A DNA stretch of 64,000 bases from a virus (lineage: Duplodnaviria > Caudoviricetes). Below, piece after piece: positions 1 to 64,000 of the stretch; the stretch's first letter is position 1, and each line of letters starts with the position of its first letter. The notes beneath the pieces are model-generated. The model saw only the letters and a list, made by a program, of their open reading frames with translations, ran no database searches and had not been told where the DNA came from. Both the position numbers and the translations under genes were made by a program. The stretch covers positions 649 through 64,648 of the IMG/VR virus record IMGVR_UViG_3300035682_000032; one strand, given 5' to 3'.

Positions 1-1611
1 CGTGACGCAGGGCTCACAAAGGACGACGTTAAAGCTACGGTTGATAAGATCGTAGGGAGTGCTGGAACAGACACGGCTGCGGCCACAGGCATCTACGCGC
101 ACATTGATGGCGTAAACACCAAGATTGACAACATCAATAATTTGATTGGTGCACCTGCTAAGGGAGATGTGGCTGCAACCGGCCTGTTTGCCAAGATTGC
201 CGCAAACGAAGCCGCTGGTATGAAGCGGGATGAGGCTACCCAGAAAGCTATTGCCGATGTTGCCACCGAACTTGGCACTACAAAGGAAGCCCTCCTCAAA
301 CAGCTTGATACGACCGAAGTCAACCTGACTAAGAAAATTGACACTCTAAGTGGTGATGTCAGCAATCTAAGTACAAAAATTGGCAACGTAGAAAGCAACA
401 TCTTAACTAAGATGGCTGAGTACGAGAAGGCTGGCATTGACCGCGATACGGCGTTGTCCAAAGCGATTGACGATGTTGCAACCAGCCTTGGCACCACCAA
501 GGCTGATCTACTAACGCAGATTGGTAAGACTGAAACTTCGTTAAAAGAAGAAGTTGCGACGGTTGAGACAAACCTTGGCACCAAGATTGCAGATTCGCAA
601 GCAGCCGTTCTTAAAGCATTAGGGCTGACTGAAACAAAGCTAAGCGAAGAAATCTCAGGGGTCGAAAGCAAACTGACCACCAAGATTGGAGACGTTGAAA
701 CCAACGTCTTGTCGCGGATGGCCGAGTATGAGAAGGCCGGTATTGGTCGAGACGAGGCACTGGGTAAGGCAATTGACGACGTGGCTGCTGATCTTGGCAC
801 CACACGCACTGACATCCTTACACAGATTGGTAAGACCGAGGCCAACATCAAAGCTGATCTGGCCAGCACCAAGACTGAACTGAAGACCGACATTGGCACC
901 GCCAAGACTGAACTAAAAGGCGACATTGCCACTGCCAAACAAGAGGTGCTGGACAGGGCCGCTGAGTACGAGAAGGCAGGTATTGCACGCGACCAAGCAC
1001 TTGCAATGGCGCAGGCGGACATGGCCAAGACTCTGGGGCAAGACACCCAGAAGGCTACGCAGTCTGATCTGGATGCAATCATTAAGTCGTTGGAGACCCA
1101 AGGTGCATACGACCAGCAGTACGATTACAACGGCGACAAGGTAATTGACCAAAAGGACAAGGTTGCGATTGAGACATACCTCAGATCGCAGGAAACGGCA
1201 TACAAGCCAGACACCGACGACCCGTTCAAGTACGACCCCGCCGCAGGCTCCAAGTGGGCACGCACTGGTGTGTTCAAAACCGTGGCGGATGAGGCTGAGG
1301 CTACTCGCAAAGCCCAAGCTGACGAAGCCGAGCGTACCCGCCAAGCGCAAGCGGCGGCTGCACTCAAGACCCAGCGTATGGGCAATCTCAATACCCTGAC
1401 CAGCATGCTGGGGCAGGCAGAAGACACCAAAGGCCAGCAAGTCACGGTAAAAGCTGCCGATCCTGCAAAGATTGGGTACATTTATGACTGGAACAGCATT
1501 TTCGCTAATCCATCGCAGGAAAAACTGTTTGCCTCCCCATTTGCACAAGGCGGCATGGTGGACGGTTCTGAAGATGTAAACGAAGAATTGCTTAAAATTT
1601 TGAAAGGTTGA
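1..1611 (+). CDS. C-terminal part of a large repetitive virion (ejection-type) protein, 5' truncated by the window
   Basis: Frame 1 is open from base 1 (RDAGLTKDDVKATVDKIV...) to the stop at 1611. It contains repeats of AEYEKAGIxRDxALxKAIDDVA, 11-aa coiled-coil repeats and a C-terminal FAQGG motif. Confidence 0.7.
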   Translation, partial: RDAGLTKDDVKATVDKIVGSAGTDTAAATGIYAHIDGVNTKIDNINNLIGAPAKGDVAATGLFAKIAANEAAGMKRDEATQKAIADVATELGTTKEALLKQLDTTEVNLTKKIDTLSGDVSNLSTKIGNVESNILTKMAEYEKAGIDRDTALSKAIDDVATSLGTTKADLLTQIGKTETSLKEEVATVETNLGTKIADSQAAVLKALGLTETKLSEEISGVESKLTTKIGDVETNVLSRMAEYEKAGIGRDEALGKAIDDVAADLGTTRTDILTQIGKTEANIKADLASTKTELKTDIGTAKTELKGDIATAKQEVLDRAAEYEKAGIARDQALAMAQADMAKTLGQDTQKATQSDLDAIIKSLETQGAYDQQYDYNGDKVIDQKDKVAIETYLRSQETAYKPDTDDPFKYDPAAGSKWARTGVFKTVADEAEATRKAQADEAERTRQAQAAAALKTQRMGNLNTLTSMLGQAEDTKGQQVTVKAADPAKIGYIYDWNSIFANPSQEKLFASPFAQGGMVDGSEDVNEELLKILKG

Positions 1612-1613
1612 TC

Positions 1614-2561
1614 ATGGGCGACGAAGAAACTGGGTACTCCGACACAACTGAAGAAGTGCAGGATTGGCAGAACTTAGATGGGTCTGGCACCAACACTGTT
1701 GGCGACTACACCACGTCCGACTACGACTGGACTGAGTTTGATACTGCCACCGAAAACTACCTCAAGGAAAACTACCCTGAGTTGGCAAAAGACGCTTCTC
1801 TGTTTGATCAGGTGGGTGCAGCATTTAAAAAGCTCGGCACTTCGGCTTTTAACAACCTTAAAACCGCGTTCACTGACCCCAAGACTGGTGGCACAAACTG
1901 GCGCAACGTAGCCGCCGCCGCAGGTGGTTTGTACGGCCTGTACCAAAGCCAGCAAAAGCCTGAGAAGACAGGCTATCAAGGCGGCATCCCTAAGTACGAA
2001 GCGGTGCGTGAAAAGGTGGCTAACACCTATGATCCTACCCGCCGTCCGGGTAGCTCGGCGCAAGAGTATTTCACCAAAACTCGTTTTGTTGCACCAGAAG
2101 GTGCCGAAGCCGCTCGCACTACCGCCAAGGAAGAAGCCGCTGGTCTGGAAGCCCTAAACAAATCCAACCCTGCACGCCAAACCCGTCCTGTTTTGCAGGC
2201 TGGCGCAGAGAAGAAAGAAGACAAGAAAGAGGAAGTCAAACCCGCTTCGTCTGTCATCAAAGACTTACCGGTGCCGAAATACGCATCCGGTGGTATTGCG
2301 GAGATGGCGCGAGGCCGATATTTAAGTGGCGCAACAGATGGTATGGCTGATAAAATTCCAGCACGAATTGGTGGAAAACAGGAAGCTAAATTAAGTCATG
2401 GTGAGTTTGTTATTCCCGCAGATGTTGTTGGTCACCTTGGTAATGGAAATTCCGAAGCGGGTGCACAGCGCCTGTATGCAATGATGGACAAAATTCGTAA
2501 AGCTCGCACCGGTACGACCAAGCAGGGCAAGCAAATTAACCCCGATAAATTTTTAGCGTAA
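1614..2561 (+). CDS. putative internal virion protein
   Basis: ORF coupled to the upstream gene. C-terminal YASGG...GATDGMADKIPA...LSHGEFVIPADVV motif resembles those of phage injected/tape-measure-like proteins. Confidence 0.6.
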   Translation: MGDEETGYSDTTEEVQDWQNLDGSGTNTVGDYTTSDYDWTEFDTATENYLKENYPELAKDASLFDQVGAAFKKLGTSAFNNLKTAFTDPKTGGTNWRNVAAAAGGLYGLYQSQQKPEKTGYQGGIPKYEAVREKVANTYDPTRRPGSSAQEYFTKTRFVAPEGAEAARTTAKEEAAGLEALNKSNPARQTRPVLQAGAEKKEDKKEEVKPASSVIKDLPVPKYASGGIAEMARGRYLSGATDGMADKIPARIGGKQEAKLSHGEFVIPADVVGHLGNGNSEAGAQRLYAMMDKIRKARTGTTKQGKQINPDKFLA

Positions 2562-2573
2562 GCGAGGTAGAAC

Positions 2574-3485
2574 ATGTCAACAGTAAAATCTACAGGAACT
2601 ACGGGCACCGGCACGGGTTCTACCGCTGATACCGGAGTCGGGCAACAAACGGGCACCGAGTCCTCGCTTTCTAACTGGGCAGGGCCGTATGTCACAGACA
2701 TGCTGGGTCGCGGTCAAGCACTGGCCAACCAAGACTACCAAGCCTATGGAGGCCCGCTGACTGCGGGTACGTCCGAGCTACAGGACACAGCGTTCCAAGG
2801 CATTGCTGGCCTGACCATCCCTACTGAGCAGATGGGTGCGTTTACCCCCCAGAAATTTGGTGCGCAGCAAGCTCAGGACTACATGAATCCTTACTTGACT
2901 GCGGCGCTTGACCCGCAGATTGAGGAAGCCAAACGCCAAGCGCAAATTCAAAACTTGGCCAACCGCGCTTCTGCAACCAAAGCTGGCGCATTCGGTGGTG
3001 GTCGGGGTGCCTTGATGGAGTCTGAGAACCAACGCAACATGTTGCAAAACCTCGCTGGCATTACCGGCAAGGGCTACTCAGACGCCTATTCGCAAGCAAT
3101 GAATCAATTTAACGTCGAACAAGGCCGTGGCCAAACGGCGCAAGACGCCGCCAACACCTACGGTTTGGCTGCGCTCCAGAAACAAGGCGAAGCTGGTCAA
3201 GTTCAACGTGACATTGAGCAACAAGGCATCACTGCGGATGTCAAAGAATTTGAAACTCAACGTGAGTTTCCGTACAAGCAAGTGCAGTATCAGCAGTCTC
3301 TGCTCCAAGGTTTGCCTCTTGCTGCGCAAACTTACTCATACTCACAACCCAGTGCACTGTCGAATATTCTCAGCCAAGGTGGTGGCCTCATGGACTTGTA
3401 CGACCGTATCTTTGGTACGGCTCCTGCCGCTCCTGCTGCTCCTGCCACAACTACGCCTGCCACGACTACGCCTGCCAAGCCATAA
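2574..3485 (+). CDS. putative DNA ejection/pilot protein
   Basis: GAGG RBS. Q/A/G-rich, with YMNPY and GAFGGGR motifs typical of podovirus ejection proteins. Confidence 0.6.
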   Translation: MSTVKSTGTTGTGTGSTADTGVGQQTGTESSLSNWAGPYVTDMLGRGQALANQDYQAYGGPLTAGTSELQDTAFQGIAGLTIPTEQMGAFTPQKFGAQQAQDYMNPYLTAALDPQIEEAKRQAQIQNLANRASATKAGAFGGGRGALMESENQRNMLQNLAGITGKGYSDAYSQAMNQFNVEQGRGQTAQDAANTYGLAALQKQGEAGQVQRDIEQQGITADVKEFETQREFPYKQVQYQQSLLQGLPLAAQTYSYSQPSALSNILSQGGGLMDLYDRIFGTAPAAPAAPATTTPATTTPAKP

Positions 3486-3494
3486 GGACACACC

Positions 3495-5402
3495 ATGCAG
3501 ATGCCAAACGCTTCACCCCAAGGTATTGCAGGACTCATGCAACAGCGTCCGCAACAACCACAAATGCCAACTCCCGGAAAAGCCAGCCCCATGGCTGGGC
3601 TGGGAAGTGTGGACGACCGTGTTGACGCATACAAGGGTGACACCAAGCCGTTGGAAAAACGCTATGCAATGACGCAAGACTTGCTTGATCTGTTGGCACT
3701 CCAAAAGATCAAATCAGAAAAGGACGCCGCCGCTCGTGACATGCAGTTGAAGATGGCTCAGCAAAACGCCGAAAGCGGTCAAGCCAATATGACTGTGGCA
3801 CAGCAACGTGAACAAGAGGTTGCCGAGTTGACCAAGAACGAGCTTGCCCAACAGCGCGGTGACACTGCGCAACAGCAGACCCAGCAACAGCAAGACAAGA
3901 TGAAGCAGATGATGGGTGGTATTGCCGCCGCTCCCGGTGCTGCTATGGCTGCACAACCCAAGGCTATGGCCGCTGGTGGCATCGTTGGATACGCTGATGG
4001 TGGAACGGTTGGATACGCTGGTGGGGGTGAAATCCTCGACCAAGCACGAGAGCGCCGCAAAGCCGCCCAGCAAAAAGTGTACTCCTACGGCCTGCGCCAA
4101 CGGCAACAAGACCCCGAAGGTTTCCAGACTGCGCAAGCAGAATTGCAGGCCGCACAAGCTGCACTGCAAGCCGCCGAGAAAAGCTACGCCGCTGAGATGT
4201 CTGCCGCAGGGATAGATAAACCCATCTCTGCCGCATCACCTATGGGTGCCGTTGGTCGGTTTGAAAAAGCGCAAGCCCCTGCCGCTGCCCCCGTGTCCGA
4301 AGCGCAAGCAACCGCCGCTGCTGGCCCTCAAGCTGCCGTACCGCCTGCTGACAAGTTACCGCCTGCAAATGTAGTTGCCGCTGCGCAAGGTGCACCTAAG
4401 CCCCCAATGCCTCCTGCACCCCCTAAGCCCCCTGCACCTCCCGGAATTGCGGGTTTACCCGGTGCCGCTGCGGCACCTCCACAAGTACAGCCCGGCGTTG
4501 TTGGCCCCGCGAATGACTTTGGTACAAAACTGCAAGCCGCCGCACTTAAAAATGCGGAGATTGATCCTGTCGCCCGTCAGCTTGCAGAAGAAAAGCGTGT
4601 TGAAGGACGTACGGCGCTTACACCGGAACAGCGTGGCGTATATGAACAGGGTATCGGCGGTCTTCAGAAATTCTATGACGAGCAGTACGACCCCGAACGC
4701 TTGCGTAGAGAAGGTATCAAACGCGCCTTGATTGGTGCAGGTGGTCGTCGCTATGGTGAGCTTGCTGGTTCTGCTGAAGCCGGTATGAACTATGACGATA
4801 GGATGCGTGCTGCCAAGCTCAAAGAATTTGGAGACATCCAAGGTGCCAAGACAGGATTGATTGGTATTGACCGTGCAAACGTCAAGGGTGCTATTGACGC
4901 AGGTTCAAAAACATACGAGCAGTCCAGCATGAGCCAACGTCAGGGTCTGGAGTCTGGCCGTGGTTTGTACGGTGAGGATGTCAAGTCCCGTGACACCAAG
5001 TACAGCGTTGATGTGGGTTCCCGCGATAAAGCACTTGACCGTGAGATTGAAAGACTCAAAGTCAAAGCGCAGCAGGACGCGACTGCCGCATCACGTGAGA
5101 GCTTGTCATACGATAAGGCTCGTACGGTCTACTCGGCCACGCTTGGTAAGGTTCAAGAACTTGAGCGCCGCCTTGACGAAGACTTTACAACCCGCAACGG
5201 CATGTTGCTCATGGCAGAGCAGTCAGGCAAAATGGATGCTGCGCAGAAAAACCAATTGGAAACTGCAAGGATTCAACACCAACAAGCAAAAGCAAAAATC
5301 CGTAAGGAATTGGAGCCGGTGCTTGAATCAGCGCGTCAGAAACTTGGTGTGTCATCGACTGATGGGTTCGGCGATATGAAAAAAGTAGATTCCAAAAAAT
5401 AA
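3495..5402 (+). CDS. putative internal virion/ejection protein
   Basis: AAGGA RBS, 635 aa, Q/A/P-rich and coiled coil, triple MAAGG/YADGG/YAGGG motif. Confidence 0.6.
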   Translation: MQMPNASPQGIAGLMQQRPQQPQMPTPGKASPMAGLGSVDDRVDAYKGDTKPLEKRYAMTQDLLDLLALQKIKSEKDAAARDMQLKMAQQNAESGQANMTVAQQREQEVAELTKNELAQQRGDTAQQQTQQQQDKMKQMMGGIAAAPGAAMAAQPKAMAAGGIVGYADGGTVGYAGGGEILDQARERRKAAQQKVYSYGLRQRQQDPEGFQTAQAELQAAQAALQAAEKSYAAEMSAAGIDKPISAASPMGAVGRFEKAQAPAAAPVSEAQATAAAGPQAAVPPADKLPPANVVAAAQGAPKPPMPPAPPKPPAPPGIAGLPGAAAAPPQVQPGVVGPANDFGTKLQAAALKNAEIDPVARQLAEEKRVEGRTALTPEQRGVYEQGIGGLQKFYDEQYDPERLRREGIKRALIGAGGRRYGELAGSAEAGMNYDDRMRAAKLKEFGDIQGAKTGLIGIDRANVKGAIDAGSKTYEQSSMSQRQGLESGRGLYGEDVKSRDTKYSVDVGSRDKALDREIERLKVKAQQDATAASRESLSYDKARTVYSATLGKVQELERRLDEDFTTRNGMLLMAEQSGKMDAAQKNQLETARIQHQQAKAKIRKELEPVLESARQKLGVSSTDGFGDMKKVDSKK

Positions 5403-5411
5403 GGAGTAAGC

Positions 5412-8400
5412 ATGCCGCTGTACCAGATCACCGGCCCTGACGGTAATCTCTATGAGATCGAAGGGCCAGAAGGTGCAACTCGTCAGCAGGTGATTGCTGC
5501 TGTCCAAAAGCGTATGTCTTCTCAAGAAGACACAAACGCTGAGGCACGCTTGCAACAGCTACGCGCTGAACGTGAGGAAATGCTCAAGCCAAAACCTACT
5601 GTTGGTGGAAGCATCAAAGAGTTTGGCAAGGGCTTGGTTCCCGGCGCAATTAACTTGCTTGAATCAGCAGGTACTGGTATCAGCGCGTTGTTGCCCGACG
5701 ATACTGAGAAGGCCGCACGCGAGAAAATCAAAGAGCTTGCTGGTATTGCCAAGAAGCCATTTGAAGCTGGCGCTGGGTATGAAGACTCAGTGATGCGCAA
5801 GTTGGGTGAGGGCTTAGGTTCTACCCTACCGTTCTTTGCCGCTGGCCCCCTTGGACTGGCTGGCCGTGTTGCCGCTGGTGGTCTGGGTGTTGCCGCTGGC
5901 GCTGGTGAAGCGCGTGAGTCTGCCGAAGCCAAAGGTGCCACAGGTGAAGAACGCCGCTTGGCTACACAACTTGGTGCGCCGACTGGTCTGCTCGACTTGC
6001 TGGCACCACAGATCAAACCATTCAAGAGCCTTGTAGGTACTGCGTTTGCACGTGGTGGTGTAGAGGGTGCGACCGAAGCGGCGCAAAAGGTTGCTCAGAA
6101 CTTGATTGCCAAGGGCGTCTACGACCCTCAGCAAGAAATCCTTGTCGGCTCAGGAGAAGAAGGTGCCTATGGCGCTGGAGTCGGTGCACTGGCCAGCTTG
6201 ATCATTGACATGACCATTGGCCGCAAGGCTCGTCGCGCATCGTTGGGTCTGGATAAAGAAGCACCCAAGGAAACAACTCCTGATGCTTTGCGGTTGACGG
6301 GGGAAGCTCCGTTTACACCTGTGGGTTTACCTGACGGCTCAGTAGCAATGACCCGTGAGGACTTGGCCGCATACGAAGAATCCAAGTTCAAAGACAAGTA
6401 CGCCCCACAAGATGCGGCACCGCGCCTGCGTGAGAAAGATGCTGTAGGAACTCAGGGTGAGTTGTACCCAAGTGAGCGCGACAGCGCACTGATTCAGCTT
6501 TCTCAAATGGAAGGGCCGCAACGCCAAGCCCCAGCAGACTTTGAGTTGGAGATGCAAGAGGCACCCCGTGGAGTACAGCAAGAACTTGACTTGCAACCAC
6601 GGATTGAACGAGATACCCAAACACGTGACATGATTGACGATCTGGAGGAAACCCAACAGATCGAAGAACTGTACGCAAAAGATGAGCGGGAAGCCGCCAA
6701 AATTAGGGCAGAGAAAGAACGCATAAAGTTTGAGTCTGACCTTGCCGAATTGACCGGTGCGGTAGAGCGCAAACAGGAGAAAACATCTCAGGACACACGT
6801 CTTCAGTTGCTGCTGCCAATTGTTGAGTCTGATGTCAAGAACATCCCCAAAGCATTTGTTCTGGAACTCAAGCGTGAAGGTTTCACCAACACCAACCTCA
6901 CCGACCGTGAGCGCAACCTTATCAACCGTGCCTACGACATTCGTCTGGCAGAGGAACCCGTGGTTGAAGCTGAGCCAGAGGTGCAAGCCTCCGAGGAGCA
7001 AAAGAAAGAACTGCGTTCTATCGAGTCGCTCATTCCTGAAAAGAAAGCACAGCGCGAACCTCAACAGATGGGTTTCCCCGGAATGGGTAAGCCAAAGGGT
7101 GCCGCACCTCAAGCCTTCTCCGAGGAGGAGATTGCATCTCAGGAGAAACCATTTGCTACGGTGCTAACACCGGAAGTGCTGGCCAACGCTGGCCTACCAA
7201 AGCAATCTGGTTTCTACAAGCAGTTGCTCAACATGGACATGGCCGACACAGCCCAACAGCCTGTTGTTGCAAACATCTTCGGGCGCATTCGTGAGAACCC
7301 CAACTTATCCACAGGTACCAAGGATGCGGTCGAGAACTTAGCAATGCAGGCGTTTGGTGGTCTTGCTAAGCAGGGTGACATGTTTGTACCCGCTAAGCCA
7401 ATCAAGGCTGCCAAGGAGGACAAGAAAAATGCAACCGCAACAAGACCCGCAGCCGGGAAACCCGCTGAACGAGGACGTGATAAGAACGCAGGAGATGTCG
7501 CTGGAGGAACTGGAACTCGCACTGAAGATCGCAAACCGAGCGGTGCAAAGGACGAGCGCACTGGAGCCCCTGCTGATACCAAGCGAGTTGAAACACCTAA
7601 GCCCACTGGACTGGGAGATCGTGGGAAACCTGCTGATGACACTGGAGTGCGAAAAGGCGTGGAGCCCCCTGCACTGAAGAAGACTGAAGTTAAAGATGGA
7701 AAAGTTACCAGCTTAGTGGAGCGCCGCCAAAACCAAATTGAAGACCAAGAAGACGCTCAAGACGCCGCCGAGTTTGCTGAAGACTTAAAGGCCGTGCGCC
7801 AACGTACTCGTAACAAATACGAGCGCCGCATCAAATCTTTATGGCCGGTAATAGAGAAAGCTAAAAAAGTACTGCGGGATACCGCATACCCTAACTCATT
7901 AGAAGCTGGATCGGTTGAGAGGAGTATTCAAGAACTTGAAGGCGTTGCCAAACAATACGACGCGCTAATGGAAGGTGAAAACTTTAATTCCCCACTACGC
8001 AGGTTTGATGAAGTAATGGAGGGATTGTCTGCGGACACACAACGCCTGCAAGAAGCAATTGACGCACTTAACGCAAGTCCTAAACCAAAGCCCAAAACAG
8101 AAGCTAAGGGTAAACCCGAAGCAAAGGCTGAGAAGCCCAAGGCTGACGCAAGTTTTGGCGCATACGGGCAGGTGATGGAAGCGGAGAGTAAATCTGACGC
8201 GCTCGACTATCTGGCCTATGACATGTATGTGGCCATGTTTGAGAAGCATAAGTTGCTGTCTCGTGTAGACAAGCTCAACGACATCACTGCTCAGTTGCGC
8301 ACCGGCATACCTGTTGATGACATTGCTTTCGGTCGTGAAGGCACAACCTCGATTGTCCCGCTGAGCGGTGGCAAGTACGCCAAGGCGTTCTACGAATCTT

Positions 8401-11400
8401 TGTCGGCGGCTGACAAGAGGGCGCTGTCCAATAAAATGTCAGACTACTTTAATAAGTCTGAAGCAGAGGTGCGTCGAGGCTCTACCCAGTTTAATGTCCA
8501 GCAAGAGTTGTCCCGTGCTACCAAAGAGCAAATGGACAATGACCAACTGGAACTCTCCCGTGATGCGGTGGTGCTGGCGCTACCGTTGCACCCTGCCATC
8601 CGCAAGGCGTTGAAAGCTGGTGATCTGCGTGGAGCCCTGACCATGTTGGGCTCGCAGAACCTTGGCCGCGCATCCGAAGTCGCCAAGAAATTGGCTGGTG
8701 CAATGGGTAAAACCAAGGTTGAGTTGGAGCCCATGCTCCTCAACGCCGAGGATGTTCCAGTCGCCGGTCTGTACGACCCTAAGACAGACACCATCAAGCT
8801 GGACGCGGAGGAAGGCGTAAACCTTCACGTGCTATTACATGAAGCGGTACATGCTGCTACATCACATGTCATAGATAACAAGTCACACCCTGTGACTAAA
8901 CAACTTACAGAGCTTTACAACAATGTCAAAGACTCGCTGGACACAGCGTACGGCGCACAGTCTCTGGATGAGTTTGTTGCCGAGGCTTTCAGCAACCCTG
9001 AGTTCCAGCAACAGTTGGCGGCAATCAATCCCAAGGGTGAAGCCATCACTGCATGGCAACGCTTCATGCACGCCATCCGCAACTTTGTGCGGTCGATCAT
9101 GGGTAAAGAAACCAAGGGTATGGGCTCCGCACTCGACGCCTCTGACTCGTTGATCAACACTATCTTGTCGCCTGCACCTGAATCTCGTGAGGCAGGCTCG
9201 TTGTTCTCAGCATCGTTGCTGGGAAAAAGCTCCGCAGTCTTCAAGACTTTGGACAACCGAATCCTGTCGCTACCGGCGCTGGACAACAAGATCGTTGGTG
9301 GCATTTATGAGTTGTTCCGTGAGGGTGTGCCTTCCGCTGTTCAGAAGTTGGTGCGCCGTAGCTTGCCGCTCAATGCACTGACTGAGGTTGCAAAAGAAGA
9401 CATCCCCATGGCACCCAAGCTCGATGAGTTGGAGAAGCGTTGGAGCGGCTCCATCGACAAGCGTAAGCGTGCGACCGAAGCCACCATGAAGCGCATCCAG
9501 AACTGGGTGAAGGGCAACCCCGAGAAAGAAGTCATCCTGAACGATGTCATCGCCACCAGTACGCTTGATCAGGTTGACCCCTCCAAGCCTCGCGCTGACT
9601 ACAAGGGCAAGCAGTCCGAGAGCGGTCTGGATAAACAAAAGGTGTGGGATGACTTGCAACCACAGTGGAACAAGCTCGGCCCCGAGGGTCAGAGCGTCTA
9701 CAAACAGATGCGTGACACGTACGCTAAGACGTACGATGATTTGCTTAACCTGATGTTCAACCGCATCGACAACTCGGTGACGGACAAGGAAGACGCCAAG
9801 AAGCTCAAGACTGAGATTTATCAGCGCCTTGCCACCAAGGGCAAGATTGAGCCGTACTTCCCCCTGACACGTAATGGTGACTATCGCCTGTCATACGACG
9901 GCAAGGGTCGTGATGGCAACTTGGAACACTTCGTCGAACACTTCGAGACTTCGGTTGAGCGTGAGCGTGCAATCAAAGAGTTGGAGAAAGAAAGCGGCGT
10001 CAAAAACATTCAGCGTTTCAAAGGCGGCGCTAAGCGCACCTACAAAGATGCACCTCCAACCTCGTTCGTGAACTCTATCTTGCGAACACTTGAAGCCAAC
10101 CGACCTGCTGGTGAAGCAGGCAAGATACACGACCAGATGACCGACGAGATCATGCGTACGTTCTTGTCAACACTGCCTGAGACATCGTTCGCTCAAGCGT
10201 TCCGCAAGCGTAAGAACACGCCCGGCTTTAGCTTTGATGCACCCGCCGCTTTCTTCACACGCTCTATGGGTATGGCACACCAACTGGCTAACCTTGAGTA
10301 CAGCGGCAAGATGTACCAACTGCGCGACGAGATCGACAAGCACGTCAAGGAAAAGAACAACACCGAACGCGCCCGTGGGCTGGCCGACGAGTTAAACAGC
10401 CACATCCAAACGCTGGTCAGTCCTGACATTGCGCCATGGTCTAAGGCTTTGACATCCACCGCTTTTGCATGGACGTTGGGCTTTAACGTATCGTCTGCCG
10501 TGGTCAACATGTCGCAGGTGCCGTTGGTGCTGATGCCTTACCTTGGTGGTAAGTACGGCTACTCTGAGACTATGAAAGCCCTTGGCTCAGCCACCAAGTT
10601 GTTCTTTGGTAGCGGCCTCAAGCGCAACGCAGAAATGTCTGTGCCCACGGCTGACGGCAAGTCCAAGATTGAGATAAGTGCTGGCTTCTCGCTGGACAAC
10701 TACGACTTTGACGCCAAGGATACGCCGCCTGAGATCAAGCGCCTCAAGGAGTTGTCGCAGATCGCCGAGGACTACGGTTTGCTCAGCCGCTCGATGACGC
10801 ATGACATCTTGGACATGGACGAGAAGTCCACGCCTTTGAACCGTGTGAACGCATGGTCTGGTTTCATCTTCCACCATGGCGAGCGCATGAACCGCCAAAT
10901 CTCCCTGATCGCATCCTATGAGCTTGAGCTTGACCGGATGGCCAAGGATGGCGAGAAGATTGACAGTGCATCACGCACCGAAGCGGCCAAACGCGCAATC
11001 CAAACCACTGAACTGCTGAACGGGGGTGCATCGGCTGGCAGTGCGCCGTTGCTCGCAAAGAACTCAATTGGCAAGATCATGTTCATGTACAAACGGTACG
11101 GTGTTTCCATGTACTACATGATGTTCAAGACGGCCCGTGAAGCCATGAAGTCTGAGGACAAGAAAGTCCGTGACGCCGCCATGCGCCAGATCGTTGGCAT
11201 CTACGCCTCCGCTGGCATGATGGCTGGGGTGCAGGGTCTGCCGATGTTTGGCATCATGGCCGCTGTCTACAACATGTTCAAGGGTGACGATGAGGATGAT
11301 GCTGAGACCGCCGCACGCAAGTATCTTGGTGAAGGTCTGTTCAACGGCGCGGTCAACTACCTGACTGGTACGGCTGTCGCCAACCGTATCGGCTTGTCTG

Positions 11401-12020
11401 ACCTGCTGATCAACAGCACCGGATACCGTGAGCAAGACAACGCAGTGCTGGCATTCTTGCAACTCATGGGTGGCCCAGTCTACGGCGTAGCCGACCGGAT
11501 ACAGCAGGGCGTTAAGTTGATCAACGAGGGTGAGACCGAGCGCGGCTTGGAGCGTATGCTCCCCGCAGGTATCGCCAACGGGTTCAAGGGTATTCGCTTT
11601 GCAACTGAGGGTGCCAACACCTTGCGTGGTGACCCGATCACCGGTGAGATGCACCCTGCCAATGCGTACGCTCAGATGTTTGGTTTTGCACCTGCCGAGT
11701 ACACCCGCCAGTTGGAGATCAATGCGTCCCTCAAGAACATTGAGCGCCGTGCTACCAAGGAACGTACCAAGGTGTTGCGCGACTACTACATCGCCGCACG
11801 AAGTGGTGACGCAGACGGCATGAGTGATGCACTGGACGACATGTTCAAGTTCAACAAGTTGCACCCCACGGCGGCAATCACAGCCGAGACTATCCAGAAC
11901 TCAATGGCGCAACACATGAAGACATCGCAAGAGATGTACCATGGCGTCACCCTCAATAAGAAGCTCCGCCCTGAGTTGTTACAGAACGCGGCTGAGTACG
12001 ACAACGGGTTGCTGGACTGA
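5412..12020 (+). CDS. large polyvalent/internal virion protein with a zincin-like metallopeptidase motif
   Basis: AAGGAG RBS, 2202 aa. Gly/Ala hydrophobic N-terminal region, GLYDP...LLHEAVH...DEFVAEA (HExxH plus downstream Glu), helical C-terminal region. Last gene of the late arm. Confidence 0.7.
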   Translation: MPLYQITGPDGNLYEIEGPEGATRQQVIAAVQKRMSSQEDTNAEARLQQLRAEREEMLKPKPTVGGSIKEFGKGLVPGAINLLESAGTGISALLPDDTEKAAREKIKELAGIAKKPFEAGAGYEDSVMRKLGEGLGSTLPFFAAGPLGLAGRVAAGGLGVAAGAGEARESAEAKGATGEERRLATQLGAPTGLLDLLAPQIKPFKSLVGTAFARGGVEGATEAAQKVAQNLIAKGVYDPQQEILVGSGEEGAYGAGVGALASLIIDMTIGRKARRASLGLDKEAPKETTPDALRLTGEAPFTPVGLPDGSVAMTREDLAAYEESKFKDKYAPQDAAPRLREKDAVGTQGELYPSERDSALIQLSQMEGPQRQAPADFELEMQEAPRGVQQELDLQPRIERDTQTRDMIDDLEETQQIEELYAKDEREAAKIRAEKERIKFESDLAELTGAVERKQEKTSQDTRLQLLLPIVESDVKNIPKAFVLELKREGFTNTNLTDRERNLINRAYDIRLAEEPVVEAEPEVQASEEQKKELRSIESLIPEKKAQREPQQMGFPGMGKPKGAAPQAFSEEEIASQEKPFATVLTPEVLANAGLPKQSGFYKQLLNMDMADTAQQPVVANIFGRIRENPNLSTGTKDAVENLAMQAFGGLAKQGDMFVPAKPIKAAKEDKKNATATRPAAGKPAERGRDKNAGDVAGGTGTRTEDRKPSGAKDERTGAPADTKRVETPKPTGLGDRGKPADDTGVRKGVEPPALKKTEVKDGKVTSLVERRQNQIEDQEDAQDAAEFAEDLKAVRQRTRNKYERRIKSLWPVIEKAKKVLRDTAYPNSLEAGSVERSIQELEGVAKQYDALMEGENFNSPLRRFDEVMEGLSADTQRLQEAIDALNASPKPKPKTEAKGKPEAKAEKPKADASFGAYGQVMEAESKSDALDYLAYDMYVAMFEKHKLLSRVDKLNDITAQLRTGIPVDDIAFGREGTTSIVPLSGGKYAKAFYESLSAADKRALSNKMSDYFNKSEAEVRRGSTQFNVQQELSRATKEQMDNDQLELSRDAVVLALPLHPAIRKALKAGDLRGALTMLGSQNLGRASEVAKKLAGAMGKTKVELEPMLLNAEDVPVAGLYDPKTDTIKLDAEEGVNLHVLLHEAVHAATSHVIDNKSHPVTKQLTELYNNVKDSLDTAYGAQSLDEFVAEAFSNPEFQQQLAAINPKGEAITAWQRFMHAIRNFVRSIMGKETKGMGSALDASDSLINTILSPAPESREAGSLFSASLLGKSSAVFKTLDNRILSLPALDNKIVGGIYELFREGVPSAVQKLVRRSLPLNALTEVAKEDIPMAPKLDELEKRWSGSIDKRKRATEATMKRIQNWVKGNPEKEVILNDVIATSTLDQVDPSKPRADYKGKQSESGLDKQKVWDDLQPQWNKLGPEGQSVYKQMRDTYAKTYDDLLNLMFNRIDNSVTDKEDAKKLKTEIYQRLATKGKIEPYFPLTRNGDYRLSYDGKGRDGNLEHFVEHFETSVERERAIKELEKESGVKNIQRFKGGAKRTYKDAPPTSFVNSILRTLEANRPAGEAGKIHDQMTDEIMRTFLSTLPETSFAQAFRKRKNTPGFSFDAPAAFFTRSMGMAHQLANLEYSGKMYQLRDEIDKHVKEKNNTERARGLADELNSHIQTLVSPDIAPWSKALTSTAFAWTLGFNVSSAVVNMSQVPLVLMPYLGGKYGYSETMKALGSATKLFFGSGLKRNAEMSVPTADGKSKIEISAGFSLDNYDFDAKDTPPEIKRLKELSQIAEDYGLLSRSMTHDILDMDEKSTPLNRVNAWSGFIFHHGERMNRQISLIASYELELDRMAKDGEKIDSASRTEAAKRAIQTTELLNGGASAGSAPLLAKNSIGKIMFMYKRYGVSMYYMMFKTAREAMKSEDKKVRDAAMRQIVGIYASAGMMAGVQGLPMFGIMAAVYNMFKGDDEDDAETAARKYLGEGLFNGAVNYLTGTAVANRIGLSDLLINSTGYREQDNAVLAFLQLMGGPVYGVADRIQQGVKLINEGETERGLERMLPAGIANGFKGIRFATEGANTLRGDPITGEMHPANAYAQMFGFAPAEYTRQLEINASLKNIERRATKERTKVLRDYYIAARSGDADGMSDALDDMFKFNKLHPTAAITAETIQNSMAQHMKTSQEMYHGVTLNKKLRPELLQNAAEYDNGLLD
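7429..7677 (+). CDS. overprinted small protein (82 aa) in the +1 frame inside the 2202-aa gene
   Basis: AAGGAGG RBS 9 nt before the ATG at 7429. Protein-like helical sequence; the host frame is low-complexity here. Confidence 0.5.
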   Translation: MQPQQDPQPGNPLNEDVIRTQEMSLEELELALKIANRAVQRTSALEPLLIPSELKHLSPLDWEIVGNLLMTLECEKAWSPLH

Positions 12021-12021
12021 T

Positions 12022-12052
12022 AAAAAAACCCCCGCTTTTTACGGCGGGGGTT
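12022..12052 (-). terminator. Rho-independent terminator of the leftward arm/sRNA (possibly bidirectional)
   Basis: Minus strand AACCCCCGC-cgtaaaaa-GCGGGGGTT running into a T7 tract. Confidence 0.85.
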
Positions 12053-12095
12053 AAATCTCTTTTCAAAGGAGAAACGAAGTGACAGGCAACCTGTC
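12022..12095 (-). ncRNA. candidate trans-acting small RNA with an anti-RBS seed
   Basis: Upstream promoter match, 5' hairpin GACAGG-ttg-CCTGTC, pyrimidine-rich segment ACUUCGUUUCUCCUUU, then the intrinsic terminator. Confidence 0.55.
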
Positions 12096-12102
12096 GGGGG
12101 CG

Positions 12103-12131
12103 ATACTATCACAACCTTCTCCAAATGCGAA
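12103..12131 (-). promoter_or_regulatory. sigma70-like promoter for the candidate sRNA
   Basis: TTCGCA-17 nt-TAGTAT with an extended -10 (TGn). Confidence 0.5.
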
Positions 12132-12372
12132 CCCCCCAGTAGCCACCTTCGATTCCGGGCCGGTAGTGAACGACCCATTCCCATTGACTTGTTATCTGGT
12201 GAACCTGACGCACAAGCTCCAGCGTATTCACGCAAGGGATGAACACAGAGGCACCCGCTGGAAACTTGTCCCAGCGGACAACGATACGCACCCCATCGGG
12301 TGCGAGGTCGTCAATCCTGACTCTGTTTCTCGAACAGCGCGGCGGTTGTCGCCAGAGCTTGCTCAGTTTCAT
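12109..12372 (-). CDS. hypothetical protein (start uncertain)
   Basis: ORF overlapping the primase 3' end, with globular-looking sequence (GASVFIPC...GVRIWR). Confidence 0.55.
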   Translation of the reverse strand: MKLSKLWRQPPRCSRNRVRIDDLAPDGVRIVVRWDKFPAGASVFIPCVNTLELVRQVHQITSQWEWVVHYRPGIEGGYWGVRIWRRL

Positions 12373-15166
12373 CGTCCATAAACCCTGTGCAGTCCAACAC
12401 CAAAACATCGGTGGGGGGCATGTTGATGTGGGTGCCCTTGCCGAGTCGAACCTTGGCTTTGATTGCCTTGGTGCTTCCCGTTCTCAGACCGTCAACAAAC
12501 CCAGCGTAGTTGATCTGTTGCTTGCCGCACCATGCCTTGAGGGGCTTGATCAGTAAGTACAGCTTCTTCACATCGTACTCATACCGCGCAACGAACTGAC
12601 CACGAGGTGAACTGTCGGGCACCACAATCTTGTCAAGTGAACCAGCGGTGTTACGCGCATCCTCAGTCGATGTGATGCGGAGCATGTTGTTGTAGTTCTC
12701 AGCCATATAGTCGGTCAGTTGGGCTTCGACATTGACGTTCATCTCGCCCACCATGACTTTGGCTTCAGCCATCACCTTGACAATCCACTGCACAATCGGC
12801 GCAATCTGCCAAGTGATCAGGCCAGCTTTCTTGGCCAACATCAAACCTGCAATGGTGCGTGAAGCCAAGGCAGACCAGTAGCGATTCTCAGCAGACAGGC
12901 TCGACGCCGCATCAAGTTTGCGTTGCACTGTCATGGCAAGTTCTTTGACCGCATCCAAGTTGTTCAGGATGTATTGGATGTAGAGCACACCCGCATGCCC
13001 AAAGTTGTCCTTGATGGCGGTGCTAAAGACATCGGTCTCGGACTTGGTTGCGAACTTCACAGGCTCAACACGGTACTCAAGCACCCGTTGGGCTTCTGCT
13101 TGTGGCAGAGCTTTGAACAGTGCGATGCGTTCAAGCATTGAGGTGTTACCCGTTGTGCCGAACAGAGTCTTCCAAGGTTTGCCACGTACGCGCTCGACGT
13201 TGCCTTTCGGCCCCATGCGGTTACGTTGTAGGCCGCTTGGCAGTTGATACGCCCAGTCAGACAAGTCTTGCGGCTTGGTGTTGGTCATCTCGTCCATATA
13301 GCAGACGATGTTCTTGTACACCTCGGCACGGTTCATCTTTGAATTGAACGTGTCACGCTCTTGCATCACCAACAGATCAGGGTCACCCCAAATAGATGCA
13401 CCTGCATACATGGCTGTGGTCTTACCCAAACCGGAGCCCTTGCTCCATGCGTGGAAAGCGGCGGCGTTGATCGGCTGAAACTCCATGAGGACAGAGCCCA
13501 GCGACAGCCCAAACATGAATTGGTGCAACTCCATGTTCGGTTGGTTGTAAAACTCCATGGTCTGCTTCCACTTCTCCAACGTGCCCTTGGACTTGAAGAT
13601 CGGGAACAGCCCCACGGTAGCGGCAGAGGGTGAACTCACTTCAACACGGTCTTTGAAAACTTCCATGTTGCCGACAACAAACGATTCGTGCTTGTCGTCC
13701 TTCCACCCAAATTGCCGACATGCTTCGTCGGCTTCAGAATTAAACTGTAACTCGTTTACCCATCTCATCGTGTACTCCATCAGTTCTTGTACGTTCAGGA
13801 CTGCCACACCCTGTGCCGCAAGTTGCTTGCGAAACTCATCCTTCGTACCCACAGCAGTTAAAGGCAACGTGAACTCACGTACGCCATCCTTGGGCAAGTG
13901 CAAACGCATCACCAATGACTCACCTGCTTCGGGGTCTTTGATGCGCCGTATGACGTAGAGGTCGTTGAAATAAACCATCACGTCTTTGTCTTCACCCTCG
14001 GTGTTCTTGGAGTGCTTGAACACCCCACCACTCTTACCCCTGAAGTACGGGTGCGGGTACTTGGGGATGACGTATCGAATTGGCGTAGCCGCAGTCACGT
14101 CCAGTGGTTTCTCAATGACGATGTTGTCAGACTCGTCAGCTTCCTCAACCTCACGCCCAAGGGAGATCGGTGATTTGATCTTGCCCCAGTGCTTGCAGTC
14201 AGGGCAGACACCCGCACGGTACTCGTCAAAACGTGTGCACAGGTATGGGCCTTTGATCAGGTCAACCTTGTGCTCGGTTCCTTCGGGTGTGTACTCAGGG
14301 TGCTTGGCAGAAATCTTGTGAATTGCTTTGCCACCATCAACACAGAACTTGGCAATCGACAGCCCCGCTCTCCACAAAGGCTCTGAGATGTTTGGTTGGT
14401 TGTTGACAACTTCTTTGAGTTGTTCGCACCCAGTGCCACTCATGGTCTTGATCAGTATGGTCTTGAACCGACTCACGAAACTGCCCGACAGGGCTTGCAT
14501 CATGGCGTCTTGCTCTTGCGGCACATACTTCTTTGGGGGCACCAAGATTGACGAGTCATCGCCCATCAGGTCACGGAACACGTCAAACTCAATAGGTGCA
14601 CCTGCCTCACCCACTAACCCCACGGGGGCAGGAGGATTGGGCTTGTGATTGTGCGTATTGGGCACCCGCAACACACGCGCCGCATCTGCTGGTACGGCAG
14701 GGTCATTGCGCATCCCGTGCTTTGTACACAGGCGTTTGAATTGCTCAGCAACAGGCACCCACGTTTCACGTGAAACAGGGGCGGTCAACGGCCAGTACAC
14801 ATGGATGCCACGTCCTGAATTTACGATAGTCGGGCGCGGTAGCTTCAGTTCTTTACAGAACGTGCGTAGTGCGGCAAGAGCTTCGCTCTGTGTCGCGTAG
14901 TCTTTTGTTGGCCCACAGTCAAGGTCAAGAAAGAATGATCTAAGTTGTTTTACGTTGGGTGCCTTACGAGACCCAGCTTGGTCAAAAGTGCCCAACGCAA
15001 AATAAGCGTCATACCCTTCAGCATCTAAATTGTGAGCAGCATGGATTGCGGCATCAAGGTTGTCGTAGAACTTCTGCACCTTGCGTTCATCGGATAGCCG
15101 ATAGGCAAATATGCAGTAATACCCTTCATCCCCCAGTACCGACTCCAGAAATTTTTTTGTTTCCAT
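12311..15166 (-). CDS. primase-helicase (RepB-like primase N-terminus + DUF927/NTPase)
   Basis: FFLDLD, SGRGIHVYW and RVLRVP primase motifs, CxxC, Walker A GSGLGKTT, Walker B YMDE. Confidence 0.85.
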   Translation of the reverse strand: METKKFLESVLGDEGYYCIFAYRLSDERKVQKFYDNLDAAIHAAHNLDAEGYDAYFALGTFDQAGSRKAPNVKQLRSFFLDLDCGPTKDYATQSEALAALRTFCKELKLPRPTIVNSGRGIHVYWPLTAPVSRETWVPVAEQFKRLCTKHGMRNDPAVPADAARVLRVPNTHNHKPNPPAPVGLVGEAGAPIEFDVFRDLMGDDSSILVPPKKYVPQEQDAMMQALSGSFVSRFKTILIKTMSGTGCEQLKEVVNNQPNISEPLWRAGLSIAKFCVDGGKAIHKISAKHPEYTPEGTEHKVDLIKGPYLCTRFDEYRAGVCPDCKHWGKIKSPISLGREVEEADESDNIVIEKPLDVTAATPIRYVIPKYPHPYFRGKSGGVFKHSKNTEGEDKDVMVYFNDLYVIRRIKDPEAGESLVMRLHLPKDGVREFTLPLTAVGTKDEFRKQLAAQGVAVLNVQELMEYTMRWVNELQFNSEADEACRQFGWKDDKHESFVVGNMEVFKDRVEVSSPSAATVGLFPIFKSKGTLEKWKQTMEFYNQPNMELHQFMFGLSLGSVLMEFQPINAAAFHAWSKGSGLGKTTAMYAGASIWGDPDLLVMQERDTFNSKMNRAEVYKNIVCYMDEMTNTKPQDLSDWAYQLPSGLQRNRMGPKGNVERVRGKPWKTLFGTTGNTSMLERIALFKALPQAEAQRVLEYRVEPVKFATKSETDVFSTAIKDNFGHAGVLYIQYILNNLDAVKELAMTVQRKLDAASSLSAENRYWSALASRTIAGLMLAKKAGLITWQIAPIVQWIVKVMAEAKVMVGEMNVNVEAQLTDYMAENYNNMLRITSTEDARNTAGSLDKIVVPDSSPRGQFVARYEYDVKKLYLLIKPLKAWCGKQQINYAGFVDGLRTGSTKAIKAKVRLGKGTHINMPPTDVLVLDCTGFMDDETEQALATTAALFEKQSQD

Positions 15167-15199
15167 AGCCGCCAGTTGTTAGAGTGAATGAGATAACCG

Positions 15200-15228
15200 A
15201 AAAGAAAGGGTGGGGAGCGACCCCACCC
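15200..15228 (-). terminator. intrinsic terminator between the SSB-like gene and primase
   Basis: Minus strand GGGTGGGG-tcgct-CCCCACCC-TTTCTTTT. Confidence 0.75.
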
Positions 15229-15237
15229 TAAAACAAA

Positions 15238-16182
15238 TCAGTCGTCCCAGTCTCCAACAATATCGCTCAACTCAGACTTCGGCTCAGCGGCAGGTGCGGC
15301 TTTCTTGGTCACCTTGATTGGCTCAGGCACTTCTTCAGCCTCAACCTTCTCAGCTTTCGGCGCAGTCTTGGCAACGATCTTCTCGTATGCAGGTGCGTCT
15401 TCTTGCTTGGTCAATTCACCCATCGGCAACGTACCCTTTGGCTCAGGAATCACGCCGTCCATTTGCGACACGTTCAGGGTGATTGCCTTGATGGTGTCAG
15501 GATGGTTTTGCAACTTGACTGCAACCTTGAGTTCTTCTTCCTCCAGTGCACGCACGGGGCTGAACACAAGTTTAGGAGTGGCGCTGTCAATGTCAAAACG
15601 CATCTCGGTCACAATGGAAATCGCAGGAGTGTTGTACGCCTTGAGGTGACGACCATAGGCTTGCAGTGGCATCTTCTTACCCTCTGCATCACCGAACACA
15701 GATGTTGATGGCAGTGTGATCTGATACACGGCTTCTTTGTGCAACTCGCCATCGAGCGCCACGGCTATACGCTGTTGGAAACGGCAAGCGCGTGTGTCGC
15801 CTTGACCGGAGCCCTTGATGTGTTGCTTGCAGTCTTTGCAGAACTTGGCTTGACGCTGATCTTCGGGCACTGCCTTGTCAGGGGTTTGCGTGTCGCTTGA
15901 CCAGCACGTGGGCTTGGTCTTGGCACCCTTGACGTAGGTGCCTTCAAAGAACATACGCGACACAGGTGCGGCGTTGATCAGGATGACTTTCATTGAGCGT
16001 TCTTCGCTCACACGAACTTCTTTGCCACCAACATACTCGCGGAATGCACCGCCTTCAATGCTGATGCGCTTGTTGCCACTACCGCCACCCGCAAGGGTAC
16101 TTGTCAGGCTGTCTTCTACTCCGCTCAAGAGGGCGAGGGCGGCGTTGTTGGGTTTTCCAAACAGGGTCATTTCGTTACTCAT
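15238..16182 (-). CDS. putative ssDNA-binding/recombination protein
   Basis: Replication-module context, CWS...CKDC...C zinc motif, acidic C-terminal tip (GDWDD). Confidence 0.6.
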   Translation of the reverse strand: MSNEMTLFGKPNNAALALLSGVEDSLTSTLAGGGSGNKRISIEGGAFREYVGGKEVRVSEERSMKVILINAAPVSRMFFEGTYVKGAKTKPTCWSSDTQTPDKAVPEDQRQAKFCKDCKQHIKGSGQGDTRACRFQQRIAVALDGELHKEAVYQITLPSTSVFGDAEGKKMPLQAYGRHLKAYNTPAISIVTEMRFDIDSATPKLVFSPVRALEEEELKVAVKLQNHPDTIKAITLNVSQMDGVIPEPKGTLPMGELTKQEDAPAYEKIVAKTAPKAEKVEAEEVPEPIKVTKKAAPAAEPKSELSDIVGDWDD

Positions 16183-16196
16183 TTTCGTTTCTCCAG

Positions 16197-16460
16197 TTAA
16201 ATATCTTCGTCAGGGTTGTTGAATGCCAATTCAAGTTGAACAGGCAGTTTGGGGTCTACGGCTTTTGGTGCTTCCGGTTCGTCCTTGGGTACGCTTGAAA
16301 GGGCTTTGACCACCGCAGGTACGTTGAAGCGGTAGGTGTTACCGATCTTCAGATACGTGTCTTTGGGGATGTAGCCCTGTCGCACCCATGCACGAACAGT
16401 CGATACCGAAACCGTAAACTGTTTGGCCAAGTCTTCGATTGGCACAAATGGTTCACTCAT
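16197..16460 (-). CDS. excisionase-like HTH DNA-binding protein
   Basis: IEDLAKQFTVSVSTVRAWVRQGYIP...KIGNTYRF matches the HTH_17/MerR-like pattern. Confidence 0.8.
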   Translation of the reverse strand: MSEPFVPIEDLAKQFTVSVSTVRAWVRQGYIPKDTYLKIGNTYRFNVPAVVKALSSVPKDEPEAPKAVDPKLPVQLELAFNNPDEDI

Positions 16461-16882
16461 TACTTTCTCCTTACGGTTATGGTGTATTCGCTATCCACAT
16501 TGAGTCCCGGTGGTAACGTGTCAGGATTGGCCTCAAGGAACTCTTTGAGGTTGGTTTGATGTATGCGCTCATGCAGTAACTGCGGCGCATTGTGCTCAAC
16601 GATGAACTTGTGCATCGACTCCCAGTCGTTTGTCCAATAGTTCACCTTGACGGTGCGATAGAACAAGCCTTCGCCTGTGCGTACGCTGTCTACGTTTTGC
16701 TCTTTACAGAAACCCAAGAGGGCAGACTTTACTTTGTCCATCTGACCCTTGAGCTTCTTCTCCTCGGTCTCGTAGGCTACACGCATCTCGTCGTGCTTGG
16801 CCTTCATCTTCAGGTACACCCTGACCAGCTTCTCGGGCGGTAAGGCAGGGGTTTCTGTGGGTGTGTCGGTTGGCTCAGTCAT
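16460..16882 (-). CDS. conserved phage hypothetical protein
   Basis: Coiled-coil N-terminus, LPPGLNVDSEYTITVRRK end; GAGG RBS supports the ATG at 16882. Confidence 0.65.
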   Translation of the reverse strand: MTEPTDTPTETPALPPEKLVRVYLKMKAKHDEMRVAYETEEKKLKGQMDKVKSALLGFCKEQNVDSVRTGEGLFYRTVKVNYWTNDWESMHKFIVEHNAPQLLHERIHQTNLKEFLEANPDTLPPGLNVDSEYTITVRRK

Positions 16883-17156
16883 TGTTGATTTCCTCGTTGA
16901 GTTTTTGATGGGCGATGGCAAGTCCGTAGGCTTGCTTGGTTTGGTCGAGAAAGTTCTCGAACGGCACCCCATGCTCCACTGCCGCCAAAGCATAGACTTC
17001 AGCCAATGCGGTCAGCAGAATCGGTGTGGTGAGTTCTCGCTCGGCATGCACCTTGCGAATACCCTGCATGATGGCAGTCTTGAGGTCTGTCATCGTGCGA
17101 ACCGACTTCATCAGTTCCTCAGCGCGGCGCTGTTTATAGTCAGGATTCTCTGTCAC
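16875..17156 (-). CDS. hypothetical protein
   Basis: GGAG RBS and GTG start, downstream of a near-consensus promoter. Confidence 0.65.
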   Translation of the reverse strand: MTENPDYKQRRAEELMKSVRTMTDLKTAIMQGIRKVHAERELTTPILLTALAEVYALAAVEHGVPFENFLDQTKQAYGLAIAHQKLNEEINND

Positions 17157-17185
17157 TTCGTTCTCCGTTTGTTGTTGGGGTTTTT

Positions 17186-17214
17186 ATTATAGTGGCGTTT
17201 TACCGATTATTCAA
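17186..17214 (-). promoter_or_regulatory. sigma70 promoter
   Basis: TTGAAT-17 nt-TATAAT. Confidence 0.75.
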
Positions 17215-18748
17215 GTATTTCTTTGTAAAGATCAACTATTTTTGAGTGAACGTCAATTTTATTATCTAATAAGTTGTAAACGTGTCTTTCTACACCTGAC
17301 CCCACCAGTTGTACCACTGTAGATGGGTGTCGCTGACCCGAACGGTGGACTCGGGCGTTGGCTTGGGCATAGGTCTCAAGGGAGGATGTCGGCCCCCACC
17401 ACACCACCGTATTGGCGGCTGTAAGGGTCACACCGTGCGCGGCGGCTTGTGGTTGGATGACAAGTACCTTGGTGCCCTCGGGCTCGGTCTGGAAGCGATT
17501 AAAGATGTCGGTGCGCTTGTGCACAGGCACATCCCCGCTGATCACCTCGGTCGTGTAGCCATCGGCATTGAGCTTGTCGGTCAGGATGCTGATCACATGC
17601 TTGAACGGCACGAACACAAGCACCTTCTGACTGGACTCGTCGATCACCTCGGTCAGCACGTTGTAGCGGTTCTTGATGTCGAACTCCAAGGTCTCGCCTG
17701 AATCGGAGTACACCGCACCACAAGATATTTGCAGGAGCTTGGACATGTTCACGGCGGCGTTGACTGACGTGATTTCTTCCCCTGCGGCTTGCACCACCAT
17801 GCGGCTCTTGAGCATGCCGTAGTAGCGTTCCTGTTGCTTGGTCAACTCGACTCGGCGCTTGGTGTAGGTCATCTCGGGCAAGTCAAGGCACTCGTCCTTG
17901 GTGTACCGGATGGCAGGTTGCAAGCACTCGAACACGGTCTGCGTTGCAGTCTCTTTGGCAAGCCAACGGAAGTTGTTGAGCTTGGTCATCACCATGTCGC
18001 GGAAAGTTGTGAAGAACTTGGGGACACCTTGTGGATTGACGAGCTTAGCAAGGCCATACGCATCGAGGGGGGACTGAGCGGCGGGGGTGCCTGTCATCAT
18101 CCAAAGCCATGTCTCAGCCTTGACCAATGAGTTGAGCACCTTCCACCGCTTGGTCTGCACGTTCTTGTAGGCGTTCGCCTCGTCAATCACAATCAGGTCA
18201 AAGCCGCCCTTGGCAATGTCCTCGGCGACGATCTCCACGCCGTCATAGTTGATGATCACAAACTCGGCGATGCCGTTGATGATGGCCTTGCGCTTCTCCT
18301 TGGCACCGTACGCTATGTCAACTGATCGGTGCATAGCGAACTTGAACAGGTCTGCTCTCCACGCTGAATCCATGATGGACAGGGGGCAGATCACAAGCAC
18401 CCTGCGGATTCGTTTCTGTTTGAGCAGGTAATCTGCCGCCCAAATGACTGACCCCGTTTTGCCCGTGCCCTGTTCGTTAAGGCAGAACGCACGGCGGTTC
18501 ATTGTGAGGAATGCGGCTGTTGTCTTCTGATGGTCAAACGGCTTGTACTGGCCGGGCCAGTCGTAGCGTCCCATGATGGGTGATGGCACGTTTTTCACGC
18601 GCAGATTCTTGAGGACTTGCGCCTCATCCAACCCCCAATGCACCAACACTTGGTTGTTTGGGAGTTCCCTACTTTTAGGGATAACTGTCGTGACGCGATG
18701 CGGGTTACGCAACGTCAACAACAGGGCTTTGTTGTCAATGATTTCCAA
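17207..18748 (-). CDS. SNF2-family superfamily 2 helicase
   Basis: EQGTGKT, VIDEA, MTGTP, QANARVHRSGQ motifs. Confidence 0.9.
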   Translation of the reverse strand: MEIIDNKALLLTLRNPHRVTTVIPKSRELPNNQVLVHWGLDEAQVLKNLRVKNVPSPIMGRYDWPGQYKPFDHQKTTAAFLTMNRRAFCLNEQGTGKTGSVIWAADYLLKQKRIRRVLVICPLSIMDSAWRADLFKFAMHRSVDIAYGAKEKRKAIINGIAEFVIINYDGVEIVAEDIAKGGFDLIVIDEANAYKNVQTKRWKVLNSLVKAETWLWMMTGTPAAQSPLDAYGLAKLVNPQGVPKFFTTFRDMVMTKLNNFRWLAKETATQTVFECLQPAIRYTKDECLDLPEMTYTKRRVELTKQQERYYGMLKSRMVVQAAGEEITSVNAAVNMSKLLQISCGAVYSDSGETLEFDIKNRYNVLTEVIDESSQKVLVFVPFKHVISILTDKLNADGYTTEVISGDVPVHKRTDIFNRFQTEPEGTKVLVIQPQAAAHGVTLTAANTVVWWGPTSSLETYAQANARVHRSGQRHPSTVVQLVGSGVERHVYNLLDNKIDVHSKIVDLYKEILE

Positions 18749-18845
18749 TTCGTTCTCCAGCGCAAACGGATAACAGAGCGAAGTGGGTGTCCCACTCGCT
18801 CTTGTCGCCGTCGAAGTTCTAATCTAACCGAACGCGCAGTGCGCG

Positions 18846-19142
18846 TCAAGCGGGTTTCTTCCCGCCTTTTTCTTTTGTGCTATGACCGTTACGGGCACGG
18901 TTCTTGGTAGGCGAAACGATGCGCAGCCCATCTTTGTTTGAGCCACCTTTGGATAACATCTTTACGTGGTCTATGTCCTTGCCTTCACGCTTGTCGGCCT
19001 TGCCGTTGCCGTTCGCATCAGGGGAACTGGCATCAACTTTTCGCCTTGCGCGTTGGCGCTCCATGCGGTCGGGGTGTTCGCCCCGTTCTTTCTGCTTTTG
19101 GTACTCGGCCTTGTAGGGTCGGGGGGATTTGGTGTATGGCAT
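18846..19142 (-). CDS. HNH endonuclease-like protein
   Basis: DIDHVKMLSKGGSN...NRARN. Confidence 0.7.
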   Translation of the reverse strand: MPYTKSPRPYKAEYQKQKERGEHPDRMERQRARRKVDASSPDANGNGKADKREGKDIDHVKMLSKGGSNKDGLRIVSPTKNRARNGHSTKEKGGKKPA

Positions 19143-19826
19143 TTAATCGTTCCTTCCGTTGTGTTGGCATGATAAAACAACACAGTGCCTCTTGCAAAGC
19201 CCTGATGTGCGGGGGTTCCATACGTTGGTCTCGTAAGCTCTTTTCATGCGTCCGTGGTCGCGTAGCCACTTCTCCCACAGCTTGGGCTCGTCTACGGCTC
19301 GGTCGTAGCTCGCCTTGGGGAACTGCTTGGCAATGACAAACAACAGCCCACCCTTGACACGCTTGACCTCGGGGAAATGCTTGAACACGGCAAGTGCCAT
19401 CAACTCAAGCTGTCCGGTGTCGGCGTACTTGGCACTCTTGCCTGTCTTGTAATCCACCACCCGTGCCGTGCCATCGTCCTCGATGATGATCAGGTCAGCG
19501 ATGCCCCGCCACCACACGTTGGGGTCTTTGAAACCGCACGGCTGTAAGTCCTCGGTCAGCCCCATCTCGTACTCACACAGCTTCCGGCCAGCACGCTGTT
19601 TGAGGTTATCCAATGAACTCTTAGCGTACGAGAACTGAGGGGGCAGGGGTGTGTCGTCGCGTATGTAGAACTCAGCCGCCTCGTGAAAGGCGGTGCCGTA
19701 AATCAGGTGCTCTGCACCCTGATCTTCTTGGAAGTCTTTGACAACCTTCAAGTGGTAGAACTTCTTTGGGCACTGCTCAAAGGTCTTGATGGACGAGAAC
19801 GACCATGCGGGTATTTTTACTGTCAT
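19143..19826 (-). CDS. PD-(D/E)XK exonuclease (Cas4/RecB-like)
   Basis: WSFS...CP, GTAFH, GIADL, VVDYKTG, QLELMA, C-terminal CxxxC. Confidence 0.85.
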   Translation of the reverse strand: MTVKIPAWSFSSIKTFEQCPKKFYHLKVVKDFQEDQGAEHLIYGTAFHEAAEFYIRDDTPLPPQFSYAKSSLDNLKQRAGRKLCEYEMGLTEDLQPCGFKDPNVWWRGIADLIIIEDDGTARVVDYKTGKSAKYADTGQLELMALAVFKHFPEVKRVKGGLLFVIAKQFPKASYDRAVDEPKLWEKWLRDHGRMKRAYETNVWNPRTSGLCKRHCVVLSCQHNGRND

Positions 19827-20056
19827 TGCATCTTTCCTCGCATTGCGGCTACCTGCGCATTTTGTTGTTCCATTAAGTAATCCCGTTGCTTGCTTGCAAG
19901 TTCGTACATGGCGTGTAAGGTTTCAATTTGGCCTTGCAACTTTGCACGCTCGGCAGAAGCGACAAGGGCGGCAAAGCGTCTAAGTCCTCCATGTTCACCA
20001 TCCATACCAACAAATCCAGCTTCTTGCGCCATGCGGGTAATTTCTTCTCTGTTCAT
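19823..20056 (-). CDS. hypothetical protein
   Basis: ATGA-coupled small ORF (MAQEAG...RFAALVASAER). Confidence 0.6.
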   Translation of the reverse strand: MNREEITRMAQEAGFVGMDGEHGGLRRFAALVASAERAKLQGQIETLHAMYELASKQRDYLMEQQNAQVAAMRGKMQ

Positions 20057-20241
20057 TTCTTCATGTTCCTCACGAATATCGCAAACGATGCGGCGGTGTC
20101 CCCAAAGGGCATCTTGTCAAACTCTTTGGCGACTTCTTCCAGTGTGGCGTTGCGTAAGTTACGTTCGTAATCGTGCTCTCGTGCCATCGCCTTCTGCCTT
20201 GTGCTTACGTAGTCTTGGATGTCGTCATCGTCGTTGATCAT
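20053..20241 (-). CDS. hypothetical protein
   Basis: Coupled small ORF (RNATLEEVA...FAIFVRNMK). Confidence 0.6.
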   Translation of the reverse strand: MINDDDDIQDYVSTRQKAMAREHDYERNLRNATLEEVAKEFDKMPFGDTAASFAIFVRNMKK

Positions 20242-20762
20242 GGTTGGCTACTCCAAGGTGTGAGAGGTTGCAAGGGTGTTACGGCTTGCTTGGCTACCTG
20301 TGCGTTTTCCCACATTTCTTTTTGAATGGGCTCAAGCGGCTCCTGTATTTCACGTACCCGTTGTAAGCAAGTCAGGATGGCAAGTTTCTCTGCGTCCTCG
20401 TACAGTGCGCCGGTGGACTCGTGTAGTAGCGCATCCATCACCTCCTTGAGCACGGAACGCTTGTCTTCCAACACCCGTTGGTTAAACGTCTTACGCGCCC
20501 ACTCGATGAACACTTGAGCCGATGTGTCGGCTTGCCCGTCGAACTTCATCTCGTCGCCGTTAAAGTCAAAGCGTCCGATCTCCTTGCCGCTCGGCCCATG
20601 GAATACGATGTTATGGTTCTGTTTCTGCGCCCCGATCTGCACTGAGTTGAGCGTTTGATTTGCCGTGTTGTTCATGGTGTATGAATACGCATCGTAGGCG
20701 TGGTCAACGCCAAGGGTGGTGCTTGTACCTGCGATATTCGCTGTTCCTTTTATCGTGCTCAT
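20238..20762 (-). CDS. hypothetical protein
   Basis: Start overlaps the polymerase stop codon. Confidence 0.6.
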   Translation of the reverse strand: MSTIKGTANIAGTSTTLGVDHAYDAYSYTMNNTANQTLNSVQIGAQKQNHNIVFHGPSGKEIGRFDFNGDEMKFDGQADTSAQVFIEWARKTFNQRVLEDKRSVLKEVMDALLHESTGALYEDAEKLAILTCLQRVREIQEPLEPIQKEMWENAQVAKQAVTPLQPLTPWSSQP

Positions 20763-22588
20763 CAGCAGTCTCCATAAGATTTACCACTGCCTGACTCACA
20801 GTTCACAGGCAGACCCTTTGCCCACTCGGGCACCCATCGCATGCACTCCTCAACATACTGCGTTGCGGGTACAACCTCAATATCTGGTACGCACACAGCA
20901 ATCGCGTCATGCACAGTCAGCACAACCTTGTAACGCTTACCGATCTTGAGCATCTGCTCAGCGATGATGCAACGTGCGATGGCTTGGCATACGTTCTCGA
21001 TCACCTTGCCGCCGTAGATACGGGTGCGACCCTTGCGTGTCTTGTAGTGGAACTCAATACCCTTGTCGGTTTGGTCAAACTTCAAGTCGTCGTAGCGCAT
21101 CAGCAGACCCGAGGGCAAGCGGATGGCTGTCTCTTTGGGTGCCACTTCAAGCACACCCCGGATACCAAGAGGTGCGGGTTCACCGCGTGACATGTTTACA
21201 AGAGCGTTCTGAGCCTGTCGCCACAGCCTGACCACGGCATCGTTGGTGCGTCGATAAATATCAATGATGCGCCGTGCTTCGTTAACGTCCACATCCACAC
21301 CCATGTTCTTGAGTTGGGCTTGGAACTTCACAGCACCCATGCCATACCCCGCGCCAAGGATTGTGGTCTTACCCACGAACCGCTCGTCTTTGGTGATCTC
21401 GAACTCAGGCTTGCCGTAGATAGCCGAGGCCATCTTCTTGTACACGTCCTTGCCCTCAGCAAAAGCTGTTACCAAGTCATCTTGCCCTGCCAACCATGCC
21501 AGCACCCGTGCTTCGATCTGTGCAGAGTCAGCGTCAATGATGGTGTAGCCATCGGGTGCAATGATTGACTTCTTGAGCTTGTTGGCGTTGTTGCCACGGC
21601 TTGGCAAGTTCTGCATGTTGATCTTGTCGTCGCCACCAAACCGTCCAGTGTGTGCGGCGTAGTAACGAATCGGCACAGGCAACTTGCCGCGCTTAGAGAT
21701 GTCAATGAACCGTTGGGTGCGTGTTTCCTCAAGCGTTGACTTGGTGCCCAAGCGGGCGGCGACAAGTGTCTGCACCCTGACATCTTCATGGTCAGCAAGG
21801 GCTTTGAACTCCTCGTCACTCTTGGCGAACGCATAGGTCTGCTTACCCGTGGCAGGGCTTGTCTTCATTGGGGGCTCGACGCCGAACGAACGGAGCAGTT
21901 CAGCAAACTTCTCATTGCTCATCAGTTCCGCCTTGTCCACACCCGAGGATGTCAGCAGGTCTTCCTTCATCTGCTTGATGCCAATGAGGTGTTGTTGCAA
22001 CATGTCGCCGTCCAACTCAAGCATGGGGTCGATGAACATGCGCAGGGTCTGATCAATCACACGCAACTCTTGCTTGGGAAAATCTTTTACCAAGATGTTG
22101 AACAGTTGATACGTAAGTTCCACATCGTTGATGCAGTAGTCACCATACCGTGCGAGTTCCTCGTCGCTGAAGTTCAGTCGTCTTTTGCCGAGGGCGTTAA
22201 CAACTTCTGTTCCTTTTTCCCCGAGCCCATACCGCTCAGTAAGAGCTTTAAGCGAACCCCCAACTTCCACGCCGTGAAGGGCACGGCCCATACACAGAGT
22301 GTCAAGCCAACCCCGAGGATTAATACCGAAACGCCAAGACAGGATAGCCCCGTCAAAAAGGGTGTTGTGCGCCAAGACAAACCCCCGCTCCCATTCAAAA
22401 TTGCTCTGAAGCCACTCTCTGATTTGTTGATGTGTTCCACTTGCCCACTCCGTTTCTTGGTTGTTAACTTTCACTGATACGCCAATGACTTCAAAGAGGT
22501 CAGAGCGTACGTATTCTTCGGTTGTGATCTTCGACAGCGAGAAGTCGCGGTCGTAGTACGTTTCAAAGTCAATTGTTATTAAGTTCAT
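20762..22588 (-). CDS. polA: DNA polymerase, family A, with 3'-5' exonuclease
   Basis: Exo I IDFET, AHNTLFD, YCINDV; HTGRFGG, NMQNLP; motif A DSAQIEAR, motif B RFVGKTTILGAGYG, motif C TVHD. Confidence 0.93.
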   Translation of the reverse strand: MNLITIDFETYYDRDFSLSKITTEEYVRSDLFEVIGVSVKVNNQETEWASGTHQQIREWLQSNFEWERGFVLAHNTLFDGAILSWRFGINPRGWLDTLCMGRALHGVEVGGSLKALTERYGLGEKGTEVVNALGKRRLNFSDEELARYGDYCINDVELTYQLFNILVKDFPKQELRVIDQTLRMFIDPMLELDGDMLQQHLIGIKQMKEDLLTSSGVDKAELMSNEKFAELLRSFGVEPPMKTSPATGKQTYAFAKSDEEFKALADHEDVRVQTLVAARLGTKSTLEETRTQRFIDISKRGKLPVPIRYYAAHTGRFGGDDKINMQNLPSRGNNANKLKKSIIAPDGYTIIDADSAQIEARVLAWLAGQDDLVTAFAEGKDVYKKMASAIYGKPEFEITKDERFVGKTTILGAGYGMGAVKFQAQLKNMGVDVDVNEARRIIDIYRRTNDAVVRLWRQAQNALVNMSRGEPAPLGIRGVLEVAPKETAIRLPSGLLMRYDDLKFDQTDKGIEFHYKTRKGRTRIYGGKVIENVCQAIARCIIAEQMLKIGKRYKVVLTVHDAIAVCVPDIEVVPATQYVEECMRWVPEWAKGLPVNCESGSGKSYGDC

Positions 22589-23072
22589 CTTGCACCTGTG
22601 TTGTCGGGAAATACGAGTTCATCACTTCGCGGTAATCAAATTCTTCGGTGAAGCAATCTTCGATGCTCACAAAGTCCAAGCCTGTCCGTACCACTGCATC
22701 GTTGTAGACAAACATGTGTGACGGCACTGACAGTCGGTTGTGCACAAAGTCATGCCCATCGAGCGTAGCTCTCCACACACCGCTTGTCTTGACCTTCTCC
22801 GAGTCGGGTGCACGTGACTGCACCAAACCCCAATACTTGAGGTGCCCAATAGAGTTCGAGCGCAACATGAACAGTGGCACGTTGTCACGTGTGTTGACCC
22901 ATCCGTTCTCTGCACCCGCTGATACGCTCACGAGCCACGCCAGTGAACGCGCCATGCCGCCAGTCAGTTTGACCTTGTTGACTTTACCCCACCGATCACA
23001 CACGGGGCAGTAGCCACCGTCTGATTCGATCATGTTGCGCCAGTTGTGACGCAATGTTGCTTCTTCTGTCAT
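22569..23072 (-). CDS. hypothetical protein (CxxC, possible winged helix)
   Basis: GGAG RBS; YCPVCDR and LKYWGLV. Confidence 0.6.
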   Translation of the reverse strand: MTEEATLRHNWRNMIESDGGYCPVCDRWGKVNKVKLTGGMARSLAWLVSVSAGAENGWVNTRDNVPLFMLRSNSIGHLKYWGLVQSRAPDSEKVKTSGVWRATLDGHDFVHNRLSVPSHMFVYNDAVVRTGLDFVSIEDCFTEEFDYREVMNSYFPTTQVQDELNNN

Positions 23073-23093
23073 CTTCGTTCTCCTGTTATGTTG

Positions 23094-23315
23094 TTAAGAG
23101 TTTTCTAACACTTCATTCAACTTCAGCATGTAGTGTCTGCACTTGTCAGCATCAGGGCTGTCTTTCTTGCCCTGCCTCATGCTGTACTTAATGATGTTGC
23201 CTTTGAGAAACCCAATGAATTCCTCTCGGGTCAACACTGACGCCATCACATGCCATGGTTGTACCTCCATAGTTTTGTAATGGTCGCCACCTGCTTGTAT
23301 TTCATCTGCGTTCAT
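23094..23315 (-). CDS. DUF3310/SaV-like protein
   Basis: QAGGDHY...FLKGNIIKYSMR...K...D..K..HY. Confidence 0.8.
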   Translation of the reverse strand: MNADEIQAGGDHYKTMEVQPWHVMASVLTREEFIGFLKGNIIKYSMRQGKKDSPDADKCRHYMLKLNEVLENS

Positions 23316-23497
23316 ATTAATGCCTCCTCGTATTCATCCAATGTTTGTATCTTGTGCTTGCGTCCCCACTTCGCCAACTCTTTCGGGCACACCGTCCCGA
23401 AAGGCCAACTTGGATACGGCAATGATGCGTTCCAGTGTGACTTTGAATCGTGCGTTGTCATCAAGTGCTCGGTCGAGTTCTTGTTGCAGTCGTTCAT
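23312..23497 (-). CDS. hypothetical protein overlapping the next ORF
   Basis: Stop is ATGA/ATAT-adjacent to the DUF3310 start; WPF...EEALI sequence. Confidence 0.4.
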   Translation of the reverse strand: MNDCNKNSTEHLMTTHDSKSHWNASLPYPSWPFGTVCPKELAKWGRKHKIQTLDEYEEALI

Positions 23498-23573
23498 TAC
23501 GTGCCCTCATCAATCTGTTTTCACTTTCTAATTCAGCGACCATAAGGTCAAGGTTTCTTTCATCATCTGTCAT
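23334..23573 (-). CDS. hypothetical coiled-coil protein
   Basis: ATGA-coupled to the upstream ORF; heptad pattern. Confidence 0.55.
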   Translation of the reverse strand: MTDDERNLDLMVAELESENRLMRARNERLQQELDRALDDNARFKVTLERIIAVSKLAFRDGVPERVGEVGTQAQDTNIG

Positions 23574-24043
23574 GGCTTCCTCTCCACAATAGGGCGCATC
23601 CTGCGCTGTTTATATTCCTCGTCCACGATCTTGAATGCACGTTCCATGTCCTTGACTGTGATCGCGTCCATCTGTGCATCGTGTAACTCCATCAGGGTGT
23701 TCAGGGCTCTCATCTCCTCAGACCGCAGGATAAACCGCCCACTCTCAGCGCCGCGCTTGCCTACTGCATGCAACGCATCAAGTCCTTTGTGCACCTCTGT
23801 TGCGTAGTCACGACCAAACCCCATGCGATACAACGCCTCCACAAAGTTGGCCATGGGTATCAGCGTATCCATGTCTTCACGTGTTGCCTTGCCTTGCGTC
23901 AGGTTGGTCATGGCCATGTGGTTCTTAATCTTCAGGTCGATTAAGAAGTTGTCGTGCTTCGCCACGGGGGTCATGCTCTCCATCACGTACGCGATTGGAT
24001 TCATGATCACCCCTTTGGGTCGGTACTTGCTACGTTTACGCAT
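23570..24043 (-). CDS. hypothetical protein
   Basis: 157-aa coupled ORF beginning MRKRSKYRPK. Confidence 0.65.
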   Translation of the reverse strand: MRKRSKYRPKGVIMNPIAYVMESMTPVAKHDNFLIDLKIKNHMAMTNLTQGKATREDMDTLIPMANFVEALYRMGFGRDYATEVHKGLDALHAVGKRGAESGRFILRSEEMRALNTLMELHDAQMDAITVKDMERAFKIVDEEYKQRRMRPIVERKP

Positions 24044-24333
24044 TACATCTCACCGAGTAGGTGTCGTACGTGGTCAATGTTGTCTTCGTTGATGACCATC
24101 GCAACGCCGCCCATGGCTTTGATGCTGTCTAAGTTCTTTTGCTGTAATGGTGTAGGCTTGTTCTTGCCAGCCTTGCATTCAATACCAAAGAACTTGCCGT
24201 GGTAGCACCCAACGATGTCAGGCACCCCACTGCCGCCGTACCCGCCAGTGACAGGGTAGAAATAATAGGCGCGGAGTTCTTTGAGAATCGCCACGACTTT
24301 CTTCTTGACTTTGACCTCGGGTGTATCAGCCAC
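24043..24333 (-). CDS. VRR-NUC domain nuclease (Holliday junction resolvase-like)
   Basis: PE..VK, SGVPDIV, GIECKAG, PTPLQ. Confidence 0.85.
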   Translation of the reverse strand: MADTPEVKVKKKVVAILKELRAYYFYPVTGGYGGSGVPDIVGCYHGKFFGIECKAGKNKPTPLQQKNLDSIKAMGGVAMVINEDNIDHVRHLLGEM

Positions 24334-24559
24334 GGCGCTTTCCTTTATCGCGTGTTGCTATTTCGTGCAACGCTTCCTCGATAAAGCCCATGTGATTGCC
24401 AGACCATGCGTCCCATGTTGCTGTGCGCTTTTGGTTGATGGTCAAGTCACCGTTGGGGCTGTGCCGTAGCAACTCCCCCATGTCTTTACAGCTTGCTGTA
24501 AATTTCTTCGGTGTCTCTTGGTCGGGGCAGATTGTGTATGTGTATGGAAGTTTAGCCAC
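24326..24559 (-). CDS. hypothetical protein
   Basis: Coupled small ORF. Confidence 0.5.
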   Translation of the reverse strand: MAKLPYTYTICPDQETPKKFTASCKDMGELLRHSPNGDLTINQKRTATWDAWSGNHMGFIEEALHEIATRDKGKRRG

Positions 24560-24926
24560 GGAACCACCCCTTGATACGTTGCCACAGAGTAGGCGGCTCG
24601 ACCATGGTGATGGGCAAGTGTCGGTCTTCCCACTCGCTTGCTTGTGGGTACACGTTTTGTGCGGGGTTGATCACGGGGGTCGGGGGCATTGATGCCAGTT
24701 CCCCTGCCCTGATCTTGCGCGTACGCTTCTTAGGCGGCACACCGATGCCGTTCGTAGGATTCGGCAGTTCACCAATCGAGCCAAGGCCACGTGCCTTGTT
24801 GATTTGGTATCGGATGTTATACACAGCTTGCGGTTTGCATTTGATCTTTTCGATAATGGCTTTGTTGTTGTAGCCGCTATCAATCAGTGAGCGAATGCGC
24901 TGTGATGTGCTTGGTTTCTTTCTCAT
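24552..24926 (-). CDS. hypothetical HTH-like protein
   Basis: IRSLIDSGYNNKAIIEKIKCKPQAVYNIRY; AGGA RBS. Confidence 0.55.
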   Translation of the reverse strand: MRKKPSTSQRIRSLIDSGYNNKAIIEKIKCKPQAVYNIRYQINKARGLGSIGELPNPTNGIGVPPKKRTRKIRAGELASMPPTPVINPAQNVYPQASEWEDRHLPITMVEPPTLWQRIKGWFRG

Positions 24927-24974
24927 CTTCGTTTCCTTTTAAAGTTAGGTACGTGAAGCGCACGTACCAACGCA

Positions 24975-25451
24975 TCAAGATGTAGTCTCGGGTGCGTACA
25001 CCCAATAAACATGACTTGATATTCGACGACCGACACCCGCCACTTCTTGTGTTGGCGGTATACCACTCGTAATCATTAACACAGCAAGACGTTCCTTTAC
25101 CCATTCAGGTAGATCGTCCGTCCGATCATAGTGACCGTTGATGCCTGAGTCAATACTTGAAAGACCGAAACAGATAATATCTATCCCGTCGGGAAAGACG
25201 CTCACACGGTATACGTTGTCATCGTGCATCTCTACATCTACCATGCTCATCCGCCCTGCGTTTGCGTGTTGTACGTCATACTTCATCACCGTTCGTATTG
25301 CAACGGCTTGATCTTCAGGGAGTATGTCTCCATCCAGTATCCTACGTACTGTCTTGTCAGGCGGCTCGACTGTCTGCCAACCCAAGTCTGCGCGTGGGTC
25401 AGTCCACCCCACGCTGTACCGCTCGGTTGCTTTGTAGATCAGCTTGCTCAT
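24975..25451 (-). CDS. hypothetical protein
   Basis: ATGA-coupled. C-terminal DLPEWVKERLAVL...VAGVGRRIS..YWV resembles the C-terminus of the upstream gene. Confidence 0.6.
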   Translation of the reverse strand: MSKLIYKATERYSVGWTDPRADLGWQTVEPPDKTVRRILDGDILPEDQAVAIRTVMKYDVQHANAGRMSMVDVEMHDDNVYRVSVFPDGIDIICFGLSSIDSGINGHYDRTDDLPEWVKERLAVLMITSGIPPTQEVAGVGRRISSHVYWVYAPETTS

Positions 25452-26398
25452 CGTTGCACCCAAAAGGTTGCGCTGTCAATACGCAAGCCTACGCTGTCTA
25501 CGTAGTGATTATCCTCCACCATACTCAATGCGGCGAGGCACCCACCGATGTGCTCGGGCAACTCCTCCATCTTGTATGTCACCACAGGCATGTGGGTATC
25601 AAGGCGCGAACGCTTGTTGGCATCCAATACCTCGATCACGTCACACACCATCTCTTCGCGGTGTATACGGACACCCACGTAGTACGCATGCAGGGCACGA
25701 CCTTTACTTGCTTGGTCTTCATGGTACTTCTCGCGCCACTTGACGATCTTCTCGCGGAACTCCTCGGACAAGAACTCGTAGCCCACGTCGAGCATGTGGA
25801 ACAACTCATTGCGCAGGTGCGCTGATTCGATCACGCCACCACGCGCTTGGTACATCTCAGTTGTTACACCTTGCACAACCGATGAGAACCGATTGCGAAC
25901 TTCGTCGAACGTCATACCGGCACACTCGATGGGTGAGTACGGGCGCATGTACTTCTTTACGTTCTTCATCGCACGTTCGATGTTCTCCGCCGTTGCCATG
26001 TGATACTGATCGCTGTCCTCACGGAACTTCTCGTTCTTGATCATCCGTGCATACACCATGTACTTGTTGTCACCACCACCCTTCACAGAGTAGTCACCGT
26101 ACCCGACCTTCATCGTGGCGTAGGTGTGCCCGTCCATGTACGCATAGAGTTCTTGCATCTTGTTGAAGCCGTTGCCCCAACTGTGCTTGATCTTCCTACA
26201 TACACCGAACTTCACATGGCGATTGACCTTGCGTACCTCAGCACAGAACTGTACCAACTCGGGCACCACAGGGATGCCGTCCACCATGTGCATGGGCGGG
26301 TCGCCGTCATTGACTGTCACAACATTCTCAGCCAAGCGGGTCAGCAAAGCCTTGGTCTTCTTCTCTATATCATCTACTCGTGTGTGGTCGTAGCTCAT
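25448..26398 (-). CDS. hypothetical protein
   Basis: 316-aa ORF, AAGGAG RBS; ends ELPEHIGGCLAAL...VDSVGLRID..FWV. Confidence 0.65.
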   Translation of the reverse strand: MSYDHTRVDDIEKKTKALLTRLAENVVTVNDGDPPMHMVDGIPVVPELVQFCAEVRKVNRHVKFGVCRKIKHSWGNGFNKMQELYAYMDGHTYATMKVGYGDYSVKGGGDNKYMVYARMIKNEKFREDSDQYHMATAENIERAMKNVKKYMRPYSPIECAGMTFDEVRNRFSSVVQGVTTEMYQARGGVIESAHLRNELFHMLDVGYEFLSEEFREKIVKWREKYHEDQASKGRALHAYYVGVRIHREEMVCDVIEVLDANKRSRLDTHMPVVTYKMEELPEHIGGCLAALSMVEDNHYVDSVGLRIDSATFWVQR

Positions 26399-26682
26399 GG
26401 TTGCTCCTTCGTTACTTTCATTATGTTGATATGCTTGATCTGATCGGCCATCACAAGGATGCCGCTCTCGTCGTTGGTCAGGGTCAGTGAACCGTACTTC
26501 TTTATGTCATCGCACAGGTCATGCAGATTGCGCGGGTTGATCTTGATCATGATCTCTTGCGTAGTGCCATCTTTCAATGTGACTTGCACGAGTGAGTACG
26601 GCGTGCTGTTATACATCTCTTGCTCAAGGATGCCCAATGCGTGTTGTGTTATTTGTGGTGCTGTCAGTATTGATTTGGCCAT
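26395..26682 (-). CDS. hypothetical protein
   Basis: AAGGAGG RBS. Confidence 0.6.
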   Translation of the reverse strand: MAKSILTAPQITQHALGILEQEMYNSTPYSLVQVTLKDGTTQEIMIKINPRNLHDLCDDIKKYGSLTLTNDESGILVMADQIKHINIMKVTKEQP

Positions 26683-26683
26683 C

Positions 26684-27619
26684 TCACACCTCCTTCGTTT
26701 CGTACATGCCCAATGCTTTGTTCATCAGGCGGTTATATGCTGACCTGATCTTCATCAAGTCTTCCTTGCTCTCGATGACGCGCTTGCCACCGATGTCATC
26801 AATGACCAATGCCATGAGCGGGACACGCAGGGGATGATCTTCTTGCTCCACGATGTATCGAACCAGTGCGCTCGGTAGCTGATTGATACCACCGTATGAC
26901 GGAGCATCAAAGCCATTCTCTTTGCACCATTCGGTGATGACTTGTCTGTACTCATGGCGTCCGTTCCACGTGGTGTCGATCATGGGTGCCAACGCCGCCG
27001 CTTGCGTATAGAACGCATCAATGCTTGCCTTCCATTGTTTCTTGAGTTCTTTGTCCACAGTTGTTACCTCTACTTTGAATGCGTCACCAACACGTGTAAA
27101 CGTGTCATCCTCATTGACCCGAAACTTCAGGCGTTTGCCGTCATCACGACCCGCTTCCTTGAGTTGGTAGTCCCACTTGTAATCAGTCTTGGGCAAGGGA
27201 AAGTCCTCGTACCCATTCGCTGTCTTGGCACGTACCCAATGCTTACCCTGTTGGTTGTACCCAAAGCCCATGTTGATAGGCAGGTGCCACCGCAAGAACT
27301 GAAACCGTGAGAACGGAACGGAACCCTTCACACCGTTGCGCACATAGATGTAATCGCCATCAGCTTCACGCTTCCACATGATCGGTGCCATGTCTTGTTC
27401 GTACTGTGCATCACCCCGCCCGTTGTTATTGAACAGGGTCGAACCGTAGTACCCGTCGAGTAACAGGTAGGTCTCGTCGTCCACCTTGCGGATGCGCTCC
27501 CACTTGCGGTTACGCTGACCGATGGGTCGGATGTTGTCTGCGGCTGTGTGATGCTTACTCACCACAGGCTTGGTCTGTTCGTACCATGCCACCACACTGT
27601 TGAATGTATTGAATCTCAT
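26684..27619 (-). CDS. hypothetical protein
   Basis: 311-aa ORF with AAGGA RBS. Confidence 0.65.
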   Translation of the reverse strand: MRFNTFNSVVAWYEQTKPVVSKHHTAADNIRPIGQRNRKWERIRKVDDETYLLLDGYYGSTLFNNNGRGDAQYEQDMAPIMWKREADGDYIYVRNGVKGSVPFSRFQFLRWHLPINMGFGYNQQGKHWVRAKTANGYEDFPLPKTDYKWDYQLKEAGRDDGKRLKFRVNEDDTFTRVGDAFKVEVTTVDKELKKQWKASIDAFYTQAAALAPMIDTTWNGRHEYRQVITEWCKENGFDAPSYGGINQLPSALVRYIVEQEDHPLRVPLMALVIDDIGGKRVIESKEDLMKIRSAYNRLMNKALGMYETKEV

Positions 27620-27643
27620 CTTCGTTTTCCTTTTATGGTTTAG

Positions 27644-27841
27644 TTAAGCGCGTCTGTTCCACAGTCGCACTGCTTCGTCACGTGTACGCCCCATGCACTC
27701 GATAGGTTTAAGCACAGGCTTGCCCCCATCTTTGCACCAGTGCAGTACCGATACAGAGAACACACCCGATGTTGAGTTGCGCTCACGTATTTCTACCTCG
27801 TGCCCACCACAGAATGGGCACGGTTTCATCTCATTGCTCAT
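27644..27841 (-). CDS. Lar-like restriction alleviation protein
   Basis: MKPCPFCGG...EAVRLWNRRA. Confidence 0.75.
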   Translation of the reverse strand: MSNEMKPCPFCGGHEVEIRERNSTSGVFSVSVLHWCKDGGKPVLKPIECMGRTRDEAVRLWNRRA

Positions 27842-28023
27842 GACTGACTCCTCACGAATTCCTTGTGCGCATTGAGCACTTGCTCACGCACACTCTCGTT
27901 CTCGATGAACGCCACCATCATGCGTTTGCACATGCGGGTCTCGTCCTTGTATTTGAATGCCGCCGCAGTTGCAAGTACCGCCCATGCAAGCAACACCCCT
28001 TCGATAAAAGTAATCTCAATCAT
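27838..28023 (-). CDS. small membrane-anchored hypothetical protein
   Basis: GAGGA RBS, one hydrophobic segment. Confidence 0.5.
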   Translation of the reverse strand: MIEITFIEGVLLAWAVLATAAAFKYKDETRMCKRMMVAFIENESVREQVLNAHKEFVRSQS

Positions 28024-28024
28024 C

Positions 28025-29236
28025 TCAGTCCTCCACATGTACATACTTGCCAACATCAGGTCGTGCGTTCGCATTACCTACGATGCACCACAACACGGGG
28101 CATGCCCACTGACCCCACGAGCCACCGAGATAGCCGTCAGTCAACACCACAACCGCTTGCGGCTTGATACCACCTTGTGTCATGTACTCAGGCACACACT
28201 CTACGTTCGTACCACCACCGCCCTCGGGCTTGGTCGAGTCAACGATGTGTTCAACTTCCACACCTGTGTACTTCTCATCAGCGCACACCGCAGTGTCCCA
28301 ATACAAGAGTCGTACGGTGTCGGGCTTGACCTGATCACAGATACCCTTGACCTCGCCCAAGAACTTAGCCAACTCGCGCCCACCGATGGAGCCCGATGTG
28401 TCGATGGCGATGACGAGTTCGCCCACCTGTTCGCTCACACCCGATGGCATGTAATAGCCCGATGACACGAACCTACGGTTGGGCCGCTTCCACGTTGAGT
28501 AGTCGTTGCCCTGACATGTTGTGGAGATGAACTCACGCAGTGCCTCGCGCCAGTCGATCTTGGTTTGCAACAAGTCATCGAACATGCGTTCCCCTCCCGA
28601 GCCGAGCTTGCCAGCCGCCAGTGCGCCTTGACGGATTGCTTCGTCGAGATCACGCGCCAACTCTTTGGTTTGCTCAGCGGTCATCTCTTGCGCCCCCTCC
28701 CAGTCGTGTTCATCGAGACCAGTTCCCGACTCGCCATCGCCTGACTCGCCATCGCCCGAGCCGCCACCTGTGCTGCCCCCGGAATCTTGTTGGTCATCCT
28801 TGAGTAACTTGTACACCTGTGCGCTGTCCATGCCGCGATACTTGGTATCGAGCAGACCGACCTTGGGCATGATGGCAAAGCCATCGCTGTTGTCATCAGT
28901 CAGCTTGATGTTGATCACGTAGTCGCATGCCGCATTCGCAAGCTGTGCGTTGTCCTCGTACAGATGACGCCACGTTGTGAGGTGACGATACAGTTTGTGG
29001 TAACACTCGTGCAACACGAGGAACCTAAGCTCTGCGTCAGTCAGTGTCTCGATGAACGCACGTCCGTACATCTCATCGCGTCCGTTGGTACATGCGGTGC
29101 GCACCTTGTCGTCCACGGAGCGTGAGCCGATCATGAGTACACCCGCGAGGGCTACATACTTGGGCGAGCCCATGATGTCCACCACCGCTTTGCTGAGGCG
29201 TTGTTCCGCAGTCAATTGTTTTCCAATCATTAACAT
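28025..29236 (-). CDS. metallopeptidase-like + VWA domain protein (DUF2201 type)
   Basis: ACTNG, LHECYH, NAACDYVIN; MIDAS motif DTSGS, GGGT, VLTDG. Confidence 0.85.
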   Translation of the reverse strand: MLMIGKQLTAEQRLSKAVVDIMGSPKYVALAGVLMIGSRSVDDKVRTACTNGRDEMYGRAFIETLTDAELRFLVLHECYHKLYRHLTTWRHLYEDNAQLANAACDYVINIKLTDDNSDGFAIMPKVGLLDTKYRGMDSAQVYKLLKDDQQDSGGSTGGGSGDGESGDGESGTGLDEHDWEGAQEMTAEQTKELARDLDEAIRQGALAAGKLGSGGERMFDDLLQTKIDWREALREFISTTCQGNDYSTWKRPNRRFVSSGYYMPSGVSEQVGELVIAIDTSGSIGGRELAKFLGEVKGICDQVKPDTVRLLYWDTAVCADEKYTGVEVEHIVDSTKPEGGGGTNVECVPEYMTQGGIKPQAVVVLTDGYLGGSWGQWACPVLWCIVGNANARPDVGKYVHVED

Positions 29237-29247
29237 GTTGTCTCTCC

Positions 29248-30342
29248 TTACTTCTTGTCAGCCGCGAACATGTAGTTGTTCGCCATTGCCCACGCTGTGA
29301 ACTTCTTGTTGGTCATGACCACAGACTGCTTGGCATACTTGGGGTTGCGCACACCGTTGGCAAACATGCCTTGGGCTTCTTTGTCGAGGCGCACCATGTA
29401 GTCCATCCACGCATCAATCCAGTCACGGTCGATGACAGACAACGAGCGATACACCACCATACATACAGCCGCCGCGCTGTCAGGCACCTTGGCATTCATT
29501 GGGTCTTTCTTGATTGACTCCAATGATGGCAACTGATCAGACAGTTTGACGAACGCCATCAAGTCCATGGCACCGCGTTCGCCGATGGTGCCCATCAGTA
29601 AAGCTGTCATAGTTTGATCGTCTACACCATCGCGGCCCTTCAACCAATCCGATGCGGCTTCGAGTGAACGAGGTGTCACGAACGCTGTGCGCTGTTGCTT
29701 GGGGTGATAGATGTACGGGTTTTGCTCAGGGTCTTTGACATCCTCGAACGAGTGGAACAACTGAGGGTTGTCCTTGCACCATCCAAGCAATGTGTGATCG
29801 ACGCCGTTGTTGACACCCCACTCAATCCATTCCATGTTAGACGGCTTGCGTGATGTGACGATGGTCATACGGTTACGTGCATGAGGCGGGAGCAGATCGC
29901 CCACACCCTCGGCACCGAGGTTGGTTGTGGCAAAGCGGAGGCTTGTCGGGTGCAGTTCGTACGAGCCGAGCTTGCCTTCGAGCAACAAGCGGAGCATCGC
30001 GTTCTTCACGGCAGGGTTTGCCTTGCCGTACTCGTCCACCATGAGGATGATCGGCTTGCTCAGGTGCAGACCCAACTCCTCGTTGGTCACGTAACGCACA
30101 TACCCTTGATCGTCAATGGTTTGCAACTGAGGGATGGTGATGTCGCCCAAGTCCTTGGTCGTGCAGTCAAAGTAGCACATGGTGTGATTCGGCAGTGCCT
30201 TGCCCAATGTCTTGAGCAGGGATGACTTGCCAGTACCCATGTGACCTTGCACGAGGATGGTGCGCTTGTTGCCACCGAGTCGGATGGCAGTCTCGATCTG
30301 ATCGAGCCCGAGAGAATACATTGCAATTGCTTGATTAGCCAT
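29248..30342 (-). CDS. AAA+ ATPase (MoxR/AAA_5-like)
   Basis: GHMGTGKS, LMVDE, ATTN, RNR, TPRS. Confidence 0.85.
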   Translation of the reverse strand: MANQAIAMYSLGLDQIETAIRLGGNKRTILVQGHMGTGKSSLLKTLGKALPNHTMCYFDCTTKDLGDITIPQLQTIDDQGYVRYVTNEELGLHLSKPIILMVDEYGKANPAVKNAMLRLLLEGKLGSYELHPTSLRFATTNLGAEGVGDLLPPHARNRMTIVTSRKPSNMEWIEWGVNNGVDHTLLGWCKDNPQLFHSFEDVKDPEQNPYIYHPKQQRTAFVTPRSLEAASDWLKGRDGVDDQTMTALLMGTIGERGAMDLMAFVKLSDQLPSLESIKKDPMNAKVPDSAAAVCMVVYRSLSVIDRDWIDAWMDYMVRLDKEAQGMFANGVRNPKYAKQSVVMTNKKFTAWAMANNYMFAADKK

Positions 30343-30381
30343 GATAAATTTTCCTGTTGAGGTTTAGGTTTAGGTTAAGTT

Positions 30382-30398
30382 GTTATACGGCGTATAAC
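30382..30398. promoter_or_regulatory. 17-bp palindrome, copy 1
   Basis: GTTATACGGCGTATAAC. Confidence 0.75.
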
Positions 30399-31286
30399 TT
30401 AGAAGCCCAGCGAGGGCAGGTTGTCGATGGTCTTGCGAACCTCGTTCACCTTGCGGCGTGTCTCAGCACGCAGGTAGGGGTCTTCACGCAGGGCATCAGG
30501 TGTGATACCGCGCATCGCTTCGTCCAAGTCGCGCTGTGCCGCCATCATCACGGGGTCGCCTGTCACGTTGCATGCACCGAGTAGCTCGATGATGTCCGTC
30601 ACGTTTGACACGAGTGAATCACGGAACACCTTGCGGGTCATGTCGTCAGCGTAGTCGAGGCGCTCTGACATCTTTGTCAGTGCATCGTGCGCTCTGCGCC
30701 ACACATCACCCATCGCGGCTTGGAGTTGGGTCGCGTAGTAACCCTCGTACTGAGAACGCAGGGCACTCTCGGTCTCGTTGCCGATGTTGACACGCCAGTC
30801 ACCCGCATCAGGCAGGGGCATGTAGTTCATCTTGAATCGAAACTTCGATGTCAGCGAGTCGGCTGTCGGGTACTCGTCAGCGTTGAACAGTGCACCGAGC
30901 TTGAGTTGGCTGTTCTGAATCTCCCATGAGTACGCATCCAAGAACGCTTGCACGAGGCGTTGGTATTCGTTCTGTAACGCTGTCATTTCTTGGTGATACT
31001 TGAAGTATTGTGTCGTTGGTAGCAGACGCAGACCTGTGTCAGACCATGGCATGGTGCATGCGTAGTGCACATTACGTGCATTGGCTGTGAACTTCTGCAC
31101 CGCATCCAATTCGGCGCAGTCACCGAGGAGCTTCTTGTGGACGTTCGCCACACCCTTGTCAGCGTTGTTCTGTGACGTGACATCTTGTGAGGCACGCTTG
31201 TCGAGCTTGCGCCCTGTCCATGTGCCGATGGATAGTTCAACGAGCATCGCGGCTGTTGAGATTGAGGGGACAGTTGTGTTTGTCAT
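30399..31286 (-). CDS. conserved phage hypothetical protein adjacent to the AAA/VWA pair
   Basis: 295-aa helical ORF (MPWSDTGLRLLP, FNADEYP). Confidence 0.7.
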   Translation of the reverse strand: MTNTTVPSISTAAMLVELSIGTWTGRKLDKRASQDVTSQNNADKGVANVHKKLLGDCAELDAVQKFTANARNVHYACTMPWSDTGLRLLPTTQYFKYHQEMTALQNEYQRLVQAFLDAYSWEIQNSQLKLGALFNADEYPTADSLTSKFRFKMNYMPLPDAGDWRVNIGNETESALRSQYEGYYATQLQAAMGDVWRRAHDALTKMSERLDYADDMTRKVFRDSLVSNVTDIIELLGACNVTGDPVMMAAQRDLDEAMRGITPDALREDPYLRAETRRKVNEVRKTIDNLPSLGF

Positions 31287-31307
31287 TTTCAGTTTCCTGT
31301 TAAGTTT

Positions 31308-31324
31308 GTTATACGGCGTATAAC
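31308..31324. promoter_or_regulatory. 17-bp palindrome, copy 2
   Basis: GTTATACGGCGTATAAC. Confidence 0.75.
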
Positions 31325-31366
31325 TTTGGGGTTAACCGACTGAGCGAATTCCCAGTCGATAAGTCT

Positions 31367-31395
31367 ATTGTACCACATGTGGGTATCTAAGTCAA
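31367..31395 (-). promoter_or_regulatory. sigma70 early promoter
   Basis: TTGACT-17 nt-TACAAT with an extended -10. Confidence 0.8.
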
Positions 31396-31415
31396 GTGTT
31401 TTGTGGTGTTTTATA

Positions 31416-31625
31416 TCAGATTGTACCTTTCTTTGTTGGTATCTCAGACTGCCAAATGCACTCGCCAATGTGCACCTTGCCCTTGGAGTCGGTGTATGTC
31501 TCACCGCATCCGCTTGCCCACTCAAGGAACATGTATGCAAAGAACGCGACCATGGCGGCACCGATGATGCCTTGAGCAAGCCAGATGACTAATGGCTTGA
31601 TGTACTGTGTCCAAAGATGTTTCAT
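31416..31625 (-). CDS. small membrane protein
   Basis: One TM segment followed by EWASGCGE...GEC; GAGGA RBS. Confidence 0.6.
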   Translation of the reverse strand: MKHLWTQYIKPLVIWLAQGIIGAAMVAFFAYMFLEWASGCGETYTDSKGKVHIGECIWQSEIPTKKGTI

Positions 31626-31870
31626 GATGTTGTCCTCTTGGGGTTGGTTTGTTTGATGAAGTCAAGGTTGTTCCCTGACACGTAGTAGTAGTTGCTTTTG
31701 GACAGTGGCACACTGGCGTGCTTGACCTTTTTGGCGGCAGTCTCACCACAGTCGAGGCATGTGGTGTAGCCGATGCGTGAACGAGCAGGGGCCACGCGCT
31801 GTGCGTAGCAACAGGTACAAACAAGTTGGTGAGCGTGATGCTCACGGGTTGACTCTCGGGATTTGCTCAT
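31622..31870 (-). CDS. TraR/DksA-type C4 zinc-finger protein
   Basis: CTCC...V...R...GYTTCLDC; AGGAG RBS. Confidence 0.6.
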   Translation of the reverse strand: MSKSRESTREHHAHQLVCTCCYAQRVAPARSRIGYTTCLDCGETAAKKVKHASVPLSKSNYYYVSGNNLDFIKQTNPKRTTS

Positions 31871-31892
31871 GTGACATAACTCCTGATAAGTT

Positions 31893-31909
31893 GTTATACG
31901 GCGTATAAC
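31893..31909. promoter_or_regulatory. 17-bp palindrome, copy 3
   Basis: TGTTATACGGCGTATAACA. Confidence 0.75.
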
Positions 31910-31959
31910 ATTGTTGGTGGTCTTGAACCCTCAAGACGCTTTATCAACCAACAGACTAT

Positions 31960-31988
31960 AGTATACCACGATGAACTGTCTATGTCAA
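31960..31988 (-). promoter_or_regulatory. sigma70 early promoter
   Basis: TTGACA-17 nt-TATACT with an extended -10. Confidence 0.85.
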
Positions 31989-32029
31989 GTGTTTCGTGAT
32001 GTTTTGTGTGAGATTATGGGGTAATGTGT

Positions 32030-32510
32030 AGTGTTCTTTAGAAAGGTAAATGTTCTTGTATTGTAGCTGTGCAAGTCCTTGATGTTCCACACTGTTCTAA
32101 AAGTACCGTCAAAAAAGACACACCCCGCCCTTTTCAAAACACGTCGCAACTTTTTAAATTCTTGGGCAAAAAAGCTGGCTGACCAATTTATACCTTCGGA
32201 CTCTTTTTCTAAAAACGAACATTACAAACAAACTATCTAATCATCTATTATCTTATTATCTAATACACAGTATATTTTCTTTTGCCTCTCGGCAGGAGTT
32301 ATCAAATGCCATCTAATGCAGTTTTATAATGTTCTTACGAAAACGAACATTGCAAGAACATTGCGGAACATTAGGGGGTAAAAACGAACATTAGGCGTTA
32401 CAAAAAACATGTTAGCCATTTGAGCAAAACGAACAATGTAAACCCAATGAAAACGAACATTAGAACAATACCTAAAAACGAACAATAGAACAAAACCAAA
32501 AACGAACAGT
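32030..32510. repeat. AT-rich non-coding region with 7 AAACGAACA direct repeats and inverted TGTTC units (candidate origin)
   Basis: AAACGAACA at 32213, 32341, 32382, 32427, 32451, 32476 and 32500. Confidence 0.6.
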
Positions 32511-32513
32511 TGA

Positions 32514-32748
32514 TACTCGCCGCCGCTTTAGGAACTGGTTTCGGGTGTTATACGGTAGATAACATGGAATATTTCGGGGTGCGAACTTGCCGGGATTGTG
32601 CGCGTAGTGTATTGCGTGGTGAGTTGTTTTGGTGTGGTCATGAGCCAGTGGCTCACGGATCGGGCGCGTGCCGCTGTATGTCGTACTCGTCGCGGCTTCA
32701 GGAACTGGCATCATTTGTTATACGGTGTATAACATCGGGAAAATTTGG
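32514..32748. repeat. two ~65-bp imperfect direct repeats, each containing a palindrome (copies 4 and 5)
   Basis: TACTCG...AGGAACTGG...GTTATACGGT..ATAACAT at 32514 and 32684. Confidence 0.7.
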
Positions 32749-32751
32749 ACG

Positions 32752-32785
32752 AAAAAAAAACCCCCGACCAAAAGGTCAGGGGTTT
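32752..32785 (-). terminator. intrinsic terminator
   Basis: Minus strand CCCCTGACC-tttt-GGTCGGGGG followed by T9. Confidence 0.8.
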
Positions 32786-32796
32786 GGGTTGATCAA

Positions 32797-33300
32797 TTAC
32801 TTGATCAGGGCTGAAGCAGACTTCAGGTATTTCACCATCTCAGTGGCTGAGAATGTTACCGCCTCAGCCTTCTCTACCTTGTCAATCCATGCTGTCAGGT
32901 CACGCTTGAGGCGCGTTGCCATGTCGCTGACCTTCTTAGCGCCTCGCTCATCGTCGGTCATCATCTCCTCTTGCTCAGCCTTGCGAACATGGCCGGTGAC
33001 CTTCACCAACTTAGCACCAGTCTGTTGCACAATCCAACGCTTGGTGACCTTCTCCTCATCGCTGAGGGATGTCGTTGGCTTTGCCATGATAGCTTGCTCA
33101 GTCTTTGTGAAGCTAAGCAAGATCACATTCTTTTTGAACGCATCGCGGTATTCTTTGTCACCGTCTAATGTGTCCGATGTCACGCCTTCAGCACGCAAGG
33201 CGTCAGCCGCTTTTAACCAACGCTTCTGAACAGCCGTATCAGCCTTCAGCGTGTCAACCACAGTAGTGATTGTCTCAGCGGATAATTTAAATGTAGCCAT
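32797..33300 (-). CDS. hypothetical protein, monocistronic first gene of the leftward arm
   Basis: AAGGA RBS, with its own promoter and terminator. Confidence 0.75.
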   Translation of the reverse strand: MATFKLSAETITTVVDTLKADTAVQKRWLKAADALRAEGVTSDTLDGDKEYRDAFKKNVILLSFTKTEQAIMAKPTTSLSDEEKVTKRWIVQQTGAKLVKVTGHVRKAEQEEMMTDDERGAKKVSDMATRLKRDLTAWIDKVEKAEAVTFSATEMVKYLKSASALIK

Positions 33301-33368
33301 GATATTTCCTTTTAGGATTTACCGGCTGAGTGCGCTACTTGTGTCCGCATTTCCCAACCGATGACTGA

Positions 33369-33397
33369 ACTTTAACATCGCATAGCATGATTGTCAA
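33369..33397 (-). promoter_or_regulatory. sigma70 promoter
   Basis: TTGACA-17 nt-TAAAGT with an extended -10. Confidence 0.7.
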
Positions 33398-33430
33398 GGA
33401 ATAGGCACGATTAGATATGATTCGATAGTT

Positions 33431-33447
33431 GTTATACGCGGTATAAC
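33431..33447. promoter_or_regulatory. 17-bp palindrome, copy 6
   Basis: GTTATACGCGGTATAAC. Confidence 0.7.
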
Positions 33448-33494
33448 ATCGCACCAAAACCCATTTGGCCCTATGGCTGACCCACCCGTACGCC

Positions 33495-33800
33495 ACCCCC
33501 CGCTGTGTGGTTAGGAGTCCCTGTGTCGCTGTAGGTATGCTATTCCACTCAAATACCCCCCACCCCCCTTAATTGGACTTGGCATACCTGTATATCCATC
33601 CAGCGCATACGGCAGACCCCCCGACCTCAAAAAGAGGTAACGCCACAAAAAAGTGAGTTAAGTCCACGTAGAGACTACCCCCTATCATGTTTATAGGATA
33701 ACTACCGGTACCTCTTCGCGGGTTACATAGGAGTACCCCCTATAACATCTTTTAGGATACCTACGTGGCAAAAACGCAGAGTTAATGTAGAACACCCCCC
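33495..33800 (+). repeat. phased array of six ACCCCC(C) motifs, ~60-bp period
   Basis: C-runs start at 33496, 33556, 33617, 33678, 33736 and 33795. Confidence 0.65.
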
Positions 33801-33810
33801 ATAGGGAAGT

Positions 33811-33838
33811 TTGACAGCCTCAAAAAATCAGTTACTAT
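33811..33838 (+). promoter_or_regulatory. rightward promoter for the late arm
   Basis: TTGACA-16 nt-TACTAT upstream of terS. Confidence 0.6.
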
Positions 33839-33868
33839 TACGTATCGGTCTACACGGACTTGCGCACA

Positions 33869-34588
33869 ATGACAATTGAACTCACGCCAGAATTCGGGGT
33901 GGAGATCATCCCAGACATTCCATACCTCGACCTGCGAGAAAGGGCCGAGGCCGCCTGCCGTTCCATCCTTCTATTAGAAGAACATGGACTGGAGGTGCAA
34001 GAACCCAACGAGGAAGATGCACAAACTGCGGCCACGCTGACGACGGCGTACGCCAGCAGCCCACACAACACAAGTAATGCCGTGTCACATGCACGTGCAT
34101 CAACGCTGACGCCTGCCTCGCTCTTGGATATTCGCTCATACCTTGACGAGTACGGCAGGGCTGTGGTCACACATGCCATTGAGGTGCGTCACACGGTGAC
34201 AAACCGGTTGCTGGAGGAGTCTCGGAACCCCGATCCACGCATCAGAATTCGTGCACTGGAGCTTTTGGGCAAACACAGCGACGTGGGCCTGTTCACCGAC
34301 AGGTCAGAAGTGACAATTACCCACCAGTCTACGGACGAGTTGAAGGCGCGGCTGCGTGCCAAGCTCCAAAGATTGATCCAAAGACCCGATCTGCCCACCG
34401 ATGCGGTGGAGATTGGTGGGGATGTGATCGACGTGGATGCAGAAATGGGCTTGAGCACCCCGAAAATGGTCGTCGAAGCGGAAATTCCACAAGAAATTGC
34501 AGAAAACGTGCAAAAACCGGCTTTATATGAGCCGGAAAACGAGTCAGAAGCAGTTTTTGGAACGCCCCGTGCGGATTTTGATGACTAA
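33869..34588 (+). CDS. terS: putative terminase small subunit
   Basis: Directly upstream of TerL; RIRALELLGKH..VGLFTDRSEV motif. Confidence 0.7.
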   Translation: MTIELTPEFGVEIIPDIPYLDLRERAEAACRSILLLEEHGLEVQEPNEEDAQTAATLTTAYASSPHNTSNAVSHARASTLTPASLLDIRSYLDEYGRAVVTHAIEVRHTVTNRLLEESRNPDPRIRIRALELLGKHSDVGLFTDRSEVTITHQSTDELKARLRAKLQRLIQRPDLPTDAVEIGGDVIDVDAEMGLSTPKMVVEAEIPQEIAENVQKPALYEPENESEAVFGTPRADFDD

Positions 34589-36140
34589 CGCCACTTCTCT
34601 GAGTGCAGAGGACTTTACGGACGAAGAAATCCGGCTGATGCTGGACAATATTGACGCCTATACCTCCGAAGAACAGGCTGAGATTGAGAAGATTGCAGAC
34701 ATCATCGACAGCCGCAAGACGGCAAAAGCATGTTTTGACGATCTGGTGGAGTTCTGTAAGCACATGCAGCCAGACTACAAGGTGGGTAAGCACCACCGCA
34801 GGTTGGCAAACCTCCTGATGGACATTGCTGTGGGTAACAAAGACCGTGTGTGCGTGAACATGCCACCACGACACGGCAAGTCGCAGATGGTGTCTATCTA
34901 TTTCCCGGCTTGGTTTCTGGGAAAATACCCGAACAAAAAGGTGCTGATGGTCTCCCACACCACAGACCTCGCCGTGGACTTTGGCCGCAAGGTCAGGAAC
35001 ATCATTGACTCAAGTGACTACAAACTCATCTTCCCCAACGTCGGACTTGCCGCAGACTCAAAAAGCGCAGGACGCTGGAGCACAAGCGCCGGTGGCGAAT
35101 ATTTCGCCTGTGGTGTCGGCTCTGCTCTGGCTGGCCGTGGTGCTGATTTGCTTCTTGTCGATGATCCTCATAACGAACAGGACATCATCAATGGAAACTT
35201 CGACGTATTCGACAAAGCCTACGAGTGGTTCACATACGGTGCCCGTACCCGTCTTATGCCGGGTGGACGAGTTGCAATTGTTCAAACCCGCTGGCACCAG
35301 AATGACCTGACAGGGCGCGTCACCGGCGACATGAGGGCCAACGAGGGCTCTGATCAGTATGAGGTGATTGAGTTCCCAGCCATCGTAGACACGGAGCAGA
35401 CAGACGGAAGCGTCGTCCAGAAACCGCTGTGGCCTGAGTTCTTCGACATGAAGGCGCTCTTGCGCACCAAGGCGTCAATGCCTACGTTCCAGTGGAACGC
35501 GCAGTACCAGCAGAACCCCACCGCAGAGGAAGCGTCCGTTGTCAAGCGTGACTGGTGGAAGCTGTGGGAGAAGGAAGACCCACCAACATGTGAATACGTG
35601 ATCATGAGTCTGGACGCGGCGGCTGAGAGCCACAACCGCGCTGACTACACAGCCCTGACAACTTGGGGTGTGTTTGTGAACGACGAGGGTGCGTACAACA
35701 TCATCCTGCTCAACTCAATTAAGAAGCGTCTGGAGTTCCCTGAACTCAAGGAGCTTGCCTACGCCGAGTACAAGGACTGGGAGCCCGATGCGTTCATCGT
35801 GGAGAAGAAGTCCGCAGGCACGCAGTTGTATCAAGAGATGCGCCGTACTGGGATTCCTGTGGGGGAGTACACCCCACACAGAGGTAGCGGAGACAAGCTG
35901 GCACGGTTAAACTCTGTAGCAGACATCGTGCGTTCTGGGCTGTGTTGGGTGCCTGACACCCGCTGGGCCGAGGAGGTCGTGGAGGAGATAGCAGGTTTTC
36001 CATTCATGAGTAACGATGACTTGGTGGACTCGACGGTCATGGCGTTGATGAGATTCCGACAGGGAGGCTTCATCCGATTGCCTTCTGATGAGCCGGATGA
36101 GATTCGATATTTCAAATCCCGCAAGGGCGGGTACTACTAA
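34581..36140 (+). CDS. terL: terminase large subunit
   Basis: MPPRHGKS, LLVDDP, QTRWH, SLDAA, FP...DDLVDS. Confidence 0.95.
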   Translation: MTNATSLSAEDFTDEEIRLMLDNIDAYTSEEQAEIEKIADIIDSRKTAKACFDDLVEFCKHMQPDYKVGKHHRRLANLLMDIAVGNKDRVCVNMPPRHGKSQMVSIYFPAWFLGKYPNKKVLMVSHTTDLAVDFGRKVRNIIDSSDYKLIFPNVGLAADSKSAGRWSTSAGGEYFACGVGSALAGRGADLLLVDDPHNEQDIINGNFDVFDKAYEWFTYGARTRLMPGGRVAIVQTRWHQNDLTGRVTGDMRANEGSDQYEVIEFPAIVDTEQTDGSVVQKPLWPEFFDMKALLRTKASMPTFQWNAQYQQNPTAEEASVVKRDWWKLWEKEDPPTCEYVIMSLDAAAESHNRADYTALTTWGVFVNDEGAYNIILLNSIKKRLEFPELKELAYAEYKDWEPDAFIVEKKSAGTQLYQEMRRTGIPVGEYTPHRGSGDKLARLNSVADIVRSGLCWVPDTRWAEEVVEEIAGFPFMSNDDLVDSTVMALMRFRQGGFIRLPSDEPDEIRYFKSRKGGYY

Positions 36141-36149
36141 GGATAGATC

Positions 36150-38564
36150 ATGGCAGCAGCAGATTCAATAGGAAAAGGCTTGTACTCCGCGCCGCAAGGA
36201 CTGGAGAGCTTGGGTGACAGTATCGAGGTCACGATGGACGAGGAGTCCACGGTCAACATGCTGCCTGATGGCGGTGCAGAGATCATCATGGGTGAGGCCA
36301 CCGACGAGAAGGACGAGTCTGACTTTGAGTGCAACCTTGCAGAGCACATCGACGAGGGCGTGCTGCACACTCTGTCGAGTGACTTGATCGAGTTGTTTGA
36401 GGCCGACATGGTGGCCCGCAAAGACTGGGCTGACACATTCGTCAAGGGTCTGGAAGTGCTGGGCTTCAAGTACGAGGAGCGCACCGAGCCGTGGGACGAC
36501 GCCTGCGGTGTGTATTCCACAGTGCTGGCCGAAGCTGCGATTCGGTTCCAAGCCGAGACCATGAGCGAGACATTCCCTGCTGCTGGCCCTGTCAAGACAA
36601 AGATTCTTGGCAAGGTGAGCAAAGAGAAAGAAGAAGCTGCTGAGCGTGTCAAGAACGACATGAACTATCAGTTGACCGAGCGCATGGTCGAGTACCGGCC
36701 AGAGCACGAGCGCATGTTGTACAGCTTGGGCCTTGCAGGTAGCGCGTTCAAGAAGGTGTACTTCGACCCACTGCTGGGTCGTCAAGTCTCTATCTATCTT
36801 CCAGCAGAAGATGTGGTGGTGCCGTATGGTGCGTCACACATCGAGACCGCAGAGCGCGTGACCCACGTGATGCGTAAGACAAAGAACGAGATGGACAAGC
36901 TGATGGCCAGCGGGTTCTATCGTGAGATTGACCTTGGCGATCCTCAGTCATTTCCCACAGATGTGGAAAAGAAAAAGGCTGAAGAAGGCGGCTACACAAT
37001 CCAGAACGACGAGCGTTACACGCTGCTGGAGATCAGTGTTGACATGCTGATTGATGGCGTGGACGACGAGGAAGATGACCTGCCTAAGCCTTACGTTGTG
37101 ACCATTGACCGTGGCACAGGAGAAGTTCTTTCTGTGCGTCGCAACTGGGAAGAAGATGACCCGCTGCGCTTAAAGGATGACCACTTCGTGCACTACGTTT
37201 ATGTGCCCGGTTTTGGCTTCTATGGTCTGGGTCTTATCCACATCATTGGTGGCTACGCACGCGCAGGCACTTCGATCATTCGTCAACTCGTTGATGCTGG
37301 CACATTGTCAAACCTGCCGGGTGGCCTGAAGGCTCGTGGCCTACGTGTTAAGGGTGACGACACACCGATCAACCCCGGTGAGTTCCGCGATGTAGACGTG
37401 CCAAGCGGCTCGATCAAAGACAACATCATGATGCTCCCATACAAGGAGCCATCACAAACACTGCTTGCGTTGTTACAGCGCATTACTGAAGAAGGCCGTC
37501 GCCTTGGCGCAATCAGCGACATGAACGTGTCGGATATGAGCGCAAACGCACCCGTGGGCACCACGCTGGCATTGCTGGAGCGAACGCTCAAGCCCATGGC
37601 GGCTGTGCAAGCTCGTGTGCACTATGCGATGAAGCAAGAGTTCAAGCTCTTGAAGAAAATCATTGCAGAAGAAGCACCCGAGGAGTACAGCTACCAGCCT
37701 GAGACTGGCCTGTCCAGAGCCCGCAAGACTGACTACGCGATGGTGGATGTCATCCCCGTCAGCGATCCCAACAGCAGCACGATGGCTCAGCGTGTGGTGC
37801 AGTACCAAGCTGTGTTCCAGATGTCGCAGTCTGCGCCTCAGATTTATGACCTACCCTACTTGCATCGTCAGATGATTGAAGTGCTGGGCATCAAGAACGC
37901 CGACAAGATTGTGCCAACGAGCGAAGATCAGAAGCCACGTGACCCAGTGTCTGAAAACATGTCAGCGTTGGTGGGCAAGCCGATGAAGGCGTTTATCCAC
38001 CAAGATCACGAAGCACACATTGCGACCCACACGTCGTTCATGCAAGACCCGATGATTGCGCAGACGATTGGCCAGAACCCACAAGCTCAGCAGATCATGG
38101 CTTCACTGCAAGCACACATTGCCGAGCACTTGGGTTTCAGCTACCGCAAGCAGATGGAAGAACGCCTTGGTGTCACGTTGCCACCACCAGACGAGCCACT
38201 GCCAGAAGATGTCGAGGTTCAACTGTCCAAGCTCATCGCAGATGGTGGCAAGCAGTTGGCCCAGCAGCACCAGCAGCAAGCCGCGCAGACGCAAGCCCAG
38301 CAGCAAGCCGCAGACCCACTGTTCCAGTTGGAGCAGGCCAAGGTCAAGGTGCAGGAGATGGAGGTCACTCGCAAGGCCCAGAAAGACCAGACCGATGCAG
38401 AGATTGCCGCAGCAAAACTCGTCATGGAGAAAGAGCGCGTGCAGATCGAGGCAGACAAAGAAGCCAATCGTGTCGAGGCACAAAAATCTCAAGCTCAGCA
38501 GCGTCTGAAACTTGATGCACTCAAGGTGTTAGCCACACCGAAACCCCAAGGGAAGAAGGAGTAA
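36150..38564 (+). CDS. portal protein (P22-like, long C-terminal barrel)
   Basis: Follows TerL; GSAFKKVYFD, GFYGLGLIH, Q-rich coiled C-terminus. Confidence 0.85.
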   Translation: MAAADSIGKGLYSAPQGLESLGDSIEVTMDEESTVNMLPDGGAEIIMGEATDEKDESDFECNLAEHIDEGVLHTLSSDLIELFEADMVARKDWADTFVKGLEVLGFKYEERTEPWDDACGVYSTVLAEAAIRFQAETMSETFPAAGPVKTKILGKVSKEKEEAAERVKNDMNYQLTERMVEYRPEHERMLYSLGLAGSAFKKVYFDPLLGRQVSIYLPAEDVVVPYGASHIETAERVTHVMRKTKNEMDKLMASGFYREIDLGDPQSFPTDVEKKKAEEGGYTIQNDERYTLLEISVDMLIDGVDDEEDDLPKPYVVTIDRGTGEVLSVRRNWEEDDPLRLKDDHFVHYVYVPGFGFYGLGLIHIIGGYARAGTSIIRQLVDAGTLSNLPGGLKARGLRVKGDDTPINPGEFRDVDVPSGSIKDNIMMLPYKEPSQTLLALLQRITEEGRRLGAISDMNVSDMSANAPVGTTLALLERTLKPMAAVQARVHYAMKQEFKLLKKIIAEEAPEEYSYQPETGLSRARKTDYAMVDVIPVSDPNSSTMAQRVVQYQAVFQMSQSAPQIYDLPYLHRQMIEVLGIKNADKIVPTSEDQKPRDPVSENMSALVGKPMKAFIHQDHEAHIATHTSFMQDPMIAQTIGQNPQAQQIMASLQAHIAEHLGFSYRKQMEERLGVTLPPPDEPLPEDVEVQLSKLIADGGKQLAQQHQQQAAQTQAQQQAADPLFQLEQAKVKVQEMEVTRKAQKDQTDAEIAAAKLVMEKERVQIEADKEANRVEAQKSQAQQRLKLDALKVLATPKPQGKKE

Positions 38565-38567
38565 TCC

Positions 38568-38768
38568 ATGGCCAAATCCGTCTTTGACGTGCTTGTAATG
38601 AAACATGAGGAAGATGTATCTTCCGCAACCCAGTTTCTGGCAAACGGTGGGGCTAAAGACCTCGCCGAATATCGGGAAGTAGTAGGCAGGATTCGGGGTC
38701 TCCAGCTTGCTATCCAAACAACCAAAGACCTTTCGCGCTCTCAAATGGAAGAAGAAGACAATGACTGA
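38568..38768 (+). CDS. hypothetical protein
   Basis: AAGGAG RBS; EYREVVGRIRGL. Confidence 0.7.
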   Translation: MAKSVFDVLVMKHEEDVSSATQFLANGGAKDLAEYREVVGRIRGLQLAIQTTKDLSRSQMEEEDND

Positions 38769-39141
38769 TCAAGTCGAAAACGCCGTAACTGACGATGAAA
38801 TGGAAGCCCAGCTTCCAAAGCCTGTTGGGTATCGGTTGCTTGTGGCGCTGCCACAGATTGAAGAAACCATCGGTGAGATGGGCATCATTAAAGCCAAGCA
38901 GACCATGCGTGAAGAACGCATCCTGTCTACGGTTGGGTTGGTGTTGGATATGGGCGAACAAGCCTATTCTGACCCCACACGCTTCCCGAATGGCCCATGG
39001 TGCAAGGTAGGCGACTATGTTGTATTTGCGTCATACACAGGCACCCGTGTCAGTGTTAATGGCGTTGAGTATCGCCTGATGAACGACGACTCCATCGAAG
39101 CAGTCGTGGCCGATCCGCGTGGTGTATCGCGTGCTGGATAA
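38761..39141 (+). CDS. groES: GroES-like co-chaperonin
   Basis: PVGYRLLV, KVGDYVVF..YTGT, EYRLMNDDSIEAVV. Confidence 0.85.
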   Translation: MTDQVENAVTDDEMEAQLPKPVGYRLLVALPQIEETIGEMGIIKAKQTMREERILSTVGLVLDMGEQAYSDPTRFPNGPWCKVGDYVVFASYTGTRVSVNGVEYRLMNDDSIEAVVADPRGVSRAG

Positions 39142-39151
39142 GGAGTAATAC

Positions 39152-40186
39152 ATGCCACTTCAAAAAGTAGAGTTTGAATTTCCTGACCCCGATAAGGCGT
39201 CGGATAAAACAGACTTTGTTGAAAAAAGCGACGGCAGCTTTGCGCTGAAAGTCGAGGGACGCGCTGCGGATGAAGAAGCCAAGCGCGAAAAGGCCAAGGC
39301 GCAAGCCAAGGAAGACGATTTTGACATCGAGGTGGTAGACGACCGCCCCGACGAAGATCAAGGGAAGAAGCGTTCTAAGGCTCCCATGGAGCTTTCCGAA
39401 GAGGAAATGGACGAGTATTCCGAGAAGGTGCGAAAGCGCCTGCAACACTTTAGCAAGGGCTATCACGACCAGCGACGTGCAGCAGAGTCTGCCGCCAAGG
39501 AACGTGAGGAAGCGTTGCGCTACGCGCAGCAGATCGCTGAGGAGAACAAGAAGCTCAAGGGCACTGTCTCCAAGAACCAAGAAGCGATGCTGGAATCAGC
39601 CAAAAAGATGGCTGCTGCGGAGCATGACGAGGCCAAAGTCCAGTACAAAAAGGCTTATGAATCTGGTGAAGCGGATGCCGTGGTCGAGGCTCAAGAAGCA
39701 CTGACTGCTGCAAAAATGAAGGTTGAGCGAGTAAACAACCTAAAACTTCCCGCTTTACAAGAAGACGAGTATGATGTACAAATACAAACAACCGCCCCAG
39801 CACAGTCAGTTGATGACCGTGCCACTGCTTGGCAAGCCAAGAATAAGTGGTTCGGAGATGACGATGAGATGACCAGTTTTGCGTTGGGGTTGCACCAAAA
39901 ATTGGTCAAACAGGGCGTCAACCCGCGATCTGACGATTACTACGAGAAGATCAACTCTCGTATGCGCCAAGTGTTCCCAGAGTCCTTTGAGGACGATGAT
40001 GACCACGAGGAGGTGACCGAAGAGCGTCGTCGTAAGACGACAGTCGTTGCATCTGCAACACGAAGTGTGGCCCCTAAAAAGATCACTCTCTCGCGTACGC
40101 AAGTTGCTCTGGCTAAAAGGCTCGGAGTGCCACTGGAAGAATACGCCAAACAGGTTGCTATGGAATTGAGGAAACAAAATGGCTGA
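39152..40186 (+). CDS. capsid scaffolding protein
   Basis: Acidic coiled coil between portal and capsid; ends AKRLGVPLEEYAK. Confidence 0.7.
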   Translation: MPLQKVEFEFPDPDKASDKTDFVEKSDGSFALKVEGRAADEEAKREKAKAQAKEDDFDIEVVDDRPDEDQGKKRSKAPMELSEEEMDEYSEKVRKRLQHFSKGYHDQRRAAESAAKEREEALRYAQQIAEENKKLKGTVSKNQEAMLESAKKMAAAEHDEAKVQYKKAYESGEADAVVEAQEALTAAKMKVERVNNLKLPALQEDEYDVQIQTTAPAQSVDDRATAWQAKNKWFGDDDEMTSFALGLHQKLVKQGVNPRSDDYYEKINSRMRQVFPESFEDDDDHEEVTEERRRKTTVVASATRSVAPKKITLSRTQVALAKRLGVPLEEYAKQVAMELRKQNG

Positions 40187-40631
40187 AAACAGACTTAATC
40201 GTGAACTGGAAACCCGTGAAAAAACGGCTCGCAAGAAATCGTGGACTCGTCCCGAGACCTTGCCAACTCCCTTCCCGGAGGATGGCTATGAATTCCATTG
40301 GGTTCGCATCAGCACTCGCGGCGAAGCCGACGCCATGAATGTGTCCTTGAAACTACAAGAAGGCTGGGAGCCCGTTAAGGCTGCTGATCACCCCGAAATT
40401 TTCGTTGCAGGCGTCGAAAACGACCGCTTCAAGGACAATATCGTGATTGGTGGTTTGATGCTTTGCAAAACCCCCACTGAGTTCGTTCAAGATCGCAACA
40501 GTTGGTTCAACAACCAAGCGTCATCTCAGATGAAGTCAGTTGACAACAATCTCATGCGCGAAAACGATCCCCGTATGCCGCTCTTCAATGATCGGAAAAC
40601 AACGGTGTCTCGTTTTGGTAATGGAACTTAA
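40179..40631 (+). CDS. conserved head-module hypothetical protein
   Basis: WVR...EGWEPV...GGLMLCK. Confidence 0.65.
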   Translation: MAENRLNRELETREKTARKKSWTRPETLPTPFPEDGYEFHWVRISTRGEADAMNVSLKLQEGWEPVKAADHPEIFVAGVENDRFKDNIVIGGLMLCKTPTEFVQDRNSWFNNQASSQMKSVDNNLMRENDPRMPLFNDRKTTVSRFGNGT

Positions 40632-40648
40632 CTTTTTTGGAGTCACAA

Positions 40649-41296
40649 ATGGCTTATCCTACCGTTTCTGCCCCTTACGGGCTTAAACCAGTCAATCTAA
40701 TTGGCGGTCAGGTGTATGCTGGTTCGACCCGCCTATTGAAGATTGCAAGCGGCTATGCTGCAAACATCTTCTACGGTGATGTGGTCAAGCTGGTTAGCAC
40801 TGGCACTGTCGAAAAAGACACTGGCACTACAACTGGCACCCCCGTTGGTGTTTTCTTGGGCTGCACCTACACAGACCCTTCGTCTAAGCAACCTCGCTGG
40901 AGCCAATACTGGCCCACCGGCACCGTCGCTTCTGACGCACAGGCTTATGTCGTGGATGATCCCGATATTTTGTTTAAAGTTGCTGCTGTGTCGTCTGGCA
41001 CAACCGTGGCTTTCTACGCGCAAACTGTGATTGGCCTCAACGTCTCCTTGGTGCAGAACTCCGGTTCTACAACCACTGGCGACTCTGCTGTGGCCATTGA
41101 TGGTTCCGCTGTTGCTACGACTGTTTCCTTGCCTATCCGCATCATTGCTGGTGTGCCTGATACAGCTAACGCTTCTGGTGAATTCTGCGAATTCATTTGC
41201 AAGTGGAACATGCCGTACATTACTCTTGCTGAAGGTGCTCCCAACGTTGTTACGTGGGCAGGTGGCCATCAGTATCTCAACCCACTCGGCGTTTAA
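40649..41296 (+). CDS. putative capsid decoration/minor capsid protein
   Basis: Directly upstream of the capsid gene; PYGLKP, IFYGDVV, GVFLGC, VVDDPD. Confidence 0.6.
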   Translation: MAYPTVSAPYGLKPVNLIGGQVYAGSTRLLKIASGYAANIFYGDVVKLVSTGTVEKDTGTTTGTPVGVFLGCTYTDPSSKQPRWSQYWPTGTVASDAQAYVVDDPDILFKVAAVSSGTTVAFYAQTVIGLNVSLVQNSGSTTTGDSAVAIDGSAVATTVSLPIRIIAGVPDTANASGEFCEFICKWNMPYITLAEGAPNVVTWAGGHQYLNPLGV

Positions 41297-41310
41297 TAAG
41301 GAGCTAAATC

Positions 41311-42219
41311 ATGGCTATTTCACGCGCACAGCTACTGAAAGAACTGCTCCCCGGCCTAAACGCTTTGTTTGGTTTGGAGTACAAAAAGTACGGCGAAGAG
41401 CACAAAGAGATTTTCGAGACCGAAACCTCTGAGCGTTCTTTTGAAGAAGAAACCAAGTTGTCTGGCTTTAGTGCCGCACCGGTGAAGAATGAAGGTTCTG
41501 CACTCCAGTACGACAACGCTCAAGAAGCATGGACTGCACGCTACGTGCACGAAACCATTGCGATGGGTTTCTCTCTGACCGAAGAAGCTATCGAAGACAA
41601 CTTGTATGACTCGTTGTCCGCTCGATACACCAAGGCTTTGGCTCGCGCCATGGCCTACACCAAGCAGGTTAAAGCTGCTGCGATCCTGAACACTGCCTTT
41701 GCTGGCGGCCCCACCTACGGTGACGGTCAAGTTCTGTGCTCGACAGCCCACCCTCTGGTGTCTGGTGGTACCAACAGCAATCGTCCTACTGTCGCTGCCG
41801 ACTTGAATGAGACTTCCTTGGAAGCCGCTGTCATTCAGATCGCTGGTTGGACAGACGAGCGTGGTTTGTTGATCGCTGCTCAGCCTAAGAAACTGATCGT
41901 GCCCCCAACGTTGCAATTCGTTGCAACTCGTTTGTTGGAAACCGAACTCCGCGTCGGCACCAATGACAACGACATTAACGCACTGAAGAACAACAGTTCC
42001 ATCCGCGAAGGCTACACTGTCAACCACTACTTGACAGACACCAACGCATGGTTCCTGATGACTGACGTGCCTAATGGCTTGAAGCACTTTGTCCGTAGCC
42101 CATTGCAAAATGGCATGGACGCTGACTTTGATACCGGCAACAGCCGTTACAAGGCCCGCGAGCGTTATAGTTTCGGTGTATCCGACCCTCTGGGTATCTT
42201 CGGTTCCCCCGGCGCTTAA
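41311..42219 (+). CDS. major capsid protein
   Basis: AAGGAG RBS, strong codon bias, PKKLIVP, YKARERYSFG..DP, strong terminator downstream. Confidence 0.88.
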   Translation: MAISRAQLLKELLPGLNALFGLEYKKYGEEHKEIFETETSERSFEEETKLSGFSAAPVKNEGSALQYDNAQEAWTARYVHETIAMGFSLTEEAIEDNLYDSLSARYTKALARAMAYTKQVKAAAILNTAFAGGPTYGDGQVLCSTAHPLVSGGTNSNRPTVAADLNETSLEAAVIQIAGWTDERGLLIAAQPKKLIVPPTLQFVATRLLETELRVGTNDNDINALKNNSSIREGYTVNHYLTDTNAWFLMTDVPNGLKHFVRSPLQNGMDADFDTGNSRYKARERYSFGVSDPLGIFGSPGA

Positions 42220-42226
42220 ACCGCGT

Positions 42227-42259
42227 AAAGAAAAGCTCCTTCGGGGGCTTTTCTTTTTT
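42227..42259 (+). terminator. intrinsic terminator after the capsid gene
   Basis: AAAGAAAAGCTCC-TTCG-GGGGCTTTTCTTTTTT. Confidence 0.9.
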
Positions 42260-42285
42260 GGTATTTGGTGTATATTTGAATCACT

Positions 42286-42353
42286 CCGGGAATTCCGGTG
42301 CATCAAACTGTCCCGGCAGACGACATACCGATTGATGCACTTCACTTGTATGT
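42286..42353 (+). ncRNA. candidate structured cis-regulatory RNA (double pseudoknot)
   Basis: Pairings CCGGGA/TCCCGG, GTGCATCAA/TTGATGCAC, CTG/CAG and ACATAC/GTATGT, ending at the RBS. Confidence 0.5.
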
Positions 42354-42365
42354 AAGGAACCTATC

Positions 42366-42839
42366 ATGGGAATCGCAACTCACCTCGGCCCGTGGCTGCT
42401 TGGCACAACACGTTACACGACTGGCACAGACGCTGCTACTACACGTAACACCGGCGCAACTATCGTCTCTCAAGACAAAGCCGTTGCCTACAACGACGCT
42501 GATGCCACTACAGCATTCTGTCTTCCTGCTGGCTCACGCCTCGTGAGTTTGCAATTCATTACCATCGACGCATTTGATGCCGCTACGACAATCACATTGT
42601 CTTTGGCTGGTACAGCCATCACTGGCGCAACAACTGTGACTGACGCAGGTCTGGTTACTTTTGCTCCTGTGGCTTCTGACGCTGTGGCAACACTCTGGTC
42701 AAACACTGGCGCAATTGATAAGTTGTTGACATACACAGTGGCACAAGGCGCTTCCACAAACGGCGCTGGCGTGTTGGTGGTGAACTACGTGGTTCGCAAC
42801 TCTGACGGTACGATGTACCAATCGTCACAGCAAGTGTAA
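42366..42839 (+). CDS. putative virion structural protein
   Basis: Thr/Ala-rich beta-type sequence (LPAGS) after the capsid gene. Confidence 0.6.
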   Translation: MGIATHLGPWLLGTTRYTTGTDAATTRNTGATIVSQDKAVAYNDADATTAFCLPAGSRLVSLQFITIDAFDAATTITLSLAGTAITGATTVTDAGLVTFAPVASDAVATLWSNTGAIDKLLTYTVAQGASTNGAGVLVVNYVVRNSDGTMYQSSQQV

Positions 42840-42882
42840 TCAACCCAAGGGGCTTCGGCCCCTGTTCTAAAGGAGATTGATT

Positions 42883-43161
42883 ATGGGTATGCAAACTGAC
42901 GTAATAGCCAAATCAATGGCTGCATCAGGTTCTGTTTTTGGTGACCGCACTCGTGTGCGCGGAGCCTTAGTTGAGCCCGGCACGGGTGCAGGTAGTGTCG
43001 CCTTTAAAGACGGCGGCTCTGGTGGCACCACCCTGTTTACCATCAACACTATTGCCAACGGCGAACCGTTTAGCGTGGTTATTCCAGCGCAAGGCGTTTT
43101 GTTTGAAACAGACGTTTATGTTGTGTTGACGGACGCTAAAGTAACGGTGTTCTATGGCTAA
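42883..43161 (+). CDS. putative virion protein
   Basis: AAGGAG RBS; IPAQGVLFET...VTVFYG. Confidence 0.6.
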   Translation: MGMQTDVIAKSMAASGSVFGDRTRVRGALVEPGTGAGSVAFKDGGSGGTTLFTINTIANGEPFSVVIPAQGVLFETDVYVVLTDAKVTVFYG

Positions 43162-43414
43162 GAGTCCAGCATGGCAACGGAAAGAAGGGAAGAGTCCGAG
43201 TGGAGGGCTCAACGCGAAAGGTCGCGCCTCCGCAAAGAAGCAGGGGATGAATTTGAAACCTCCTGCACCCAACCCCAAGACCAAAGCCGACGCAGGGCGT
43301 CGCGCCTCCTTCTGCGCTCGTATGAGCGGTATGAAAGAGAAGCTGACATCCGAGAAGACTAAAAAAGACCCAGACTCGCGGATCAACAAGAGTTTAAGAG
43401 CGTGGAAATGTTAG
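43154..43414 (+). CDS. small basic protein
   Basis: GGLNAKGR...RRASFCARM...SLRAWKC. Confidence 0.7.
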   Translation: MAKSPAWQRKEGKSPSGGLNAKGRASAKKQGMNLKPPAPNPKTKADAGRRASFCARMSGMKEKLTSEKTKKDPDSRINKSLRAWKC

Positions 43415-43650
43415 ATTTCAACACTGCATGGTCAGCTATCCTATCCTTGGTGATCGGATTGTTTGGCTATATGATGAATGAAAAGTTCAGGGAACTGACT
43501 CGCATTACGATCTTGCTGAACAAAACCCGTGAGGAGGTTGCCCGTGATAACGTCACTCAAGCAGAAGTGGATCGAATTACGAACCACATTGACCAACGCT
43601 TTAATAAACTTGAAGCAAAAATTGACCAGCTTATTCAAGCGGGGAGATAA
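43402..43650 (+). CDS. small membrane protein with coiled coil
   Basis: N-terminal TM segment followed by heptads. Confidence 0.6.
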   Translation: MEMLDFNTAWSAILSLVIGLFGYMMNEKFRELTRITILLNKTREEVARDNVTQAEVDRITNHIDQRFNKLEAKIDQLIQAGR

Positions 43651-43656
43651 ATAATC

Positions 43657-43938
43657 ATGTTTAACAGTAAAGACGACAAAGCGCCCACACCCCCACCCCC
43701 ACCACGCCGAGACGAAGGCACCCCAAATTTTGACGGGAGTGCCTCATCGTTGGGTAGCAGCCTTCGTGATGCCGTAAGCATTCCTCTTGGCGGTGGTACG
43801 TTGGAGCCAGCTAAAGTTGGCAAAGGGTATGGGGTCAGATGGTCTAAGAAGTTTGATAAGGGTGGCAAAGTTGGTTCTGCTTCTAAGCGTGCTGATGGAA
43901 TTGCTCAACGGGGTAAAACCAAGGGCAGGTATTTGTAA
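43657..43938 (+). CDS. small basic protein with FxxGG and ADGxAxxGKTKG motifs
   Basis: KFDKGGKVGSASKRADGIAQRGKTKG. Confidence 0.65.
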   Translation: MFNSKDDKAPTPPPPPRRDEGTPNFDGSASSLGSSLRDAVSIPLGGGTLEPAKVGKGYGVRWSKKFDKGGKVGSASKRADGIAQRGKTKGRYL

Positions 43939-44291
43939 TGCCCTCGGTTAGCCCAGCGCAAAAGCGTTTGATGGATGCGGCGGCTCACAACCCTGCGTTT
44001 GCCAAAAAAGTCGGTGTGCCTACCAAGGTCGCCAAAGAGTTTAGTCAGGCCGATAAAGGCCGTAAATTTGAAAGAGGTGGTGAGATGAAAGAATCAAAAG
44101 CCATGGCCAAGAAAGAAGTTGGCTTCATGAAAAAGGCTGGCGCACCCAAGTCTATGATCAAGCACGAAAAGGCTGAAATGATGGGCATGAAATCAGGCGG
44201 TGCCGTGTTCCGTAAAGCCGCTGATGGCGTTGCTAAAAAAGGCAAAACCAAAGGCACACAAATCGCAATGAAGAAAGGCGGGAAGTGCTGA
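43938..44291 (+). CDS. small Lys-rich protein with three [FM]xxGG motifs
   Basis: FERGG, MKSGG, ADGVAKKGKTKG, MKKGG. Confidence 0.65.
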   Translation: MPSVSPAQKRLMDAAAHNPAFAKKVGVPTKVAKEFSQADKGRKFERGGEMKESKAMAKKEVGFMKKAGAPKSMIKHEKAEMMGMKSGGAVFRKAADGVAKKGKTKGTQIAMKKGGKC

Positions 44292-44617
44292 TGAAAAAAC
44301 GTAAATTCAACGACGGCGGCATCTATACTGCCGAGATGGGGAAACCCCCACAAGACATTGACGGAGCATCTGTACGTATGAAAAAGCCAATGCCCAAGCC
44401 TCCTATGGCCATGAAGAAACCCATGCCCAAGAAGCCAATGATGCCAGTTGCTCCTAAGCCACGTGGTGCAGCACCCGATGAGTCTGTGATGCCTGCTCCC
44501 GCTTTCAAGAGTGGTGGCTCTGTAGGCTCTGCATCTAAGCGTGCTGACGGTTGTGCTGTTAAAGGCAAAACCAAAGGCACCATGATTGCTATGAAGGGTG
44601 GCGGTTACGCCTGCTAA
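44291..44617 (+). CDS. small Lys/Pro-rich protein with [FM]xxGG motifs
   Basis: FNDGG, FKSGGSVGSASKRADGCAVKGKTKG. Confidence 0.65.
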   Translation: MKKRKFNDGGIYTAEMGKPPQDIDGASVRMKKPMPKPPMAMKKPMPKKPMMPVAPKPRGAAPDESVMPAPAFKSGGSVGSASKRADGCAVKGKTKGTMIAMKGGGYAC

Positions 44618-44619
44618 TC

Positions 44620-44940
44620 ATGAGAGCAAGTCGCGGTATGGGGATCATTAACCCAGACAAAATGCCCAAAGCCAAGGTGAAGAAACGCCGTGACAACACG
44701 GACTTCACCGAGGATGGGCAGGTGCGTCAGCGCCGCGACGACACAGACTTTCTTGAGTACGCTGAGGGCGGCAAAGTTAACGCCGCTGGAAACTACACCA
44801 AGCCCAGTTTGCGCAAGCGAATCGTGTCTCAGGTGAAAGCGGCGGCTACGCAGGGCACCGGTGCAGGCCAATGGTCAGCCCGTAAAGCCCAGCTTGTGGC
44901 CAAAAAATACAAGGCCGCTGGTGGGGGGTACAGAGATTGA
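44620..44940 (+). CDS. small basic protein
   Basis: YAEGGKV; GQWSARKAQL...YKAAGGGY. Confidence 0.65.
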   Translation: MRASRGMGIINPDKMPKAKVKKRRDNTDFTEDGQVRQRRDDTDFLEYAEGGKVNAAGNYTKPSLRKRIVSQVKAAATQGTGAGQWSARKAQLVAKKYKAAGGGYRD

Positions 44941-45170
44941 AAGCTCCACAAAAATCGCTCAAAGATTGGGGTGACCAGAAGTGGCGCACCAAGTCTGGCA
45001 AGCCGTCGAGCAAGACGGGGGAGCGGTATTTGCCTGAAGCTGCCATAAAATCTTTGTCACCTGCTGAGTACGCCGCAACAACCAAAGCAAAGCGTGCCGG
45101 TAAAGCCGCAGGCAAACAGTTTGTAGCCCAGCCTAAAACGATTGCAAAGAAAACAGCGGGGTATCGGTAA
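44937..45170 (+). CDS. small basic protein
   Basis: QKSLKDW..QKWRT...GERYLP. Confidence 0.65.
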   Translation: MKAPQKSLKDWGDQKWRTKSGKPSSKTGERYLPEAAIKSLSPAEYAATTKAKRAGKAAGKQFVAQPKTIAKKTAGYR

Positions 45171-46127
45171 ATGAGCACTTCAGGCACCTCTATTTTTAAT
45201 CTCGAATTTACTGAGATCGCAGAGGAGTCGTGGGAGCGTGCTGGCCGCGAGTTGCGCACTGGCTATGACCTGCGCACTGCTCGTCGTTCAATGAATCTGA
45301 TGACTATTGAGTGGCAAAACCGTGGCATCAACATGTGGACGATTGAGCAAGGGGTGATCAACCTCGTGCAAGGCGTCAACACCTACGCGCTACCTAACGA
45401 CACCATCGACTTGATGGAACATGTCATTCGCACGGGTGCGGGCAATGTGTCTACACAATCTGATCTCTCGATCACGCGCATCAGTGTTTCCACGTACGCG
45501 ACAATCCCAAACAAGTTACAGCAGGCACGCCCAATCCAAATCTGGATTCAGCGCATGTCGGGCCAAGAAAGCCTGACTGCTGGCCTGTTGTCATCCACGA
45601 TCAATTCAACTGCTACCACTATCACCCTGAGTGACGTGACGGCTTTGCCAGCCGCAGGCTTCATCCGTCTGGACAGTGAGATCATCAGCTACGGGTACAT
45701 CACAACCGTTGTGGGCAGCACGCAAGGAACGCTCTCCAACTGTGGCCGTGGCCAACAAAATACTTTCCCTGCTGCGCATACCGCAGGGGCTGCGGTGTAT
45801 TGGCCTCAAGTGCCCGCTGTGACCGTCTGGCCGACCCCAGATCAAGGCACCGCAGCCGCACCCTACTACCAGCTTGCATACTGGCGCATGCGCCGCATCC
45901 AAGACGCTGGAGCAGGTGTTGAGACCGCAGACATGAACTTCCGGTTCCTACCCGCTGTAACGGCTGGTTTGGCCTATCACATTGCCATGAAGGTGCCCGA
46001 GTTGGAAAACCGCATCCCAATGTTGAAGGCCGCATACGACGAGCAGTTTGACTTGGCAGCAGGAGAGGATAGAGAAAAGGCTGCGATTCGGTTTGTGCCG
46101 CGCCGCTCCTACATTGGGGGTGGCTAA
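45171..46127 (+). CDS. putative head-tail adaptor with an inserted beta domain
   Basis: ARRSMNL..EWQNRG, VWPTPD, AGLAYHIA; TTITL...RGQQNT..AAHTAGAAV insert. Confidence 0.6.
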   Translation: MSTSGTSIFNLEFTEIAEESWERAGRELRTGYDLRTARRSMNLMTIEWQNRGINMWTIEQGVINLVQGVNTYALPNDTIDLMEHVIRTGAGNVSTQSDLSITRISVSTYATIPNKLQQARPIQIWIQRMSGQESLTAGLLSSTINSTATTITLSDVTALPAAGFIRLDSEIISYGYITTVVGSTQGTLSNCGRGQQNTFPAAHTAGAAVYWPQVPAVTVWPTPDQGTAAAPYYQLAYWRMRRIQDAGAGVETADMNFRFLPAVTAGLAYHIAMKVPELENRIPMLKAAYDEQFDLAAGEDREKAAIRFVPRRSYIGGG

Positions 46128-46516
46128 TGGGAAACCGTTTTGCCTCCGGCAAGATTGCAATTGCGATCTGCGACCGTTGTGGTTTTCAGTTCCGTCTGCG
46201 CGAGTTGCGCGAACTGATTATCAAGACAAAGCAGGTCAACATGTTGGTCTGCCACGATTGTTGGGAACCTGATCAACCTCAGTTGCAGTTGGGTATGTAC
46301 CCTGTGGATGACCCGCAAGCATTGCGGAACCCACGCAAGGATAATACGTACTACCAGTCGGGTACAACCGCAATTGGGTCGATTGGCGAAGGTAGTCGGA
46401 ACATCCAGTGGGGATGGAACCCTGTAGGAATGTCCCGAGGTTTTGACTCTGAACTTACACCAAATAACTTGGTGGGAGTCGGACAAATTGGTACAGTAAC
46501 GGTTGTGATCACATAA
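46127..46516 (+). CDS. zinc-ribbon protein
   Basis: CDRCG...VCHDCWEPDQPQ...DPQALRNPR. Confidence 0.65.
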   Translation: MGNRFASGKIAIAICDRCGFQFRLRELRELIIKTKQVNMLVCHDCWEPDQPQLQLGMYPVDDPQALRNPRKDNTYYQSGTTAIGSIGEGSRNIQWGWNPVGMSRGFDSELTPNNLVGVGQIGTVTVVIT

Positions 46517-46525
46517 GGAGTCATC

Positions 46526-46702
46526 ATGGACAAAAAGACAGTGAAGGCGATTGCCGACAAAGAAGTTTCAGCGCATGAGAAACGCATGCACAAAGGTGTG
46601 GCTAAGTTCGCCAAAGGTGGTGTAACTGGCTCGTCAATGAAGGCTTATGGCCGTAACGTAGCTCGCGCAATGAATCAGCGCGGCGCTGGTCGTGGAGGCT
46701 AA
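46526..46702 (+). CDS. 58-aa basic protein (absent from the ORF track)
   Basis: AAGGAG RBS; MDKKTVKAIADKEVSAHEKRMHKGVAKFAKGGVT... Confidence 0.7.
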   Translation: MDKKTVKAIADKEVSAHEKRMHKGVAKFAKGGVTGSSMKAYGRNVARAMNQRGAGRGG

Positions 46703-46703
46703 C

Positions 46704-46967
46704 ATGGCCAAGTACAGTCACAAAATGATGGGTAAAGAAGTTGGCGCTGCCAGCGTCTACGCCGAGCCACACACAATGAAGGGTAAGCCTGTCAAGATGT
46801 CAAGCAACCCCGGCAGTGGGCCAGATCACAGCAATTTAAACACTGTGAACATGTCTGTTGGAAACATCTACAAACGCGATGATGCTGGCCCCAAAACCAG
46901 CGGCATTCTTGTGCGTGGTGGCAAGGCTCAGACTAAGGGCAAAATGGCCCGTGGCCCCATGGCCTAA
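46704..46967 (+). CDS. small basic protein
   Basis: GGAGG RBS; ends VRGGKAQTKGKMARGPMA. Confidence 0.65.
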   Translation: MAKYSHKMMGKEVGAASVYAEPHTMKGKPVKMSSNPGSGPDHSNLNTVNMSVGNIYKRDDAGPKTSGILVRGGKAQTKGKMARGPMA

Positions 46968-46977
46968 GAGGTAGCTC

Positions 46978-47613
46978 ATGAACTACACCGAGTTGTGCAC
47001 CAACATCCAAAACATCTGCGAGAACGAGTTTTCTACGCAGGAGTTGGCTATGTTCACCGAGCAGGCTGAGCAGAAGATTTACAACACGGTGCAGATTCCG
47101 GCTATTCGCAAGAACGTCACAGGCGCGATGACGGCTGGTAACAAGTACCTCCAGATTCCGTCTGACTTCTTGTACGTGTATTCGCTGGCCGTGATCAAGT
47201 CCGATGGCGAGTATCACTACTTGATTGACAAGGATGTGAACTTCATCCGTGAAGCGTATCCACGGGACGTAACTGCTACGCGCACGACTCCCAAGTATTA
47301 CGCCATCTTCGATGCTTCTGCGTTCATTGTTGGCCCTACACCTGATCAGTCGTACAGCGCAGAGTTGCACTACGGCTATTACCCTGAGTCTATCGTCACA
47401 GCAGGCACCACATGGCTGGGCACTGAGTTTGATTCTGCTCTTTTGAACGGCGCACTGATTGAGGCTATTCGCTTCATGAAGGGTGAGCCTGACATGATTG
47501 CAGTTTACGAAAAGCTGTACGTTCAGGCACTCGGCCTCTTGAAGAATTTGGGTGACGGTAAGTTACGTACAGACACGTATCGCACTGTTCAAGTTCGCAA
47601 TCCAGTAAGTTAA
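46978..47613 (+). CDS. putative adaptor/tail tubular protein A-like
   Basis: MNYTEL...QAEQKIY...PKYYA...PTPD...LLNGALIEA. Confidence 0.65.
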   Translation: MNYTELCTNIQNICENEFSTQELAMFTEQAEQKIYNTVQIPAIRKNVTGAMTAGNKYLQIPSDFLYVYSLAVIKSDGEYHYLIDKDVNFIREAYPRDVTATRTTPKYYAIFDASAFIVGPTPDQSYSAELHYGYYPESIVTAGTTWLGTEFDSALLNGALIEAIRFMKGEPDMIAVYEKLYVQALGLLKNLGDGKLRTDTYRTVQVRNPVS

Positions 47614-47625
47614 GGAGTTTAGAAA

Positions 47626-48060
47626 ATGGCAATCACACAAGCAATGTGCACATCGTTCAAAGTTGGCATTCTTAGCGCCGATTTTGATTTTGATACAGGC
47701 ACAACTCAAGTTTTTAAAATCGCGTTGTTTACGTCAGCGGCTACGCTGAGCGCCGCTACGACTGCGTACAGCACATCTAACGAGGTTACCGGCACCGGTT
47801 ACTCTGCGGGTGGCAACATCCTAACGGTCAGTCAAGTACCCACGTCTTCGGGCACTACAGCGTTCATTGATTTTGCGGACACCACATGGTCAACGGCTAC
47901 AATCACTGCGCGTGGCGCGTTGATCTACTTGGCCAACGGTACAACTAACCCTGCGGTTGCTGTGCTGGACTTTGGTGGCGACAAGACTTCAACTGCGGGC
48001 AACTTCACCATTCAGTTCCCCGCCGCAGACGCGACCAACGCGATCCTGCGCATCGCCTAA
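47626..48060 (+). CDS. virion structural protein
   Basis: FKIALF...GTGYSAGG...ARGALIY...VLDFGGDK. Confidence 0.65.
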   Translation: MAITQAMCTSFKVGILSADFDFDTGTTQVFKIALFTSAATLSAATTAYSTSNEVTGTGYSAGGNILTVSQVPTSSGTTAFIDFADTTWSTATITARGALIYLANGTTNPAVAVLDFGGDKTSTAGNFTIQFPAADATNAILRIA

Positions 48061-48070
48061 CGGTGAGTAG

Positions 48071-48973
48071 GTGGCTGATGCAAAGGTAGCCTTTGAAGGT
48101 TGGGGTGCCTCGGGCGTTGCTTGGGGCTCCCAAGGGTGGGGTGTCGGCCATTCAGATGTAACTGCTACCGGCGAGGTCGGTACAGTTGCTGTCACCGCAG
48201 ACGCAAACGTCTACCCCTCGGGCCTTGAGGCTACGGGTCAGGTAGGCACAGTTGTCGTTGCTGCTGACGCAAATGTTTTTGTAACCGGGGTCTCCGCAAC
48301 GGGGGCCATAGGTACGGTCGTAGTGGTGGCCGAGGCCATCGTCTATCCCACAGGGGTATCCGCCACAGGTTTTGTTGGTGCTGTTGATGTTACAGGCGAT
48401 GCCATCGTATACCCCTCGGGGCTACAAGCCACAGGCCAAGTCGGTACTGTGGTGGTGCAAGCAGACGCTATTGTCCAAGTCACAGGAGTCGATGGCACAA
48501 CCCAGCTTGGCACTGTACAAGTCTCCGGCACGGCCAATGTCTTCCCCACAGGGGTATCCGCCACAGGCGCAGTAGGTACTGTCACCATTGTTGGTGAGGC
48601 GGTTGTTACCCCCACAGGCGTGTCTGCCACAGGTGAACTTGGCACCGTTACCGTCACAGGCACCGCTGAGGTCTATCCAACGGGCGTAGAGGCTACCGGC
48701 GCAGTTGGCCAAGTAACCTTTGCTCTGTCGATTGTTGTGAGCGTCACAGGCGTTTCTGGCACGATGGAGCTTGGAACTGTGGTAGCTTCTGGGGGCGCAA
48801 CAGCTACTCCAACTGGGGTTTCTGCCACGGGTGAAATAGGACAAGTAAATGTTTGGGGCCAGATAGATGACGGACAGTCAGCAAACTGGCAAAATATCAA
48901 TGATGCTCAAACACCCACATGGGTTGTTGTGGGTGATACGCAAACTGCGGGCTGGCAACAAGTTGTCACATAA
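48071..48973 (+). CDS. repetitive virion protein
   Basis: About 10 repeats of ~22 aa (PTGVSATGxVGTVxV). Confidence 0.65.
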   Translation: MADAKVAFEGWGASGVAWGSQGWGVGHSDVTATGEVGTVAVTADANVYPSGLEATGQVGTVVVAADANVFVTGVSATGAIGTVVVVAEAIVYPTGVSATGFVGAVDVTGDAIVYPSGLQATGQVGTVVVQADAIVQVTGVDGTTQLGTVQVSGTANVFPTGVSATGAVGTVTIVGEAVVTPTGVSATGELGTVTVTGTAEVYPTGVEATGAVGQVTFALSIVVSVTGVSGTMELGTVVASGGATATPTGVSATGEIGQVNVWGQIDDGQSANWQNINDAQTPTWVVVGDTQTAGWQQVVT

Positions 48974-48985
48974 GAGGGTAAACAG

Positions 48986-51900
48986 ATGACCACACAATAC
49001 ACACCAACGCTGAAATTGGCGCTCCCCGTCACCGGCGAACTCTCTGGTACATGGGGTGACGTTGTTAACGACAACATCACTTCGATGATTGAGCAAGCCA
49101 TTGCCGGTCTTGTAACGATCAACACTTGGACTGGTAACGCCCACACGCTGACCACAGCCAACGGTACGACTTCAGAGTCACGTTGTGCCATGCTCGTTGC
49201 AGCTACTGGTGGTGGCGCTCCAACTGCCGCTGCTGAAATCATTTGCCCTGCCGCAGCCAAGCTCTACGTGTTGCAAAACAACACGTCCTACGCTGTTACC
49301 CTGAAGACCTCTGCTGGTACAGGTGTGGCAGTCGCTGCTGGCAATACCGCATTCTTGTTCTGTGACGGCACAAACGTCAATTCATGCGTGACAACCATCG
49401 TTGATGGCAACATCACTGGTAATCTGACTGTGGGTGGTAACGCCACAATCAACGGCAACACCACACTGGGTAACGCGACAAGCGACACCATCACAGCCAC
49501 TGCACGGTTTAACACCGACCTGTTGCCCTCGACTGACAATGCTCGTGATCTGGGCGCTGCTGCAAACGCATGGAAAGACCTGTACATCGACGGCACTGCA
49601 ACGATGGCTCTGGTGGCCATCTCTGGTGGCACGATCAACGGTGTGTCGATTGGTGCAACAACTGCGGCCACGCTCATCAACGTAGACAACCTGCGTCTTG
49701 ATGGCAACACCCTGTCTTCAACCGACACCAACGGCAACGTGGTGATCGCACCCAACGGTACAGGCGACGTTCAACTGGACGCTGACACAGTGCGTGTTGG
49801 TGATTCTGCTGCCGCAGCCACCCTGACATCTAATGGTGCAGGCGCTCTCACGGTGACCACCGGTGGCGCTGCTGACCTCACACTGTCTACCAACTCAGGC
49901 ACAACCTCTGGTACTGTCGTGATTGCCAACGGCGTGAACGGCAACATTACTCTGACTCCTGACGGTACAGGCGATGTGATATTGTCTGCTGACCGCGTGC
50001 AGATCGGTGACTCAAACACTGACGCTACGTTGACCACCAACGGTACAGGTAGCTTGAACTTGACGACCAACAACGGTTCAAACTCAGGCACGATTCAGAT
50101 TGCTCAAGGCGTCAATGGCAACATCACGCTGACTCCCAATGGCACAGGTTCTGTGTCCGTACCAAAACTTGTTTGGAGCAATGGCACTGCGACTCGCGTT
50201 CCTTACCTGACTACCGGCGGTCAGTTTATTGACGACGCTGACCTGACGTTTGACGGTACGACTTTGAGTGTGGGTGGTTTATCAAACCCCGGCCTGAGCA
50301 CGTTGGTCAAGACATTGACACTTGGCAACACCAGCTTCAGCGGCACTGCTGTGTTTGCGCCCGCAACCCCCGCTAAGTTGTATATCGGTACTGGCACGGT
50401 GACGGATACAACCTCTGCTGCAAGTGCAACAAACGCAACAGGGGCAGTCAGTTCTTTGGCTATTACGCCAATTGCTGCGACTAACGCTTCGGTTACTTAC
50501 ACCAACGCATCGACCTTGTACATTGCAGGCGCTCCAAGCGCTGGCACAAACGTCACGATCACCAACCCATACTCACTATATGTGGCTGCTGGTGCGGCGT
50601 ACTTTGGAGGTGCTGTTACTTACGGCGCTGGCCTGACCCTTGGCGGCAATTTGCTGTTTAGTCCAGACGGCACATACGACATTGGCACAACAGGTGGTAA
50701 TCGTCCTCGCAACATATACCTTCAGGGTTTGACTACTGGCCGTGTAGCTTTTGTATCAACAAGCGGCTTGTTGGTTGACTCAGCTAACCTTTTGTACGCA
50801 GGGGCTGACTTGACCGTTTATGGCCTAAATGTTGGTCGTGGTGGTGGCGCTGTGTCTACCAATACTGCTTTTGGTGTTAGTGCTTTATCAAGTAACCTTA
50901 CTGGTACGGACACGACTGCTGTTGGTTATAGAGCATATCGTTATGGCACAGGCGTAAACAATGCGGCATTTGGCAGCAATGCGTTAGGCGCAGGGATTGT
51001 TACAGGCTCGGAAAATACTGCAATAGGACGAGCCTCTCTTCTTTTACATACAACAGGAAACAACAACACTGCCGTTGGTTCTTTAACGCTGGCCGCCAAC
51101 ACCACAGGCGGCAACAATATTGCAGTTGGCGTAGAAGCCCTTTACCTCAACACCACAGCATCAAGCAACGTGGCAGTAGGTTATCGTTCATTGTATGTAA
51201 ATACAACTGGAGCGCAAAACGTAGCGGTTGGTCAGCAAGCCCTACGAGACAATACCACTGCATCTGGCAATGTGGCAGTAGGTTATCAAGCGGCTATTAG
51301 CAACACGACTGGCGACATCGTTGCTTTTGGAAATAACGCCGCAAGATCATCAACTACTGCCGCATACAACAGCGCTTTTGGCAATCAGGCGCTTTATAAC
51401 AACACAGCGGGCGGGAATACTGCTCTTGGTTCAGTTGTTTTATACGCCAATACAACTGGTGTTGAAAACGTAGGTGTGGGTGGAAGTCTTCTTACCAGCC
51501 CTGCTTTGCGTAATAACACCACAGGGTCATACAACGTAGCCGTAGGCGCTGGTTCGTTAGCCTCCAACACCACCGGAAGTTACAGCGTTGCAGTTGGTTA
51601 TCAGGCGCTTCTTTCTAATACTACGGGACGAAATGTTGCCGTTGGCACGCAAGCACTCAATACAAACACAACTGGAACAGCAAATACGGGAGTGGGTGAT
51701 TCATCGCTTGCATACAATACAACAGGCTCAAACAATACTGCTTTAGGGTATTTGGCTCTTGCTTTAAACACCACAGCATCAGGCAACACCGCAGTTGGTT
51801 ATCAGGCGGCTTACTCAAACACCACTGGAACTAACAATAATGCATTTGGCAACCAAGCACTAAAATCAAACACAACGGGTGAAGGTAATACAGCACTTGC

Positions 51901-52981
51901 TGGGTCTGCGTTATTTGCAAATACAACTGGAAACTTCAACATTGCAATTGGACAGTCTTCTTTAGGCGCTAACACAACGGGCGCGGGCAATCTGTCTATT
52001 GGCTATGCGGCAATGAACGCCAGCACTACAGGTAGCCGAAATGTTGCAGTTGGTTCATTTGACGGTAGCACACTTCCTGCGCTGTACTACAACACAACCG
52101 GTGCAAGTAACATTGCAATTGGTGTTGGCGCTCTTAGAAACAATACTACGGCAAATTTGAATGTTGCAGTTGGCGACCTTGCCCTTGGCGGTAACACCAC
52201 GGGTACTACTAACGTAGCTGTTGGCGGGTCGGCTCTTACAACCAGTTCCACTGCAAGTAACAACGTAGCTGTTGGGTATCAAGCAGGTCTTCTTACTACA
52301 ACTGGTTACTCAAACGTATTTGTAGGTCGAACCACCGGATACAACACTACGACGGGGTATGACAACACGTTTATTGGTCAAGGTGCTGGGTACTCTGTAA
52401 CGACAGGATATTTGAACACGTTTGTCGGCTCAAATAGTGCCTTTTATTCCAGTGGTCAAAACATAACCACAGGCGCTAAAAACTCAATCCTTGGCAACTT
52501 CAACGGTAACCAAGGGGGCCTCGACATTCGCACTGCAAACAGTTACATGGTTATGTCCGATGGCGATGGCTATATTGGTCAGTATTGGAGAAACGTAGGC
52601 CCCGGCAACGCAATTGACTCGCGTCCCGGTCTTGACAACCATGCCATTTCGCGCGTTGGCGAATCAGGCTCTATCAACACTGGCTCAAGCGCAGTGATCA
52701 ACGTCAATGGTTACGGCGGCGATGGTTCTGGTGGTTTTATTTTGATTACAACTGCCGCCGCAGATGGCTCTGCTGGCTACGATACAACCAATATGTGTGC
52801 GCAAACGCATGGCAATACATACAACACCTACGGCTCGCTTAGTGTTTATTCTTCAGTCAATAGCATCACCATTACAAACCCAATTGCTGGTGCAACTACC
52901 ATCAGCAATAGTTCTGGTAAGACCATCAAATATCAAGCACGTTTCTTGAACTTGGGTTCTAAAGCCATCACACTCGCATAA
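48986..52981 (+). CDS. tail fibre/adhesin
   Basis: 1331 aa, G/T/N/A-rich. GELSGTWG N-terminus, NGNITLTPNGTG repeats, many NTTGxxNxAVGxxAL beta-roll repeats. Confidence 0.8.
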   Translation: MTTQYTPTLKLALPVTGELSGTWGDVVNDNITSMIEQAIAGLVTINTWTGNAHTLTTANGTTSESRCAMLVAATGGGAPTAAAEIICPAAAKLYVLQNNTSYAVTLKTSAGTGVAVAAGNTAFLFCDGTNVNSCVTTIVDGNITGNLTVGGNATINGNTTLGNATSDTITATARFNTDLLPSTDNARDLGAAANAWKDLYIDGTATMALVAISGGTINGVSIGATTAATLINVDNLRLDGNTLSSTDTNGNVVIAPNGTGDVQLDADTVRVGDSAAAATLTSNGAGALTVTTGGAADLTLSTNSGTTSGTVVIANGVNGNITLTPDGTGDVILSADRVQIGDSNTDATLTTNGTGSLNLTTNNGSNSGTIQIAQGVNGNITLTPNGTGSVSVPKLVWSNGTATRVPYLTTGGQFIDDADLTFDGTTLSVGGLSNPGLSTLVKTLTLGNTSFSGTAVFAPATPAKLYIGTGTVTDTTSAASATNATGAVSSLAITPIAATNASVTYTNASTLYIAGAPSAGTNVTITNPYSLYVAAGAAYFGGAVTYGAGLTLGGNLLFSPDGTYDIGTTGGNRPRNIYLQGLTTGRVAFVSTSGLLVDSANLLYAGADLTVYGLNVGRGGGAVSTNTAFGVSALSSNLTGTDTTAVGYRAYRYGTGVNNAAFGSNALGAGIVTGSENTAIGRASLLLHTTGNNNTAVGSLTLAANTTGGNNIAVGVEALYLNTTASSNVAVGYRSLYVNTTGAQNVAVGQQALRDNTTASGNVAVGYQAAISNTTGDIVAFGNNAARSSTTAAYNSAFGNQALYNNTAGGNTALGSVVLYANTTGVENVGVGGSLLTSPALRNNTTGSYNVAVGAGSLASNTTGSYSVAVGYQALLSNTTGRNVAVGTQALNTNTTGTANTGVGDSSLAYNTTGSNNTALGYLALALNTTASGNTAVGYQAAYSNTTGTNNNAFGNQALKSNTTGEGNTALAGSALFANTTGNFNIAIGQSSLGANTTGAGNLSIGYAAMNASTTGSRNVAVGSFDGSTLPALYYNTTGASNIAIGVGALRNNTTANLNVAVGDLALGGNTTGTTNVAVGGSALTTSSTASNNVAVGYQAGLLTTTGYSNVFVGRTTGYNTTTGYDNTFIGQGAGYSVTTGYLNTFVGSNSAFYSSGQNITTGAKNSILGNFNGNQGGLDIRTANSYMVMSDGDGYIGQYWRNVGPGNAIDSRPGLDNHAISRVGESGSINTGSSAVINVNGYGGDGSGGFILITTAAADGSAGYDTTNMCAQTHGNTYNTYGSLSVYSSVNSITITNPIAGATTISNSSGKTIKYQARFLNLGSKAITLA

Positions 52982-52990
52982 GGAAAAACA

Positions 52991-53425
52991 ATGTCTGCAA
53001 AAATCTCAATGATGCTGTCTTTACTGCCGCAATTTCAAAACTTTTCTAAGTGTGAAGTGGATGGCACGCCGTCAAATGAGCAAGAGTTTTTGGCCTCTGT
53101 TCGCATTTACAAACGAAACCCAGAAGGAGCCTCTGTTCCAGTTGCCTCCTCTGAGTGGGGCTTTACTTATGCTGAATTTTTGGCGCAAGAGCCTGTTTTG
53201 CAAACTTATGCAATGACTGAGTTGCGTAAAAAACGTGATGCGTTGTTGGTTGAGTCTGACTCTGTGACAATGAAGTGCATGTCTCGTGGCATGCCTATCC
53301 CAGACGAGTGGAAAGCATACCAAGAAGCCTTGCGAGACCTCCCTGCCAACAGCACGCCAGATTACGACGCCACGGGCGTTTTAACTGGCATTAACTGGCC
53401 TACCGCCCCCACAACTAAACCTTAA
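52991..53425 (+). CDS. tail fibre assembly chaperone-like protein
   Basis: LRKKRDALLVESD...WKAYQEALRDLP...WPTAP. Confidence 0.75.
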   Translation: MSAKISMMLSLLPQFQNFSKCEVDGTPSNEQEFLASVRIYKRNPEGASVPVASSEWGFTYAEFLAQEPVLQTYAMTELRKKRDALLVESDSVTMKCMSRGMPIPDEWKAYQEALRDLPANSTPDYDATGVLTGINWPTAPTTKP

Positions 53426-53436
53426 AAGGAAACATC

Positions 53437-53760
53437 ATGACCACTTTTACAACCAAAATCACGGCTATGTACACACTGCAACAGCCTGATCCTAACTATG
53501 TCGTTAACGCCCTCTGGGAAGTCACTGGCGTGGACGGCGCTAACACCGCATCCATCGGTGGCAACACGCAGTTCAACTCTGCTGACCAAGTAGGCACATT
53601 CATCCCTTACGATCAGTTGACAGAAGCAACCGTCATTGGTTGGATTCCTGAGTCAGCCATTACAAGCGCACAAGCCTGTGTGCAGGGTCAAATTGACAGC
53701 ATGATTACACCGCCTGTCAGCCCCCAAAACACACCGCTGCCTTGGGCACCTGCGGCATAA
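53437..53760 (+). CDS. tail-fibre-associated hypothetical protein
   Basis: FIPYDQLTEATVIGW...PLPW. Confidence 0.65.
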   Translation: MTTFTTKITAMYTLQQPDPNYVVNALWEVTGVDGANTASIGGNTQFNSADQVGTFIPYDQLTEATVIGWIPESAITSAQACVQGQIDSMITPPVSPQNTPLPWAPAA

Positions 53761-53815
53761 TGTTATGGGGTCTCGCCGCTGCCCCATCTCAGCGGTTGCA
53801 TAAAACGGAGTAAAT

Positions 53816-54019
53816 ATGACTGACCAAGAACTGAACGCTACGCCTATCAAACTGGAACTGCCCCTCGGTGCGGTGAATTTTGTTTTAGGCGCATTAGCTA
53901 AAGCCCCCTACGAGCAAGTTGCTGATCTGGTGCAAGCCATCCGCGAACAAGCTATGCCACAAGTGCCGATGCCGGACGTAAGCAATGAAGTTGCACAAGC
54001 CCCCTCAGACGCTGCCTGA
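53816..54019 (+). CDS. hypothetical protein
   Basis: GGAG RBS; VNFVLGALAKAPYEQV. Confidence 0.65.
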   Translation: MTDQELNATPIKLELPLGAVNFVLGALAKAPYEQVADLVQAIREQAMPQVPMPDVSNEVAQAPSDAA

Positions 54020-54197
54020 TGGCACGATAGAAGCAGCCCACGAGGTGGAGGCCGTGTGTCTCCACTGTGGTTACGACTTGGATGAGGCGGAGCTTGCCGC
54101 CGACACCTGCTCTGATTGCGGCAAACCGCTGGAGTTGAAGCAGAACGTGGCCATCCAAGTAACAACACTGCCCCCGATGTTTGGGGGCGTAATGTGA
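53985..54197 (+). CDS. small zinc-ribbon protein
   Basis: CLHCGYD...CSDCGKPL; overlaps the upstream gene by 35 nt. Confidence 0.55.
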   Translation: MKLHKPPQTLPDGTIEAAHEVEAVCLHCGYDLDEAELAADTCSDCGKPLELKQNVAIQVTTLPPMFGGVM

Positions 54198-54207
54198 GGA
54201 ATACGTC

Positions 54208-54663
54208 ATGGTTGACGTAACCAAAGCTATTGGGGCGATTGCCGCCAGTGTTGCCGCACTGGGCGGCAGTTACACGCTTGCTGATAAATTTGGTTGGTTT
54301 GATAGGGCAATCATTGAGTGGTCGCCTGAAAACTTCAAAATCGTGGCAGAAGCTGGCCAGCCAATAAACGTCACCGTTGCGCGAATTAAAAAACGTGACG
54401 ACTGCTCTGTTGAGAGCTTCACACCAAGCATCCGTGATGCAGCAGGAATGGTGCATGCAGCAACCACTACTGCCAGTAAATTCAGTGGCCCAGCAGGGCC
54501 AGAGATTGACACATTCACATATCAACTTACGATGGTGCAAAAAGAAAAGATTGCCAGCGGTAAGGCAACTTTGCTGGCGACCATCAAGTACAAATGTCCA
54601 GAAGGTGAGCGCGTTGTGCAGTACCCGCGCCACCCCAATTTAAGTTTTGACCTAAAGGGTTGA
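54208..54663 (+). CDS. membrane-anchored protein (lysis region)
   Basis: GAGGA RBS, N-terminal hydrophobic anchor, two Cys. Confidence 0.6.
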   Translation: MVDVTKAIGAIAASVAALGGSYTLADKFGWFDRAIIEWSPENFKIVAEAGQPINVTVARIKKRDDCSVESFTPSIRDAAGMVHAATTTASKFSGPAGPEIDTFTYQLTMVQKEKIASGKATLLATIKYKCPEGERVVQYPRHPNLSFDLKG

Positions 54664-54665
54664 CC

Positions 54666-55184
54666 ATGATTCCAATTGTTGCATCCCTCCTCGGCACATT
54701 GGCCCAGAATGGTCTGGGCCTTTTGTCGTCTGCTATCCAAGCTAAAGGCAAAGAGGTTGTTGAGAACGCGCTTGGTGTAAAGATTTCCGACAACCCATCT
54801 GATGCTGAAGTCAGCAAACTGCGCCAGCTTCAGTTTGACCATGAAGAACGCTTGCTTGAACTCGGTATTGAGAAAGCTCGTATCGAGCAAGAAGAACTCC
54901 AAGCATTGCTCAAGGCGCAAGCCAACCAAGAAGATAACGTCAGCAAACGCTGGCAAGCAGACATGTCTTCTGATTCGTGGATGTCAAAGAATATTCGCCC
55001 CGGCACGCTTGTCTACATCTTGACCGCCTACTTGCTTTTTGCGGGTCTAAGCGCCGCAGGTATTGAGGTTAATGAGGCTTACGTTAACCTGCTCGGTCAA
55101 TGGGGCATGTTGGTCATGACTGCCTACTTTGGTGGCCGCACCGTTGAAAAGGTCATGGAAATGCGCAGAAAGGACAAAGAATGA
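54666..55184 (+). CDS. holin (GTA 3TM-like)
   Basis: RWQADM.SDSW.SKNIRP, two C-terminal TM segments, AYFGGRTVEK. Confidence 0.8.
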   Translation: MIPIVASLLGTLAQNGLGLLSSAIQAKGKEVVENALGVKISDNPSDAEVSKLRQLQFDHEERLLELGIEKARIEQEELQALLKAQANQEDNVSKRWQADMSSDSWMSKNIRPGTLVYILTAYLLFAGLSAAGIEVNEAYVNLLGQWGMLVMTAYFGGRTVEKVMEMRRKDKE

Positions 55185-55522
55185 GCCTGAGTCAAGAACA
55201 AGCTGCATTCCTACTGGATGCCTGCGCCCTCATCAAATACGCCACTGAGCAAGGATTCATGGTCACTGGGGGCGAATTAGCCCGCACACCTGAGCAACAG
55301 GCTTTGCATGTTAAGGCAGGGCGCTCCAAAACCATGAACTCTATCCACCTCAAACGCTGTGCCATCGACTTGAACTTCTTTAAGGATGGACAGATAATCT
55401 GGGACAAGGGCATCCTTGCTCCGCTCGGTGCATACTGGGAATCCCTCCACCCAAAAAACCGTTGGGGAGGCAATTTCAAGTCCTTGGTGGACTGCCCGCA
55501 TTTTGAACGGAACGTGGGGTAA
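55181..55522 (+). CDS. endolysin, peptidase M15 family
   Basis: RT.EQQ, SIH...AID, WGGNF..D.PHFE. Confidence 0.85.
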   Translation: MSLSQEQAAFLLDACALIKYATEQGFMVTGGELARTPEQQALHVKAGRSKTMNSIHLKRCAIDLNFFKDGQIIWDKGILAPLGAYWESLHPKNRWGGNFKSLVDCPHFERNVG

Positions 55523-55525
55523 ATC

Positions 55526-57631
55526 GTGCCACTAAAGAAGATACTGCTCAAGCCCGGTGTGAACCGTGAAAACACGCGATACACCAACGAAGGGGGCTGG
55601 TACGAGAGCGAGAAGATTCGCTTTCGTCAAGGCACGCCTGAAAAGATCGGCGGCTGGACACGTATCTCCTCGGCAACCTTCTTAGGGGTGTGCCGTTCAT
55701 TGTGGAACTGGGTGACCCTTGGCGGCATCAATCTGATTGGCGTTGGTACCAATCTCAAGTTCTATCTTGCAGCAGGCGGTATCTACAACGACATCACCCC
55801 CTTCCGCGATCAGGTCACGCTGACCAACCCGTTTGAAACATTTGTTGGCTCGCCAGTTGTTGAGGTGACTGATGCCAATGGTGGCTATATTGACGGCGAT
55901 TTTGTGACGTTTTACAACGCAACAGCCGTGGGTGGGCTGACCATCTTTGGCCAATACGAAATTACGGTCACTGGGGCCACCACATACACCATCACGGCAA
56001 GCGCAAACGCCACGTCAAGTGTGGCGGCAGGTGGCGGCACGGTCTATGCGCTGTATCAAATCAATGTTGGCCCTGCTTATGTGGTGCCGTTGGTTGGTTG
56101 GGGTGCTGGCCCTTGGGGCGCTGGCCCTTGGGGTATTGGTGAAGCATCTACGGACGCTATTCGTTTGTGGAGTCAGCAGAACTACGGCGAAGACTTGATC
56201 TTTGGCCCCCGCGAAGGCCCAATCTACTACTGGGATGCTACGTCTGGCTACACACCAATCACGTTCTCTGCAACCGTGGCCAACCCCACAGTGATCACTG
56301 CCGCTGCTGAATACGCTAACGGTACACCACTTCGCTTTGCACCTGACTCTGGGTCTACTATGCCGGTGGGCATTCTTCCCGGCGAGATGTATTACGTACG
56401 CAATGCCGCAGGTTCTTCGTTCAATATCTCACTGACTCCCTCGGGGGCGCTCATCCAAGTTACTGTTGCCGCTGTGGGTGTATGCCGTATCCTGTCAAAC
56501 GGATATAAGTTGGCTGACTTTGGAAGTGCCACGGACGTGCCAATCGAGCAGAACTATTTGTTGGTGTCTGACATCAGCCGGTTTGTGTTTGCGTTTGGTT
56601 GCAACGATTACGGCTCCTCTGTGGTTGACCCGATGTTGATTCGCTGGTCTGACCAAGAAGACCCGTTCAACTGGACACCCGCATCGACCAACCAAGCGGG
56701 TTTCTTGCGCTTGTCTCGTGGCTCTGAAATCGTCACGGCTACCCAGTCACGGCAAGAAGTTTTGGTGTGGACAGATGCCGCACTGTATTCACTCCAGTAC
56801 GTGGGTGCACCGATTGTCTGGGGTGCGCAGCTTGTGGGTGAGAACATCTCCATCGTGGGTCAAAACGCCGTGTCGTACGCCACGGGCGTGGCTTATTGGA
56901 TGGGCAAAGACAAGTTTTATAAATACGATGGTCGCACGCAGACATTGAACTGCGACTTGCGCCGCTACGTCTTTGAAGACATCAACACCTCGCAGTACGC
57001 GCAGGTGTGCTCAGGCACCAACGAAGGCTTTAATGAAATCTGGTGGTTCTATTGCTCCGCAAACTCTATCGACATTGACAAGTATGTGGTCTACAACTAC
57101 TTGGAAAACGTGTGGTACTACGGCAATATGGCACGCACCGCATGGCTGGACTCTGGCCTGCGTGACTACCCACTGGCTGCAACGTATTACAACAACATCG
57201 TGAATCATGAAGACGGGTTGGACGACAACGCTACAGCCACTACATTGCCGATTGTGGCTTCTATTATCTCGGCGCAGTTTGACTTGGATGATGGCCACAA
57301 CTTCATGTTTGTATGGCGCGTCTTGCCTGACGTTACGTTTGAAGGCTCTACGGCGGCTTCGCCCAGCGCTACGATGTACCTGTTGCCATTGAAGAACTCT
57401 GGCTCTGGGTACTCGGTTAATTCAGCAACGGATGCTGACCACTCTGTGGCCAACCAGAGTTTTGCATCCATCACACGGATTGCCACGCTGCCCATTGAAG
57501 AATTTACGGGGCAGATTTTTACTCGGGTGCGTGGTCGCCAGATGTCCATCAAGTTTGAGTCCACCGAGTTGGGCGTGAACTGGCAGTTGGGTGCACCTCG
57601 TATTGACATGCGCTCGGATGGCCGTCGATGA
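55526..57631 (+). CDS. tail/DNA stabilisation protein (P22 gp10/nozzle-like)
   Basis: 701 aa; IRWSDQED, EIWWFY, YVVYNY...WY.G beta-propeller-like pattern. Confidence 0.7.
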   Translation: MPLKKILLKPGVNRENTRYTNEGGWYESEKIRFRQGTPEKIGGWTRISSATFLGVCRSLWNWVTLGGINLIGVGTNLKFYLAAGGIYNDITPFRDQVTLTNPFETFVGSPVVEVTDANGGYIDGDFVTFYNATAVGGLTIFGQYEITVTGATTYTITASANATSSVAAGGGTVYALYQINVGPAYVVPLVGWGAGPWGAGPWGIGEASTDAIRLWSQQNYGEDLIFGPREGPIYYWDATSGYTPITFSATVANPTVITAAAEYANGTPLRFAPDSGSTMPVGILPGEMYYVRNAAGSSFNISLTPSGALIQVTVAAVGVCRILSNGYKLADFGSATDVPIEQNYLLVSDISRFVFAFGCNDYGSSVVDPMLIRWSDQEDPFNWTPASTNQAGFLRLSRGSEIVTATQSRQEVLVWTDAALYSLQYVGAPIVWGAQLVGENISIVGQNAVSYATGVAYWMGKDKFYKYDGRTQTLNCDLRRYVFEDINTSQYAQVCSGTNEGFNEIWWFYCSANSIDIDKYVVYNYLENVWYYGNMARTAWLDSGLRDYPLAATYYNNIVNHEDGLDDNATATTLPIVASIISAQFDLDDGHNFMFVWRVLPDVTFEGSTAASPSATMYLLPLKNSGSGYSVNSATDADHSVANQSFASITRIATLPIEEFTGQIFTRVRGRQMSIKFESTELGVNWQLGAPRIDMRSDGRR

Positions 57632-58257
57632 TTGTCACCTCTGAGTTTGAACTTCAACGCATCTCGCCGCCTGCACTGCCGCAAGCGCCGGAGGATTACC
57701 AGCGCCAGTATCAAGATCAGTTGAACAGCGTCTTGCGGTTGTACTTCACCCGCTTGCAAAGTATCGTGGGGCAACTGGAAACACTATCAGTTCCGTACGG
57801 AGCTTTTTCCAGCGACCAAGATCAAACTGCTGTGGTGAACACTGCTACGTTGATGACGCTGAACACCACGGATTTTGCAAATGGCGTATCAATCAGTTCT
57901 TCCAAAATCACGGTGGCCACGGCAGGGGTATACAACTTGCAATTTAGTGCCCAGTTTCAAAATACGGATACTGCTTTCCAAGATGTGTACATCTGGCTTC
58001 GTCAAAACGGTGTAGACATTCCCGGATCAACAGGCTTTGTTTCTATTCCAAACAGACACGCTGGTACGGATGGGCACGCAATCGTTGGATGGAACTATTT
58101 TCTAAATATGGCGGCAAATGACTACGTTGAGATTTATTGGTCTGTGCCTAACGTTGCTGTAACCATCCAGCATCTTGCCGCTTCTGGCACGCCAACTAAA
58201 CCATCGACCCAATCGGTTGTTGCTACGATGTCTTTTGTTTCTACGATTCCGCCGTAA
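57628..58257 (+). CDS. tail needle/C1q-like virion protein
   Basis: Short coiled N-terminus followed by AGVYNLQFSAQ...NDYVEIYW. Confidence 0.55.
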   Translation: MIVTSEFELQRISPPALPQAPEDYQRQYQDQLNSVLRLYFTRLQSIVGQLETLSVPYGAFSSDQDQTAVVNTATLMTLNTTDFANGVSISSSKITVATAGVYNLQFSAQFQNTDTAFQDVYIWLRQNGVDIPGSTGFVSIPNRHAGTDGHAIVGWNYFLNMAANDYVEIYWSVPNVAVTIQHLAASGTPTKPSTQSVVATMSFVSTIPP

Positions 58258-58341
58258 TACCGTGTAACAACGCACCGCTTGACGTTGATTCGTACCTCGC
58301 CGTGAGAGATACTATGCGTCCCTCTTTACAAAGGTGCGAAC

Positions 58342-58623
58342 ATGAACGAACTTGAACTCTTTAACCGGTTAGCGCGTCACGTCCGACCCGCTTTTACCGC
58401 CTACGTACCCATCGAAACGATGGACATCCCCTTCCCTGAAACGGGTCTGGACAGCATGGATGGGCTGATGATGCTCATCTACTTGGAAGACATCTACGGT
58501 CTGGACGACGAGATAGCCAAGCATTTCACATTTACCACCCCCGCTGAACTGATGGCGCAGGTGCACCAACACAAAACCCAAGAACCCGAATCGGTCGATG
58601 CCGCGATGGAGTTGGCCAAATGA
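58342..58623 (+). CDS. acyl carrier protein
   Basis: Acidic 93 aa with GLDSMD phosphopantetheine-attachment motif and LEDIYG helix end. Confidence 0.8.
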   Translation: MNELELFNRLARHVRPAFTAYVPIETMDIPFPETGLDSMDGLMMLIYLEDIYGLDDEIAKHFTFTTPAELMAQVHQHKTQEPESVDAAMELAK

Positions 58624-59738
58624 TTGCGCTAACCCACACCCGAACCATATCCACCGAGGCCACAGAACTGCTTGAGGACATTTCTTTCCCTCAGCGGGTA
58701 CACTGGCTACCCGACACCTACGCTCGCGTCTCCACGGGCCTGTTTTACCCCCCGCATCGGCTTGCCGAGAAGGTGCTTGACCCTGAGTTAATCAAACTCC
58801 TGCGGGATACCCCATCCAAGAAGACGGCGTTCATCTTGGCGGCAGGCAACGCTCACTTTGCTGGCATCCCCTCATCCCCTCGGGATTCCCAACTGTCATA
58901 TAGGTACAAACCCTTACCTTTGACATTGACGCAGGTCTACGCCAGCCGAATTGCCCAAGCGTGCGGGGCGTCTGATCACATCGTGACCGACTCTACGGCC
59001 TGCGCATCCAGCCTCAAGGCGCTCATGGACGTGCAGACTTTGCTGAACTTCTACGGGTTTACCCGAGTAGTTGTTCTGTCCGTGGAGGACGCCGTATCAA
59101 ATCTGGTACTGGAGTTCTTTGGTGAGACCAAGGCATGTCTGACTGCCAAGCGTGAGGCTGATGAAGGCATCGTCCCGTCTGCTTTTGACTCCAAGAACGG
59201 TAGTTTTCACGTTGGCCAAGGCGCTGTCTTTGCCGTCTTTGAGTCTGATGAAGGGGTGGCTTCGTCGGGGTTTAAACCTCTGGCCAAACTCATGGGGGCG
59301 TACACCGCCAGTGAGCCATGCACCAACGCCCTTGGGCAACTTGATTCTGGCCTTGGGTTTGTCAAAGCGGCGCAAGGTGCCATTGAAGTTGCGGGTGTTT
59401 CAAGCAGTGCAGTACGCATTGTCAAAACTCACGGGACTGGGACACTATCCAATAACGTGTCAGAACGCAATGCTTTATCGCAAATTCTCCCGGATGGCTT
59501 CGTTGCCACTTCCTATAAACCTGTCATTGGGCATACAATGGGAGCCAGTGGGCTGCTGGAAACTGCGCTCTTGGTTGACTCTTTGCGGGAAGGAACCATG
59601 CCAGCGATTAAAAACCGAACCGAAGAAGACCGCGTATTCTTATCGGAGCCCTTACCGACCCCTGAAGGATTGGTGCTTAGCCTTGCGGCGGGTATGGGGA
59701 ATGTTTATTCAGCCGCAGTGCTGTCCATAGGAGCCTGA
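58620..59738 (+). CDS. beta-ketoacyl-ACP synthase (FabB/FabF-like, divergent)
   Basis: STACASS (Cys), KTHGTGT (His), SYKPVIGHTMGASG (Lys/His), GQGA, AAGMG. Confidence 0.88.
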   Translation: MIALTHTRTISTEATELLEDISFPQRVHWLPDTYARVSTGLFYPPHRLAEKVLDPELIKLLRDTPSKKTAFILAAGNAHFAGIPSSPRDSQLSYRYKPLPLTLTQVYASRIAQACGASDHIVTDSTACASSLKALMDVQTLLNFYGFTRVVVLSVEDAVSNLVLEFFGETKACLTAKREADEGIVPSAFDSKNGSFHVGQGAVFAVFESDEGVASSGFKPLAKLMGAYTASEPCTNALGQLDSGLGFVKAAQGAIEVAGVSSSAVRIVKTHGTGTLSNNVSERNALSQILPDGFVATSYKPVIGHTMGASGLLETALLVDSLREGTMPAIKNRTEEDRVFLSEPLPTPEGLVLSLAAGMGNVYSAAVLSIGA

Positions 59739-59740
59739 CC

Positions 59741-60196
59741 ATGCAGCTTGTAGATAGTAACAAAGAAGAATTAGACACCTCCACCATCATTGCACGTGCT
59801 GTGGGGGAAGCCAAAGACGCTGGCCAGTTACCCAAAAACGTGACCCTGCAAGCGGCCATCCTCTCCGTCATCTCCGAAGGCTCTATGCCCAACACCAAAG
59901 TTGAGCAAATTGGCAACACTGTGTTCATGTCGCATTACAGCGAAGACGGTAAAGAAGTTGCCATGCGTGCGTTTAACGCGGATACTGCGCGGAACTATTT
60001 GGAAAGCTCCATCAAGTACGTCAAAGCATTGCCGGAACAGGGAGTTGAACGCATGACCAGCGACTTCTCAGACAAAAAGATTTTGCAGTTGTTCAACACA
60101 ATCGCTCGCCGCCCCGAACTTCAAGAGTGGGGCATGCAAGTGTATAAATTGAACACAGGTGCAATGCGTGCATACGTCGTATTAAAGGGTGCGTAA
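59741..60196 (+). CDS. hypothetical protein (possible GNAT-like acyltransferase)
   Basis: 151 aa with alternating alpha/beta pattern, located between tail genes and ejection proteins. Fold is inferred only. Confidence 0.5.
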   Translation: MQLVDSNKEELDTSTIIARAVGEAKDAGQLPKNVTLQAAILSVISEGSMPNTKVEQIGNTVFMSHYSEDGKEVAMRAFNADTARNYLESSIKYVKALPEQGVERMTSDFSDKKILQLFNTIARRPELQEWGMQVYKLNTGAMRAYVVLKGA

Positions 60197-63100
60197 TGGG
60201 TGCAGTTGCTGATTTTGTTGGGGACGTAATAGGCGCAGTTGGTGATGCCATATCGTCAGTTGGTAAAGCCGTCTTTAAGTTGGCTGATTTTGTCGTTGAC
60301 AAGATCATCGACCCAGTTCTTTCAACAGTCAGCAATGTTATCCAAGCCGCGCTTGATAACCCAATAAAAACCATTGCGCAGGTTGCTGCGATTGCCACGG
60401 GTAACGCATGGGCACTCCCACTCATTGAAGGTGCAGATGTTGCCGCAAAGGGTGGCGATTTGGGGGATGTTCTTGAAGCCACTGCCAAAGCGTACGTGGC
60501 CCAAGAGATTGGTTCCTATGTTGGCGGAAAAGCCACTACCGCAGTAGCCAAAGCTACTGACAGCGCGATTGCAGGGCAGATTTTTGGTAGTGGCGCAGCC
60601 GCTGCGTCTGTTGCAGTTGTAACCAATCAAGACCCCCTCAAAGCGTTTATCTCTGGCGGTGTGGGTGCAGCTACCGGCGCAGTGCTGGGTAAAGTTGATG
60701 AGATGACAGGGGGTAAGTTTAAAACACTGCCTCCTACCGCACAGGCGGCTATTCAATCAGCCATCACTGCGCAGATTACAAACAACCCCAACCCGTCTGC
60801 TGCCATCATGGGCAGCATTATCTCTGCCTCCGGCATTGTGACGGACGCAATCAAGTCGTTTGATCCTGACGGTACAAAACTTGACGCCACTCAGCGCACC
60901 ATCTTGACCGATGTGCTCATGGGTACAGCCACTGCCGCGTTGACTGGTGGTAAAGCGTCCAACGTCATCCAAGCCGCCATGATGAAAGCAGGCTCTAAAG
61001 CTCTGGGCGACATGGCCACGGGCGCGTTTAAAACAGCTACCAGCGAAACCGCAAAGGCTTATGGAGCCGCAGATGCAGCCGCAGGTAAAGTAGATGCAAA
61101 CATCGCAGCGCAAAAAGCCGCAGCATGGGAGTACAACCACAATGCCACGCAACTGCAAGAGCGGATTGCAGAACAAAACAGACTTAGCGACGCATACAAC
61201 GCCGCAGTCAAAGCGTTTGACGCTGACCCAACCGAAGAAAACGGTAAAGCCGCAAACGCTGCAATCACCAAGTACAACGAGTACGTCACAGCGTTGAATA
61301 AAGACTACAACGAGTCGTACAAACCACGTCTTGATAAATACGGCGCAGAGTTAGACACCCTGAAGCAACAACATGCGGTGTTGACTGGTGACTACGAAAA
61401 AGCCATGCAAGCGTTTGGCACCAAGACAGATACATTGTCCGACGCGCTTGACCCCATCTACCGTACAAGTAACCGTGCGTTTGTCGAAGCGATGGACGAA
61501 AAATTCAACGCTGACCAATACCGCAAACTTAACGGGCTTGGCGCGGATGTTGATGTCTACGATCACTACTTGTCCAAGGGCCAGTTTGAAGGTGCACCAA
61601 CAAACAACAAAGCCGCTGAGTCAGTAATTGCAACAGAGCGTACACGTCTAATTACTCAGGCGCTGGAAAGCAAAGGCGTGACTCTGGCCACGGCTGACCC
61701 TGCCATGGTGTCCAAGATGCTGGACAACATCGACAAGAACTACGGCAACAATGTTTCAGCACTCAAAGCTGCGTCTATTCAAGATGTGATCAACGGCAAC
61801 ATCACGTCGGTCAATCAGTTGGTAAGTGATCAACGAAACGGTGTTCTAAGAATTGAAGTTGCCGGTAGTTCTTACGGTGAATGGCAAAAGCCTTCATCCG
61901 ACAGATTTACATTACCTGCGGGTATGAAACTGGCTTCGTATGCAGCGTTTGATAGTGGTCGAGCCAGTCTGGTATACGACAACAAAGGAGCCCCCGTATG
62001 GATCGAAGCCGACCCCAGCACTGCTGTGGCAACGTGGAATCCAGCGACCGGCAACTATGAACTCCCGGCTGTCACAATAATAGGCAAGAAGCCTACTGAG
62101 CAAGAAAAAATTATTGCCATGGCCGAATTGGGCGGCTCGGCTGCTGTCAACGGTGTCGTGAGTGATGCCATGATCAACGCCGCCAAAACGGTCGTTGGCT
62201 GGGCACAGCAAACAGGTAGTTCCACACTGATTAACACCACAGCCAACGTGCTGAAAGCTGGTGGTGGTTTCCTTGAATCTATCAACGGTATATCCGTGCT
62301 GATGGGTGCTGCACCGAAAACTACGGCGTTGGGCAAGTTTTCAAACGCTCTGAATGATCTTGGCAAAGCAAGTAATACTGCGGAGTACCAAGCTGCCGTC
62401 AAAAACATGAACGCTATGATTGGCGATGCCAAAGGCGTTGGCGGCACGCTCAAAGCAATCTACGGTGCATTCAAGTCTGCCCCACTGCAATTTGTTGCAG
62501 AGTACGTTGGCGTTGAAGGTATCCAAGAAATTGCACCGCTTCTTATTGGTGGTGTTGTTGCCTCGGGTGCCAAAGGTGCTGCGGCGGCGTTGAAGTATGG
62601 CCAAGCTGTTGCCGCAAAGATGGGCAGTACCGCAGGTATGACCGCAGGTATCATGACTGATATTGTTGAGTCGGCTGGCGGCGCTGCAACGGGTGCGTAC
62701 GACGAAGCGTACAAAACGGCCATCAAAGTAGGCAAGTCTCCAGCGGATGCCGATAAGATTGCCATGGAGATTGCACAACGCCAAGCGTTTGTTGCTGCGG
62801 CTACTACTGCCGTGTCGATGGGTCTTGGTGGTGCAGCCCTTGAGAAAGCTCTCTTAGGTAGGTCTGGTACGGGACTCGGCGATGCGTTGCAAACTCTTGG
62901 TGACTTTGCCAAGACCGGCACAAAGATAGCTATCAAAGAAGGTACTTCCGAAGCTGGCGAGGAAGGTATCACGCAAGCTGCACTTGAAGGGCAACTGTAC
63001 AAACTCGACAAAACTCGTGACGTTGCCAAAGAGATCACACAGGCCGCTGCGTTTGGTTTCATTGCAGGTGGCCCTATTGCTGGAGGTGCGTATGCCGCAA

Positions 63101-64000
63101 GCCGTACAGGGGATGTCATCTCCAACGCTGTCCAAGGCAACCCACAGATCGCCAACATTCTGGAGACTAACAAGGGTAACCCCGCCGCCGCTGCTACTGC
63201 ACTGGCCAACTTTGGTGTCACGGATAACACCATCAAGTCTAACTTGATGAACACAATTGACAACGCCAATTACACCAGCAGCGACGAAGCTGCTACGGCG
63301 CTGGCCAAGCGTGATGACTACACATACTCTGATGCAGATGTCAAAGCACTGACAGGTCAGGGCACCGACCTTACGTTGGCAAGTCGCGCCGAAGCGTATG
63401 TTGACCCCAAGGTGTTCGACCTTGCTGAAGTCAAAGCCGCTGCCGCCGCCGAAGGCTATACGCTCACAGACGAAGAAGCCGCTAAGTTGGTTGGCCAAAA
63501 GGATGAAGCTGCCGCTACGACTGCGGCACGTTCCGAGTTTGACCCCAAAGCAACCAACTACGACGAAGCCAAATCATTCTTTACTGCCAAGGGGTATACA
63601 CCCTCTGCGGATGAGATTAAGCAGTTCGTTGGTAGCAAGGCAGAGTCCACACAAACACAGGCGGTTACCGATTACGTCAACCCACGTCAGGTGACGTTTG
63701 ACGAAGCCAAGAAGTATCTGGTGGACAGTGGATACACCCCCACTGATGCGGATGTCAACCGGTTCGTTGGACAGGTCAATGAAGCCGACCAAGCTACAAA
63801 AATTACAGCGTGGGTTGACCCACGTGTTGTTGATGAGGGTGAAGTCAAGGCCGCGTACGAAGCACTGGGGCTGACCAAACCTACGGCTGCTGACCTCAAG
63901 AAACTGATGGGCCAGTACGACGAGTCTGGGTTGACTGCCAAGGCCACTGACTACCTGCCAACTGCACGGTACAACTCTTTGGTCGAGCAGATCAACAACA
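60196..64000 (+). CDS. giant putative ejection/internal virion protein, 3' truncated (>1268 aa; absent from the ORF track)
   Basis: TAATG-coupled start MGAVADFVGDVIGAVG; frame 1 appears open to the window end. Ala/Gly-rich hydrophobic blocks, coiled coil, ~45-aa repeats. Confidence 0.8.
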   Translation, partial: MGAVADFVGDVIGAVGDAISSVGKAVFKLADFVVDKIIDPVLSTVSNVIQAALDNPIKTIAQVAAIATGNAWALPLIEGADVAAKGGDLGDVLEATAKAYVAQEIGSYVGGKATTAVAKATDSAIAGQIFGSGAAAASVAVVTNQDPLKAFISGGVGAATGAVLGKVDEMTGGKFKTLPPTAQAAIQSAITAQITNNPNPSAAIMGSIISASGIVTDAIKSFDPDGTKLDATQRTILTDVLMGTATAALTGGKASNVIQAAMMKAGSKALGDMATGAFKTATSETAKAYGAADAAAGKVDANIAAQKAAAWEYNHNATQLQERIAEQNRLSDAYNAAVKAFDADPTEENGKAANAAITKYNEYVTALNKDYNESYKPRLDKYGAELDTLKQQHAVLTGDYEKAMQAFGTKTDTLSDALDPIYRTSNRAFVEAMDEKFNADQYRKLNGLGADVDVYDHYLSKGQFEGAPTNNKAAESVIATERTRLITQALESKGVTLATADPAMVSKMLDNIDKNYGNNVSALKAASIQDVINGNITSVNQLVSDQRNGVLRIEVAGSSYGEWQKPSSDRFTLPAGMKLASYAAFDSGRASLVYDNKGAPVWIEADPSTAVATWNPATGNYELPAVTIIGKKPTEQEKIIAMAELGGSAAVNGVVSDAMINAAKTVVGWAQQTGSSTLINTTANVLKAGGGFLESINGISVLMGAAPKTTALGKFSNALNDLGKASNTAEYQAAVKNMNAMIGDAKGVGGTLKAIYGAFKSAPLQFVAEYVGVEGIQEIAPLLIGGVVASGAKGAAAALKYGQAVAAKMGSTAGMTAGIMTDIVESAGGAATGAYDEAYKTAIKVGKSPADADKIAMEIAQRQAFVAAATTAVSMGLGGAALEKALLGRSGTGLGDALQTLGDFAKTGTKIAIKEGTSEAGEEGITQAALEGQLYKLDKTRDVAKEITQAAAFGFIAGGPIAGGAYAASRTGDVISNAVQGNPQIANILETNKGNPAAAATALANFGVTDNTIKSNLMNTIDNANYTSSDEAATALAKRDDYTYSDADVKALTGQGTDLTLASRAEAYVDPKVFDLAEVKAAAAAEGYTLTDEEAAKLVGQKDEAAATTAARSEFDPKATNYDEAKSFFTAKGYTPSADEIKQFVGSKAESTQTQAVTDYVNPRQVTFDEAKKYLVDSGYTPTDADVNRFVGQVNEADQATKITAWVDPRVVDEGEVKAAYEALGLTKPTAADLKKLMGQYDESGLTAKATDYLPTARYNSLVEQINN

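Follow-up and report, generated by a model that had tools for sequence, protein, structure and literature searches.

A predicted small RNA between the converging arms of an uncultivated phage genome and its co-variation with a distant start region

The window, by which we mean the whole stretch of 64,000 nucleotides that was analysed, belongs to an uncultivated freshwater-type phage whose record of ~64-67 kb is laid out in two arms. The rightward arm is structural and runs from the terminase (34497..) through portal and head genes and across the window ends to a 2202-aa LPD39-domain protein, which is read rightward as well and ends at 12020. The leftward early/replication arm spans from ~33 kb to 12.3 kb and carries genes for an ATPase, an HNH endonuclease and an exonuclease, besides the following:

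20762..22588, leftward arm, DNA polymerase
17207..18748, leftward arm, SNF2-type helicase
12311..15166, leftward arm, DUF927 primase

The predicted sRNA unit described here sits in the 290-nt gap between the two converging arms. A DNA-level search of a phage record collection returned nothing resembling this genome, a primase-based search of bacterial genomes found no relative, and a scan of 29 window proteins yielded no integrase. IMG/VR contributes relatives at 80 polymerase loci and at 75 primase loci; the primases of the latter are 28-100% identical, with a single exception 46-100%. This phage group is widespread, uncultivated and apparently virulent, and it is present in dozens of metagenomes.

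An earlier note on this DNA had described a promoter, a 5' hairpin, a CU-rich stretch and a U7 terminator in the gap. Reading of the sequence confirms these sRNA-like elements, all of them on the minus strand and placed as claimed:

12022..12096, minus strand, predicted sRNA of ~74-75 nt, from the inferred start 7 nt past the -10 through the U7 end
12131..12126, minus strand, -35-like TTCGCA, within the last codons of an 87-aa ORF and followed by a 17-nt spacer
12103..12111, minus strand, extended -10-like TGATAGTAT, with TG at 12111-12110 and TAGTAT at 12108..12103
12095..12081, minus strand, 5' hairpin GACAGG-UUG-CCUGUC, from sequence and structure scan
12080..12065, minus strand, CU-rich core ACUUCGUUUCUCCUUU, unpaired between the two hairpins
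12060..12086, minus strand, seed region, from duplex scans and covariation with the predicted target TIR-A; the 3' arm of the hairpin can lengthen the duplex
12022..12052, minus strand, intrinsic terminator found by scan, GC-rich stem 12052..12027 plus U7 to 12022
12109..12372, minus strand, conserved 87-aa ORF with wobble-type conservation, sharing ~60 nt with the primase 3' end in a different frame

According to an MFE prediction the predicted sRNA folds into two hairpins with -29.0 kcal/mol. An 83-nt stretch folds with -29.3 kcal/mol, compared to -17.0 +/- 2.8 kcal/mol for shuffled sequences (z -4.3, 0/200). The 5' hairpin and the terminator were both listed independently by a scan of the window, and the unit ends in a rho-independent terminator as trans-encoded sRNAs do. 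A simple promoter scan of the window did not list the minus-strand promoter, because 8 of 12 consensus positions match and the scan needs 9. A dependence on Hfq or ProQ would be compatible with the U7 tail and with the AU-rich sequence that precedes the terminator. The terminator at 12022..12052 is common to the unit and the converging 2202-aa gene.

The putative promoter is intertwined with the end of the 87-aa ORF. In an alignment of 24 distinct relatives the minus strand from 12315 to 12112 is coding, with a wobble pattern, and an ATG is found 261 nt before the stop of the ORF in 32 of 33 distinct units. The last 68 aa of its product gave no match to a family in Pfam or PHROG. The stop codon TGA (12111..12109) is the TG-A of the extended -10, so that the putative promoter occupies the last codons of the ORF. 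The third codon positions within 12112-12133 are more conserved than those in the rest of the ORF (0.875 vs. 0.74; n = 8 vs. 59, one-sided Mann-Whitney p = 0.016). We also considered the 87-aa ORF as a frameshift extension of the primase or a fusion to it; this was dropped, since the frame offset is identical in 33 of 33 units and the ATG is present in 32.

The comparison rests on 33 distinct units, which a pattern search detected in 54 loci and in the window; the pattern demanded TGATAnnAT and the terminator. The sRNA-like arrangement on the minus strand is kept as a unit in these 33 distinct relatives, in agreement with the earlier description. A covariance model built from the 33 units has a single hit in the window, with 92.1 bits. 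Of the 75 primase loci, 42 likewise have one hit each, always on the same strand and directly 3' of the primase gene and its 87-aa neighbour. The motif T-G-A-T-A-n-n-A-T is invariant in 33/33 aligned units, where it was a collection criterion, and it is invariant also in 24 BLAST-collected sequences that are free of that collection bias. Among 12 distant loci read directly, 7 have TGATAnnAT, and locus L044 has TGATATAGT in its place. Loci L046, L047, L051 and L053 have neither the -10 nor the 5' hairpin and keep the CU-rich stretch before the terminator; a promoter of its own is therefore not a universal property of the unit. These four are the most distant loci of the set, their primases being 39-45% identical over the last 250 residues.

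The -35-like hexamer TTCGCA varies in distant lineages. The 5' stem begins 4-7 nt past TGATAnnAT. A -10 element would be expected to keep TA..AT and to leave the middle positions free, and coding gives no reason for such a pattern directly behind a stop codon. The indications for an independent promoter are the conserved TG-N-TAnnAT and its fixed distance to the hairpin, yet the match to the consensus remains at 8/12 positions. Among sequencing runs listed for the 8-kb stretch around the unit none is recorded as RNA; the four runs compared consist of contigs, probably of DNA, and derive from relatives (most pieces less than 95% alike).

RNAalifold on the 33 units yields two helices, in which 95.8% of the cells are paired and changes on both sides occur in 8 of the 11 pairs. 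None of five measures is reached by any of 500 column shuffles (0/500), and partners that were slid against each other are 41-52% paired. Double (compensatory) changes are present in all five consensus pairs of the 5' hairpin (96.1% of cells paired) and compensatory changes in three of the six consensus pairs of the terminator stem. The sequence of helix 1 is quite different between lineages, and it contains 11 G.U compared to 2 A.C cells, bearing in mind that cells are not independent events. This excess of G.U over A.C indicates that the folded molecule is the minus-strand RNA. Between the helices, the seed has a mean column identity of 0.85, and the flanking spacers reach 0.69 and 0.73.

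The primary predicted target of the seed, TIR-A, lies on the same strand as the predicted sRNA at a distance of 5 kb, with the RNA downstream of the target. Together with a second predicted target, TIR-B, it is embedded in the following features:

17150..17166, minus strand, TIR-A: SD, GTG start (17156..17154) and the next 4 nt
16875..17156, minus strand, 93-aa ORF, first gene behind the promoter P_A
17186..17214, minus strand, promoter P_A (TTGAAT-17-TATAAT), near-consensus sigma70, overlapping the helicase stop codon
23066..23083, minus strand, TIR-B: SD, ATG and the next 4 nt of a 167-aa gene
22569..23072, minus strand, the 167-aa gene (phrog_2693)

P_A is conserved in the 66 related loci examined, and TIR-A follows ~25 nt behind it. 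Homology between relatives breaks just past the TIR-A start codon. P_A and TIR-A head different genes: in the window this is the 93-aa ORF, in most relatives a phrog_13900 protein of 135-138 aa and in others a 77-aa ORF, where the start motif is repeated before the next gene. The 93-aa ORF of the window overlaps the start of the phrog_13900 gene (16460..16882); 3' of the latter follow a small MerR/excisionase-like HTH protein (16197..16460) and then a phrog_27714 protein. The earlier note had spoken of early/replication genes as targets; the primary target heads this small operon and is neither the polymerase nor the helicase nor the primase. A terminator-like hairpin (15229..15207) lies between the P_A genes and the primase, which makes a single 5-kb transcript from P_A to the primase doubtful. 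The TIR-B motif is kept in 31 sources, in which the protein behind it is mostly ~35-46% identical. In the L106 lineage it becomes ACGAGATG, and this matches the seed change of that lineage.

Within the window, the six RBS-region matches reported in the earlier note are genuine. They are given here with the gain on cofolding of the whole 75-nt RNA with each of 85 start regions, which were called heuristically and include some spurious frames:

17156, minus strand, GGAGAACGAAG + GTGACAG; gain -22.3 kcal/mol, rank 1/85
23072, minus strand, GGAGAACGAAG + ATGACAG; gain -19.0 kcal/mol, rank 2/85
16182, GGAGAAACGAA, 11 nt; gain -14.0 kcal/mol, rank 3/85
27619, GGAAAACGAAG; gain -10.0 kcal/mol, rank 5/85
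24926, AAAGGAAACGAAG; gain -7.8 kcal/mol, rank 11/85
18748, GGAGAACGAAT; gain -2.7 kcal/mol, outside the best 14 of 85

The expectation that these genes would rank at the top is borne out for 17156 and 23072, with 16182 in third place, and is not supported for 27619, 24926 and 18748. From about -10 kcal/mol onward the gains grade into one another. The fit is better for leftward-arm start regions than for those of the rightward arm (median -5.95 vs. -2.8, p = 0.0002). The exact 12-mer is not enriched in the window when up to two mismatches are allowed (7 occurrences vs. 4.25 expected; 15/100 shuffles reach 7). The 11-mer GGAGAACGAAG with at most one mismatch occurs 5 times vs. 0.83 expected, a number reached by 0/100 shuffles, and 4 of the 5 copies are located at starts of minus-arm (leftward) genes. 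When every 30-mer of either strand was scanned for duplexes, 17156 gave the strongest non-self pairing (-31.1 kcal/mol), followed by a non-start site on the plus strand (-27.0 kcal/mol) and, in third place, by 23072 (-26.2 kcal/mol), the 1st percentile being at ~ -17.

The RBS motif common to the leftward arm is genuine, yet just two sites stand out from it, and the listed targets other than 17156 and 23072 share only the generic GGAGAACGAAG-type RBS. A many-gene regulon is not supported. Many early/replication genes had been put forward as targets; the lineage-specific covariation described below is confined to 17156, with 23072 as a strong second.

We then compared the seed with its target across 15 lineages. 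Each lineage's TIR-A was set against that part of its RNA which extends from the first hairpin's 3' arm up to the terminator. The duplex between seed and own TIR-A has a mean of -23.9 kcal/mol, compared to -17.6 +/- 1.0 kcal/mol after permutation, and 0/100000 permutations reach the observed value. Co-variation of seed and RBS between lineages, which the earlier note had anticipated, is therefore present for the top-ranked gene (17156). The own TIR-A is ranked first in 7 of the 15 lineages and first or second in 11, and there is no special fit to it in L035 (rank 13) and L023 (rank 9). The difference between own and permuted pairs amounts to 6.3 kcal/mol for TIR-A (z -6.1) vs. 1.3-2.1 kcal/mol (z -2.0 to -3.1) for four control start regions, those of the small HTH gene, the 314-aa gene, the primase and the helicase.

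Individual lineages illustrate how the two sequences change together. The pair AAGTG/CACUU of the window is AAATG/CAUUU in L020. In L106, seed and TIR-A form a contiguous 20-bp duplex with one G.U at the start codon. Seed and TIR-A share CGCGATG in L105 and GATAACGA in L032. The position of the duplex also slides: in L114, L020 and L045 it is shifted upstream into the 5' UTR, and in the window it reaches downstream into coding sequence. If the two sequences had drifted independently from complementary ancestors, own pairs would not be favoured over cross pairs, which argues for compensatory change or conversion. Complementarity to a distant TIR that is kept by compensatory change, as expected of a trans-encoded sRNA, is found here. 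The differences between seed and target divide into 7 that are G.U-compatible and 5 of the A.C type. For secondary targets the result is negative, since the 2nd to 5th best start regions pair no better with own than with foreign seeds. Scans of the whole body of related loci place a TIR-A-type site on top in 18 of 33.

What could such an RNA do in the infected cell? The comparative evidence lends good support to reading the unit as an sRNA, and it suggests RNA-level control of the phage's own early operon. We favour a trans-acting, base-pairing sRNA that would block translation at TIR-A, and put the probability of this reading at roughly 0.6 from the sequence comparisons. The RNA of 74-75 nt would be transcribed leftward from the extended -10 promoter over the stop codon of the 87-aa ORF, with its 5' end at the foot of the 5' stem-loop and its 3' end formed by the U7 terminator in the gap between the arms. 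Pairing with the SD, the start codon and the first codons of TIR-A is predicted for the CU-rich stretch, lengthened by the hairpin's 3' arm. Such pairing would span about -12 to +9 of TIR-A, i.e. the region needed for 30S binding. Occlusion of SD and start codon by a trans-acting RNA is an established mode of action for this kind of architecture. Block of 30S binding would repress translation of the early transcripts and of coupled genes, and the stability of those transcripts would probably be lowered as well. TIR-B (23083..23066) is very likely paired by the same RNA. Transcription from a promoter of its own, action in trans and the repressive effect are what we infer from this arrangement, and any influence on timing would be hypothetical. 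Of the roles proposed in the earlier note, the early-to-late switch is not supported, and maintenance of a carrier state is a conjecture.

Several other explanations have to be weighed. The unit could be a 3'-UTR element without its own promoter, the CU-rich stretch being just the end of the primase/87-aa mRNA, from which an sRNA is processed or which pairs in cis, over a long range, with the start region at the 5' end of that transcript as in icaR; we regard this as unlikely, albeit the foremost of the alternatives. It would account for the position of the unit at the end of a same-strand gene array that starts at P_A, for the weak -35 and for those distant relatives that keep the CU-rich stretch and the terminator without the -10 and the 5' hairpin. 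Pairing of an anti-SD sequence between 5' and 3' UTR is described for bacteria (PMC3868564, PMC5737220). On the other hand, TAnnAT past the stop codon does not vary between lineages, and the start of the stem-loop keeps a fixed distance of 4-7 nt from it. An icaR-type mechanism has SD and anti-SD on one transcript; here both are on the same strand and in the same array, with the terminator-like hairpin 15229..15207 between them.

A second alternative starts from resemblance to bacterial RNAs. Rfam at gathering thresholds gives no match in the whole window. The best matches of a permissive search, both on the minus strand and over the full length, are RF02278 (Betaproteobacteria toxic sRNA) with 35.7 bits (threshold 50) and RF02837 (anti-hemB) with 29.1 bits (threshold 49.5). 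Eight related loci were searched over their entire length, and in 5 of them RF02278 is again the top match at the unit (25.8-36.7 bits). The score thus stays below the 50 bits of membership. The RF02278-type double hairpin with a CU-rich, RBS-complementary unpaired stretch is present, and the 5' CU-rich motif of the family (model positions 1-10) is aligned to UGUCACUUCG, which contains no CUCC. The Burkholderia double-hairpin sRNAs of this family (ncS03, ncS05, ncS27, ncS62) are described as having CU-rich unpaired stretches complementary to RBSs (PMC5688073). Like them, the predicted RNA falls in the range of about 57-92 nt and has two hairpins, the second being the terminator (PMC5688073). 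In contrast to them, it is phage-borne, its promoter overlaps a stop codon and its seed tracks one phage start region and not many host genes.

These sub-threshold similarities to RF02278 and RF02837 would suit a host-directed anti-SD sRNA that reshapes or shuts off host translation, with the fit to phage starts being secondary. The CU-rich stretches of RF02278 members are predicted to act on RBSs, and ncS27 is reported to slow growth when overexpressed (PMC5688073). We nevertheless consider a host-directed role improbable: the lineage-specific covariation with TIR-A reaches well past the SD core, and the search of bacterial genomes yielded no relative.

The motif might alternatively be a site of 17-20 bp in the DNA, for binding of a phage protein such as the small HTH protein or for recombination. 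Sites of this kind would change together between lineages irrespective of their orientation. Three copies exist, at 12066..12086 (plus strand), 17150..17166 (minus strand) and 23066..23083 (minus strand), of which one is inverted. TIR-A coincides exactly with a mosaic joint at which relatives differ in their genes, the P_A operon includes the MerR/excisionase-like HTH gene, and the wobble test (7 vs. 5) does not favour RNA over DNA. Against this, the inverted copy is always unpaired between two co-varying hairpins and past a conserved -10, and the direct copies always coincide with an SD and a start codon. Moreover, the sliding complementarity of L114, L020 and L045 in comparison to the window suits an RNA duplex better, so that a DNA site appears quite improbable to us.

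Is a regulatory RNA needed at all? A bidirectional terminator behind a stable hairpin could leave the same traces, as any sequence with CUCC fits RBSs. The background level of most listed targets, the absence of 12-mer enrichment and the secondary sites without lineage specificity are all in line with this notion. It is at odds with the seed-TIR-A covariation (0/100000 permutations, with weak controls) and with a seed identity of 0.85 that exceeds those of the spacers (0.69 and 0.73), and we judge it very improbable.

Finally, the motif could simply be the RBS of a gene on the plus strand, 12079..12381, which has a good SD, a 7-nt spacing from a GTG and a frame of 100 aa that is open in the window; comparison of the 33 distinct relatives practically disposes of this, since 13 lack a start codon at the right spacing, the other 20 have frames between 7 and 100 aa long, the 24-sequence alignment shows 1-nt indels behind the GTG, the frame has no family match and the opposite strand holds the 87-aa ORF with its clear wobble pattern. 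Translation of this frame, which the earlier note had named as an outcome that would overturn the sRNA, is in this way ruled out, and by its conservation pattern the plus-strand ORF is a shadow of the 87-aa ORF.

How does the favoured trans-acting sRNA relate to RNAs already described in phages? Among phage RNAs, c4 of P1/P7 is closest in logic, and c4 RNA and its target likewise differ in a matched way between related phages. It is a trans-acting RNA of ~77 nt that is described as pairing around a phage RBS and blocking translation (PMC12197685, PMC8546580). Yet c4 is processed from the transcript of the operon that it controls, upstream of its target and in the immunity region of a temperate phage. 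The window RNA is located 5 kb downstream of its target, after the primase, and has a putative promoter of its own; processing from the target operon, an upstream position and an immunity region are therefore not features of this locus. The c4 family is not among the Rfam matches listed.

Lambda OOP and P22 sar are presented as small phage RNAs with a terminator at their end, which repress a phage gene through base pairing; in the case of sar the ant start region is covered (PMC12197685). They differ in that they are transcribed opposite their target and are fully complementary to it, while the predicted targets of the window RNA are on the same strand, 5 and 11 kb off. A cis-antisense arrangement is not seen, the only overlapping frame on the opposite strand being the non-conserved 12079..12381. 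VpdS of VP882 and PreS of lambda are cited as trans-acting phage sRNAs with phage and host mRNAs as targets (PMC12197685). In distinction to the window RNA, binding to Hfq and action on host genes have been demonstrated for them, and they have no sequence relation to it. An sRNA of a virulent-type phage with a co-evolving distant phage target is not described in the literature searched, a limited search that leaves absence unproven.

More speculatively, the unit could be an RNA-based specificity system, a descendant or mimic of host double-hairpin sRNAs that silences the P_A operon and TIR-B. We offer this as a tentative idea with a low chance of being correct. If it were true, seed and target start region would have diversified together between lineages, and the RNA would repress matching relatives only, which would amount to c4-like heteroimmunity or co-infection exclusion. 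The common GGAGAACGAAG-type RBS of the early arm would then result in a graded multi-gene regulon.

The regulatory RNAs described for phages so far come, to our knowledge, from few cultured and mostly temperate phages. In the present phage group, sequence comparison by itself yields a testable case with a defined RNA, a primary target and natural compensatory variants, and these variants already predict which pairs of seed and target should work together and which should not. If confirmed, the trans-acting sRNA would mean that virulent-type environmental phages time or limit their early operon post-transcriptionally. It would likewise mean that CU-rich anti-SD sRNAs of the betaproteobacterial type occur on phages too, and that an RNA regulator can be linked to start-region cassettes which are conserved at mosaic joints.

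Besides TIR-A and TIR-B, a possible weak third site is located in the SD region of the 314-aa gene (phrog_27714):

16183..16194, minus strand, possible weak third site, cofold rank 3, weak signal for own vs. permuted pairs (z -3.1)

When the related loci are compared, the homology among relatives ends at window 17149..17156 (minus strand), directly after the start codon of TIR-A, the Shine-Dalgarno and start region that is the primary predicted target of the putative minus-strand sRNA. Depending on the relative, the same promoter and start region precede a gene of 93, 135-138 or 77 amino acids, and in two loci (L010 and L021) the start motif occurs again ahead of the next gene. Because homology breaks after the start codon and different genes lie behind one promoter and start, the TIR-A start region looks, at the level of sequence, like a mosaic joint. 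The leader of TIR-B, the second predicted target, is similar to that of TIR-A over ~35 nt. Across 31 sources the TIR-B start region (AACA..GGAGAACGAAGATG; 23066..23095, minus strand) is nearly invariant, while the proteins encoded downstream of it in these same sources mostly share 35-46% identity.

Around the DUF927 primase gene, which lies downstream of the genes of the TIR-A promoter, P_A, three further features were found:

12109..12372, minus strand: conserved 87-aa ORF, N-terminus MKLSKLW...
15207..15229, minus strand: terminator-like hairpin, 9 pairs followed by TTCTTTT, between the 314-aa gene of the P_A operon and the primase gene
12079..12107, plus strand: promoter-like match GTGACA-17-GATACT (9/12)

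With the terminator-like hairpin in between, the primase and the P_A genes may belong to separate transcripts. The plus-strand match, a mirror image of the minus-strand unit's seed and -10, is probably a by-product. The 87-aa ORF shares ~60 nt with the 3' end of the primase gene, read in a different frame, and is present in 33 of 33 distinct relatives, which were collected by a pattern requiring TGATAnnAT and the terminator; a search with its last 68 residues matched no Pfam or PHROG family. Its coding sequence contains a stem-loop of 12 pairs (12252..12280, minus strand).

In the most distant relatives (L046, L047, L051 and L053), the small ORF downstream of the primase stops with TAG, and TGATAnnAT and the 5' hairpin are both absent, with a CU-rich stretch retained that leads into the terminator stem. 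Judged from these sequences, this arrangement may represent an ancestral 3'-UTR form.

The top Rfam matches of 12020..12097 (minus strand), both sub-threshold, were two betaproteobacterial sRNA families, a weak hint that the phage host could be a betaproteobacterium; the G+C content of the window is 0.50-0.54.
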